Shown: positions 1 through 64,000 of the stretch, piece by piece
Layout of the letters: each line of letters begins with the position of its first letter
Position numbering within the stretch: the stretch's first letter is position 1
NCBI GenBank assembly: GCA_951406725.2
Contig: OX597815.1
Span: 168,640,001 to 168,704,000 of the forward strand
Source of the DNA: Octopus vulgaris
Taxonomy: Eukaryota
Direction: 5' to 3'
Length of the DNA: 64,000 nt
The notes under the pieces: generated by a model
What the model was told of the DNA's origin: nothing
The model's database searches: none
The model's input: the letters and a program-made list of their open reading frames with translations, nothing else
Made by a program: the position numbers and the translations under genes

Positions 1-531
1 ATTTAATTCCTATCAAGTTGCTTTCATATTTTCAGTTGGTCTGAAAATATTGAATATCCAAAAAAATGAAAGAATAAAAAAATTATTTCCCAATATCCTT
101 CCTTCTTCTGCTCATATCTCAATAATTTCATTCTCAGTGATTCAACTCTGGCTGTTTCTTAAGTCAAGGATGTTACCAAGCAATGTAACATTGATTTTAC
201 CCACATTCAGATTGTTTTTTTCCAAATTTAAAAAATGCATTCATTGTTTCCATTGTTTCTGGTATGGAATATATTGAAGAAAAAAGAGAGAGAGAGAGTG
301 AGAGAAGTTTAAAACAGCTCTCCTTTTGTTTTCAACTCATGACTGCATTTTTAAAATGCTATATCTCTCTGCTAGAGTTTCTCTGATTTGATAGCATTTC
401 ATCTTCAAATAAAAACTCCATCCTCTATTCATTGTTTTAGTGCAATGTGTTTTAACCTATCCACCATGTTCCCTTTCTATCTTTTTGTCTAATGGCTTAT
501 CTATGGCCGCTTTATTCAACCTTTTCTTAAG

Positions 532-705
532 ACGTTGGCCCCTTGTCATGGTTTCAGCGCTCCTCCAGAGGCAAAGACAGGATCATCCGCCCAAATGACA
601 GGAGAAGGCCACAGGGAAGTACCCCTTCTACTAAAAAACGGGATCAACTCTACTCTCAAGGTCGTAAAGACCAATCTTCCAATAGAAGACAGCGTGATAC
701 TTCAG
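532..705 (+). CDS. Probable exon of matrin-type zinc-finger gene (basic, R-rich segment); upstream exons lie outside the window
   Basis: ttttcttaag acceptor at 531 (alternative gtttcag at 557) and TCAG|gtaaag donor at 705. The frame VGPLSWFQRSSRGKDR...RRQRDTS ends in phase 1, matching the next exon (G+CT=Ala). Confidence 0.55.
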
Positions 706-1942
706 GTAAAGTAAATAAATGGTTTTTCCTGCTGGCGCCTGCATTGTTGGTCATTTTCCAATGAGCGGTCAGCTACAGATGAAATGTCACTAGCATGTTG
801 TCTCCGCTGCTTCTCTACCTCTTTTTCTCCCACCCTATTACTATAATTCTCTCTTTCTTTCTCACTCTCTCACTCTGTTTTCTCTCTCTCTTTTTCTCTT
901 CTGCATATCTCTTTGGCAAGTTTATTTTGGTCTGTTTACAGAGCATCCCACCCAATTTCCTATTGCTTCAAATGACACTCAGGAAGCAAAATGATTCAAT
1001 TTCTGTATTTATTTCCTTCATTTTTCTTACAAGAGCATTTTATACTACCCAGATAATCATTGTCTTTCTACTACTAATTTGGATGGAAGGTGGGACAACT
1101 TTTTCTTGTCAAAATAATGTAATTTTAAGGTCATCACAAACTGAATTCTGGAAAGAAATGAAAAGCCATGGTGATGGTGTATTATTTATGCTTCCTTCCC
1201 TCCATGTCTTTACCAACATCTGCCTCCTTACATTTATTTAACTCATTTAAAGAAATTTTTTTCATAAATCTCTACCCAATTTTTTTTTTCCACTTTTAAT
1301 ACAGTTTTCTAGATTAAAATCTTCACTACATGTTTTCTTTTTTTACCTACTTTTTTTAATGCTTTGGATTTAATTTTTTCGTTTTATAGCCAAACTGTTG
1401 TCACCTGGGTTTTTTTTCTTTTACTAAGATCCATTCTTTATTAAGGTCTGGTAGTAAACACCTAATGACAGACATCAACACAACTCATTGTCTTTCTTTT
1501 TACTTCAGTTTTGTAACTTGGCTTCATGGTAACATCAAGTTTTCACCATTTTAAAAATTTCTTATATATATATATATAGAAAAAATACAGTAAAAAAAAG
1601 TTTCTTTTTTCACCTTTTCCATAGTATTTTAGTGTCCGTTCTAGTACACATGCTTGATAATGTTATCATTTCTCATCACCCCTTTGTCCATTTCTCATAA
1701 CGTGGCAACTTGCAATTTTTATATACACTCATGTACACACAATACACTCGCTCACACAATGCAATCACACATAAGTATTTCCTATTAAGTTCTAAAATTT
1801 CTTTACAGATAAAACATAACCCTCTTCTTTCTAATTTTCATACTTCTTATATATAAAGAAGTATATACTGTGTTTTCTCCAAGGTTTGTATAGGTCAAAA
1901 GGCTTGATATTGCTTTGACAATACAACCATTGACATTTGCAG

Positions 1943-2016
1943 CTAAGAAAAAGATGGAAGATGATGATGAAGAAGAGGATGAGATGTATGATCCTGCCGA
2001 GCCAACTGATGATGAG
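1943..2016 (+). CDS. Matrin-type ZnF gene exon (AKKKMEDDDEEEDEMYDPAEPTDDE)
   Basis: ttgcag acceptor and GAG|gtatgt donor; 74 nt, phase 1 to 0; purine-rich coding bias. Confidence 0.85.
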
Positions 2017-2371
2017 GTATGTTTTTCTTTGTCTTATTTATAGGGGAGAGGGTTCTTAGCTGGTGGATGTTTAAACTCTTACAAAACATTTGACTTTATT
2101 AGAGATGATACATAATTAAGTTTATCAAATCATCTTGATGTGTTGAAAATATATCTGTTCAATATCAAAGTATATTGCATAAAAGTATGATATTTATGAA
2201 TACTTATTGTTATTTAAAGCAAATATGTGAAGTGATTAATCCTTAGACAATAACTAAATTTTTCCATTGATAATTTTGGTAACTATGGTCTAAAATAATT
2301 TACTAAAGTTTTATGTTCTCAAATGAATGAAATTCTTAAATTATTCTCATCTAATAGATTTAGTTATATAT

Positions 2372-2544
2372 GGGCACGTAAAAAGCACCCACTACACTCT
2401 CGGAGTGGTTGGCGTTAGGAAGGGCATCCAGCTGTAGAAACTGCCAGATCAAGATTGGAGCCTGGTGCAGCCATCTGGCTCGCCAGCCCTCAGTCAAAGT
2501 CGTCCAACCCATGCTAGCATGGAAAGCGGACGTTAAATGATGAT
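2372..2544 (+). mobile_element. RTE-type LINE 3' end (short copy) with (GAT)n tail
   Basis: Same sequence as the 3' end of the RT-bearing copies at 46801 and 39615; ends ggacgttaaatgatgat. Confidence 0.85.
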
Positions 2545-2585
2545 ATATATATAAATATATATATAATCATTGGGAAAATATCTAA

Positions 2586-2802
2586 CCCTTCAGCATTCAG
2601 ATTATTTCATCAAATGTAATGCTTATTTATTCACATTGTTTGGAATTAGTCATGTATTATCTTGTAGCTTCAAGATTTTACTGAAGTGATTGTTTCTTTT
2701 TAGAATGGCATAGGCTAGGTGTGAGAGGCCAAATCTAGCCGATTTGAATGTGAAACAGGTAGAATATTTGGGCTGGATATGACCAGTTTAAATTCTAGAG
2801 GG
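2586..2802. mobile_element. piggyBac-type MITE, family B
   Basis: cccttcagcattcagatta...gtttaaattctagaggg|TTAA; homologous to the 28728 copy. Confidence 0.82.
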
Positions 2803-4617
2803 TTAAGTAAAAATGAACTTGATAAGGATTGCTTTAAACATTGTAACTTCCCATTTGATGTGAACTGTTCTTAAAGAACTTAAATCCCTAAAATATATCA
2901 TTTTATTTTACACAAATTCATCAGAAAGTGTTTTAACATTTCTTCTAATGCATTCGTTGAAATAAATCCGTCAAATAAAATTCAGAACCTGTTATATACT
3001 ATATATAGTAATTAGATATTTTTAAGTAATACTAACTTGCTGTTCCAAGAGCTGCTCTGTGAGGAATAGCTGCTAATAAACCGACCTTTCAAACAATGAA
3101 CCATATCATCAAAATATATAATTTTATAAGGGTGCCTTCAATTTGTATAAGTGAGAGGGATACATTTATGAGTTCAGTACACTGCTCGGCCCTAACCTCT
3201 TTATGTATATATTTTGTTGTGAGAGGAAAAGAGACTACCTATAGTCCTTGGTGAGATTAATGCAGTTGATATTCACTTGGAATTTCATTAAGTCAGTGCT
3301 ATTGGTACAAAATATGAGCAAGAAGGAATCTCAGGAAGCTGCCTTTCTGAGGAGGAAAGATTGAGAAAAAGTGTCTAGCATGAGAGGGTTTGGTGAGAGT
3401 GGTTAGACAATTTGGAATGACTGGTGGAAGAGAGGCGCTTTATCTCTAAGAAGTTGAAACATTGTTTAACATCAATTTATCCATGCTGGCTTGGGTGGGA
3501 CGGTTCAACAGGAATCAAAAAACCAGAGGACCCTGCCTAACAACAATGTTCATTTTGGCAAAGGTTACTGTAGTTATATGTCCTTCCTAACATCAATCAC
3601 TTTACAGAGTGTAATGGGGTTTTTTTTCTGTTTTGAGGGGGCACCAGCACTAATGAGTTTACCAAGTTACTTGCAAAATAGGACCACCACCCAACTGATT
3701 TGGGGTGTAGTACTGAAGGAGGTCAAAAGGTTGAAGTATGAGAGATGAATATGAACAGGTGTCTTGCTTAATAAGACATACATGGCTTCACCAGCTGGAA
3801 AAGGAGAGAGGTGGTGGGGATGTATCCTTAAGGTACAAGGTGATTATAAAGAGAGAACAGGAATAGAAGAGCAGAATGGTTAGATATCTTTGGGCTTGTG
3901 GTTGTAGAGTTGATGATGTAAATCTTCAGCAATCCGTTTTTTTGTTTCATGTGGTCATTAATCTTGGGTAGTGGCTGAAAGTGTGTAATGAATACGGGCA
4001 GCTAAAATGGGGTACCTTCAAAGGGTTATTGGAATAACATTACTTGCTAAGGTGTGCAGCAAGTTGCTCCTGGTCAAGCCACTACTTCACATTGAGACAT
4101 TAGAGCTTGTGGTTAGTGTTGACAGAAATGAACACAGGACAGACTAACCAGCAGGAGACCTAGTAGTAGATCACAAGCAAAATGATTGGATAATATCCAT
4201 AAACTTCGTTGGTTTTGCTTTGGGATCCAAATGGAACATATACTGACAGGACCCTATGGAGAGTGTGTCCAAGCGTGTCTGCCCCCATGATTCTTATGCA
4301 AATGGTGAGGCTTGCTATTTGTTCAGTCGGGCAAACTGGTCCAAGCATAGATTGGAGCATAACAGTGACATAATCTACTCTATTTGTAGTAATTTATATA
4401 TATGTGTAAAAGTGTTTCCATTATACACTTTCCATTATATATGAGAGAGATACTGATGTTTTTAAATGTATGATTCCAAACCTTTGACTATCAAATATAT
4501 TTTTCAATAAGATACATTCTTTTCATTCAAGTTCCATTCATGTTAAGCTCCACCTAATCACACTTTCTTTATTTAGCATTAAAATAATTTATCCGTGGTC
4601 TACTTTTATTTTAACAG

Positions 4618-4701
4618 ATACAATCCACTGAACACAGTAATGGTGGTTTAACAGTAACTGTTGATGGCAGTAGACGTTCAGTTACTGAAGACACTGCTAA
4701 G
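4618..4701 (+). CDS. Matrin-type ZnF gene exon (IQSTEHSNGGLTVTVDGSRRSVTEDTAK)
   Basis: tttaacag acceptor and AAG|gtaact donor; 84 nt, phase 0-0, open. Confidence 0.8.
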
Positions 4702-6929
4702 GTAACTACAGTTTAAATTTAATATCATGAATAATCACTTTAAAAAGTAGTTTTTCATTTAATTTGCTAAAATTTCAACTTTTTTGTTGTTGTTATTAAT
4801 GGTAATTTGATTTTATAACATACTGGGTAGTAACTAAATGTTTTGTTACAAGCTCTCAGTCAATATCACTTTTATGCTTAAAATTTAAATCCTAGAAAAT
4901 ATAATTAGCATTCTTGTTAACCTTTTGTTAGAATTTTACTAACTTGTACTGAAGCAGTCATGTTCAATGCATTATCTAAGTCAATTTTTGTTTCTCTTCT
5001 AAAAAGCTTGCATAAAAATCTACAATTATACTAAATTTCTTATTCATTAGGCTTGTTGGGTAATCTTTTTTAACTTTTTTTTTAAGTTTAGAAATATTTT
5101 TGCTCTTTAATAAAATTGTTTGAAGTTGTAATTCTCTGATCTATCACTGTAGCATCTGTTTGGTTTTTTATGCTGGAATTTGTTTCCATCAGGATACTTT
5201 TTGGTAAAACTATATTTGTGTATCCTGTAGGCTAACTTTCAAGTATTTCAAGAATTCTGTTGTTTCCTTTTTTTTTTTCTTTTTTTTTTTTCCCCCCTAC
5301 TTAGAATATTTAGGATAGCAAACCCGTCAACACCTTAAATCAAGTATCCTCATAGTTTATCTTTATTCTGAAAGTATTGACTTTTGAGAATAACTCTAAT
5401 CTTCTGTTTTTGTTTGGGCAACCTTTTTATTTTTTATTTCTTACTTTTCTTTATTATTTAAAATTTTTATTTATTTTTTGTAAAGATATTGGCATCATGT
5501 TGAACAGTTGGTTACTGACTTCTCAGTTGTCCAGTAACTGCTGAGTCTGCTAAGTTATAGCAAAATTTGCAAAATAATTTGTGTACTCTCTGAAAAGGTC
5601 TCTCTTGAAATATAATTATCATAGCTCAACTCTACTCTGTATATGGCTTTATCTTATTTTACTAATTTTGTTTTGTATATCTATTTATTTAGTTATTTTT
5701 TCCAAAGCAGACAGTCATTAGTTTCCTCTTTTTTTCTTAAAGATTGTAGAATCTTGAATGTATGATAATGTAGCTTTACAATGCCTTTTGCTTGTGGCCT
5801 TTTCTTTGCTTGAAAAAATGAGGGTTGGTTAGTGTATTTTAAGACTGTTCATCTTATTGGATCTGTGCACAAACCTATACTATTAGTTTGGAGGAAAAAT
5901 AAAACTGATTAGTATTCTTTTATTGGTTTCAGTCATTTGACTGTGGTCATACTGGGGTATTACTTTCTACAGTAGAGCTGATTATATTGACTACTTACTT
6001 ATTTCATTAGCCTTGGGAGGATGAGAGGGAAAATTAATCAGTGTTATTAGCACAAGGTATTTTGTTCACACTATCACCTCTACTATCCACTACCAACATA
6101 ACGGGATTAAAAATAAAAGTTTAGATTGTTTGAATAACAACAATTATTAATAGAAATAAAGCAACACTATTGTAAACAAAAGAAATTTTATTTCTATATT
6201 AGCTGTGCAAAATAACTTACATGGGCTCTCAATTGAGATGAAAAATTTATTCTTTCTTGTTTAGTGTATAGTATATTCAACCAACAATGATTATATTAAA
6301 TGTGATAAAACAATGTAAACAAATTCCTTCGATACTGATCCATCATTTTAGTATGACGCATTCCTAAGTACATCTATGTCCTCTGCCACTCATCAAACTC
6401 TTTCAGCCATCATCTCTTTCACCATATCTGCATCAGAGACATGTATCTCCCCTCACCTTTCTCAGAATTGTCCTTTATGACTTCAATGCTCACAGCTCAT
6501 CAACTCTCACTCTCATCCTGTGCTGATGCTGGTTATACAAAGGCTGAATTCCTTTGAAATCTTCAGCTCTTTACCTCAACTAGTTTCATGTTTCACCCCC
6601 CACACTCATTTCTGACTAAGAAACAGACACTCCAAATATCTTCAGTTTGTTTTTCACCTTCAAACTGAACTTCTACTGAACCATAACCATCAAGTCTTCT
6701 GACAACTACTGTGGAACTTTGTCATTTGGCTGGTGGGGAGGTCACCAATTCTACATTGATGCTTCTGGCTTTGCTTTTAAACCATCAAAAAAGTTAGGTT
6801 GGTGATTGATCCTTTTAGGTATCTCTCTACATTTCACAGACCACCATGACTCATAGCCTCAATTCTTGCAAGTGGTTTGCCCACAATTGCACTGCAGCAG
6901 TTCAGATAAAGACGCACTTGCAATGCTTT

Positions 6930-7500
6930 GTGAAAATCCTTCATCCTTACGTAATGGTTGGCTATAACACTGCACTAAACTTCTTTAAGGCTATCATCCA
7001 AAATGGAACGTTTGTCTTTGTGTATCACACAGTCTGTATACTCTCTTGTTTCCCAAACAGCTACTTTTTTTTTTCCTGTTTTCATTAAAAGGATATGTAT
7101 TAAATTTGTAAAACCCTCTGAAACTCTGTTTCGCAGCCATAATGGTTTTGCGAGCAGTAATTCTTTGGAAAAAGCCTCCATATTCTTGCTTAGTTTATAT
7201 CCAACTCTACATTCCACATTACTCCAAATTTATTGTTTCCCATTTCACCTGGCTCACATCACAGCACATAGATGTTTCAAACTAATAAGGCCAGCAGCCT
7301 GATACTGTCCCTTTCATTACCCTCAAACAATGCACCAAAGAGTTAAGCTAGTTTCTATTCTTGCAAAACTTTTCAATCTGTCTTTGTACAGGAATCTATC
7401 CTGATCTGTGGAAACCTATGACAATGTGCTCCTTTAACTGAAGGCTAACTCCTCTAACCTTACCTACTATTGTTCTATTGCTCTTACTGCTCTGATATAT
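6930..7500 (+). mobile_element. Ancient LINE remnant (RT N-terminal region)
   Basis: Decayed KA.GPD-like (aaggccagcagcctgat) and NYRPIALT-like (tactattgttctattgctcttact) segments in the expected order. Confidence 0.35.
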
Positions 7501-8327
7501 CTGTTGATAAAGAGTTACATGCATATATGTTAGAGATGTAAATTTATTGGACTGCATATTATTTTAAGTTGGCTCCCCTCTTTTTTTCCAATGAAATCAA
7601 TGTCAAAACTTATACTAAATAGTTAGCTATGTGGTCATTTTCCTTTGTTGTGACTGGTACAAATCAATAAAAGAATATGCATTTGCTAACATTGTTTGCT
7701 CTGCACATTTGCATTATCATGAAAGTAATTGCTTATCAAGCGCTGATGATATACATAATAGATTTTATTATTAACTAAAACTAAGTATATTTATAAAAAC
7801 TGAAAGCTTTTTATTTATTTTTTTTGGCAGGGAAAATTCTATTTCCTGAATTTGTATATCCAGTACTGGATAGATTATTTTGAATATAGATGCTTATAAT
7901 TCATATTTTTTCAAAAAGGGAAATAAATGAGGATTAGTACAGATTATTTTCTGCTTGTTTATTCTCTTAATGTTCTCTTTTTCTCTGTGATGTCATGGTC
8001 CAGATTATCATGAGCTTATTTATTATATCTAATTTTGTTTTCTCTGAAGCTTCACTTATTCAACTCTGATTATATTTCATCATTTAAAGTCTCGTTATTT
8101 TTATAAAACATAAAATATCAAAATGCTGTAGTTTATAATAAAATTAACAGCTCTGTTTGATGTACTTGATTTTCTTGCATAAAAATTAACAGATTTTGAA
8201 AATATTCATTTTACTGCCATGATTTTCATTTTAGAACAGTTTACATGAATTTCAATTTTCATTACATTGAAGTATATATTACGGTTTTCTGCAGAGATGC
8301 ATATTTGTACTTTATTGTGCATATATA

Positions 8328-8894
8328 CACTTGCATCGGAAATTAATTAGCACTTTTCAAATTTCTACATTTTCTTACATTTTCTTAATTTAATTAACTT
8401 ATTATCAGAAATGAACTCGTTTTTAATCAAAAATTTATTAAAACATATCCCAGCACACCACATAATTGTTATTAATCGTGAAATTTAGTCAATATCTTGT
8501 TGCTCCTCCTTTGGCAGCAATGACAGCTGCTACGCGGGTCGGCATGTTGTCTATGAGTGCCTGCAGGTACTGTGCAGGGATGGCCCCTCATGCAGCAAGA
8601 AGTGCCCCAAACAGCTCGTGTCGGTTCCTGTATTGCTGCACATTCAAATCCCTACCCAATCGACTCCAGAGGTTCTCAATAGGGTTCAGGTCAGGTGACT
8701 GGCCAGCACGTACTCCTCGCCACCAAAGAGGTATCCCGTACTATCTCAACGTACTTTGCTGCGTTGATGTTGCCTTCGACGGCATAGAGCCGCCCAACAC
8801 CACTGTAGCTGAACGCCCCTCACACCATCAGACCACCCCCACCATGCTTCATGGTGAGCAAATCAAGGGTGCTAATTAATTTCTGACGGTAGTG
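8328..8894 (-). mobile_element. Internally deleted Tc1-like DNA transposon
   Basis: Imperfect 26-bp TIRs (cact....tc.gaaattaattagcac), TA flanks; minus-strand remnants SPDLNPIENLW and MPTRVAAVIAAKGGATRY*. Confidence 0.88.
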
Positions 8895-11800
8895 TATATA
8901 TATATATATATATAGTTTTTTCATTTTTTTAATAAATTTTGAGTCCAGTCTTGTTTACACTAAGGCTGCTGTGTGCTAAAGCTTTTGTAATCTTTCTGCT
9001 CTGGTTTTGCTTTTAAGGGATTTTTTTCTATTTCATTTATCAAAAAAGCGTATTTTTGCACATAAATCTAAAACTATTTTTATGAAGCTTGAGCATTTGA
9101 CCTAAGATTATATATTTCATTTCTCTTGTCTTCCCTTTATCCACCTCAAATCTTTCTCATACATCTGTTCAAATATTGATAGCAAATACACATAGACAAG
9201 AGAGTGTATTGCCTGCATCATCATAATTAATATGTCCATTTTTCCATGCTTGCAAGGGTTGGGCAGAATATGTTGAGGCAGATTTTCTTCAGCTAGACTC
9301 TCTTCCTGTCACCAACCTTTTCTTGTTTTCAAGTAATATCCGATGGCCAGGCACATTTTTCATGAAAGATTGGAAATAAGGGTCACTGTTTGCATTATAG
9401 TAACCGTCATTTACAACCATATCATGAAATCAAGGCAAGGCGACAGTAACACACACGCTTATATATTGGGCATAAATGGCATCAGATGTGGTTATGTGAT
9501 GTGGTATGGTCTTGTGATGTGGATGGATGAGGACAGCTGAATACAGTGTCATTCACTAAATGTGGAAGAGGAAGATGTGGGATAAAGTGGTGAAGACTGA
9601 CCTCAAGATGTTGATCTTCTCAGAAGACTTGATGGTAGCTGAGATGCATGGTGATATGCTGTACTTGAGATGACTCATCCATCTCAGCAGAATTGAAATT
9701 CTGTCAAGCCTTCCCTCAACTCATCTTCTAACATTCATTCATGTTACCCTATTTCCATCACTCCCTCCTCTGTTGAACTGATATCTTCTGTGTTCAACTC
9801 ATTTCCTATCTCTAATCATCTGTCACATTATTTTTACTTAGTGCACTTACCTACATATCCATCTTTTCTGTTCTTTTATCCTGTTCTGTTTCATATTCAC
9901 CTTGTACCTGGACCACACATATCTCTCTCTCTCATATGCAAGCCATGTATTCACCTCTTCAGCAAGATACCTGTGCTTTGACCTTGTATCACAGTTTCTT
10001 ATCCCTACATTCTATATCCCACTCAGTTGAGGGTCTTATCGTGTGAGTATTTGGCGACCTCACCAGTGCTGAAAAGCACCCAGTACACTCTTAAGTGGTT
10101 GGCATTAGGAAGAACATCCAGCTGTTGAAACCACATAGAATCTTGTGGAGTCTTCTAGACCAGCCAACCCATACCAGCATGGAAAAAGAGCTGTTAAATG
10201 ACAATGACGACATATATATCATCATCACCATCTTCATTTAACATCTGTTGTCCATGCTGGACTGGCATGCTGGAAGGCTGCACCAGACACCAATACACAC
10301 ACACAATGGGCTTCTTTCAGTGTCTATGTACCAAATCCACTCACAAGACTTTGGTCAGCCTAGGGCTAGGCCTGAAATTATGTAGTTAGGAAGCAGACTT
10401 CTGTGTCTGTATATATGTATTTTCATCATGGTAGCCCTCAACTTTTTTTGTTTATGTGGTTTTTAACCCAATATTCTACACACTATCATCTATAGCTTTA
10501 TCTGCTTTGATTTCCACCATGAATGAGGTCCTTATATCATTTTGTCTAATGTGAGAATTTGTTCTCCATGACAAACTGCAGGGAAAAGGCCTTTGTTCAA
10601 ATATGTCCCCAATGTTTCTGAGCTCATCTAAAATTTGTTTATTTTCCATTACTGCTTTGTGCAACAATTTATATAAAAGTATCATTTTTATTTTACATGT
10701 ACCTTGTATATTCAATGTTTTTATAATGTGTAAGCCACAATGTATTTTATGGCCTTTATTATTAGTATCTCTGGAAACATGGAAATACATTCTTTATGTT
10801 TTTTCTTAGCAAGAATGCTAAATTGAAAATTATTCTTTCAAAAATTGAACATGAGAAGGGGCAGTTTATTTTCACTAGTATACAATAATAAACCTATGTA
10901 AAGTAACTTGAATCATAAAGCTTTTGTAAATCATATATTTTTTAAAGGCTTAGAGACTTGATAAATATTTCATAATATTCCTTTACTTTTATACAGTTTA
11001 CATATTGTTTAGCATAGAGTCATACTTTTTCCATTTAACATTTTGAATTCTGATGCATTGCTAAAATTCAATATTAGATGGCAAATTAATTATCAGATAC
11101 TTATTTTGTTAAATATGTATATTTATATGGCCTGGACCCATCTTGTTTTGCATGTCATCCATTTGTACATAAAATGTTTCTTTAATATCATTTTGGAATT
11201 AAGTTAACATCATGGATTTTATACCACACCTAAATTGTTGAACATATACAAGTCTTTCAAAAGTTTCTGCAAATAATTAACAGTTGCAATTTTCTCAGTT
11301 CACAAGTGACCATTTCACTCACATATTGCATGTTAATTGTATATTAGCCTCTCAATCAGTAAATGCTCCACTCCTCTTCACTCAAACTAATTTTTGTTGT
11401 TCTCTAAGAAATTGTTCTCAACTGCTTGGCTTCTAAAGATAAAGAAGCATTAACCATTCACCAGTCAGATACACTTCTATAGTAAACATTTAGGCACCAT
11501 CACACAATGTCAAGTGCTTTTTCTTATAGTTTTTTTTTTTTTTTCTAAGATTTAGAAATAAAATTTCCTTTTATGATTTATCATCAAAAATTGTCTAACC
11601 AAATAATTAACTTACATAGACAAAATTCCAAAATCAAATACATTAATTCACTGTGCCAAAGTCATTATTTCAAGCCTTGATTTGTATAGACCTACAATTA
11701 ATCTTATTACTTTGGGATTGAAAGGTGCTTACATTTAATTTAGGAAAATTGGTTTGGCTACTGTTATTAGATATGCATTTTTATTATTTTAGATGCTGTT

Positions 11801-12006
11801 TATTTGAATGTTATTCTTGCCACACCACCTCTGAAAATTCCCTTTGATGCTTGTTTGAGTATTATTTGCTGTTTGCGATTTCACTGGCTATATTTACAGA
11901 ATTGTAGGCTAGGGTTAGAAGGTATCTCATGTAGTAAAAAAAAACCCAAAAAAAAACCCTTTCTTTCTCTTTACACATCAATTGTTTACATACTTTTATT
12001 TTCCAG

Positions 12007-12099
12007 GACTCTGGTAGTGATGGTGAGAAAGCTGATAGTTCTGACAAAAAGTCTCAGTATTTCTGTCATGCCTGCATTGTGGAATGTTATAACAACAAG
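12007..12099 (+). CDS. Matrin-type ZnF gene exon; first half of finger 1 (DSGSDGEKADSSDKKSQYFCHACIVECYNNK)
   Basis: ttttccag acceptor and AAG|gtagct donor; 93 nt; YFCxxC motif completed by the next exon. Confidence 0.88.
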
Positions 12100-13269
12100 G
12101 TAGCTAATATTATTCATTACTACCATTGGTTAGAAATGCACACACGGAAAAAAAAAAGCCCCTACTTTCTCATCCATTTTATGACTGGGAATTTTTCACC
12201 ACTCACGACATAGTTTATTGAAATTTGTTTCAAATTAAGTAAACTACTTCCTCTACTTCTCCAAGTTATCTCTGTTTCTGCATATATTATACTTAGGTGT
12301 ACTTAATTATAAATATTTCCTTTTGCATTTTGAATTTATTCCTTGTTCTTTTAGGTTTGGCTATGCTCCGTTTTGTTTTTGTTGTTGTGTAACCCTTGGT
12401 CAACCCTGATTGAGCAGACCTATGATCAAAGGCATTCCAGCCCTGACCATCTCATCTTTTTCCTATGTGCAGGGAACCTAGAACTACATTATCCAACGTA
12501 TCTCTTTTTAAGATGGCAGGGCGTGATTTGAAGGAGGTTTGGCTGCTGTTTCTAGCAGGTCAAACAACCACATTGAGGTTCCCCTGTTGGCTTATGCTCT
12601 ATTTTGTGAATTCTTTGGTACATTAACTGTTTTAGTAAAATCCACTATCCATTCTTTCCTTCATTTATAAAAACATTTTACTTCAATTTCTTTAAACATG
12701 GATATTTTTACATGCATGCTTTTATCATTTTAATATCCTTTCAATGTCTCTCTGTTTAATTCTTTCTTACAATATCTGTTTTCTTGTATTATACTTTTCT
12801 CTCAAAGCTTTTGAACTGCAGATATGATGGTTATCAATGTTCTAATACTCGCTCTTATAACAAATTTACTCACAAGAAAGAATTTTTCTGCCTAACTTGT
12901 ATAGTGAAAAAAAATTAGAACCCTTCTAAAACTATCATTTATGTCTGCCACATGTGTTGAAAAGGAAAGAAAAATGTTTTATTGATTTTCTTTTCTTTAT
13001 CTTTGAGGCTGCTTGACTGCAATTTTCTTCAGTTGTATATATTTTCAGTAAAATAAGGCTTTTATTACATAACTAATCTAGTTTTGTTACTGACAGCCTG
13101 CTTCACACATTTTTAATTCTCTGCATTTATCAGACAGTAATCCTTTGGCTGTAAAGAATTGAATTTTTGCAACATATTTCTTTTGTTTAGCCAGACATAA
13201 TTTCACCTTCAAGTTCTATACCATTTAGAAGACATTATTATGCATATATCTACTGCACACATAGACATA

Positions 13270-13935
13270 TTTGTTTTTGGTGTGTATATTTTATACACAA
13301 AATAAATATTTATTTTTTGTGTATATAATGTCTGTGTTTATGTGTGCTAGGTATATTATCTCATGTAAATAATATAGTCTTGTACATGTGTGTAGTGCAT
13401 ATTGCAGATGTGTGTGTAAGCATATATTACTTGTATGCGTGTGCATGTGTAATGTGTATTATATGTACATATTAATCTATTTGTGCAGTGTGCATTTCTC
13501 TTTTGTATATATTCTTTGTAATTTATATTGTTTTTATATACATATGTGTATGCATGTAGTGTATGTTGCCTGCAAGTGCTTCTGTTTTCAAACAGTATGT
13601 GAATAGTTTGTGTGGGTGTGTGTTTTACAAATATTGCCTGTACATACATGTGTACATGTGTAGTATCTACATTGCCATCTGTACCTAAGTGGAAGTGTGT
13701 GATGTATATTTTATGTAAATATTTGTGTTTGTGATGTATATTGTTTATATAATTTAATTGAAATATAAGTCATGTATACCTTTTACTATATGCACATTCG
13801 TGTATACTTTTATTAACTGTGTATTCATGTGCTGTATATAGATTGTATGCATGTGTGTGTTTGTGCATTGTATATTGTTTATACTTGTGTGTATGTGATG
13901 TATTTCAGTAATATGAAATGATGTGTATTTGTGTT
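13270..13935. repeat. Low-complexity decayed TG/TA-rich tract
   Basis: Scrambled tgtgta/tatgtg content; produces spurious C/V/Y/H/T-rich ORFs. Confidence 0.8.
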
Positions 13936-15739
13936 TAGGCCTAATCAATTTTCCAGTATTTCCAATTGTTTTGTTATATACTTTAAAAGTACATTGCAAA
14001 ACAATTAAAAGTAAGTATTGGTGAAGACACAGTTATAACATCATTAAGAAGGTATCATAATAATGCTTATAATGCTTTGAGTTCTCAAAAAAAGTATAGT
14101 TTTAAAAGACTATTTTTCATGAGAAAAGGTCTTCTTTATTTTCAAAAGCTTAGGCATTATAATGTTTCTTTTACAAAGGAAATGTGTCCTATGAAGATTC
14201 TTGGTCAGTGACTCTTGAAAATTTATTTCTCAAATTCAGTTTCTCTCTTTCTATGATCCATTGACATTTGCAACAACAGAAATATCTGAGATAGACTATT
14301 TGGATAATCTTAGAATGTCAGTTGATCTGAAAATGTATAACATTTCTTTGGTTTTCCTTCAATCCTCTCTCCTTGTACAGTTTATGATTGCTATTGAAAA
14401 GTGGTTTCTCTTACAAAGTGGTGACAGTGAGTTTATACAAAGAAGTTTTTACTTAACGGATATAAATACATCTTTGCTTTATGGTTTGTATTGTGTTTGT
14501 TGTTAAAGTATTTATGGTTTGTATTAAACTACTAATATGCTCTGCATTCCCCATATAGATTATTTTCATCATCACCTTCATTTAGCCTCTGCATTTTCAA
14601 TCTTGCATGGGTCAGATAGAATTTATTGAGGTACATTTTTCTATGTCCAAATGCCCTTCCTGTCACCACTTCTCACCTGTAATCAACCAAGATCATGTTT
14701 CCCCATGGCCAAACCTGTTTTTCACAGAAGATGGGAAATGAACAACACCACTTGTAGGATGGTGATGCTCATTTACAACCATGGTGTCAAGACAAATATA
14801 CACACAAGCATATTCATTTATCGATATTGTATTAATAGTCAGAGGAAGGGAGGCAGCATTCATGACCATGGGAGGTTCTACTGGACTGATGAGATATAAT
14901 TAATAAATATTCAGTTTAAAATTTCTAATTGTTACAAAGCTTGTTTGTCTAAGCTTTCTTGATTGACAACAGGTTTTGTTAATACTCTCTGCTACAGAAA
15001 GAGCAACACTTCATTCAGTGTAGCACGGAGGAACAAATGAGAAAGAAAACAACAGATATACTTAACAAATTACTGTCCAATCATATGATCTCTGGGGGTC
15101 TTTGTTCTACTTGGATTGCTTTTGCAAAGATTTGAGGAAGTCTTGCATTCTTTATACTGTTATAATTTTGCCGGGTATTTGGTTTTACTTGTGTCACACT
15201 ATTAGCAGTATCTATGCTTTTTTATCTTCAAAAAATATGAAGACCTCACAAAAGTTTGGCAGAAAAGTAACTCTTTTTGAATGCATTTGATCTTTACACC
15301 CTTTTTGACATCCCATGAAAGTTTTGTAGCTTTGGAAGAAAGTTACCACCATATTTTACCTTCTGACTCAAGGTTGTTTGTATATACATCATCATCTAGT
15401 CTGCATTTTTTAAATAGTCAAGATAAGGTACTTGTTGGGTATTTGTACCCAACAATTGTTCTATCTATTAGTTTATTTTGCTTTTCTGTTTGTAGAAGTG
15501 CATTGCTTTATGATATGTTTCCTGATAATTTCAGACAGTTTTGCTACTTTCTATCTTGTAGTTGGAGATAAGCTTAGAAAGTAATTTCTTAGAGATCTCT
15601 CTTAGTGATATCTTTTTCTCTTATCCAATCTGCTAAAGCTAACTACTTAAAAATGGGTATTAAGAAATTAGAAACTATTTGAAGCTAAGTGAAGTAAAAT
15701 GTTACAAAGAATTCAGCTATTAAAATTTGTTTTATTTAA

Positions 15740-15959
15740 CCCTTTCGTTACCAAGCTGGCTGAAATCAGCTCTGGCTCTGAGTACAAATGTCTTGTTTTC
15801 ATAAGTTTTGAATTAAAATCTTCAACCAAACTTTAATCACAGTTTATGTTCCTAACACTAGCTGAATAATAACTGAGTTATTTTACTAAATTCTTTGTTA
15901 TATTTAACGTAATTGAAAGAAACGCAGAGCATCCCAAAATATATACAGTAACGAAAGGG
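15740..15959. mobile_element. piggyBac-type MITE, family A
   Basis: TTAA|ccctttcgttac...gtaacgaaaggg|TTAA: perfect 12-bp TIR and TTAA target duplication. Related decayed copies near 16216 and 43120-43374. Confidence 0.9.
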
Positions 15960-16296
15960 TTAAAGATGATTAAAAGATGATAATATACATTTGTTGGATA
16001 AAAATTAATTTGTTTGTAAATTTCTTGTGTATCATAAGAATTCAAGAACGGCTTCAAACATCAATTTTAGTACTTAAAATATTTCATTTTGTAACTGAAG
16101 CTTCTTGCCACTGGAAATTTGGAAAGTACAAAAATACAAGTTTTGTTTACAACTCTTGAAATTTTACTTCTGCCCTGCCATGTAGTTTACATGTGTGCAG
16201 AGTAAGTTATCTTAACCCTTTCAATACCAGTCAGCCAGAAATCACTTGTGCTTCTGTAATATAAACTCATTCATTTTAAAGTGATCATATTTAAAT

Positions 16297-17126
16297 GTCT
16301 ACAACTCTTTCCTGCAATCAGACCTAGACACAATGCAGCAATGGATCACAGACTGGCAACTGAAACTGGCTGTGGACAAGTGTACCACCATGCATTTTGG
16401 GAGAAAAAACCCTGCGTCCACATACTCCCTCCACAACACTGATATCAAGAAATCCTCTTGCGAGCGTGACCTAGGCATCACTGTCAGCAGTGATTTGCGT
16501 TGGACAAAGCATATCTCTAAAATTGTCAAGAAGGCCAAGGGTGTCTTGGCATCACTCAGCAAGACTTTTGTTAGCCGCTCTCCAGCCATCTATTTAAAAC
16601 TGTATACAGCTATGGTACGACCACACTTGGAATTCGCATCATCAGTTTGGAATCCCTATCTTGCTCAGAACATTGACCTCCTGGAATCTGTCCAGAGACG
16701 TGCAACCAAACGCATACCCTCCATCAGACACCTACCATATTCTGAGCGCCTTGTTTCCCTGGGCATGGATTCACTGAAGCTCCGGCGTCTAGCGACGGAC
16801 TTGGTAAACACCCACAAGGTTATCAACCACCTCACCAACAACAACACTGAACACCTTTTTGATCTCCATGTGTCTAACACACGTGGACATGCCTACAAAG
16901 TCAGAAAACAGCACAGCTCCCATGACTTTCGGAAACATTTTTTCACACTCAGGGTTGCTGAAGCGTGGAATAAACTGCCTGCATCAGTTGTTGACTGCCA
17001 TGACACTGCATCCTTTAAGGCCCTCATGCTTCCCGAAATCCGTCGAAACTACACCTGATTATATATACACTTTAGATGAGTTGTAGTGCACCTGAGCACT
17101 GTACACAATTATTATTATTATTATTA
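16297..17126 (+). mobile_element. 5'-truncated CR1-group LINE (post-RT C-terminal ORF2) with (TTA)n tail
   Basis: 241-aa open frame with KCTTMHFG, ERDLGITV..DL.W..HI, LY.AMVRPHLEFASSVWNPY, LESVQRRATK, TRGH, FF..RV..WN.LP; attattatt tail. Confidence 0.92.
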
Positions 17127-17285
17127 AATAAAAACTTTCCATGATAATTATATGTAAGAACCTTTAGTTACTTGAAACATCATCATAATTTTCAAGTTCG
17201 TTTATCCATGCTGTCATGAGCTGGAGTGAACTTTTTGCGAGTGATTTATGACTGGATGTCCCTCTTAATGTTAATTGCTTTTTAA

Positions 17286-17502
17286 CCTTTAGCATTTAAA
17301 CTGGTCATATCTTGCTCAAATATTCTACCTGTTTTATGTTCAAACTGGCCAGATCCTACCTCTCTCACCTACCCTACAATGTCATTCTAAAAATAAATAT
17401 TTGCATCATCAAAATTTTGAAGCTATGAAATAATGCATGATTAAGTCAAAACAATCTGAATAAATGGGTCTTACATTTGACAGTAATCTGAATGCTAAAG
17501 GG
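17286..17502. mobile_element. piggyBac-type MITE, family B (inverted relative to the others)
   Basis: TTAA|cctttagcatttaaac...aatctgaatgctaaaggg. Confidence 0.82.
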
Positions 17503-20500
17503 TTGAGTCACCTCTTGTTACATGCAGGAATACACAGTCCCTATTCCAAAAACCGGGATGCTCATGTTTAAAACATCCGCTTAATAATGAGAAAGTTATT
17601 TTACTCACTCATTGCATATATTTGATTATTTTCAATCTAAATTATAAACAAGTAGGCTTTCATTTCATTAGTAGTATACTCACAAAAAGGGTTATTGTGC
17701 TTCAAAAAAATTATTTTTATGGTGCATTCTGTAAAAGAAAGTGAACTTCTTCAATTTTACTAATCAGTATGGCTTAAGTTTTCTTGTGATTCTTTATAGT
17801 GCAACAAAATAGTATGCAAAGTAGGAGCTTGTCAAGTCTGTAAAAATACAAGATAAAGACATTATATTAGTGGTTGTTGGTACTTTATTGTTGACTGAAA
17901 AATGATTTGTTGTTTATGATTTTAAAACTTTTAATTGATTCAATGTCACCTATTCAAACTCATTCATCATTATGACTTATCAGTTAGATTGAGTATGGAA
18001 GTGTAAATTACTTCAATTATATTATGGACTCAGTCACTGACTGTTACTCATGTTTAGAGGGAGAGTGTAAATGGCAGATTGCCTTAGAAATCTTCTATAT
18101 TCACATTTTAAAACTGCATCAGATCAATTTTGATGCAATTAATATTGATATGTGAAAAAGTTGGGTGCAGGAACGACTGTATTAAGTTATAGCTTCAAAG
18201 CTATAACATTCCACATTCTGTCACTGGTTTTACTCTCAAAATGGTTCTGTCCACCTAAACTGTAAATTAGTACTGAGTTCTTGTATTCCTGTAGGAGAAA
18301 CCTGAACTTCAGAGAGTGGCAATGGCAAACCAACTTTGTGATGTACTAGGAGAGTTTTGTGGGTATGGTTCCAATGGGCCACCAGAAATTAAAATGTTTT
18401 GCAGTTGTAAACTTAAATGACTAATTCCATAAAAATCTCACCTCATCTTTGTGATGTGCATCATCAATATATTTCCATTCTGTACTTATTTTGAATCTTT
18501 ATTTCTTCCATTTTTTAGATGAAATAGGTATATTTAAAAATATGAAATGTTTCTTTCAATTTGATTTATACATTTTGAATACTGAAAACAAGAAATTTAA
18601 AGAACTAATTTCAGGTTACAAAGAGAGGATATTATTACATCTTGGTAGAAATATTTAAAATATATACTTAAACATAAGCATAAAAAGCAGTGCGAAGTGA
18701 CCAATACACTGCTTGTTTTCATACAACATGATTGCCTAGATTGTGAGCAAACTTGATCCTACATTGGCTTACATAGTCAAATGTGAATCCCCAAGTTTTA
18801 AATTTAGTGAACAATCATCCTTGTCTTTAGTGGTCGATTTATATGCAATTGACTAAACCTTTGAAAGTAATACCCTGACATAACTATAGTAAAAGAACTA
18901 AAACAATATTTGTTCTATAATATGAAGCTATATATTGTCTTAATAATACCATATGTATGAAGAATAAAGTAATCCATGTAGTAGCATGTTTGAAGTTATC
19001 AAAATGGCTCCAAAGTATACGATCTCAACTGAAATCCCTTCCTTGACAGTTTTCAAGTGATTGTATTCTGTAACATTCTTCTTGTTTTTATAGTGAAAAT
19101 GTAGCTATTTTACTCTGAGTAAACTCATTTTCTGCTGACTATCCTATACATATTAATGTCGCATACATTGTTGGACATTTCTAATTTCTTATATTAAATA
19201 CATGTAATGTGGAATTAAGGTTTTTCATTAAAAACTTCTGTTCTTAATACATAGAATTTACATATTTCTTATAAAAAGAAACCAGATTTTTAATTATTAT
19301 TTAGCTAGTACCAATAAACAAATTAGCTTTTCCACTTATAAGCGGAATAACTTGTATTGGGTTTCAGGTTTTATTTTTTGGTAGAGTGGCAGAATGATTG
19401 TGAAAATAGTCTTTCATTTACATGTAGTGTTTTGCTGAGAATTTAGGTTATGAGATTCATTCCACCACAGAACCCTGTGTTTTAAATTGATAAATATACT
19501 TATATTGAATTTTCGGTTTCTATGCTGTGTTTGAATTTGAGATAATTGTTATCTTCCTATGTAATGATATAGAATATCAAGGACATTTGATATTGGATAG
19601 TTCTGAATATTCTGATATTCTAGTCTTTTTTTTATTTTTATTTTTTTTTTTATGGTTTCTAAACACCTGCTGCTCAAGTTTGAAGATGGAAGTGGTACCC
19701 ATTCTTTAGTAAAGCAATAATGTTCTTTGCTCAGTAAAAGCTTAGGATTTTTGATTGCAACTACCTAGCTAAGCCAGTCACTGTGTATAGTCATTGCTAA
19801 ATTATTTTAAAAAATAGCACTTTGCATAAGTTTTTTGATCTTAGTTTGGAGTATATTTTTGTTTGGTTTTGAGATCTACTACCTAAACATTATAATTAGT
19901 AACTAATTATTTTGTTTAATATAGTATCTTGACTAAAGGTATAATATTAACCAAGTGAAGTCATTGCTTTTATGTAAAACTTAGAACAATGGTTTCTGTC
20001 ATTCTGCTTGTTTCTTGATTTCTCTTTATCTACTTTGTTTATTAGTTCCACAGTGAAAGGGTTTAAAGAAATTTCTTAAAAATGGTTTATTTTAATACTC
20101 TTTTTCCTTGTCTGAGTATATCTGAAATATGTATACTTGTTGTGCTAGTTTATTTGTGAAGTGTGATGCATAATTTTTTTGCTATGAATATAATGTTGAA
20201 TGATAATCATTGATATTTTATAGGAAATATTTTTTAATGTATTGATAGTTTATTTCTTCTCTCTTATATGTGTTGTTTGTATTTTTATTGTGGTGATATA
20301 GATTTAGAAATATAATTGCCTGGGAAGTTGTTTAGCCCAGGTCAGCTCAAGCAATACGAACCTATGGTCAAAGTTGTTTGAGCTGTAACCAGCTACCCTT
20401 TTTGTCAATCCAGTTTGTCCTTTCATTTTTAAGACAGGTTGTGATCAAGTTCTTATGAAAATTCCTTAACCAACATATAATATAACACTTGAAGAAGTCA

Positions 20501-20857
20501 CTGGGTGTCTATGTAAGGAAAGAAGGGTGTGATTTGAAAGAGATTTGGCCGCAATTTCTAACATGTCTGAGAGAAGCTTGTTGTCAGCTTGTTTTGCACA
20601 AGTTCTTTTGAGGTGGAAAGAATATAGAAGCTGTAAATTCATTCACCAAGGGTCATGTTGGTTGGGAGATGGCCTAGAGGTCACAGTCACATCTAATGTC
20701 TTGTGATTAAGAAAATGTAATATATCGGACTGAAGTTGCAATATATTTTGGATGTATAAATGTGTGTGTATGTATATGACTTATACTTTTCTTATCAATT
20801 TATTGCTTGAGACACTAAATTGGAAATAATACTTGATAACTTTGCTTTTATTTGTAG

Positions 20858-21003
20858 AACTTTAAAAATCACATGCGTGGTACCAAACATCGTTCTCGTA
20901 TGGATGATCTTGCTAATTTACATCAACAAAAGTCTTCACAGTTGTTTGTCCGGTTGAAAGCAGAAGAACATTTGCGAAATATTGAAAAAAGAGGTGGTGA
21001 TCT
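20858..21003 (+). CDS. Matrin-type ZnF gene exon; second half of finger 1 (NFKNHMRGTKHRSRMDDL...EKRGGD)
   Basis: tttgtag acceptor and CT|gtatgt donor; 146 nt, phase 0 to 2; HxxGxKH completes a C-x2-C-x12-H-x5-H U1/matrin finger. Confidence 0.9.
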
Positions 21004-21599
21004 GTATGTATATTTTCATTTATATGATATTTTTTTTTAATGATTGTCCTTTAAATATGTTTATTGATTTTATATTCAGTAGGGTTCCAATAAATAACTT
21101 TAAAAAAAAAATAGCATCTGCTTTAAATGATCTCTTTGCTTCAATATCATAATATTGAAGTTTAATGATAAGTTTAATACCAGATATTAATAAGTTTGAA
21201 CAAGTTCAATTCTATTAGACCATCTGCTACTCTTCTGTTAAGAGAATGTGTTTCTTGAACAATAGATATTGATTTCTTGTCACATAAACATCTAAGTTGG
21301 ATTAAATTATTTGACTATTCCTAAATCTAAGATTAGGTTGAAATAATTTATAGTTCAGTAATATCATGATTTTTATATTAACTAATTTTCCTTCATTCTG
21401 TAGATATTTATAGTAAAATGTATTTCATTATTGCTAATGCATTTGTGAGTTCATTTTGTTTGCCTGCTTATTAAACAAGAGAAGACTGTATATGTAAATA
21501 ATTTAATATTCTTTCTTCAACTTAATTGCCTCAAGTTGGTTGACTGTGTTTATTTATAAGGTGATATTTATTAGTGTTCATATATTTTTTCTGTTTCAG

Positions 21600-21681
21600 T
21601 TTAAAGAAACATTATTGCAGTGTTTGTGAACTCAATCTCAGTATTCCTTACAATAAACACAGACAGACTAAAGAACATCAG
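21600..21681 (+). CDS. Matrin-type ZnF gene exon; finger 2 (LKKHYCSVCELNLSIPYNKHRQTKEHQ)
   Basis: tgtttcag acceptor and CAG|gtattt donor; phase 2 to 0; YCxxC...H-x5-H. Confidence 0.9.
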
Positions 21682-22702
21682 GTATTTTTATTTTTTTTAT
21701 TTTTAAAGATTGTAATCAGTTTACTGTATTGGATTTATTAGTAAATAGATACAATGCTTTCTAGCTGATGGAAATTTAACTTTTTGTATGACATCTGAAA
21801 GAAAAAATCCAGAGTAAATAATTACATAGCAGAATATACTAGCTGCATATTAGAAGGAAAACAGTAAATTCAGTTTTATATTAGATCATTTTAAGGTCCT
21901 TTTTACAAAACATGTTAGTAAAATTAGGAATATTCTCTCTCTTCTCAGTTTCAATGGCACTTTGCTAAAGTTCACATTTAAAATCCAACAAATTGTATCT
22001 AATGTACACTGTTGTAGTTTAATGTAGTTGTTTGGTATTACATCTAAATAAAATGTAAAGTACCGCCATATATGCAAAGTTGTACTTTTTGCATGTTGGG
22101 AAAAATGCTTGGTACTGATTGAGTTAGTAGTTCTATCAATGATACCAACTCTTGGATTATGAAGCTGGTTATAAATTGTATAGTTCTTCCATTGGAATAC
22201 GAGTTTGTAAGCTATTCCAATACATCTAAAGTTCCAAAAGTAGAAAATACCATTTTTTAACACAGTATATCTACATTAAATTATGACAACTTTTACTTTA
22301 CTTCTCTAAGACAAGAATTGCACAATCAAAAAAATTAAAATGTTGATATATTATGTAGAGGAAAATGTCATAAATTATAGGGATGCTTTCAATAAGTTGA
22401 GCTCAAAATATGATTTTTTTCCTGGTTGAAATCACTTCAATTCATCATGAAAGGTATACGCTAATTTCTCCTGTAAATGTGAGGCCTTATGTATACACAC
22501 ACACACACACATATATAAAGTTATCATTTGAACTACTGATGAACTATTATATGTAATAATCTAGTGTTGTAAAACTATTTTGGTGTAAAAAAAATTGCAT
22601 GTATTTATTCTCTTGTGAGCTCGTCAGTTAATCAAAATTCTAATTAAAAATACAAATTTGTGATTTTTGTTTTATTTTGGAATTTTATGTTTATTTCTTC
22701 AG

Positions 22703-22753
22703 CAACGTGTCCTTGAAGTATATGGCAACAATAAAGTCAGTTCTGGGCTTCAG
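22703..22753 (+). CDS. Matrin-type ZnF gene small exon (QRVLEVYGNNKVSSGLQ)
   Basis: ttcttcag acceptor and CAG|gttagt donor; 51 nt, phase 0-0. Confidence 0.75.
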
Positions 22754-23774
22754 GTTAGTATAGAATTTCTACCACATCTACATTGCTATAATATAAAAAT
22801 CCTGAAAAGTTAAGGTAATGAAAACTCATTGATTCTGGAGGATTCTTGTTATTTCCCTAAATCTCATAATTAACATTGGTATGTATTGTAGTGAATTTCT
22901 AAATTGTGAAAATTAACTATTATAGGATTAAGTTATTTTGATACTTGTCCTAATTTATAGGATCTTCTCATCAGTAGTTAACCTATCTGGATTTTTTTTT
23001 TTTTTTTTTCTATTGTAATTTGAATAGAGAAACAACTGCTAGAACTGGCTAAGATGCATGAAACACAACCAAATGTTTCTAAAATTTATCCACTATCTAA
23101 ACACTATTGAACACAAACAGATGTATTGGCATTGTTGCTGTAACTGACAGATGTAACTTCTTCAGCACTTCATTGCTTTTGCAACAATTGAACAGCTGCA
23201 ATGTCTGAAGCTTGATTTGTTTTTTTAAGACCATCCCACAATATTAATCACATGAAGGAGTTGGGGTGTTGTAATTTGGACTGCATTGGTGTAGAAGAAA
23301 ATCTTGTGCAAAGAAACAATTCAGAAAAGATTGCTCATTAGTCATTTATAATTTAACCTGCCTTTATTTTTTGTTGGTGGTAATGTGAAGACAAATACCT
23401 ATTGAAAATGATTTCAAGTTCTTTCTTAAAACTAGAATATAACCAGTATTATAAAGGATTTCTTCACAAATATTCTCTACCTTTTCATCAATTTTGAAAT
23501 GGGTTTCATGGTCATCCGCTTTTGTTGTTGATTAAAAATTCAAAGAAAGCATAATTCAGTTAAATAAGATGTACAAATCATGAACTTAAACTGGTAGGGA
23601 TATTCTGGTGGTAAGCTTGATTGGTTTATAGCGATGGTTTAAAGACAGTTTATGAATTAGCTAAAAGGTATTGTTGTTTACATAAACTTCATGATCTTAG
23701 ACTAACATTAAACATGTTGATGGTATTGAATGTGTCTTATAATTCCTGTTTGTGTTTTACTTTTTTTTTTATAG

Positions 23775-23838
23775 AGAAAGGGTCATAAGATGGAAGAATA
23801 TTCTGAGGTACCAGAATATGAAGAAAACAAAACATATG
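23775..23838 (+). CDS. Matrin-type ZnF gene exon (RKGHKMEEYSEVPEYEENKTYG)
   Basis: Poly-T atag acceptor and G|gtgatt donor; phase 0 to 1. PxYxxNxxxG resembles the linker before the Matrin-3-type C-terminal finger. Confidence 0.85.
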
Positions 23839-24825
23839 GTGATTATTCTTTATTGATTTGGTTCTGTTTAATGAAATTTTCCAAGAATGACATTTTAATC
23901 AAGTTTTCAAGCATAACATTTTGAGATAATAATATTGTCAGTCCTAGTGAGCATTAACAAACCCAAATTTATACATCCTTAATCCATGCAAACTTATTTT
24001 TAAGAAAAGCAATGATTCAATGACAAATATAATTGTTGGGAAATTTTTATAATTCAATTGATTAAAAGAAAATGCTATTTTTGGTACAAATGTAAGGGGG
24101 GGGAGTGATCATAATGTTTCAATGTCTGATTTTTTCTTATGACAAGAGTTGCATTGGTTTGCAATCCAGCATATTACCATTCATTTCAGTTTTTTACCAT
24201 CTCTTCTATAATTATATCTTGATCTGACCCTTGTTTTAGGTACCTTTCATTGAAAGCATTTTTCTATTTAGCATTCATTGTCCAATCACATTGCATGACC
24301 ATGCCAGCAATTAATTTTTCTGCATATTTTAGCACCCAACCTCTCTCTCAGCTCTCTTATAATCTTTCATTCAGGTTAACATTACTCCCAACAGGTCGTG
24401 TTCATCTCATTTCCTTCCTATCTCCATTTGTTTTCCACATTAATGTCTATGTTTCTCTACTCTGTAGCATCATATTTCTTACATATTTTTCATATAAAGA
24501 GAGAAACCTTTTGTTGCTAATAGACTTTCAAACAACTCTTAGATGCTGCTTCTAACTCTTTCTACTATATCAGATTGAGGTAACAGAGACTATCAACTTC
24601 ATCTAATGATTGATCATACCAGTTTCCTTGATGACTTTATGGTTTATGTAGTTATAAGAATATATTTGACTGTCCAAATAATTACCCATCTGACTTGACT
24701 ACATTCATAATAACAATTCTTAAAAACATACAAACTAAAGCACTTTGCTCAGCAGTTATAAGACGGAGTCATGTGCTGCATTTCAAACATTTAATTTCAT
24801 AATGTTTTTTTTTCCTCCTTTATAG

Positions 24826-24947
24826 GTCAGAATTATATTATTGCTGTATCTGGTTATTTTTGCAAGTTATGTCATAAATTCTATAATAATGAGAATGCTG
24901 CGAAAAACACCCATTGCCAATCAAAGAGTCACTTCGAAAAATTTGAG
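24826..24947 (+). CDS. Matrin-type ZnF gene exon; C-terminal matrin finger (GQNYIIAVSGYFCKLCHKFYNNENAAKNTHCQSKSHFEKFE)
   Basis: ctttatag acceptor and GAG|gtaaag donor; GYFCKLC.KFY.NE..AKNTHC.S..H matches the Matrin-3/ZNF638/RBM20/CIZ1/PEP finger as recalled. Confidence 0.93.
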
Positions 24948-26357
24948 GTAAAGCAAAAAATATTTTCTGATGTCATTTGATTTATTCTCTCTTTTATAAA
25001 CAGTGAAGATGTCCACATGAAGTAAAAATGAATTTTCAGAGAACTGAATTTATACAGTTCTTGCTGCTATTTTCTTTTTTTAACCATGCATGTTTTTTAT
25101 GACTAAATCTCTTTCCCATTCTGAGTAGACTGTGGAATCTAAAGATAGGTTTATGTGTTTTCAGTTAAAGCATTGTATAAAAGTTTGTTTAAATAGTTAT
25201 TGTGAAAGTGAATTATTTCTCTCTCTACAGGAAGAAGGGAATCTTTAGTCCTACTGAGGAAATGGTAACCTCTATTGTGTTGGTACCATGATAAATATGC
25301 ATTCAGAATATTCTGTAAAGGGAGTGGCAATAGGAAATGCATTCAGCCATAGAAACTGTCAGAAATGTCATGTATGGATGTGTTGATCCTTGATGCACCT
25401 AACAGAGTGGGTGGTAACCTCAAATGAAATCTGACTTGTGCTGTAACCATCAGTTCAAGCCCTGTTAGTGTATAGAAATGCAGACACAAAGATGCATTCA
25501 TTTTTACCAGTATTTGTTGTTCGATATATAGCCAAATATATTAAATTTTAACTTTGCAAATGATCATAAAGGAAGAAGCCACATAATTTGTTTGGTAATT
25601 TTGAATCTGCATAATTTATTATAATTACAGCATGTCATCAACAGCTTTTGTCCATTTTCCCTAGTTGAACGAGTCATCACTCATTACAGTCTGCACCTTC
25701 TTGTACACATAGCAACAGAGAAAACTGTCCAATTTCATTGCTTGGTCTATCTTTTATTGAGAGCTGGCTGGATTTTATCTTTATTGTGATACTGGCTATG
25801 AAAAGGCTGTTTCCAGTAGGACTACTGCTGTGTCCCCTCTACCCTGTTTCAGTTCTTATTCAGAGCTGCTGACCTCTTAGACCTGTAGACTTCATATCTC
25901 ATTTTTATGTTCCATTTATATGTATGTCAGTGTCTGTGTGTGTGTCTGATTATGACATTAAACTGCATCCAGTGGTTAGGCTCCAATTTTAGAGTTGTGG
26001 TAAGTGTGGTACCATCACTCCCAAGTCTGTTCTGACTTGTCCAGGTCCCATCTACAGGTTAAATAAATTTCTCAGGAGTAGAGGAGGATTCCATTATTTC
26101 TGACAAAGCCATGGAGGAAGGTATCAGAGAAAGATACTTTTACATAAAATTTGCAGTGAAAATAGTACCGGTCATCTTGCAATGCTTGTTGCTGGAACCT
26201 ACCATGGAAACTGAGGGAGCGGCAGAAGTGTTGTACCATCTTTTGTCACTTAAATCTAATGATGTACAGATGTCTCACTATTCGTTAATGAAAGTAAATC
26301 AAGACAATCAGGCTGAATGTAAGACAGCTATCATATGACAAGATGAAGCAGATGAAG

Positions 26358-26388
<31 letters not shown>

Positions 26389-26393
<5 letters not shown>

Positions 26394-26793
26394 GAAATAT
26401 TAAAATTACTAAGTCTCTCTAAAAGAGAACAGCGGCAGCGTTCCCGGAAAATAATAGTTATCGCCATACTAATATGGCATTCTTATAAAAATAAGAAAAA
26501 AGCTGTCCGCTTATTAGCTCCATGAGGCCATCGCCTTAAGTTAGCTATTTGATACACAAACTGTATCCATATAACCTTCGAACAAGGGAGGTCAGTCACT
26601 CCACACTACTTGACCGGCAGCTACAGACGCGTTTCGGGGTATTGCCCCTTTTCAATGCAGCGTAGCCAGCCAGTAGGTGTCGCTTCTGACAATCTCTGTT
26701 CGATGGTTTTATTTACCTAGTTTCGGTGGAATACATCCACTTGTTTTCAATAATAGAAATATTAAAATTACTAAGTCTCTCTAAAAGAGAACA
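26389..26793 (-). mobile_element. Non-autonomous hammerhead-containing retroelement (retrozyme / Penelope pseudo-LTR-like)
   Basis: Exact 43-bp direct repeat at 26389-26431 and 26751-26793 (offset 362), internal hammerhead, abuts (TA)n. Confidence 0.7.
26620..26661 (-). ncRNA. Type I minimal hammerhead ribozyme, U3-A8 core variant
   Basis: Minus strand reads GCUGCA-UUGAAAA-GGGG(CAAUA)CCCC-GAAA-CGCG-UC^-UGUAGC: 6-bp stem I, 4-bp stem II, palindromic ACGCGU stem III, GUC triplet. Confidence 0.8.
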
Positions 26794-27473
26794 ATGGTTG
26801 TGTTGTTAAGAAGTTTGTTGCCCAGCCATGTGCTTTTTGGGTTTGGTTTTACTATGTGGCCCCTTGAGCAGTTGTCTTCTTGGGTTAACCAAAGGTCTTT
26901 GTAAGTGAATTTGGTTGATGGAAATTTGTATGTCTCTTTGCATGTATGTGTCTATTTGTTTAAATTTGCACTCTATAAAAATTGTTTGCTACAAGCAGTG
27001 TCATTGTTGCCACTTCTGCTGTCAGCAAATCATCTGCATATTTCATGCCTTTGAAATCATGAGAAATAAGAGATCCTTTACTTGAAAAACAAGTGAATGT
27101 TAGCAACAGGAAGGGCACCGACTATAAAACCCAATATATATGTCTAACCTGTGTTAGCCTGGGAAAACAGACATAAAAATGAATAATGGGTATATATTAG
27201 TCATTATCACATGACTGATCTACAGCAGGATGCTTTTCCTGTTGCCAACCCTCACCTATTTCCCAATATAATATTTTCCTGTGACAAGACATGCCTTGGA
27301 AAATTGGAAACAAAGGACATCTTGCACGACAATTATGCAACATCGAGGTTAGGACAGAATTAATATAATGACCAGCATGGTTTAGAGATTTTGAATTGAG
27401 ATATTATTCCAATTACTGTAGAGAAAAGATTTGCAAAATATTTAGGCAATGTTGTTTTTTCTTCTGTTTTCAG

Positions 27474-28073
27474 AAAATCATCCGTGAAAAGATTGAAGCT
27501 AAGAAAAAGGCGGAAGCTGCTGAAGCTGAAATGGAGAAAGATGAAGACAACCCAAACAATGAGAATGGAGAAGAAAGAGAAAATGTTGATGATGAACATA
27601 TTGAAGATGATGATGAGGAGGAGGAGGAAGATACTTGTAAAGATGATGAGGATGAAGAAATTAAAGATGAACGCCTTGAAGCCGACATGAAATCAGATGA
27701 AGAAAATCAAGACTATGAGGGAGAATTAGAAAAGACTTTAATAGATGAAAGTAAAGATGAAGATACTATTGTAGATGAGGATAATAATATTGAAGACTTG
27801 GAAGAAGAGCTAGAGGAGGAAGTAAATGAGGAGGTCGAACATGAGGAGTGTGAAGAAGTGGAAGAGAGGAAAGAGGAAGAGGAAACTGCTGTGCTTGATG
27901 AACAGATTGAGAGGGTAGAGGAAGCTGATGAACGGCCAGCAATCGAAGAGGAGATGGAAAGGAAAAATGAGGTTTTCCCCATTGAAGGAGAGGAAGAAGT
28001 TCCAGTTGTCAGTACAAAAACAAGAAGCCGAAGTAGAAGCCGGGGACGTGGTCGTGGCAAGGGAAAGAAATAA
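27474..28073 (+). CDS. Terminal exon of matrin-type ZnF gene: D/E-rich disordered tail ending TRSRSRSRGRGRGKGKK*
   Basis: tgttttcag acceptor at 27473, phase 0, within ORF 27396..28073; TAA stop. Confidence 0.92.
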   Translation, partial: KIIREKIEAKKKAEAAEAEMEKDEDNPNNENGEERENVDDEHIEDDDEEEEEDTCKDDEDEEIKDERLEADMKSDEENQDYEGELEKTLIDESKDEDTIVDEDNNIEDLEEELEEEVNEEVEHEECEEVEERKEEEETAVLDEQIERVEEADERPAIEEEMERKNEVFPIEGEEEVPVVSTKTRSRSRSRGRGRGKGKK

Positions 28074-28198
28074 TTTGCCATTATCACCACTACCATGTCT
28101 CCTTTGAAATATTCAAGTCATAACCATTCAGTCATTACACATGCTCATTTCACGCATGCACACACACATACATACATACATACATAAATATACATATA

Positions 28199-28241
<43 letters not shown>

Positions 28242-28727
28242 ATACTTCTGTTTAATATTTTGTTAGGACTGAGACACAGTTGTGCATTATGTTTTGTAAG
28301 AATGTAGATAGAGAATATGTTTCTTTCTTTCATTGTCTATTTAAATTTTTTCTTCTGTTAAATTTTTTAAATTTCTTTTTTATTCTAATCTTTTTTTTTT
28401 TTCTTTACATCTAGTCAAACTAGGGTGTTGGGCTTGTTGGGTAGCAGAAGTTTAGTCTTAAAGTGAGCAAACATTTTTAGTGGACCTGTATGATACCAAA
28501 TTTTTAATATAAAGATCATAAAAGAATTATCACTAATTGAGACTTACCATAAAATTGATTTTGTTTATACACACACATGCTAATTTTGAGATTTTAAGAT
28601 AGCAACATAAATATTAAAATGATATTACTTTATGGGTATTTTCTTAAAATTCAGCTGACAGAAACACATATCAAATGGAAATCACTGTTATTGTAAGAAA
28701 CAAACTATTAATACTATTACTAATTAA

Positions 28728-28946
28728 CCCTTTAGTGTTCAGATTATTCTATCAAACATAATGCTTATTGATTCCCATTGATTTGAATTAATCATGCATT
28801 ATCTCATATCTTCAAGAGCTTGATGGTGTAATTACTTAATGTAGAATAACATTGTAAGGTAGGTGTGAGAGCCTGGATCTGGTCAGTTTGAACATAAAAC
28901 AGATTAGCTATTTTGGCCGGATATGGCCGGTTTAAATACTAAAGGG
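28728..28946. mobile_element. piggyBac-type MITE, family B (in putative 3'UTR)
   Basis: TTAA|ccctttagtgtt...aatactaaaggg|TTAA. Confidence 0.88.
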
Positions 28947-30467
28947 TTAATATCAACAACTACTCAAGCAGAAAGGTTTCACTGGCATAAGGAGAGATGC
29001 CTAAAGAAACATTATTTATGCAGTCTTTTCCACTGTAGCAGGTAAAATCCATCATGCAGTAGGGAATTGGTAACCCACCAAGAGGTCTATTGTTGCTACT
29101 TTCTGAGTTTTGTTTCCTCTAAATTTTTTTTTACTACATTGGAACTTAAATCTTATTAAAGTTATTTACCAAATGCTGACATTATAATTATCACTTAAAA
29201 CTCTTAAAATCTGAACCATACCTTTCTGTCAGTGGTTCAGATTTTTATCTGAAAATCTATTTTTAAATCTGTGATTCTGTTGACTTTGTGGGAAAGTGTA
29301 TAAAAAAAAAAAGCAATTAGCCAAAGTTGTTAGTATTTGGATTTTTTTTTTTTTGTGTTGTTTCATTTTTATTGAAGAGAAATAACATATAAGTGGTTTG
29401 ATGTTGATATGATTCAGAAGTAAATTTAGAGCTTTAAAATATTACCTTAGTAACATTTTGAATAATCAGCCATATGAAAACTCTATTATGTTTCATATAC
29501 AATAATTTTTTTTGTTCATTCATGATTTGTACAGCTTAAAGTCAGACATTTTAAATTTATCATAAATTCCATAATTGAATTTGTTTTATGACAGTAAATA
29601 TTTAGAACTATCTCAGCATTGTAGTTGGATGAATTGATGAAAAACTTCATCTTTTTATTGTTTTCTGGGGTTCTTTTTTTGTGTATACGTGTGCAAACAC
29701 CACACACACACACACACACACACACACTATTTTAAGTAGAAACTAGTTAAATTTTCAAGCTTTGTCATTTCTGTCTTGATGGTATTTTCTAGCATATTCT
29801 ACAATAAAATACTTGTAGTATTAATTTTTATGAAATTTCTTTACTAGCCATTAAGTTACACTTAGGTATGTTTCTATGTAAATTATTGATCATGTCCATA
29901 TGGGTATATTGTTAATAATATTTTAAATGCCATATAGTTAATTTACATTTTTATAAGTCATATGACTAACCTAATGTCTATATTAGAAAATTTTATCAGT
30001 ATTTTTTATTTATTTTATTTATTCTTTTGGCAAGAGGTGAGTATGTGCAAGAGTTACATCTTTTGCTCCAACATTGCTTTTGTTGAAAAGTTTTCACAAT
30101 GACAACTTTATATCTGTGATGCCATTAATTCATCATTATCATTTGAAGCAAAAAGACAGTATAACCATTTGAAATGATGCAGCTGTTGTCTAAGAAAACT
30201 TGAGATCTTCTCATTTCTAATTGCTGTATTTCATTTTTGATTTTAATTTTTAATTTTTTTTTGATGCCTGAGTTTTTCTTAAATCTCATGCCATAACAGG
30301 CATTTTCAGAGTGGCCTAAACATTGGCTTATTGTATGATCTGTGGTACTGCATAATAAATGAAAGGCTTCAAACCTTGATTGATTACAAAGAGGTATATT
30401 CATTGGGCAATAGAAAATAAATTTAAAAACAAACAAAAAAAAAATAGATTTCAAGAAAGAAATATAT

Positions 30468-30473
30468 AATAAA
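30468..30473 (+). promoter_or_regulatory. Candidate polyadenylation signal of the ZnF gene
   Basis: AATAAA followed by T-rich sequence about 2.4 kb after the stop; other AATAAA hexamers exist (e.g. ~29803, ~30416). Confidence 0.3.
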
Positions 30474-33400
30474 ACTTTCATTGTATTTTTTTAAAACTCG
30501 TCATTAAAAAAAAAAAAAAAAAATTTTCTTTCAATTCTTCACTGTTTTTTCCTATTAATAATATCTTTCTTCCAAAACCCGGTGCTCTTTCAGAGTTCTT
30601 GTTCTTTGTGCTTTTGGCTTAATGTGATTGCCCTTTCTCTATTGCTTAAAACTAGTGTTATTAACTTACTGCCATCTCTCTAAGTCTATTTAGCAGTAAA
30701 GAGAAAAATGGTTTCACCTCTTTGTCTTAATAAGCTGGGGAGGAAAATTTCAAAAATGATTGTTTTCATTGAAATGTTAGCTTTCTCTTAATATATCCTA
30801 AAGTATCTTTTTAGAAGTTAGTTTTATGTTCAATTTTTTGACATAGCAGTGCTTCTGTACCAATTATTCTTAATGAAAATTCTATTTACATCATGATGCT
30901 TTCTTGTTATTAAAGTAGTGTTTATACATTGGTTTAGTTGTACTAAAACCTAAATAAACCAAGCCTTCTTACAAGGTTTTAAGGTTTGTTAATTGCTCTT
31001 CTGCAGAAAATCATGATATTGTGAATTAAATGTATTCTAAATTACCTTCATAAGACTTGTGGTTTTATCGGTTGTAAAGTTGTCAATCCGAAGTATGTTC
31101 AGTTTTTTGCTTTGAGAAACACAAACACCATTGTGTTATTGGATGGTGGCCAGAAATGATCTGACTATACAATAAATCAATTGCAGAAACTTTATTTCAC
31201 AGTGCCTCACTTTGGATAATTGTTTTCAGTCATTTTCGTTTTTAAAATATGTACGTATTGTGGCTGGAAAGTACATCATAGCTTTACACACAAACACACT
31301 CCCTCTCTCTCTCTCTCTTTTCAATTATTGACAAAAGAACTAAGATGGGAAGGCTGGGTTAAAAGAAACTTGTTTCATCAAAGGCAAATCTTAAGCTTAA
31401 CTATTGCTACTTTATAAACAGTTTATTGATAGCAATCCTCCTTTAGTTTCTGACATTTAACTTTCCACAGATTGATCTTGTTTGTATGTAAGAAAGTGCA
31501 TTCACTTTTGCAAAGTCAAGAACTAGAAAGGCTGTTTCAGAATTTTACATACTGCCAAATCTGTTATGTTGCTGTAGTGTGTTGTTCCACAGATCAAACT
31601 ATTTGGTTGTGAATGAGAGTCTCACTCAACTACCTTCAAATTTTTAATCACAAGCAATTTTGGGTGATTTTTGGAGCGAATATAATTAACTTAGAAGTGA
31701 AAAGTTAATCTTAGTGTGTTCTGAATCTTTGGAGTAACACCCATTTTTTTTTGCTTCCTTTTAAAGGCTTATTTTGTTGGAACTATCTGATGCTGACACC
31801 CTAAAATGGCTGGCTTAATTCTGTTCATTGTCACATTTAGATTTTGTTAAGCTTTCCTTCATCCCCTGTCTGATTATGACAATCAATTGAAATAATATCC
31901 TAAGTGATGTCAGGGTGGAAATAGGATAATAGTAGATATTTATTACCTTTGTTTATTTTATTTGGACATTTTATTATTTTACAATTTACGACTTTATTCA
32001 TTAACTGCTTGTCATTGACTGCAATATAATTTATTGGGCTTTTTCTTGTCCCTTGTAAGATAAATTGCAGCTGTTATTTGGACCAAGAAAAAGGTTAAGC
32101 CTTTTCCTTTTAAGTGTATGGTTGCTTATATACTTTTGCCCATTATGGTACATCTGCTTTTATTTTAATTGTTAATTTTTTTTTTTAACCCTTACTGAAC
32201 CAACCACCATAAATTTATTGTCAGTTTATTATTCCCTAAGTATGTCAACTTAAATCTCTCTCTTTCATTCCCAAATGCTTATTATTATTATTAAAAAATA
32301 CCATACCTGATTTTATTGGTAGACAGTACAGAACCTTTTTACTGTCTCTAAAATTCCCCGTTGCCCCACCACCCATCTTTCTCGTGATTTTTTAAAGTGT
32401 TTCAAAGTAAGGGTTTTTAATTTATTGATCAACTATGTTTATTACTTTTTGTTATTGATGTTTTTTTTTCCTCTTTGTCCCAGTATAAGTTGTTTGAACC
32501 ACTGCACTGTATTTTGTCATCAGTTAAAGTGACTACTTTCGCTTGATGACAACTTTGTTTCCATTGTCATCTCTTGTCAGTTTATTGACTCCAAGTATTT
32601 GGACCTCTACTACTCACTTTAAACATTCTCAGCAGAATTATCAATCAAGTATTCTTATAAACTTTAAAAAAAAAAATATTAAAAAAATTACCAAACAAAC
32701 CAAAAAATAAAAGCCTCCCTGCAGTTTTGTTGGGCCATAGTTCCCTTCCCTTCATTGTAGTCATGTAGTAGCCACAATAAACATTGCCTTACTGGGATTT
32801 TCTGTACTTTGTCTCTTTATCCATGTCTTTTTTTTCTTTAAAATTTAAAAAAAGTTCATTTCAAGATGATGTAAGATTTTAGTGAAATGCATCATAGAAA
32901 AACAACTGATATATATATATTTCTGTACTGTTGAGTGAGAATGAATTTGTAGGTATGATTTGTCCAACCTAAGCCATATACTGAAAATGTTAAAGGCAGT
33001 TCTTGGTGAACTATTCCCTTCTATCACAAAAAATTATTAGATATGATCATAATATGAATCTTCTTTCCACAATGACACCTACTATTGTTTCTGGTGTACC
33101 AGGTCCATTGAGGATTACTTTTACATTATTCATCAATGGTACCATGCCAATGAAAAGTCTTAAAAAAGTTAAGCTATATTCTCAGCAATAGTTTTCAAAT
33201 CTGTCTGATATGAATATAGTCTAACACTGCCTAGTCATCATTAAGTGCTGAAATTGGAAGCATCTTATCAGGTTTCAATATGTGTGAACAGTCTTCCAAA
33301 CCTCTATTCTAAAATAGTTGTTTCTTCCACACTCTTCTCCTTTCACTACATTATATCTAACCACATGCACTTCTGTTCCACTCCATCATCTTCGTATCTA

Positions 33401-34860
33401 TCAACATGGAACTGTGATACCTGTTAAGCAGGATCCAACTTGGGATCTTCTTTGCTGTTGTCCAAATTCCATTAAATTACACTTTCTTCTTAAAATAATG
33501 ACCATTTGAAAAATGAAGTCCAACGGATACAAAAGGACTAGATGGTCGTGGCTGGGCTGCCTTTAATCATAGGTTCAATCAGGACTGAGGTTGTGTTATA
33601 GGATTTTCTTAAGTCATTACTTTGTATGTAATTTTTGTTTAACCCAACTAGTCTTATACTGAAAACTACACATCAAGAATCCACTGTAGCAAGTCATAAA
33701 AGACGGCAGTATGACGTAATGGTCGTTTTCCCGAACAAGCATAATTGTTGGTAATCCCATTGGTTAAAATTACTGCCCATATATGAATTCTAAACTTTTG
33801 TCAAAGAAATTTTTCACGAAATACAGTTCTTAGAATTCGGATATGAGCAGTTATAAAAACCCTGATTTTTGAGAAATTACTCAATGGTAGTTGGATGTTA
33901 CTAAACTCCATGACACTCACTCCTTGAGATATTGGCTATTTTTTTTATGCCTTGTCTATGACCTAAATCCAACAAGATTTATTTGAATTGTGAACTCTAG
34001 TAAGTATGAAGGATTAGCTAGTGTGAAATTTTAAGTCGTAACTCTCAACGACAAAATGACTTTACTTTCCAATTGTACTGTAAATGCTAAATGTACATAA
34101 ATAAACTAATGCAGTAATTATTTTCTCCATGTTCTTCAACTTAAGGAAATTTATTTCTGCAATTATGGAACTGTATTTTTTTTATAGCGGTTAAAAGAAC
34201 ATGAATTTATTTATCTTCAACATATATGCACGCATAAAATGTCCATTAGTGTTTCAGAGGATATATTTCTCACTATGGTGTTTATGTAGCTGGAGTCAGG
34301 ATTTATGTATAATGATGACACTTATAAGTAAGTTATAAGTGACGTGTTTATCAATATATATCTCTACTTCAAAAGTAAAATATATTTATTATCTATTTCC
34401 AAATAGGAAACACATAAATAAGATAACCATTACAAAAGTAGTGGTGCACAAACAGTAACCAAAACCATGACACCTAATCCTCAGTTACAGATCCTACATA
34501 ACCCTCAATTACCAAATAGAAGCTTTACAACCTTTTTTTCACTTTTATGGTACAAAATCTCTTAATTCATAGTCCTAAGAAGTTTCTAAGCCAGTGCTGG
34601 ATGGTGTTTTCAAATTGTAGACAATAAAACTAGAAGGAGCACATTTGCCTAACAAGCAAAATTTCACACCACTTATCATACTTAGCTCTCTTCCTCCTGT
34701 CCTTTTCATTTATTTAACCCTACTCCAGAGCCTGTACATAATACTTTGTATGTTTCTTCCACATCAAAACTCAAGAAGTTTTTACTTCATTGTTTCCTCT
34801 TCAAATGCCTATTTGCAACAAATTCTAACTGATCCTTAACTGTATTCATTTTAACCAGCC

Positions 34861-35025
34861 ATCATCATCCTCATTGTCCACCTTTCATACTAGCATTGGT
34901 TAGGTGGTTTGACAAGAGCCTGCACCAGAGTTCTGTGTCTGTTTTGGCAGGGTTTTTACAGCTAGATGCCCTTCCTAACACCAACCACCCAGCAGAATGG
35001 ACTGAGTGCTTTTTACATGGCACAA
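34861..35025 (-). mobile_element. Diverged RTE-type 3' end
   Basis: catcatc tail plus gatgcccttcctaacaccaaccac core in reverse orientation. Confidence 0.7.
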
Positions 35026-35091
35026 GCACAGGTGAGGGTAGAGTGGTGAGGGGGACAAGGACTAACACTAAGATTATATATATATATATAT

Positions 35092-35673
35092 GTGGCACAT
35101 AAAAAGCACCAACCGATCGTGGGATCTCGCTGTGCTTGAGGAGACCTGTTGAGTCAAGTGCATGTACATGAACATCGAACCAAATATCAATGGAAACAGT
35201 AGTAGTTGTGATACCTGTGCCGGTGACACATAAAAAGCACCATCCGAACGTGGCCGTCGCCAGTGCAGCCTCCACTGGCTTCTGTGCCGGTGGCACATAA
35301 AAAGCACCATCCGAACGTGACCGATGCCAACCCCGCCTCGAATGGGTTCTGTGCCGGTGGCACATAAAAAGCAACATCCGAACGTGGCCGATGCCAGCAC
35401 CGCCCCGACTGGCTTCTGTGCCGGTAGCACAAAAAAAACAAAAAAACAAGCACCAACTGATCGTGGCCGATGCCAGACCCCTCTGGCACCTGTGCAGGTG
35501 GCACGTAAAAAGCACCCACTACACTCGCGGAGTGGTTGGCGTTAGGAAGGGCATCCAGTTGTAGAAACACTGCCAGACCAGACTGGAGCCTGGGGCAGCC
35601 CCTGGCTCCCCACAACCCGGTCGAACCGTCCAACCCGTGCTAGCGCGGAAAACGGACGTTAAACGATGATGAT
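35092..35673 (+). mobile_element. RTE-type LINE 3'UTR with ~67-bp tandem units
   Basis: taaaaagcac-type motif at 35100, 35231, 35298, 35365 and 35506; shared 3' terminus and gatgatgat tail. Confidence 0.88.
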
Positions 35674-35685
35674 ATACACACATAC

Positions 35686-35815
35686 AGTTTCTGTCTAACA
35701 AATTTACTCATAAAGCATTTGTTAACCTAGGGCTGTAGTAGAAGACATTTGCCCAAGTCTCCATGCAGTGAGACTGAACCCAAAGCCACATGGTTGCAAG
35801 GTAAGCTTCTTAACC
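35686..35815 (-). mobile_element. Third tRNA-derived SINE family, decayed (related copies ~26797-26930 +, ~10306-10400 -)
   Basis: Minus strand reads gggttcagtctcactgcatggagacttgggcaaatgtcttctactacagccctagg. Confidence 0.6.
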
Positions 35816-37476
35816 TCATTTGTACCTATACTTTTCATGATTTCCTTATGAGTTTTAAAATAGGTAAGTTTTTTCAAAATTATAATTAAGCATAGATGAA
35901 AGAATTGATGGAACCCTGATATAAATGCTATTTTTTTTGCTTCAATGTAGCCAATTCCAAGAGAGAAGAATTGATATCAGTGTTTGGTACTTCATAGAAA
36001 AAAGAGAAAATGTTGGTCTTCATGAGATTTGAACTTGGCACATAACTTAAATAAATACTTTATGATTTTAGCTGGTGCTGACAACTTCTAAATTACAGCC
36101 TTAGCTATATTTAACAAAACTTAATGATTGCATTTTCAGAATCTACTATTGGCCTTTAAAAAAAATATTTTAGTACACTGACAGTTTATAATAAGGGCCT
36201 ATATATATATATATATATAATCATTTTAATGTCCACACTTTTTCATGTTTACATTCATCAGACAGAATTTGTCGAGGCAGACTTTCTATAGCTGGGTGCC
36301 TTTTTTTTGTTGCTAACTCTCGCCTGTTTCCAAGCAAAGTAATATTTTCCTTGGTTAAAACGAACACCACCTGTATGATGGTGATGCTCATTTACAATTA
36401 TGTGATGTCAAGTTAAGGAAACATCTACATGGTGGAAGTCAACTTGTGACCAAGCAAGACCACTTCCTAAACTCAGTAAGTCCATGCCAAGTCCAAAAAG
36501 TTATGCATGAATTTGTTTTGAGTGGATAAAGTGTTGCACAACACTGAACCCACTTTTCAGTGTAGTCAACCATAAAACCAGAGGAACAATAGAGGTTGAG
36601 ACAACCAGAAACAAACTACACATCAGGCTTTATATATATATATATACAAGTTTACCTTCTAGAAGGAAGTACAGAGAAGAACTGGGAGTCTTTCACTCCC
36701 AGTGGTTCATATGCAAATTAATCCATAGCTGGGACCATAGTAGGTGCTACTACTCTGGGTCAAAATAGACCAGGGAACAACAGTGACTAAAAGCTGGTTC
36801 CACACTTCTTGAAACCCTGGAACTCCCATACCAGAGCTCTGTTACTAGATGCTTACAATTTTTCATGATTTCCTTATTGTTCTGAAGTTGGTAATAGGTT
36901 TTTTCAAAATTATTATTAAGCATGGGTAAAAGAATTGATGGGATCCTTGTATACATGACAGGCTTTTAGTTTCTGTCTGCCACTTTGGTTGATTTGGGGT
37001 TATTGAACAGTATTTGGCATAAAATCTTCAGATTCACCATTCTTGATAAACATTTGAACAGCAAACATGCAATGTATACAGGTCCAAACTATGATGGTAA
37101 TTGGTTTATAGGTTTTTTCTTCTTGTCCTTACATTTGCTGTTGAAACAATTATCAAGGATGGTGAATCTGAGGTTTTTGCCACACCTTGCAGAAGTCACC
37201 TGACCAATGGAACCAAACCTGAAAATTATGTGTGTATTAGTGTTTGTGCTCAAGCACTTTTCACTGTCAACATATTTTTGACTCACCACTCATTACTTAT
37301 TTCAGTACAGCTGTCTTTTTTCTTTTCCTACCCTTTTGCATACATTAGGCAATGTATCTTATATGCAGCCTATCTCTTCAACTCATTCGATGCTGTTTTA
37401 TGCATGCCAATGTTACATATTCAATAGATGAAATCTAATTAGCCACTCTCCTATCTCTGCAGATCTTTATTCAATA

Positions 37477-37757
37477 CTAGCAGTATCGCCCAGCATTGCT
37501 CAGGTTTGTTTTGACCCTTTAGAATTGGAATTTTGAAAAGTAAAAATTTTGCATTATGTAGCTTGTTATTCTCTTTACGTGAACATTTTTCTAGTTGAAA
37601 TACACCGAAAAATGGCGACACAGCAGTAAAAAAAATCGTAAAAAATAGGGATTTTCATAGAAAAAAATGGACCTTTTTGACGTAAGTAATTTTTGGTGTT
37701 AACATGGTCCGATTTGAATTTTTTCTTCTATGGAAGGAAGAGCAAGCCTTCTTCTAT
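37477..37757 (-). mobile_element. Helitron-like 3' fragment
   Basis: a|ctagcagtatcgcccagcattgctcagg: CTAG terminus with a degenerate subterminal hairpin; far end approximate. Confidence 0.5.
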
Positions 37758-37861
37758 TAGCATCCCACATCTATAAGGAGACCTACTTATAATACACATA
37801 AACCTAAGACTTAATTTCCGTGTCATAGTGGACCACTTTATGAGCGATCATGGTGATTTAA

Positions 37862-38028
37862 CTCTTAAGCATTCAGATTATTCTGTCAAATGTAATGCTT
37901 GCACATTGTTTTGAATTAGTCCTATATTATCTCATACGTTTGGGATTTCAGTGATGTGATTGCTTAATTTTAGAATGACACAGATTGAATGTGAAAGGCC
38001 AGATCTCGACAGTTTAAATGCTAAAGGG
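37862..38028. mobile_element. piggyBac-type MITE, family B (shortened)
   Basis: agcattcagattattctgtcaaatgtaatgctt...gtttaaatgctaaaggg. Confidence 0.75.
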
Positions 38029-38898
38029 TCAACTTGGTAGCCAATGTAACCAATACTGAGGTCTTTATAGGGTAATTCCACATTATACACAATATCAGCA
38101 GTTAATGTCACAGAGTAGGAAACAAGAGAAGCTTATTTATCTGGATATTCTCTTCCTACCAAGATTGAGTGATGCATATAAATGGCTTGTACTGTTCCTG
38201 AAGTGAATGCTCAGCCTAGTATTCAAAAGGCAGATAACACTGTACACATATCTTTGTGTTCCATGTACTCTACGCTGAATTCTTTCTTACAGATTTGAAA
38301 CTGGTTCTTTACCAAGTGAGGATCTTTTACACATGGTTTATATGTGTGTGTGTTACCTAATGGATTAGGGTGTTTGGTGATGGACACGACAGTGAGGTAG
38401 ATGGAGGTTTCAGTCTCAGGTAGGGATTAGTGATATGATCTCATTTAGTTTTATTTTTCTCTAGAGATGTGTTAAAAGGAGGAAGAAAAAAAACCAATCA
38501 GTATAGGCCATGAGCCAAGATCGATCCTTTGTCCAAGGGGTATATGTGCTGCTATGTCTGTATGTCTTTACCCACAGGACCATTGAGACAATAGCAATAG
38601 CTAGTTTGAAAATGATATATTTAAATCTTATATAGCTATTTGATATGGTGGTGTTCATGGTTTTCTGTGACTTTAGCAATATTTGAGGGGAGTGTGAAAT
38701 GCTCCAGAAAACAACATGCTACCTGATCCAGGAATTGATCTCACAGCCTTAATGATTATAAGCTGAACACCCTAACCACAAGGCCATGCAATTTCATGGC
38801 AAAGTCAGTAGAGTGATGGGTTGATTTCCATTTATATCCTGGATTCAAGTCTATCTTAGCCTTTCATTCTTCTGGGGTCAATAAAATAAAGTATGGGC

Positions 38899-39794
38899 CA
38901 TGACTGCTGAGGACATGCATAAGCTCGCAAGGAATGAATCCAGTATGATCCGATGGATGTGTAATGTCAGCGTGCGTACTTGAGAGAAAAGTTGGACCTA
39001 AGAAGCATCAGACATAGTGTGCAAGAGAGACGACTGCGCTGGTATGGTCATGTGGCGAGAATGGATGAGGGAACCTATGGAAGAGGTAGACCCAGGAAGA
39101 CCTGGGATGAAATGGTGAAGCATGACCTTTGAACATTAGGCCTCACCGAGGCAATGACTAGTGACCGAGACTTTTGGAAATATGCTGTGCTTGAGAAGAA
39201 CCAATAAGCCATTGAGACAATAACCTCGTGGCCTATGCCAGGGGTGTAACCAGCCTACTTAAGCATACCTTTCCTTCATTGTACACTAAACTCTGCTTGC
39301 GAAGACCTGTTGAGGCAAGTGAAATCGAAAGCGAAATCAAATTCAATGACTGGCATCCGTGCTAGTGGAGCGCGAAGAGCACCATCCGAGCATGATTGTT
39401 GCCAGAGCAGCTAACTGGTTTCTGTGCTGGTGGCACATAAAAGGCACCATTTGAGTGTGATCATTACCAGCATTGCCTTACTGGCACGTGAAAAAAACAT
39501 TCGAGCAGGTTGTTGCCAGTGCCGCTGGACTGGCTCCTGTGCAGGTAGCACATAAAAAACAGCATTTGAGCAGGGCTGTTGCCAGTATCGCCTAACTGGC
39601 CCCCATGCCGGTGACACGTAAAAGCACCCATTACACACTCGGAGTGGTTGGCGATAGGAAGGGCATCCAGCTGTAGAAACACTGCCAGATCAAGATTGGA
39701 GCCTAGTGCAGCCATCTGGTTTGCCAGCCATCAATCAAATCGTCCAACCCATGCTAGCATGTAAAGCAGACGTTAAACAACGATGATGATGATG
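38899..39794 (+). mobile_element. 5'-truncated RTE-type LINE (ORF C-terminal remnant + 3'UTR repeats)
   Basis: LARNE.SMIRWMCNVS, RLRWYGHVARMDE and GRPRKTWDEMVK remnants; tail gatgatgatgatga. Confidence 0.88.
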
Positions 39795-39821
39795 ACACAT
39801 TATATATATACACTATATATA

Positions 39822-40003
39822 TCATCATCATCATCATCATTTAACGTCCGTTTTCCGCGGTAGCATGGGTTGGACGGTTCGACCGGAGTCTGGGAAGCCA
39901 GGGCTGCACCAGGCTCCAGTCTGATCTGGCAGTGTTTCTACAGCTGGATGCCCTTCCTGATGCCAACCACTCCGCGAGTGCAGTGGGTGCTTTTTACATG
40001 CCA
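39822..40003 (-). mobile_element. RTE-type 3' end, tail-to-tail with the previous copy
   Basis: (catcat)n-ttaacgtccg...gtgggtgctttttacatgcc. Confidence 0.85.
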
Positions 40004-40095
40004 TATATATAATAATAATAGGGAATATAATTCCAAACTTACGGGTAAAAATTCAATTTAGCAATTCTAAATGAAATTTCACAATATATAATATA

Positions 40096-40431
40096 CTAGC
40101 ACTATGACCCGGCATATACAGCTGCATGTGTGCGCACATACACGCGAGTACTGTCCAAATCTCCGACCAATCACATACAGCTAGCTGGCATTCAATTGGC
40201 GTATCAAGTTTCGGGCATTTTGATTGGGTTTTGGATAGAAAATTCACAAAAAAGTCACTTCTATTGCTTTTTTAATGGCTTTGCAGGGTGACTGGGGAAA
40301 TGTAAAGATGTGCATGACCACCCTTGGACGGTTTTGAATGACCACAGTAAGTGCGAGCCCTCTAACTGAAAAATTGTGGATTTGTATAAAGGACACACAC
40401 ACAGACATTTTGCCATTTATATATATAGAGA
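40096..40431 (-). mobile_element. Non-autonomous Helitron-like element
   Basis: Minus strand A|TC start (tctctatatatataaatggcaaaatgtctgtgtgtg) and CTAG|T end with a GC-rich subterminal segment. Confidence 0.65.
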
Positions 40432-40435
40432 TGTA

Positions 40436-40733
40436 TATAATTGAGAGAAAAACCTCTATTAAGTAATTCAATAGTGAAAGACGTTATTCACACCATATGG
40501 AAAAAATAAATATACTATAAAAACTTTATTGTAAAAATCAATAAAATACATAAACGATAAATAGTATATAAACAATAAATAGTAAATAGTAGTACTACCA
40601 TTTACTATTTATTGTTTATGTACTTTATTGATTTTTAGAATAAGGTTTTTATAGTATATTTATTTTTTCTATATGGTGTGAATAACGTCTTTCACTAGTG
40701 AATTGCTTAATAGAGGTTTTTCTCTCAATTATA
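40436..40733. repeat. ~300-bp imperfect palindrome beside (TA)n
   Basis: tataattgagagaaaaacctctattaag... pairs with ...cttaatagaggtttttctctcaattata; centre gtagtactac near 40594. Confidence 0.9.
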
Positions 40734-40736
40734 CAG

Positions 40737-40777
<41 letters not shown>

Positions 40778-40881
40778 ATATATATATAACATAGTAAGGA
40801 ATAACAAGTATTACAGATTATCAGGAAGTTTACTATTTTAGACTTTTCTAATGAAATGTAAAAAGTATATTTTATAATATT

Positions 40882-41023
40882 ATTATTACAAATTTGGGAT
40901 ATTTACCAATAGATAAGTAACTCCTATTTCAACATAACCTCATGGTATGGTATATCATACCATGAGGTTATCCTGAAATAGGAGTTGCTTATCTATTGGT
41001 AAATATCCCAAATTTGTAATAAT
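40882..41023. repeat. ~140-bp palindrome
   Basis: attattacaaatttgggatatttaccaatagataag... pairs with ...cttatctattggtaaatatcccaaatttgtaataat. Confidence 0.9.
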
Positions 41024-44000
41024 TATATACACAATATAAAGACATATATACACTATATATATGTTGCATTCTCTTCATGCTCACTTTCCCCCCTCTTTTC
41101 ACTTCACTGTATCCCTGTCATTTTTTCTTGCCCCTCCTTATTTCTCCTGTCCCTCTGCCTCTACCTCTCTCTCTCTTCTCTCCCCACATGACTGGCATTC
41201 AGCCAAGCCTGACCTTTCTTTCTTGATTAGGCCATTGTCCAGGCAACCTCTATATTCTTCCCTGTGCCTGTGAAATCTTGTATCCCTGCCGTAAGGCTTT
41301 ACTTCCACAAACGCCAGTTTAATTTAATTCATCCTCAGTCGAAAGACACCGGTTGTTATGTCCTGTTATTTGTATTGGTGTAACTTTCTCTGTTTTTCCC
41401 GTCTTTGTTTCTCTATACATTCGCTACTTTCTTCCAAGGAATCTAATGCTCTTAGCTTGGTTTTTCCTTGGGGCTGGCCAGATTGGAGCAATCTCGAGTA
41501 TAACCAGGTGAAATTGCAAAAATAATCTGGAACTTGACTGAGGAAGGGAAACTCCGAATGACCCATCCTTGTTTTCTTTATATCGTCTACAATATACAAT
41601 ATATATATGCATACATATACATACAATAACATACAATATGTATATATACAATATATTCATATATAAATATATATATATATATATACATACATACATACAA
41701 AATTTAGGTTAGTTAAAAAATGTCTGTGACATATTTCAACTGTTAAAAGGCAAATTCACTGTGGTTACCATGGAGAAAATATTACTCTTATGGCAAAAAG
41801 ACAGTGCTTATCACTTTTGGGGCTCTTTAAAACTTGTGAGATAGCTGTGTTAATGTTCAGCTTAAACATCTGCTGAGTGAGGAGAGATTTGCAGACGACT
41901 GTAAAGGAAGGATTCGTTGAAGAGCCTTAGGAGGTGAAGATACAATAAGAGTTAAGTGAGGAGGAGCAAAATGGGTGGGCCTGAATGGATAGGATGTGTA
42001 AGTATCTAGTTCAGAGACCATTGGTGGTTGTTTAAGAAGAAAATTGCAAACTTAATTCCTCAACCAAGTGCAGTTGCTAAGTACATTTAGTGTGAGAATT
42101 GTAATGGAATGCTGGCAACATCTTTCAGAAGCTTTCATTTAACTGCTATTTAAAATTATGATGAATAACTGAAGACATAATCGCAGTTCATCAAGAGTGA
42201 GCTTTTGTACTGAATATTTATCAAAATAATGTTCTTCAATGATGTCATTATGTACTGAACCTGGGTTTAACTTTACTATTTAATTGCAGTTGTTTTATGT
42301 TGAGATTTCCAGTAGATGCTGGCTTAAATTATAAGGTGAATGTTAGTTCAAGTACAAAAGTAGATAGATTTCTTATTTTTATGTCAATAAAATGAAATAT
42401 TTTCCAAGCCAAACAAAGGATCCTCTATGTAGTTGTGTGATATCGTGGATATGGCAGCCAAATCTCAAATTACATCCTTCTGTCTTAAAAATGAACACAC
42501 TAAACAATGTGATATTATATACACAGTAACCGATTATGGTTGGTATGCCTTTTGATTAGAGTTGACCCACAGTTAAATAATAATAATAATTCATTGTCCA
42601 AAATTTCACTGAAATTAAAACATATTACATAAATAAATGACAGTAGAAATTATTACATAAACAAATGGAAAAATGAGATTTTTTTTACATTTTTCTATTT
42701 TATTTTTCTAAAAATATTAATACCAAAAGCTGAACACTGGTGGCGAAAAGTACTAAAGTTAAATATAATTTTTGGTTTTCATTTTCATATTTTAGATATA
42801 AATAAATACATGATTTCAATAATGATTTAGTTATTAGTCACATTGGTGATATAAATTTAAGATATGATTATGAGTCATAAAATATGGAGATCTTTTTGCA
42901 GACATTCTTCTTGAAAGAACAATTTACTATGCTACTCAGCTTACAACAGAGAAATGAAAAGGAAGTTTTCATTTGTATTAACTATTATGTACGATGAAAG
43001 ACAAGACTGATTTCACTAGGGCACACCAAGCTTCTTCATACACTGCTTAGTTCATTTATCTTGTAAACTGAAACAGAGTTACTGAATCAATGAAACTTCC
43101 AGGTCATATACCTTAAGACCTAAACATTTATGTTACATAATGCATTTCAGCTTTGACTTATTCTGTTTCTTTATTTTCATTGAACATTGTTTACATTTCA
43201 ATTAATTTTGAAAATAAAGAAAGAAGTCAGTAAAATAACTGTCATTGTTAGTCTGAAGTCTGGAACATGAATTAACATGAAACTTTGATGCAAGGTTTAA
43301 ATTTAGATGATTTTAAAGCAAAGTTTTTATCAAAGAACCAAAGGCTGTCTCAGATGGTTTAGTATCAAAAGGTTTAAAAATAAAATAAATGGTTGGAGCC
43401 CCATTCTGATGAAAATGTGAAATATACTTGGTTTATATTACGAAGCTGGTAAAATAAAAAAATACACCTCTTTATATTATATAAAACAGTAAGCACGACA
43501 ACTATTTCAAATTTATCTTTAGGGAATGTTGTTAAGAAATATAACCCTCAGAATACAAGGCAACAGTCCAATTTTGGGTTGCGACACAATCCATAATTTA
43601 TTAATAGGAGTAAAAGACACTTAGTTTCTTAATTTTTCTTTTATTCAAGTGTTGATTATAACAGGTCTATATTTTAATGTCAAGCGACCAACTTCAAAAT
43701 AAAAACCTTAATTATAATCAATTTTGAGAACCTGAAAGTATTGGAAACCATTATTCTAAATGGGAAAGAAAATCATCTAGTATGACTCAAACCTTGCTTC
43801 TTGTGAAATAGTAATAAAAAGGCACACAATCAGTAAAGTAAAATACAAATTATTGTAAAAAAATTATGATCAGTCAAAATATATTGGTTCTAATTTCCTG
43901 TCAATCTGCTTAAGCACACAATGTTAATTTCCAGCAGAGGACCAAGCCAAAATGTGTTTTGCTCCAATTATATATTTTTATAAGTATCTAAAATGTAATT

Positions 44001-44040
44001 TTATAGTAACTGAGAACTTTTTGAAAAGTAACAGTACTTT

Positions 44041-44551
44041 TTAAAGAGATTTAGCTGTTTCATGCATATCCCGAGTGGTAAAATTGATGCCATCACCAGG
44101 TAAGGGAGAATTAATCAAAGGACATATCCAGGATATGTGGTAATTTTTACCTAAGGCATCTAAGAAATTCCTTTTCCATCCAAGATTATAATCATGTTTC
44201 TTTGAACGACGTTCATAAGTAGTCTGTCCATTATAAATATTTCTGACATGATAAAGCAAACAGCTAATCACAGCAATAAAAACTAGTGATGAAAGACCTG
44301 TGAGAAAACAAGCTAGCAAGTGAGGAGAGTATAAAACTCCAAAGAGCCATGCTAAAATTGGTACAATTATACTGAACAGGTAAGAGAAAGAAAGCCTACC
44401 AAACTCAGTCAGTGTGTAGCGGACAAACATCAGGGTTGAATAAAAAGAAGCGATGGTTACATAGAACAATAGTAAAATGAAATAACGGAAATTGTTATGG
44501 CCAATGCATGTTCCAATAAATAGACAATGATGGTCTCGTTTAAGGATGCAT
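44041..44551 (-). CDS. ZDHHC24: DHHC palmitoyltransferase (ZDHHC24-like), coding exon 2
   Basis: Acceptor tttcttttcatag|A gives RCILKRDHHCLFIGTCIGHNNFRYF (DHHC), then TM helices, the GQTTYE (TTxE) motif, YNLGW..N and SPLPGDG; total 852 nt = 283 aa. Subfamily call is from remembered motifs. Confidence 0.92.
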
Positions 44552-44669
44552 CTATGAAAAGAAAAAGAAAATAAGCATATGGTTAATGTTTTCTTGCAAA
44601 AGGCAATAAATAAATAACAATTACTGGCAAGGAATTGACTAAAACTTCTTTTTCATCATCATCACTTAA

Positions 44670-45001
44670 CCCTCTAGCATTCAGATTATTCTGTTATATA
44701 TAATGCTTTTTCATTCATGTTGTAGAGCCTTGCTTCGGTTGAGAGCAAATAATATAAATTTGTCCTATTGTAAATAGGACAACATTTATATTATTTACAA
44801 TAGGACAAATTTATATTATTTGCTTTCATTCACGTTGTATTTAATTAATCATGCATTATCCCATAACCTTGTAATTTTGATGTGATTGTATATTTTTAGA
44901 ATAGCATTGAAGGTTATGTGTGATAGGCTGGATCTAGCTGGTTAGAACATAAAACTGATAGCATATTTAGGCTGGATATGTCTGGTTTAAATGCTGAAGA
45001 G
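44670..45001. mobile_element. piggyBac-type MITE, family B, with nested hairpin insertion
   Basis: TTAA|ccctctagcattcagatta...gtttaaatgctgaagag; about 115 bp longer than sibling copies. Confidence 0.8.
44745..44823. repeat. Perfect 32-bp inverted repeat inserted in a TTAA MITE
   Basis: Arms 44745-44776 and 44792-44823, 15-nt loop; flanking 16-bp duplication tttcattcaYgttgta. Confidence 0.85.
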
Positions 45002-45002
45002 T

Positions 45003-45225
45003 CAATGTCCATATTCTATGCTTGCATGGGCCAGATGGAATTTGCTGAGGCAGATATTCTATAACTGGATGCCCTTCCTGTTACTAACCCTCACCTGTTT
45101 CCAAGCAAAGTAATATTTCCCTATGGCCAGACATTTTCTTCATGGAAGACTGGAAACAAACATCACTTGTATGATGATGATGTTTGTCTACAACCATCAC
45201 ATAGTGATAAGACAAGGGTATACAC
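45003..45225 (-). mobile_element. Older non-autonomous retroelement sharing the RTE-type tail (related decayed copies near 9220-9460, 14570-14800, 27075-27360, 36220-36420)
   Basis: ctggatgcccttcctgttactaaccctcacctgtttccaagcaaagtaatatttcc core recurs at these loci. Confidence 0.6.
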
Positions 45226-45236
45226 ACACCATATAT

Positions 45237-45389
45237 ATATTGAGAAAAAGGAGGGAGTCAGAATTTTGGATAATTCTTTATTAGCGCTTTCAACTATTTA
45301 ATTGAATTCTTCAAGACAAAAATTAAAGCACAAAATTTTGAGAATAAAGAATTATCCAGAATTCTGACTGCCTCCTTTTTCTCAATATA
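45237..45389. repeat. Inverted repeat with ~45-bp arms beside (TA)n
   Basis: tatattgagaaaaaggagggagtcagaattttggataattctttatt pairs with aataaagaattatccagaattctgactgcctcctttttctcaatata. Confidence 0.88.
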
Positions 45390-45658
45390 CAATATCTGTA
45401 CACCACTCCAAACACTCTCTTTATATATATATATATATATATATGTCTGAAATGGTCGTGGCTTCTGGTACTTGACTGTCTGACACACACACATATATAT
45501 ATGTGTCTGAAATGATGACTTCTGGTACTTGACTGATGAAAGAAAGCCAAGAATGGCCCGTCTTTTTTTGCCTGTCCTTCTAATTGTTGTTTCTCTTGTG
45601 TGCCTTTGTGTTTTCTATCTGTCTGAAAGTTTTAATGCCCTCTATTCCATTTTTGTTC

Positions 45659-45708
<50 letters not shown>

Positions 45709-45896
45709 GTAGGTGAATGAATTATCCTAGTATGGATAATTCGGTTAATCGATACCTGGGTAGCAAATTCACGTCAGAAAACATGGTTGAAGCTACATGC
45801 CAAGGGCAAAACCCCGTGTTCCTGTGTGGAAATTTGTGTGTTTTTTTTATATGAATAAATGGAAAGAATGGAGTCCAACGAAGATTTTAACAAAAT

Positions 45897-45993
45897 TCCT
45901 TTACTTTCAACACATGTTTCGAAGACTGCATATTCTTAATTCCGAAGGAATAAAGTGTGCATTATGCCATCTTCTCTTCAGGAAAGACAAGGA
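45897..45993 (-). ncRNA. Inverted second copy of the same hammerhead (GUU triplet)
   Basis: Reverse complement of 46118-46214 with GUU in place of GUC at the cleavage triplet. Confidence 0.72.
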
Positions 45994-46117
45994 GCCTCTA
46001 TCAGTCTTTGATGACTGCCTACATTGTGTCCGCAGTGATAAAAACAGTCATTATCACTGCGGACACAATGTAGGCAGTCATCAAAAAGTATTTGTTCGTC
46101 GTGAGACTGATAGAGGC

Positions 46118-46214
46118 TCCTTGTCTTTCCTGAAGAGAAGAAGGCATAATGCACACTTTATTCCTTCGGAATTAAGAATATGCAATCTTCGAAACATGTG
46201 TCGAAAGTAAAGGA
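46118..46214 (+). ncRNA. Type I minimal hammerhead ribozyme (GUC)
   Basis: UCCUU-GU-CUUUC-CUGAAGA-GAAGA...UCUUC-GAAA-CAUGUG-UC^-GAAAG-UA-AAGGA; all three stems pair; predicted cleavage after 46202. Confidence 0.82.
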
Positions 46215-46252
46215 ATTTTGTTAAAATCTTCGTTCGACTCCATTCTTTCCAT

Positions 46253-46289
<37 letters not shown>

Positions 46290-46800
46290 TTAAAAGCTGC
46301 AGAAATATAACAAAAGCTGTTACTCAGAGTTTCACGTTTTAAATGAAGCATATTATTCTACCTCTGGTATTTGAGTACTCTTTTTTCCACCTTACTCCGG
46401 TATATATATATAAATTGATTGATTGAATGAATGTGGTTATGAAGCTTTCACTTTTTATATGGAAGACAGAAGGGGTTATAATTTTTGTATGACTTAATGG
46501 ATTGGTTGCTGTTTAGTTACATACTTAGGAGTTGGTTGTAATTTACTTATTGAATTTCTTTACCAATATGGTTGTACATAAGGTAAATGTATTTGAAAGT
46601 TGTGGTTTCTTTGGTTTGTTTGTTTCCAAACAACACTTATTTTTGTACTGTCTACATCAGTGGATTCGATGGTACTGCCCAGGTGTCGAAACCATAATGA
46701 TATCTGTGAGGCAGCTGATGATGGAGGTATGTTGGATTGTTGGTATGGCTGTTTTTGTATATGTGGAATAGTATTATAATACATCCTTTTGATATATATA

Positions 46801-47745
46801 TCATCATCATCATCGTTTAACGTCCGTTCTCCATGCTAGCATGGGTTGGACGGTTCGACCGGGGATCTGGGAAGCCAGAAGGCTGCACCAGGTTCCGGTC
46901 TTATCTGGCAATGTTTCTACAGCTGGATGCCCTTCCTAACGCCAACCACTCTGTGAGTGTAGTGGGTGCTTTTTACGTGCCACATGCACTGCTGCCAGGC
47001 GAGGCTGGCATCGGCCACAGTCGGATTGGTGCATTTTACGTGCCACCTGCATGGAAGCCAGTCGAGGCGGCACTGGCTTCGGCCACGATTCGGATGGTGC
47101 CTTTTACGTGCCACTGACACGGAAGCCAGTCGAGGCGGCGCTGGCATCAGCCACGATTCGGATAGTGCTTTTTACGTATCTCCAGTCCAGGGGTCCTGGC
47201 ATCTGCCGGGTGCCAGTCATAGGATTGGTTCAATTTCGATTCCGATTTCACTTGCCCCAACAGGTCTTCGCAAGCATAGGTGCCTGTCGTCAGATGAGGT
47301 TCGATATCGACTTCGCTTGCCTCAACAGGTCTTTGTGTGTCCAAGGGAGGAAAGGCATGCATAAGTGGGCTGGTCTCACTTGTCCTGCCTGGTCTTTTCA
47401 CGCACAGCATATTTCCAAAGGTCTCGGTCGCTGGTCATTTCCTCAGTGAGACCTAAAGTTCGAAGGTCCTGCTTCACCACCTCGTCCCGAGTTTTCCTGG
47501 ATCTACCTCTTCCACGGGTTCCCTCCACTGTTAGGGATTGGCACTTTTTCACACACCTATCTTCATCCATTCTCACCACATGACCATACCAGCGCAATTG
47601 TCTCTCTTGCACACCACAACTGATGCTCCTTAGGTCCAACATTTCTCTCAGGGTACTAACGCTCTGTCGAGCATGCACACTGACATTACACATCCATCGG
47701 AGCATACTGGCTTCATTTCTCGCGAGCTTACGCATGTCCTCAGCA
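46801..47745 (-). mobile_element. 5'-truncated RTE-type LINE in ZDHHC intron
   Basis: ORF 47376..47735 (MLRWMCNVS...LRWYGHVVRMDE...GTRGRGRSRKT), 3'UTR tandem units, (GAT)n tail. Confidence 0.9.
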
Positions 47746-48004
47746 GTATATATATATATATATATATAAGTTAAACTGGTTGCACAAAAGAATCAATAAA
47801 ATGGGGGGGCGGTTCTATCCAGAATGATGGTCCCAAGAATTTTAGCTTCTGAAAATTTAAGGATACAAATAATGGAGTATGTCCACTGTTTTTACCTTTA
47901 CTTCTTCCTTCACTTAAGAGTGTGCTTTCTTCAATTTTGTATTTTAATGTGGAATATTTATGTAATTAAGTATATAGTAATAATTGTGTAAAATTCTCTA
48001 AACT

Positions 48005-48495
48005 GGAAAGCAAAGTCAACCTTGGTAAAATTTGAACTCAGAATACAAAGACTGATGAAATGACGGTAAGCATTTCGCCCGGTGCGCTTAACGATTCTGC
48101 CAGCTCACCATAATAATCCTTTTCTATTATAGACACAAGGTCTGAAATTTGAAGGTATGGGGTTTAGTCGATTACATCGACCCTAGTATTTCACTGATAC
48201 TCAATTTATCGACCCCGAAAGGATGAAAGACAAAGTCGACCTCGGCGGAATTTGAACTCAGCACGTAGCGAAATACCTATTTCTTTACTACCCACAAGGG
48301 GCTAAACACAGAGAGGACAAACAAGGACAGACAAACGGATTAAGTCGATTATATAACTGGTACTTATTTAATCGACCCAGAAAGGATGAAAGGCAAAGTC
48401 AACCTCGGCGGAATTTGAACTCAGAACGTAGCGGCAGACGAAATACTGCTAAGCATTTCGCCCGGCGTGCTAACGTTTGTGCCAGCTCGCCGCCT
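48005..48495 (-). mobile_element. Cluster of three nested/partial copies of the same SINE
   Basis: Repeated aaagtcRacctcggcggaatttgaactcag; 5' end ...gccagctcgccgcct at 48495. Confidence 0.85.
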
Positions 48496-48945
48496 TGATA
48501 CAGTTTCTAAATAATGCTTTGTAATAGGAGAATGGTAAACGTTCAAATGGTACATACAAAGCTATTTTTCTAAGAACCAAAATAGGTTGCCGGCGTAGTA
48601 GAGCCAAAATATAAAACGTTTCATTGTACGCATCTACGTTGCATTTCAATACTGATCTTTTATCTAAAATGCAAGCTTTCATCTGCAGACACACCTCTCC
48701 CACAAAGGATCGAAAGCTCACCAAAATATCTTCTCACAGGAAATGAATGCACTTTAGCTATGGACACACGTTTGCCATCTCGAGAAAAGAACTACCCTGC
48801 TTTTTTTAGTAGTCATTTAAGTGCTAATCTACTTCATTGTTAGCGAGTTTATAGAAGGGAGCAAGCGATGGATTTCGAAATCATACCTATATATATATAT
48901 GCCCCAGCATGGCCACAACTCGTGAGCTGAAACTAGAATCAATCA

Positions 48946-48994
<49 letters not shown>

Positions 48995-49417
48995 CATAAA
49001 ATAACATTATGTCACGAATACACATACTGGTAGATTCTTTGAAACACACGCATAAACTTCTATTTTTCTTTTCTTTCACAAAGGTTAGCAGTTGAAAATA
49101 TGTTGTGAACTTACATACCGACTAAATTCATGCATGCAAGTTCATTGGTATAAATACTAATGTAAAATTATTTGTATTGAATGTAAAATATATCAATGTA
49201 ACTTATTTTACATGAACTATTGATTCAAAAGCTTTAAACAAATCACATTACAGAAGAACTGAGGTTTAACTTGTTTTTGTCCATTAGTAGTAATACGATC
49301 GTGAATAAGGTGCGTTGAACTCTAAATCAATTAATACTTTATCGTCTTAAAAGTTAAGTTGAGTACCAACATATTTACAACACTTCCTACAGGTAACAAA
49401 GTCATTTTAACGCTTAC

Positions 49418-49758
49418 CTGTCACAAATGTCACAGTGAAAAGACCTCGGAGGTGCGTTGCAGACGCAAACTGAACAGTAAAACCATTTAGGTTTCAGAAC
49501 ACTCGGAAGGATCACAGAACCACTGGTTGTATCTGTAGAACTTATCTTCCAAATGCAAACCATAACATTAAAATAACAAATTACACTAAAGGTAAAATGA
49601 AGTAGGTAAACGGGATCATGCCAGGGTAGATGTTTGAATCGGGAAGGTAAAATTTCCGTATGATAAAACCATTTAGCAATATGAATGCCTATCAAAATTG
49701 TAGAAAAAGCAACCTTGTCCAATCTCGATTTTGGTATAATTTTCCATTTAATATTCAT
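49418..49758 (-). CDS. ZDHHC24: DHHC palmitoyltransferase (ZDHHC24-like), coding exon 1
   Basis: MNIKWKIIPK...two TM helices...WFYCSVCVCNAPPRSFHCDICD; donor AG|gtaagc at 49418 (phase 2). The start ATG is inferred. Confidence 0.85.
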
Positions 49759-50529
49759 CCTTAAAATATATTTGTTTTGTTTCCAGTCGCTATTTCGAAA
49801 TATATACAATATAAACACATAAAAGTTTTAGATATTAACAGCGACGATGAACAGGAAAAAGGGCGGTGTTTGTATTCTTATGAGTTACGTCCCTTGCAAC
49901 ATCAATCTTTGCAAGAGTGGTCTCCACTTGATCTGCAACTCTCTTTAATTTGGTTAGATTTATATATTTAGTTTTTGTATTATTATCTGAAAGACTCTTG
50001 ATGCGAAATCGCATCAATTGACACAGATGTTAAAATTTAGAAGAGTCATTGTATCACAAAGACACACACAATGGTTATATTTCTCTTCTATTATTATTAA
50101 CCAGTTAGTTAATCGATTACTTTGATCAGATTTTTATAGTTACCAGATTTTACCAGTGCCATTTCTGTACACAAGCACATTGAGCAGTTACCTAAGAGTC
50201 TTACATGTCTAGGGGGCCCATACTAATCTATTAATCTTGTTGTCGTGCATGTAGGAGTTTTCGTCCATTGCTTTGCCTGGGGTCCTATAAGTATGTTAAA
50301 ACGGCCCGGACTCTCACCAGTACAAGAATTCCACGGCAGTGGCGGCTCGTGTATAGGAGCTACATTACTACAGCACCCCCTATTTCCACTCGATATTATT
50401 GATAACATTCAATATAATGATCTTTTTTTTCTTTAATTCTTTCTTTATACTTGTACATTATATAATTCTTAGCCTTAATGTCAATAGCCATACCCTAGTT
50501 TATGAAAAAAAAAAAATTTAATCCTTGTA

Positions 50530-50700
50530 TAGCACTGTGCGCTTTATCCGTTCAAGCGACGCGGTGTTTGGCAGTTGTGCGCATGCTCACATGTCCGAGA
50601 TAGGAAACTTCACGCTAGAGAGAGAGAGAGCACTGTCGTTCACGCAGTGCCGGTGAAAGGTAGTGTTTCTTTTTGACTCCGCGTGTGTTGAGCTTAAAAA
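50530..50700. promoter_or_regulatory. CpG-enriched putative promoter with NRF1-like site
   Basis: Local CpG enrichment in a CpG-poor region; TGCGCATGCTCA at 50578-50589; about 0.8 kb upstream of the ZDHHC ATG. Confidence 0.45.
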
Positions 50701-51452
50701 CGTGTTTATATTCTTGAATGTGATAAAGTGTAGAATTAGATTATTATCCTGCTTCCAGGATTTGAAAAATAGGGCAGATTTCCTCCCGTCCCCTTATTTT
50801 GTAATTTATGGAGGAATTTTTGAGAAAAAAAGGGGGATTTCGCGTCGGGTCCTCTGACACTAGTGGAATGTTGTTGTTGTTATTACTGCTGCTGCTGTTT
50901 TGCCCTAAATCGCTCTTGATCATGCAGGCTAAACTCAAATACCTTTTAAAAATAGCGAGCTCTTCAGACTACATTATCCAGTGCGTTTATCAATTCAAAG
51001 AGACGAAAGGGTGTAGTTTAAAGAAGCGATTGCTCCCTTTAGTATGTCGAGTAGACTGCATACAAGCTTCCTTGAAGATATTGATGTGGATCATGTTCAG
51101 CGTGAATAATTAGAGATTGATGCCTGCAAAAATATGGGCGAGGAGGGAATTCCAGTTCTAAGAAAGAAAGGCTGCAAATAGCCAGTTCTGTTGTAATAGT
51201 GGAAATCTAATCTTTTGTGAATTCTCCCAATCTCTCTCTCTCTCTCTCCCCCTCTCTCTCTCTATATATATATATTAAAGGAAAAGAATGTATCAAATGC
51301 TGACTCGGAAGCGCCTGCTACGGATCCCAAGCTCCAGCTTCAGCTGTGACCTTCTAACCTATCGGATGATCAATTATAGCAGTTACACAGCGAATCTATT
51401 GGTTTAGATTACCAGCGAACTAAACCCTTCATATTCTATATATATATGTATA

Positions 51453-51683
51453 AGGCGGCGAGCTGGCAGAATCGTTAGCACGCCGGGCGAAATGCTTAGC
51501 GGTATTTCGCCAGCCGTTACGTTCTGAGTTCAAATTCCACAGAGGTCGACTTTGCCTTTCATCCTTTCGGGGTCGATAAATTAAGTACCAGTTATGCATT
51601 GGGGTCGATATAATCGGTTTAATCCGTTTGTCTGTCCTTGTTTGTCCTGTCTATGTTTAGCCCCTTGTGGGTAGTAAAGAAAT
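51453..51683 (+). mobile_element. tRNA-derived SINE with Nin/Deu-like core
   Basis: A-box-like tggcagaatcg, B-box gagttcaaattcc, core gcctttcatcctttcggggtcgataaattaagtacc. Confidence 0.85.
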
Positions 51684-52482
51684 ATATACATATGTATAAT
51701 ATACAATATATACAAAATCTCTTCTCACCAGGTTGGATTGATTAAATTCATTTGTGGAAAATCAGTGTAAGAAACTCCAAAGGCGAGCTATCAGGAATTA
51801 TCTTAAAATAGCCTCCTTGTCATTCATTTGTATCTGCTGCTAATACCAAACTACATTTACCTACTTTTCATGTTCGAATGAATTTTACTATAACTGACTA
51901 TAAGTGAGTGAATGAATAACTATTGACTGAATGAATGAAGGAATAAATGAATGAATGAATGAATATTTCCATTCTCATAGTTGAAGGTCGAAGCTGCACA
52001 TCCAACCGCCGTTTTTTTTTTGCCGTACACTGAAATTTCATGCTGTCGTCAGGTTTTGATGACATCAGTCCATCTCATTTACATCTTTGTTGTCTGCGAA
52101 CTCGTTTTTCGATTTACGCCTGACTAATAACATATACAGTAAACTATTCCATTGACTTCTACATAAGATGTTGCAGCAGTTCTTCCCCTTCGTCCGGCCA
52201 GAATTAGAACTAGGTGTCCCTAAATGCTGTTTATTCCTTTAATAAAAAAGAAAAATACGACTCCCCGCTCTCTTCCCCTTCTCTTCCCCCTTCTCTCTTC
52301 CCCCCTCGCCCCCTCTCTCTTCCTCTTCTCTCTTCTCCCGCCCCCTCTCTCTCTAGATACGTGTGTGTGTGTGTGCATCTATTATTATAATTAAGGGTAA
52401 AATCTACTTAGGATTTTGTCAAGTAGCTAGCATGCAAGAAGCCATTTAGGTAAAAATTAATACAATATTTTATAAATATAAT

Positions 52483-52638
52483 TATAATAAGGGCAACAGC
52501 TGAGTAGCGCCACATGCTAGAAGTAGACGCCAAGTGGCTATAAAACTACCTTATGCATCACATAGACACTAGCTGATAGTTTTAGAGCCATTTGGCGTCT
52601 ACTTCTAGCATGTAGCGTTACTCAGTAGTTACCCTTAT

Positions 52639-52642
<4 letters not shown>
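52483..52642. repeat. Inverted repeat with ~65-bp arms beside (CA)n
   Basis: tataataagggcaacagctgagtagcgccacatgctagaagtagacgccaa pairs with ttggcgtctacttctagcatgtagcgttactcagtagttacccttattata. Confidence 0.88.
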
Positions 52643-52685
<43 letters not shown>

Positions 52686-53289
52686 TCCTCCTCTCGAGGC
52701 TCTTTTTCTTTTCTTTTATGTATTTTTCTTCACTCTGATGAAGCTCCATAATCCAGATCTGATGTGGTATAAAATATGACGAATATTATTCTCAGAATTT
52801 TCTTTGGCATCACTGTGGGACATTGGAAGCAGAAACGGTTGTTAGATGGGGTGCCCGGTCATGTTGGAGGACGCTACGGCGAGCATGGAAGCTGCGGGCG
52901 CGAAACTGGGAGAAGCCGACTGCAGTTGCAACAACCTCATGTACAGGCATTGCTGACATTTTGCATGGGCAATGGTCAGTGATGGTTATCCTTGGTCACG
53001 AATGGAGAGCCATCAACGCGCACACACAAACGCACACATAAACACACATACATGTATGGTATTTGCTAAATATGCATTTGTCTATGTCGCTCAAATACAT
53101 GTCACTGGTCACTAAGTTATATTTCTTAGCTCAATTTTGCTTAAATTACGCTAGTTACGTAAGCCATAAATATTTTCCACTCTTGAGCGCGCGCGTGTGT
53201 GTGTAAGTTTAAGTACATTGGTTACTGGAAATAAGATTTCAAATAATTAAAATTAGAAAGGAACGAACGATCATATATACATACATGAT

Positions 53290-56200
53290 GATTGCTTCAT
53301 CTTGAGAAATGATAGCCGTCCCATCAACGCACACACCACACCTCATCACATATTACAATCACTCAGCTGCTGCCTGACAGGGTTTAAAACCCAAGTGATA
53401 GATATTATTTAAGGTTCTTCTATATTTTTGCCATTTGGAATCTGATTCTGAAGGGATGTTTTTGTGAACTAGCATATGTCTTTTAAGTCCAGATATTGTC
53501 TTACAAGTTTTTTGACATGTGACACACGTTGTAAGAGGAGTTTGTTTTCCAGGATCATTACCTATTTAGGCATTACGATTTTCATGTGACTACATATGGT
53601 TCAGGTATCCTGCTTTTGACAACAGAACACGGTCACATATAATACATATCTAATGTTCACTGTTGATTACAGTTCTAATTGTTCCTTCGCGACAGACCCT
53701 TTTAAGTTCAGAGTGCTGAATCATCTTTTTCTCCCAGGCATTACAACCAGTCCTAACGGCACCTCTCCACTTGTCCCGATCTAGAACATCATTTTCCCAA
53801 TCACTTTTGTTCATATCTAGTTTCTTCAGGTTTTCCTTCACACAGTCTTTATATCTTTTCCTCGGTTTATGTTGTGGTCGCTTACCAGAGTTGAGCTAAC
53901 CATAAAAGAGACGCTTTAGCAAACACTTGTCTTTCATTCTAATAGCATATCCAGTCTATCTCATTTGAGCCAAGATAACATGCTCAACTGAGCTGCAATG
54001 TGCCATGCGCAAAACCTCTGTATCTGGTATGAATCATTCCCACTTGACTTCTTAGATATATCTGAGGCACTTTTGATGGAATCTCTCTAGCATTTTTATG
54101 TGACGCTTGTAAGTGATCCATGTTTCACTTGAATACAGAAGTGCAGACGATAAACACGATTGATAGATACTGATTTTTGTCTGCAGGGTAATGCCTCTAT
54201 CCGCCCATACTCGCTTTTCGAGCTTTCCAAATGTAACACTCCCCTTCCCAATTCGATAGTACATCTGTGCATCAAGACTACCATCTCTTGACAGTGTGCT
54301 TCCTAGGTAAACAAAGGTGTCAACGACTTCAAACCTTGTTCCATTCACAAAAATGTTTGGTTCAGGATGTTTGTCCTGGTACGAGAGTAAACATTACTTT
54401 GGTTTTCCCCAAACTAATTGTGAGTCCGAAATGTACACATTAAATGTTGCATATCCCCCTCTGAGTGTGCCAACAAATCAGCATCATCAGCATAAAGTAA
54501 TTCTCTAACAAGTATTTTGAAAGTCTTTGCTTTGCAGTTAAACCGGGTCAAATTAAAAATACGACCAGATGTCCGAAATCTGATTCCGATTCCCCTGTTG
54601 TGATCCTTGAAAGCATACCAAAGTAATGCAGCAAAATAAATGGAGAAAAGTTTAGGGACAGGAATATCTCCCTGTTTGACACCGTTGTCCACCGAAAATT
54701 CATGAGATAGCTCACCATTAAAGACTATTTGAGCTTTCATGTTTCTATATAGTTCCTTAAAAATTCTCACAAAATGTGTTGGGCAACCAAGTTTACACAA
54801 AACAATCCACAGTGCCTCCCTGTTTACCATGTCAAATGCCTTAGTTAAATCTATGAAAACCTGGTATAGTAGCATTTATTCCTCTAAGCATTTCTCTTGA
54901 ACCTGCTTCACAGAAAATATCATGTCCATTGTTCTTCGCTCAGGTCTGAAACCACACTGTTCTTCAGGAATCCCATGTGGACGCACATTCTCAACAAGAC
55001 GATCTGACATGATCCTTGAAAGTATCTTCCCGGTATGTCCCAGAAGAGTTATCCCTCTAGAATTATCATACACTGCTTTCGGGCCCTTACCCTTGTGTAC
55101 AGAGATTAGAATGCCATTTATCAATTCTTGTGGCACAGAAGATTCATTCCAAACACGAGTTATCAGGTTATGAATTTCAGACGAAATACGATCCTCACCT
55201 ACTTTCAGTATTTGAACTGGAATACTATCCAATCCAGGAGCTTTATCTGATCTCAGTTTACATAATGCCAGATTTACTTCTTCAATGGAAGGTGTATCAT
55301 CCATATCACTCTTTGCGGAATGTTATTTATGATGTCCATGTTTACTACAGACGGATTGTGGAAAAGATCTGCAGAGTGTTCTCTCCATCTATTCATTATT
55401 CGAAGAGGATCTTTAATAACCTCATTTCCATCTTTCGACTTCAAGGGAACATATGATGATGAAGATTGCTGTCCAAAAGCTTACCGCAATAAACTATAGA
55501 AACTTTTAATGTCATTCTTGTCATAGGCTGTCTGTACTTCCTCAGACAAATTTCTCCACCAAGTGTCTTTAAGCCTCCTGAGTTGTTTTTGCAAGTCTGC
55601 TTTCAGAGACTTTTTTAGTTGTACTTTCTTCTTAACGTTTGGGTCAAGAAGCTTTTCATGAGTGGACGTCTTTGTTGCTAAAAGCTCATTTATCACTGTA
55701 TCATTGGAATCAAACCAGTCTCATTGTTGTCTCCTCTTAAAACCTAACACCTCTGATCTCACTTTATATATTCCATCACGGAAAGATTGCCATGAACATT
55801 CAAAACGAACACTGCAAAACTTGTGGTTGTTTTAGCTGCTCTACATCAATTTTCTTTGGTACCTGTACACCAGCGCTACGAATCTTCTTACGGACCCTGA
55901 ACTAGAACTTGGCTCTAACCATTTTGTGATCAGTATCACAAAACAGCACCTCGCAATACTCTGAGACAGCACAAATCTTGTAAGTCAGCTTTTCGAGTTA
56001 ATACAAAGTCAATTATGCGACCTTGCTTTGATCTTGGGTGAATCTATGTAACTTTGTTTCATTTTCTGATGAAAGAAAGTATTCTCAACAATCAACCGTA
56101 GCTCAGAGCACATTTGTAGCAGATGCAACCCATTGTTGTTCACTTTTCCTATTCCATAACGCCCAAGTACATTCCAGGCACTATAGTCTCTACCAACACA

Positions 56201-57435
56201 TGCATTAAAGTCACCAAGCACAACCAGCTTCTCATTCAAAGGAAGTGATAGAATACTTCTAAGCTCCTCATAAAATGCATGGATATTTTCCTCACGAGCT
56301 GAAAATGTAGAAGCATAAATAGAGAAAACAGTTACAAAACATACACAAGAAAGAGGGATCCGGAGTTTCATTATACGTGTATTTATGCTTTGTGGTTGTT
56401 TTAGGTCTTTTAGCAAATCACTAAACATCACCTTCCCTTTTCTCTCCCTTCGGCTTCCCAACCCAGAATAATGTGAAACCTGCCACTCTTTCGACAAGAT
56501 GATCTTCATCTGAACATCTTGTTTCAGACAGATCTGCAATATCAACATTAAGACGCCTTAGCTCCTTAGTTACTAGAGCTGTTCTTTCTGGTCTATCTGC
56601 TCGATCTAAAAGAGTTCTCACATTCCAACAGGCCAGGTTAAGAGAAATCTTATTCCTTGCAAACTTGTTATCATTGTTTATATCAAATCTTTGTTCATTC
56701 CTGCTAAATTGAACCACCGTTAGCCGCAGTAAACTAACCAGCAGAGAGAGGACAGACAAATTTTAGTGCACCTTTTCTAGCACCTTCCGAGTATATCCAG
56801 GTGAGCAGTGTTCTCCTTAAAAAGGCTGCTCAGACACAGGATTCTCTACCGAAAACCGTTCCTGTCCATGAAAACATGTTAGCAATGTTAAAATAAGAAC
56901 CCTGCCGCCTTATGTGCAAATTTGTAACTGTATGCTTCCAACCAGTTAAGTCTGCATACGTCACCACGCTTCTATCGCCATAGGGCTTTTGAAAAGTGAT
57001 GATTGTACGACGATGGTCTTTTGTCGGGGACATCTGTTCTTCATTGGATTTCAGTGACAAACGCGTGTACAACACCATTGCCACTCCCTGGGTCAAAAAT
57101 AGTAGATTCAGTAACAAGCAAAGCAAGATGACTAGTACTATCTTGACTGCAGGTTTTATATCGGAGTACCTTCTCCTAGGCTTCTCCTCAAAAGGATACG
57201 GTAAACCAGCAGTGGTAGGTCAATTTGAATTCAGAGCTTTATTCTCCTATACTGGTTGTCCTGATTACGGCTTCGTTTGAAAACAGGAGCCCAGTCTGCC
57301 CCATCAACAGTCACGGCTTTGACAGTGCAGTCAGTTAAGGGACTGTCATTACCATGACCTGGTTTTATGTCAGTGTCCCTCTCCTAGAAGAGTTGTCTTC
57401 ATCACGGCTAATGAGCCTCATCTGCACTCCCCACA
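53290..57435 (-). mobile_element. Near full-length decayed RTE-clade LINE (APE + RT + C-terminal C2H2-like fingers)
   Basis: Collinear broken ORFs: LACWNVRTLLD, LSETR, LGDFNA (endonuclease); KAPGLD, RGITLL, QCGFR, FIDLTKAFD, GVKQGD, YADD, FVYLGS (RT); many stops and frameshifts. Ends approximate. Confidence 0.93.
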
Positions 57436-57437
57436 AT

Positions 57438-57531
57438 ATGTATGTATGTATGTATGTACATGTATGTATGTATGTATGTATGTATGTATGTATGTATGTA
57501 TGTATGTATGTATGTATGTATGTATGTATGT
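57438..57531. repeat. (TATG)n microsatellite
   Basis: Read directly from the sequence. Confidence 0.97.
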
Positions 57532-57570
57532 AGATATATATACATATGTACACATTTTAAAAAATACACG

Positions 57571-57602
<32 letters not shown>

Positions 57603-57644
57603 AAATTTACAATTTTTACAATATAAAAATGTTGTTTTTTTTTA

Positions 57645-58922
57645 TTGGGTTGGCAACTAAGTTCCCGCTGTTTTTTTAAATTTTGGAATTTATTGCATTT
57701 TTAAATTTTGGAATCTATTTTTTTTCCGAGAATTCTATTTTTGAATCATTTTGGAATCTATTTTGTTTTTCCTAGTTAATTTTAGTTAATTTTTGTTTAT
57801 TTTCAGATCATTAAAATGGAATGTCAAATTAAGAAAAACGAGCATATTCGACACCTCCTTTTCGCTTTTAATCAAGGTTCTAAGGCCGCAAAAGCTGCTC
57901 GCGACATTTGTGCTGTGTATGGAGAGGGCGCCATAGCTGAAAGAACCGCTCGTGATTGGTGTGCCAAGTTCAAAAATGGAAATTTTGACCTCAAAGACGC
58001 ACCTCGTTCTGGCCGTCCAGTTGAGTTCGATGAAGAACGATTAAACCAATTTTGGCACGAAAATTCTCGGCAGACGACAAGGGAACTGGCAGAGAAAATG
58101 GAATGCTCCTACACTGCTATAGAGAAGCATCTTCACTCGATGGGAAAGGTTCAGAAGTATGGAGCATGGGTTTCGCATGCTTTAAGTGACAACAACAAAA
58201 ATCAACGAGCCAGTATCTCCGCTGGTTTGCTTGCTCGTCACCGCTCAACTCATGGACACAAGCAACGATTTCTTTACCGAATCGTTACTGGTGACGAAAA
58301 ATGGTGCCTGTACATCAATATGAAGCGGCGTAAGGAATGGCTTAGCCCCGGTAAACAAGAGTCACCGCTTGTAAAACAAGATCATCTACATAAAACGATG
58401 TTGTGCGTATGGTGGGAATGGGAAGGGATTATCCATTACGAATTGCTTGAACGGAACCAAACGATCAATGCTGAACTCTACGTTCAACAGATGGAACGAC
58501 TCAACACGGCTATTCAAGAGAAAAGACCTAATCGGCAGCATGGAGTTCTTCTGCTGCACGACAACACCCGCCCTCATATCGCCAGTATGACCAAGGAAGC
58601 CATTCAAACGCACGGCTGGGAAGTGCTGCCACATCCGCCGTACTCTCCTGATTTTGACACCAACGGATTCGACCTTTCTCAAATGCTATGCGCAGAGTTT
58701 CGTTCAATACTGCTGCAGAATTGAGAGCTTGATTGGATCAATTTTTCGAGTCGAAATTGGATGATTTGTACCAACGAGGTATTGAAAATCTTGTTGAACG
58801 TTGGGAAGAAGTTGTAAACAACAAGGTTATTGATTAATTAGTTGTTATTTTTTTATTTTTAAACCTTTGAAAAAATTTAAATTAAAAAAAAAAAACGGCG
58901 GGAATTTTTGTTACCAACCCAA
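57645..58922 (+). mobile_element. Full-length mariner element (1278 bp)
   Basis: TIRs ttgggttggcaactaagttcccgctgtttttt and aaaaaacggcgggaatttttgttaccaacccaa; TA target duplication. Confidence 0.95.
57816..58724 (+). pseudogene. Mariner transposase, frameshifted after YSPD
   Basis: PRSGRP, WVSHAL (WVPHEL), VTGDEKW, HDNTRPH, HPPYSPD, then off-frame; the normal C-terminus (GIENLVERWEEVV) lies downstream of the ORF stop. Confidence 0.9.
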
Positions 58923-59366
58923 TATTTATAAAAATATATAAATACATAGATAAATAAATAAATTCACTATTAAAACTATAAATAAAATAAAATAATGATA
59001 TTAATATATATATAAATATATAAAAGATATATAAAAAAATCTAAAAAGATATATATATATATATATATATACAAATATACACACAGGCACACACACACAC
59101 ACACACACACACAAACACGCGTGCGCGCGTGCACACACACACACACACATGTACACATAATGCTGGATAGCCGTTGACTACACATGTTCTTCCGCACTTC
59201 GTTCTTTTCTCTTTTCGTTTTTACTCGTGTTTTTTTTTAATTGTTTGTTCACTGAATAATTGACTATATATATATATATTGTTTGTGCTTCCTTTACTTG
59301 ATCTCTCAACTGTGAAGTCAACTTATACAACTCTTTTTAACGTTTTCGGGGAAAAGACAATGCCCT

Positions 59367-59523
59367 AAGTAGCGTAGCGAGGTGGTGGTCCGCCCCTGGC
59401 GACGCTTTTATGAAGGAAGTACTTTTGGGTCTTTGGTATTAGTCTGCATAGGCTTAAGGGCTTGTATGGGGGAGGCAAATACAAGGGCTACCCCGGATGG
59501 AACGCACTCTAGCTTCGACACTG
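59367..59523. mobile_element. hAT-type MITE
   Basis: agtagcgtagc...gcttcgacactg termini; near-duplicated 8-mers aatgccct/aatgccta. Confidence 0.65.
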
Positions 59524-59772
59524 AATGCCTATGAAACTCTTGAGGGCCGCTGAGTCGGTGGGAGAAAGAGTGGGAGTCCTAGGCTAAATTCATGCAACAG
59601 AATGAACTCCGATGAAGGCACGTAGGGGCCAGGTGACGATGGTGGTGCTAAACTTAAAGAAGGATTAAGTCTACAATCCAGATTGGTCACAAGAGAACGT
59701 GAAGAGCCGGAAGAAATTCGCAAGGTATTTTGTCCGACACTCGGACGATTCTACCAATCTACCGCCCGTATC

Positions 59773-59933
59773 CAGTAGCGTAGCTAGAGGAAGGGAGTGT
59801 AGGGGGGTCAGCCCCAGGCGACGCTTTTATAGCGGCGGCCCTGTTGGGTCTGCTGAATAAGCTTGTATAGGAGACGGGGGCAAGACAAACTCAAAAACTG
59901 CTGTGAGTAGCACACATTCTAGCTATGTCACTG
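59773..59933. mobile_element. hAT-type MITE
   Basis: cagtagcgtagctaga...tctagctatgtcactg; 8-bp TSD cccgtatc/cccgcatt. Confidence 0.75.
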
Positions 59934-60720
59934 CCCGCATTGGAAACAATAATAATATGATAAAGGTTTCTGATTTTGGCACAGGGCCAGAAAATGTTAA
60001 GGGAATGGGATTAGTCGATACTAACGACTCCAGTATATTACTGGTACTTTATTTTATCGAATTCACCCCCATGAAAGGATGAAAAGCAAAGATGACTTCA
60101 GTGGCGTTCAATCTCAGAAGTCGAAGAGTTGGAATAAACAGAGTAAGGCATTTTCCCGACGCTCTAACGATTCTGCCAGCTCATTGCCCTTTTGATAGGA
60201 AAAGTTGACCTCGTAAGAAGCCGGATCAAATACTGCAAGACATCTTTGTCTGATGCTCTAATAATAACTCTGCCAGGAATTTTGAAAGGAAAGGGACAAA
60301 CTGATTACATCGACCCCTGTATCATTTTATTGAAAGGACGAAAGGCAGAGTTGACTACGGTAAATTTGAACTCCGAATGAAAAGGCGGAGTAAATGACGT
60401 TACGCATTTTGTCCGGCGTGCTTACAATTCACTCAGCTCATAGTCTTTGCAAGTGCTAATATCAATTCTTTCTAATTTTGGCAGTAAGGCCAGCAATTGG
60501 TACTTATTTTACCGACCCTGACAAGATGAAAGGCAAAGTCAACCTCGGCAGAATTTGAACTCAGAAAATAAAGACGGACGAAATAACGCTAAGCATTTTC
60601 CCTGGTGTGCTAACGATTCTGCCATCTCACTGCCTTTGCCCAGCACTGATAATAATGGCTTCAAATTTTGGCGTAACGCTAGTAATTTCGAGTGAGGTGG
60701 GTAAGTCGATAACATCAACC

Positions 60721-60846
60721 CACTAGCGTAGCTAGAGTGTGAGCTACCCGGGGCGGCCCCTCCGTTTGCCGCCCCAGACCCCACAAAAAACACATATTAC
60801 CTACAGCAGACCCAAAAGTGCCGCCCGGGCACTAGCTACGTTAGTG
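60721..60846. mobile_element. hAT-type MITE nested in a SINE
   Basis: cactagcgtagctag...ctagctacgttagtg; 8-bp TSD catcaacc/catcaatc. Confidence 0.8.
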
Positions 60847-61370
60847 CATCAATCCCAGTGCTCAACTGGTAATTATTTCATCGACCCCGAATGGATGTAA
60901 GGCGAAGTCGAACTCAGCGGAATTTGAACTCAGAACGACGACGACGGAAGTTGAATTCAGAACGGAGCGACGGGTGAAATGCCACTTAGCATTTAGATCT
61001 GTAAAGAATTGTGACAAAGAACATTAATTGTAAGAAACATAGAAGGAAGTATTGATATATTTTGTTGAATGCTTTGATCCGAAGGTTAATGTAAGAAGCA
61101 GGAAGACTTCATAACCTCTTATCTTTATTTTATGTTTGACTAGTTTCATTTATTAGACTGCGGTCATGTTGGAGTATTGAAGGGGTTTAGTTGAACAAAT
61201 CGAAGCCCAGCTTTTTTTTGTTGCTTTTTTGCTTTTGTAAACCGGTACTTATTCTATTGGTCTCTTTTTGCTGAAGCGTTAATTTACAGAGACATAAAAA
61301 AGAAAAAGACTAGTACCAGTTGTCAAGCGGTAGTAGGAGACAAATACAAAGACACACATACTTATATATA

Positions 61371-62199
61371 CAGGGTGCAGTGGGTAAATTGTTGCCATTT
61401 TATATTTTTAATTTTGTGCGTGCGCATTCTTTGTTTTTGATTTTGTCGACTACACAGTATAGTAGGGTCAGTTGGGCACCGTCTATCAGAAAAAAAAACT
61501 GCATCATGATGCATTTCACTCTGCCAGGAATTTGGAAACGACATGCTGTACTGCTTGGCATTCGTGCCGGAAGCTGCAATTCGAAGCGCCAGAAGCTCCA
61601 ATACGAACATTTTAGAGTGTTTGAGTGTCAATCTAAGGACAGTGCAATCTAAGGACATGTACCGAGAGTGATGAAAATCAGACATCCAGTCAAAGTGATG
61701 GTGTTTGGGGTGATCACTAGTGATGGCGAAGTTATGCCTCCATTCATCTTCCCACTCTGCCTCACACTTAACACGAGTGCCTGGAGGAGGTAGTGCTGTC
61801 CTGGGTCAAGAGGGTGGCTGCTGGAAGATCCTATGTCTGGCAACAAGACTCTGCACCATGCCACACAAGCAGGAGAACCCAGTCACGGCTGTCAGACAAT
61901 TTCTACGACCATGTCATCCCTACTATCTGGCCCCATCACAGCGAGAGACCAACAAAACTCCTTGTAACACCAAAGATGAACTGAAGGCAAGGATTATGGT
62001 AGCATTCACCAACTTAAACAAGGAGATCGGCCAAAAGAGTTGCAGGACATTCCGAAGTCGTCTGGAGGCCGTGGTTGAAGCCAATGTCGATTTTATTGAA
62101 TAAATTTACTCTTTAGTTAGTAAATATATGTTAAAATGAGATGTCGGTGTTGGTTTCATTTTTGCGTAACTTAGACGACAGTTTATTTGCCACACCCTG
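61371..62199 (+). mobile_element. Deleted Tc1/mariner-superfamily (maT-like) element
   Basis: TA|cagggtg...caccctg|TA termini; remnants HPVKVMVFGVITSDG, WQQDSAPCHTS, FRSRLEAVVEAN.DFIE*. Confidence 0.85.
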
Positions 62200-62226
62200 T
62201 ATATATCTATAGCTATGTATCTACAA

Positions 62227-62311
<85 letters not shown>
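62227..62311. repeat. (ATCT)n microsatellite
   Basis: Read directly from the sequence. Confidence 0.97.
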
Positions 62312-62312
<1 letters not shown>

Positions 62313-62431
62313 TTCTCTCTCCCTCTTTGTATATATATATATAGTTGCATATGTATACATATATAAGCCAACACTAATAGATCGACACATGCAATGACAT
62401 ACATACATATGTGATATGTGCAAACACATAT

Positions 62432-62738
62432 CACGTGATCACAAGACCGACCGGGCTATCAGATGTTGCTACACATCGCTGGTCACAATGCGCTTCGCAT
62501 TGTTTTAGCCTTCAAATGACGCCACCCCGCTGGCTAAGCGAGCAGGCCAACAGAAGAAAGAGTGAGAGAAAGTTGTGACGAAAGAGTACAGAGGGATCGC
62601 CCCCCCCTTCCTGCCGGAGCTTCGTGGAGCTTTAGGTGTTTTCGCTCAATAAACACTCACAACACCCGGTCTGGGAATAGAAACCGCGATCCTACGACCG
62701 CGAGTCAGCTGCCCTAACCACTGGGTTATTGCGTCTCC
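62432..62738 (-). mobile_element. Second tRNA-derived SINE family
   Basis: Minus-strand head ggagacgcaataacccagtggttagggcagctgactcgcggtcgtaggatcgcggtttctattccc (A/B boxes); partial tail copy at 62905-63000. Confidence 0.75.
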
Positions 62739-63027
62739 ACGCAAACACATATATGCATGACAAACTAGTTGATATTGTCTGTATTCCAATGAAAGAACAT
62801 TGTTTCTGGGTTGAAAATTATTCTTCACACCAATATGGTGAAACATATTTTTTAATACTGCCAGAACTAACATACATACATTACATATCACTTTATCACT
62901 GTATCGACCAGACTATCGTGTGTTGCTATACACTGCTAGTCACAATGCAGTTTCTTGCATTGCTGTTGCTTTCTAATGAAGCCACCCCGCTTGGCTTGGC
63001 GGTTAGATCAACATTCCCTTTGAACAG

Positions 63028-63265
63028 AATACCTATTTCTTTACTACCCACAAGGGGCTAAACACAGAGAGGACAAACAAGGACAGACAAATGGATTAAG
63101 TCGATTATATCGACCCCAGTGCTTAACTGGTAGTTATTTAATCGACCCCGAAAGGATGAAAGGCAAAGTCGACCTCGGCGGAATTTGAGCTCAGAACGTA
63201 GAGACGGGCGAAATACGGCTACGCATTTCGCCCGGCGTGTTAACGTTTCTGCCAGATCGCCGCCT
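63028..63265 (-). mobile_element. tRNA-derived SINE, same family as 51453
   Basis: Close reverse complement of 51453-51683. Confidence 0.85.
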
Positions 63266-63412
63266 ATGAACAGAATATCAGTTCATCGCAGGGTTAGTCA
63301 TGGGTAAACTGAAACAATGATAAATGAAGTGTTTCGCTCAAGAACACAACGCACCGGTATGCGAGTCGAAACTATGATCTTACGATCGTGAGGGCAACAT
63401 TGTAACAACCTT

Positions 63413-63444
<32 letters not shown>

Positions 63445-64000
63445 TGTATTATGTGTGTATTCTTAGGTATGTATACATACATGCATACAAAGGAACAGAG
63501 ATACATAAAAACCTAACTGCGTGAAATTTGAGACCGTCAGTACAAGCAGAAACAAGAACTGTCAGTTACGTATTAAAAATTCAAATTCAGATTAACACTA
63601 GGAAAGCGGAGAACGTTAAACTATTTATTTATGACCTTAACCCAGTCTACCAGACCTTCACCAGAACACAGACATACAGCGTCTGAGAAAATAAAAAGGA
63701 CAAAAATGATTGAAAAGCTTATCATATCATGATGAATGTAAGCAGTTCAACAAAAATATTAAAATATACATATTGAGGCTGGATTTACTGCCAAACATTT
63801 ATACTCATTCCAGACAAGAGAAGCGCTACAAGGCTATCAAAGACCTTTGTACCAGAACTGTAAAGTTGGGCTGTCCATAGATCCATGGTTCAAAGCTTAT
63901 CACCAGATAAAACTTTTTTGGGGATCTTTTCGGTTTGAACGGCAGTTTTTAACATAATTTCTAGGTAACTAAAAAATTTTAAACTTCGTATACTGGTAGA

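Follow-up and report, generated by a model that had tools for sequence, protein, structure and literature searches.

The foldback in an intron of ZDHHC24 of Octopus vulgaris is likely (probability of approximately 0.8) the dead remnant of an insertion by an abundant Penelope-like element (PLE) family, and both of its hammerheads are predicted to be inactive because a duplex holds them. In the following, the window refers to the whole stretch of DNA analyzed (64 kb), and the positions of the features are given in Table 1.

A foldback of ~410 bp with paired inverted arms, each carrying a full type I hammerhead, was proposed in the first-pass annotation of this DNA. The alignment of the arms, the fold, and a descriptor search confirmed the inverted layout and the two motifs, while the element measured ~398 bp rather than ~410 bp. 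Between the arms there are 4 substitutions, and the left arm lacks 19 nt (about 46085-46103) of the right; the fold has a z-score of -36.9, none of 100 shuffles being as stable. Both arms terminate at an identical position of the family sequence, and their 3' ends face outwards into TA-rich DNA. Target-site duplications were not readable in the flanks of the foldback, which consist of TA repeats.

Table 1. Features in and around the ZDHHC24 foldback (positions in the window).
Feature	Position	Strand	Remarks
Whole foldback element	45857-46254		~398 bp; intron of ZDHHC24
Left arm	45857..46041	-	185 bp; inverted 5'-truncated copy, 19 nt short; sense strand is the ZDHHC24 pre-mRNA strand
Right arm	46051..46254	+	204 bp; primary copy (repeat 3' end, 5'-truncated); antisense to ZDHHC24
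Loop	46042..46050	+	9 nt; part of the right arm's family sequence
Likely snap-back point	46040-46041		2-nt overlap
Right boundary	46255..46285		(TA)n microsatellite; likely target site
Left boundary	45842-45856		also T/A-rich; likely target site
Type I hammerhead, GUU	45897..45993	-	C3 45981, U17 45909; predicted cut after 45909
Type I hammerhead, GUC	46118..46214	+	C3 46130, C17 46202; predicted cut after 46202
Stem I extension of + hammerhead	46118-46122/46210-46214	+	
Stem I of + hammerhead	46125-46129/46203-46207	+	
Core of + hammerhead	46130-46136	+	
Stem-loop II of + hammerhead	46137-46190	+	54 nt
GAAA of + hammerhead	46191-46194	+	
Stem-loop III of + hammerhead	46195-46200	+	
ZDHHC24 first coding exon	49418..49758	-	114 aa
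ZDHHC24 second coding exon	44041..44551	-	DHHC motif
ZDHHC24 intron with foldback	44552..49417	-	GT..AG, 4866 nt
Second foldback, ZDHHC24 intron	45236..45389	-	47-bp arms; decayed hammerhead in the loop, 45315-45282
Further single-element foldbacks	40415-40758, 40866-41038, 52483-52642, 44740-44828, 37021-37178		most with AT-rich ends

Regarding the hammerheads, a loose type I descriptor matched exactly twice in the 64-kb window, once per strand and both times within the arms, and a stricter descriptor returned the same single match per strand and none in 100 order-2 Markov windows. The core (CUGANGA, GAAA, and UH) with stems I, II, and III in type I order is present in both arms, and in each the distance between the predicted cut and the outer end is 52 nt. 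When the arms were folded in isolation, stem I, the UCCUU/AAGGA extension that had been noted previously, and stem II were all recovered with pair probabilities of 0.86-1.0 in each arm, and stem III, a single C-G pair that the first-pass annotation had left out of account, had a probability of 0.05-0.21. The descriptor matches and the strand of the gene also agree with the earlier assignment of a GUC copy on the plus strand, antisense to ZDHHC24, and a GUU copy on the minus strand, contained in the pre-mRNA. GUU generally cleaves more slowly than GUC. Rfam gave a hammerhead neither at the gathering score nor in the list of 50 matches with an E value of 10 or less; for the foldback, the matches listed were generic miRNA hairpins only, all below the gathering score. 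The long stem II is the likely cause of this miss.

The tiny helix III with a palindromic loop and the G10.1-C11.1 pair are those of dimer-type PLE minimal hammerheads, from the consensus of which the present motif departs in that stem II begins immediately after A9 and is 54 nt long. Both motifs fit the structural definition of type I, dimer-type hammerheads and are candidate ribozymes. Folded in the dimer register, the stem III segment is fully paired (8 of 8), and the parent ribozyme, therefore, likely acts as a dimer in tandem transcripts; an inverted pair offers no second sense copy for such a dimer, and, thus, even a freed ribozyme would be without a partner. Single PLE motifs gave no cleavage and dimers gave low cleavage in a previous study (PMC4209133), and, by analogy, the ribozyme described herein would be of a weak, dimer-dependent type, the tandem partner of which is absent at this locus.

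The identity of the host gene was clear: 114 of 114 and 169 of 169 residues encoded by the two exons were identical to ZDHHC24 of O. vulgaris (0 of 283 differing), with a single differing residue in O. sinensis and 21 in O. bimaculoides, and the Pfam DHHC family matched exon 2 (E 1.6e-21). Since ZDHHC24 is encoded on the minus strand, the pre-mRNA contains the GUU hammerhead in sense, and transcription reaches the antisense arm before it, so that the proposal that this arm emerges before the ribozyme was borne out by the strand of the exons and intron. In the full element, forcing the hammerhead to fold costs 118-123 kcal/mol, and prefix folding placed the sense arm in pairs while it was still emerging. 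In either transcript, the antisense arm would come first and zip up the sense arm, leaving the hammerhead unfolded; this applies to both strands because both 3' ends face outwards. The self-silencing previously attributed to the antisense arm is, therefore, supported in folding by this penalty. This masking is automatic for any head-to-head foldback, on both strands, and is therefore no sign of regulation. The ~180-bp intronic duplex that the transcript is predicted to form would likely be an ADAR or small-RNA substrate, and we infer that the foldback is near-neutral for ZDHHC24 and removed with the intron.

In order to survey the repeat family, 24 public runs were listed, 20 of which contain part of a 6-kb stretch; all consist of contigs, and none is recorded as RNA. 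Four runs (X2, X4, X8, and X9, from 4 studies) were aligned to positions 45560-46640 at 85% likeness, with 5744, 4409, and 1756 contigs being aligned from three DNA or unlabelled runs. In X2, the summed depth over the arms was 36,000-296,000, whereas the 8 X2 pieces listed had a median depth of 49. When mirrored bins were added and normalized, run by run, to the median for the 8 pieces listed, X2 showed about 60, 180, 1900, 6100, 7200, and 2100 piece-depths from the centre to the outer end, with the same shape in X4 and X8, a summed contig depth not being equivalent to a copy number. This gradient fits the 5' truncation of family copies, although part of it could stem from a hammerhead that is better conserved across subfamilies, given the 85% cut-off. 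The bin with the 19-nt deletion and the centre reached 1.6, 2.3, and 0.4 piece-depths in three runs, against thousands at the hammerhead, which argues that the foldback was not multiplied as a unit. The deletion-junction bin was covered in all four aligned runs, and none of the contigs listed spanned the whole foldback.

Six joints from the left arm to the right arm were found elsewhere among the 15 of 22 joints listed (45875>46065, 45901>46210, 45903>46204, 45907>46208, 45933>46201, and 45963>46177), three of which were within 4 nt of perfect symmetry. A single contig underlies each of these joints, its short side covering 23-34 letters where listed, and the joint 45858>46118, which begins just 2 nt inside the arm, was excluded. 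The joints suggest that other family copies fold back at centres of their own. No empty-site joint was present among the same 15 of 22, from which rows at the TA repeats had been dropped. Two contigs (record 19 of X8 and record 30 of X9) matched from 46040 rightwards and carried other sequence upstream, and the 19-nt segment is present in family contigs; the loop and the 19 nt are, thus, family sequence, and the right arm is the primary copy.

The first-pass annotation had made its reading depend in part on family copies conserving the core and the stem pairing. This held among the 40 differences listed of 114 in total: 16 fall in the arms and only those at N7 and H17 touch the core, and the common family letters in these differences provide a perfectly palindromic loop III (46198), a C-G pair at the sixth position of stem II, and a longer stem I. 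Five letters common to both arms differ from the usual family letter, which points to one template. The difference between GUC and GUU reflects a C>T substitution within a CpG and also occurs in other family contigs, and U17 is, therefore, neither peculiar to this locus nor of special meaning; the C form at 45909 accounts for ~75-80% of the depth in X4, X8, and X9 and for only 6% in X2. Places with A>G and T>C changes numbered 11 and 15, respectively, in X9, which is guessed to be RNA, compared with 9-11 and 14-15 for the remaining three; these counts carry no information on editing since rare variants are lost from contigs. At 46218, 16 nt past the predicted cut, many contigs leave the arm for different tails, and several subfamilies may share the hammerhead and differ at their 3' ends. 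The flanks of the foldback (45708-45818 and 46300-46410) are also very high-copy repeats, with a summed depth of up to about 820,000 in X2, and loose contig ends at 46338 and 46393 suggest that an internal part was lost from the right flank repeat.

The Penelope-type origin suggested at first is likely: the architecture, hammerhead type, TA target, and high-copy 5'-truncated family are all in keeping with it, but a reverse transcriptase (RT)/GIY-YIG ORF was not linked to the arm. The hammerhead lies near the 3' end, the 5' truncation is accompanied by an adjacent inverted copy, and the target is AT-rich or (TA)n. An inspection by eye of ORF translations recognized no RT or GIY-YIG ORF in the 64-kb window, and because this link is missing, we regard the foldback as a likely PLE derivative and the arm as a likely member of a PLE. 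Motif scans returned 0 matches in metagenome contigs and 0 in genome contigs. In viral contigs, 34 motif matches were dismissed as chance, with 0 of 34 forming stems I and II, and a comparison of the translated arm with 1.84 billion proteins gave 2 spurious matches, both to repetitive proteins at 24-35% identity.

An inverted 5'-truncated copy adjoining the 5' end is common in PLEs, as is a bias for (TA)n (PMC8557442), and their head-to-head inverted repeats with palindromic junctions are interpreted as self-priming, with microhomology deletions also being described (PMC3846280). The minimal PLE hammerheads occur in opposite-strand pairs 100-700 bp apart (PMC4209133). According to PMC11167929, PLE cleavage is AT-rich and affects both strands, and the PLE hammerhead cleaved only with protein and was dispensable for insertion, no RNA-seq ends being found at its site. 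At the present locus, reverse transcription by a PLE RT, primed at a nicked (TA)n site, would have halted ~90 nt upstream of the hammerhead core, after which the cDNA end would have annealed back to itself through a 2-nt match, been extended along its own sequence, and been joined to the other side of the target. The product would be a head-to-head palindrome with a 9-nt loop, from the copy of which 19 nt may have been lost during or after insertion. The junction presents this putative snap-back cleanly (a 9-nt loop, a 2-nt overlap, and one-template arms), and bears on the unsolved formation of PLE inverted repeats.

In O. vulgaris, 190 PLE families account for 6.83% of the genome (PMC13282606); the supplement of this paper does not mention hammerheads, and its consensus library may already include the present family. 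At the rate quoted in the same paper, 4 differences per 185 bp correspond, as a crude estimate, to roughly 3 million years. In the giant squid, 235 Rfam hammerhead matches are given in PMC6962438, and no paper on octopus hammerheads was found in open-access text. The head-to-head layout with opposite-strand hammerheads is already described for PLEs, to which this locus probably adds one more case.

The absence of a linked RT/GIY-YIG ORF would also suit a parent that was a non-autonomous hammerhead retroelement (a non-LTR retrozyme or a SINE-like PLE derivative) moved by PLE enzymes, with the same consequences for the locus. A stem I with a closed internal loop and an extension is in line with such a parent, and retrozymes have been argued to derive from pLTRs (bioRxiv 10.64898/2026.07.22.740005); however, the copies are inverted rather than head-to-tail, no back-going tandem joint crosses the arm among the 15 of 22 joints listed, and family contigs run on upstream of 46040 into other sequence, which makes this origin improbable. 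A tandem retrozyme at the locus itself was rejected on the inverted orientation of the pair. The length of the inverted arms and their TA-rich ends also recall a MITE-like DNA transposon that inserts at TA and includes the hammerhead by chance. It is very unlikely in view of the depth of the bin with the centre and the deletion, which is ~1-2 piece-depths where the hammerhead has thousands, the different centres at which other copies join, and family changes that respect the hammerhead pairing; a whole unit multiplied with fixed ends and a fixed centre was not what the contigs presented. Foldback reads are a known long-read artefact, and the whole element was spanned by none of the contigs listed; nevertheless, a palindrome that arose in assembly or library preparation is scarcely credible when its arms differ by 4 substitutions and 19 nt and its deletion-junction bin is covered in 4 of 4 runs from 4 studies.

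The first-pass annotation also considered the silenced ribozyme to be switchable by dsRNA editing, and a host may conceivably keep a latent ribozyme in the foldback, to be freed by a helicase or by ADAR editing for cutting the ZDHHC24 pre-mRNA. Both cores are intact, GUU is among the cleavable NUH sites (PMC3138052), hyper-editing is very high in octopus (PMC5625713), and a PLE hammerhead was activated by protein (PMC11167929). We simulated editing with inosine read as G, and 0 of 160 molecules had an intact core with formed stems; since this treatment overstates pairing, the simulation was repeated with inosine unable to pair, whereupon 0 of 122 molecules combined an intact core with a hammerhead fold that lay no more than 3 kcal/mol above the optimum. 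At 100% editing with non-pairing inosine, the hammerhead fold still costs 23-52 kcal/mol, and in the best case, in which all paired adenosines of the antisense arm, and of that arm alone, were disabled, 52 kcal/mol remains. Editing also destroys five core adenosines, all of which survive in 17% of molecules at 30% editing. Simulated editing, thus, never freed an intact core, and the switch was not sustained. Furthermore, the 1-bp stem III is without a tandem partner, only 4 of 185 bp distinguish the arms, such that intact cores need no selection, and six more single-element foldbacks lie in the window, two of them in the same intron. Taken together, a latent ribozyme in the service of the host is extremely unlikely, and a dead PLE insertion product remains our preferred reading.

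The window contains 7 single-element foldbacks, including that at 45857-46254, three of which are in the ZDHHC24 intron. This count excludes 2 inverted pairs of separate copies of common repeats, at 34937-35583 and 39620-39994; in the latter, two copies stand head-to-head around a (CAT)n/(TA)n core and constitute another long intramolecular duplex. The second foldback of the intron belongs to an unrelated family with the same head-to-head layout, and its decayed hammerhead has an extra U in the core at 45315, a palindromic loop III, a 7-pair stem I, and H17 at 45282; it is sense in the ZDHHC24 pre-mRNA, with the 3' strand of stem I masked by the arm. None of the five further foldbacks has a second copy in the window, and a hammerhead core was found in none of them. 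Since foldbacks are routine in the window, the case for a special role in ZDHHC24 is weaker and the genome-wide question is stronger.

Octopus is described as exceptional in hyper-editing and dsRNA potential in PMC5625713, the repeat-family analysis of which omits octopus, and ubiquitous editing in introns, UTRs, and repeats is reported for squid in PMC9068888. Self-primed PLE foldbacks may be a main source of near-perfect intronic dsRNA in octopus and, hence, of hyper-editing, with masked copies being tolerated in introns, because the foldback masks the ribozyme, where solo sense hammerheads are selected against. We regard this proposal as doubtful; if correct, it would provide a named cause for the dsRNA potential and hyper-editing of octopus. 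The single locus is of little weight as one decayed copy of a common repeat with a layout published for PLEs. In ORF translations inspected by eye, the window also contains Mariner-like transposase remnants at 57786-58724 (+) and 61714-62103 (+), LINE reverse-transcriptase/endonuclease remnants at 16285-17058 (+), 47376-47792 (-), and 53650-56762 (-), the second of which lies inside the ZDHHC24 intron, and, at 27372-28073 (+), an acidic ORF of 233 aa with an RS/RG-rich tail, which is likely the last exon of a neighbouring gene.

Among known systems, the conserved intronic hammerheads of amniotes belong to the same comparison class as other functional intronic ribozymes. Similar to that of the CPEB3 ribozyme (PMC10274809), the octopus intron has a putative self-cleaving motif on its sense strand; however, functional intronic ribozymes are single-copy, conserved, and active as folded, whereas the octopus motif is a young repeat copy masked by an antisense arm. 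The palindromic Harbinger repeats of Xenopus tropicalis, which are hyper-edited (PMC5625713), are alike in that a single repeat of ~200-400 bp folds on itself into a tight duplex and is a likely ADAR substrate. They are DNA transposons with a fixed palindromic consensus, whereas the octopus foldbacks were seemingly made at insertion, with centres of their own, and are ADAR substrates by prediction only. Non-LTR retrozymes, as presented in PMC7229834 and bioRxiv 10.64898/2026.07.22.740005, are also short, non-coding, and repeated, with a type I hammerhead, and differ in forming head-to-tail arrays with dimeric ribozymes and circles, whereas the inverted octopus pair cannot dimerize in cis; the latter source describes retrozymes as depleted from introns in Xenopus.

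The metazoan PLE minimal hammerheads, including the opposite-strand pairs of Schistosoma mansoni (PMC4209133), share with the octopus motif the CUGANGA/GAAA/UH core, G10.1-C11.1, a 5-bp helix I, a tiny palindromic helix III suited to dimers, and a placement on opposite strands within 100-700 bp, and are unlike it in that the octopus motif has a 54-nt stem-loop II, no extra nucleotide between 9 and 10.1, and a well-formed stem I extension. The inverted pseudo-LTR insertions of endonuclease-positive PLEs (Penelope/Poseidon and Neptune), as described in PMC8557442 and PMC3846280, resemble the foldback in the head-to-head inverted 5'-truncated copy, the palindromic junction, 3' ends facing outwards, an AT-rich/(TA)n target, a hammerhead near the 3' end, and a microhomology-type deletion. 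The foldback differs from these insertions in comprising the terminal ~200 bp only, without an ORF, a readable target-site duplication, or a clear 30-40 bp tail.
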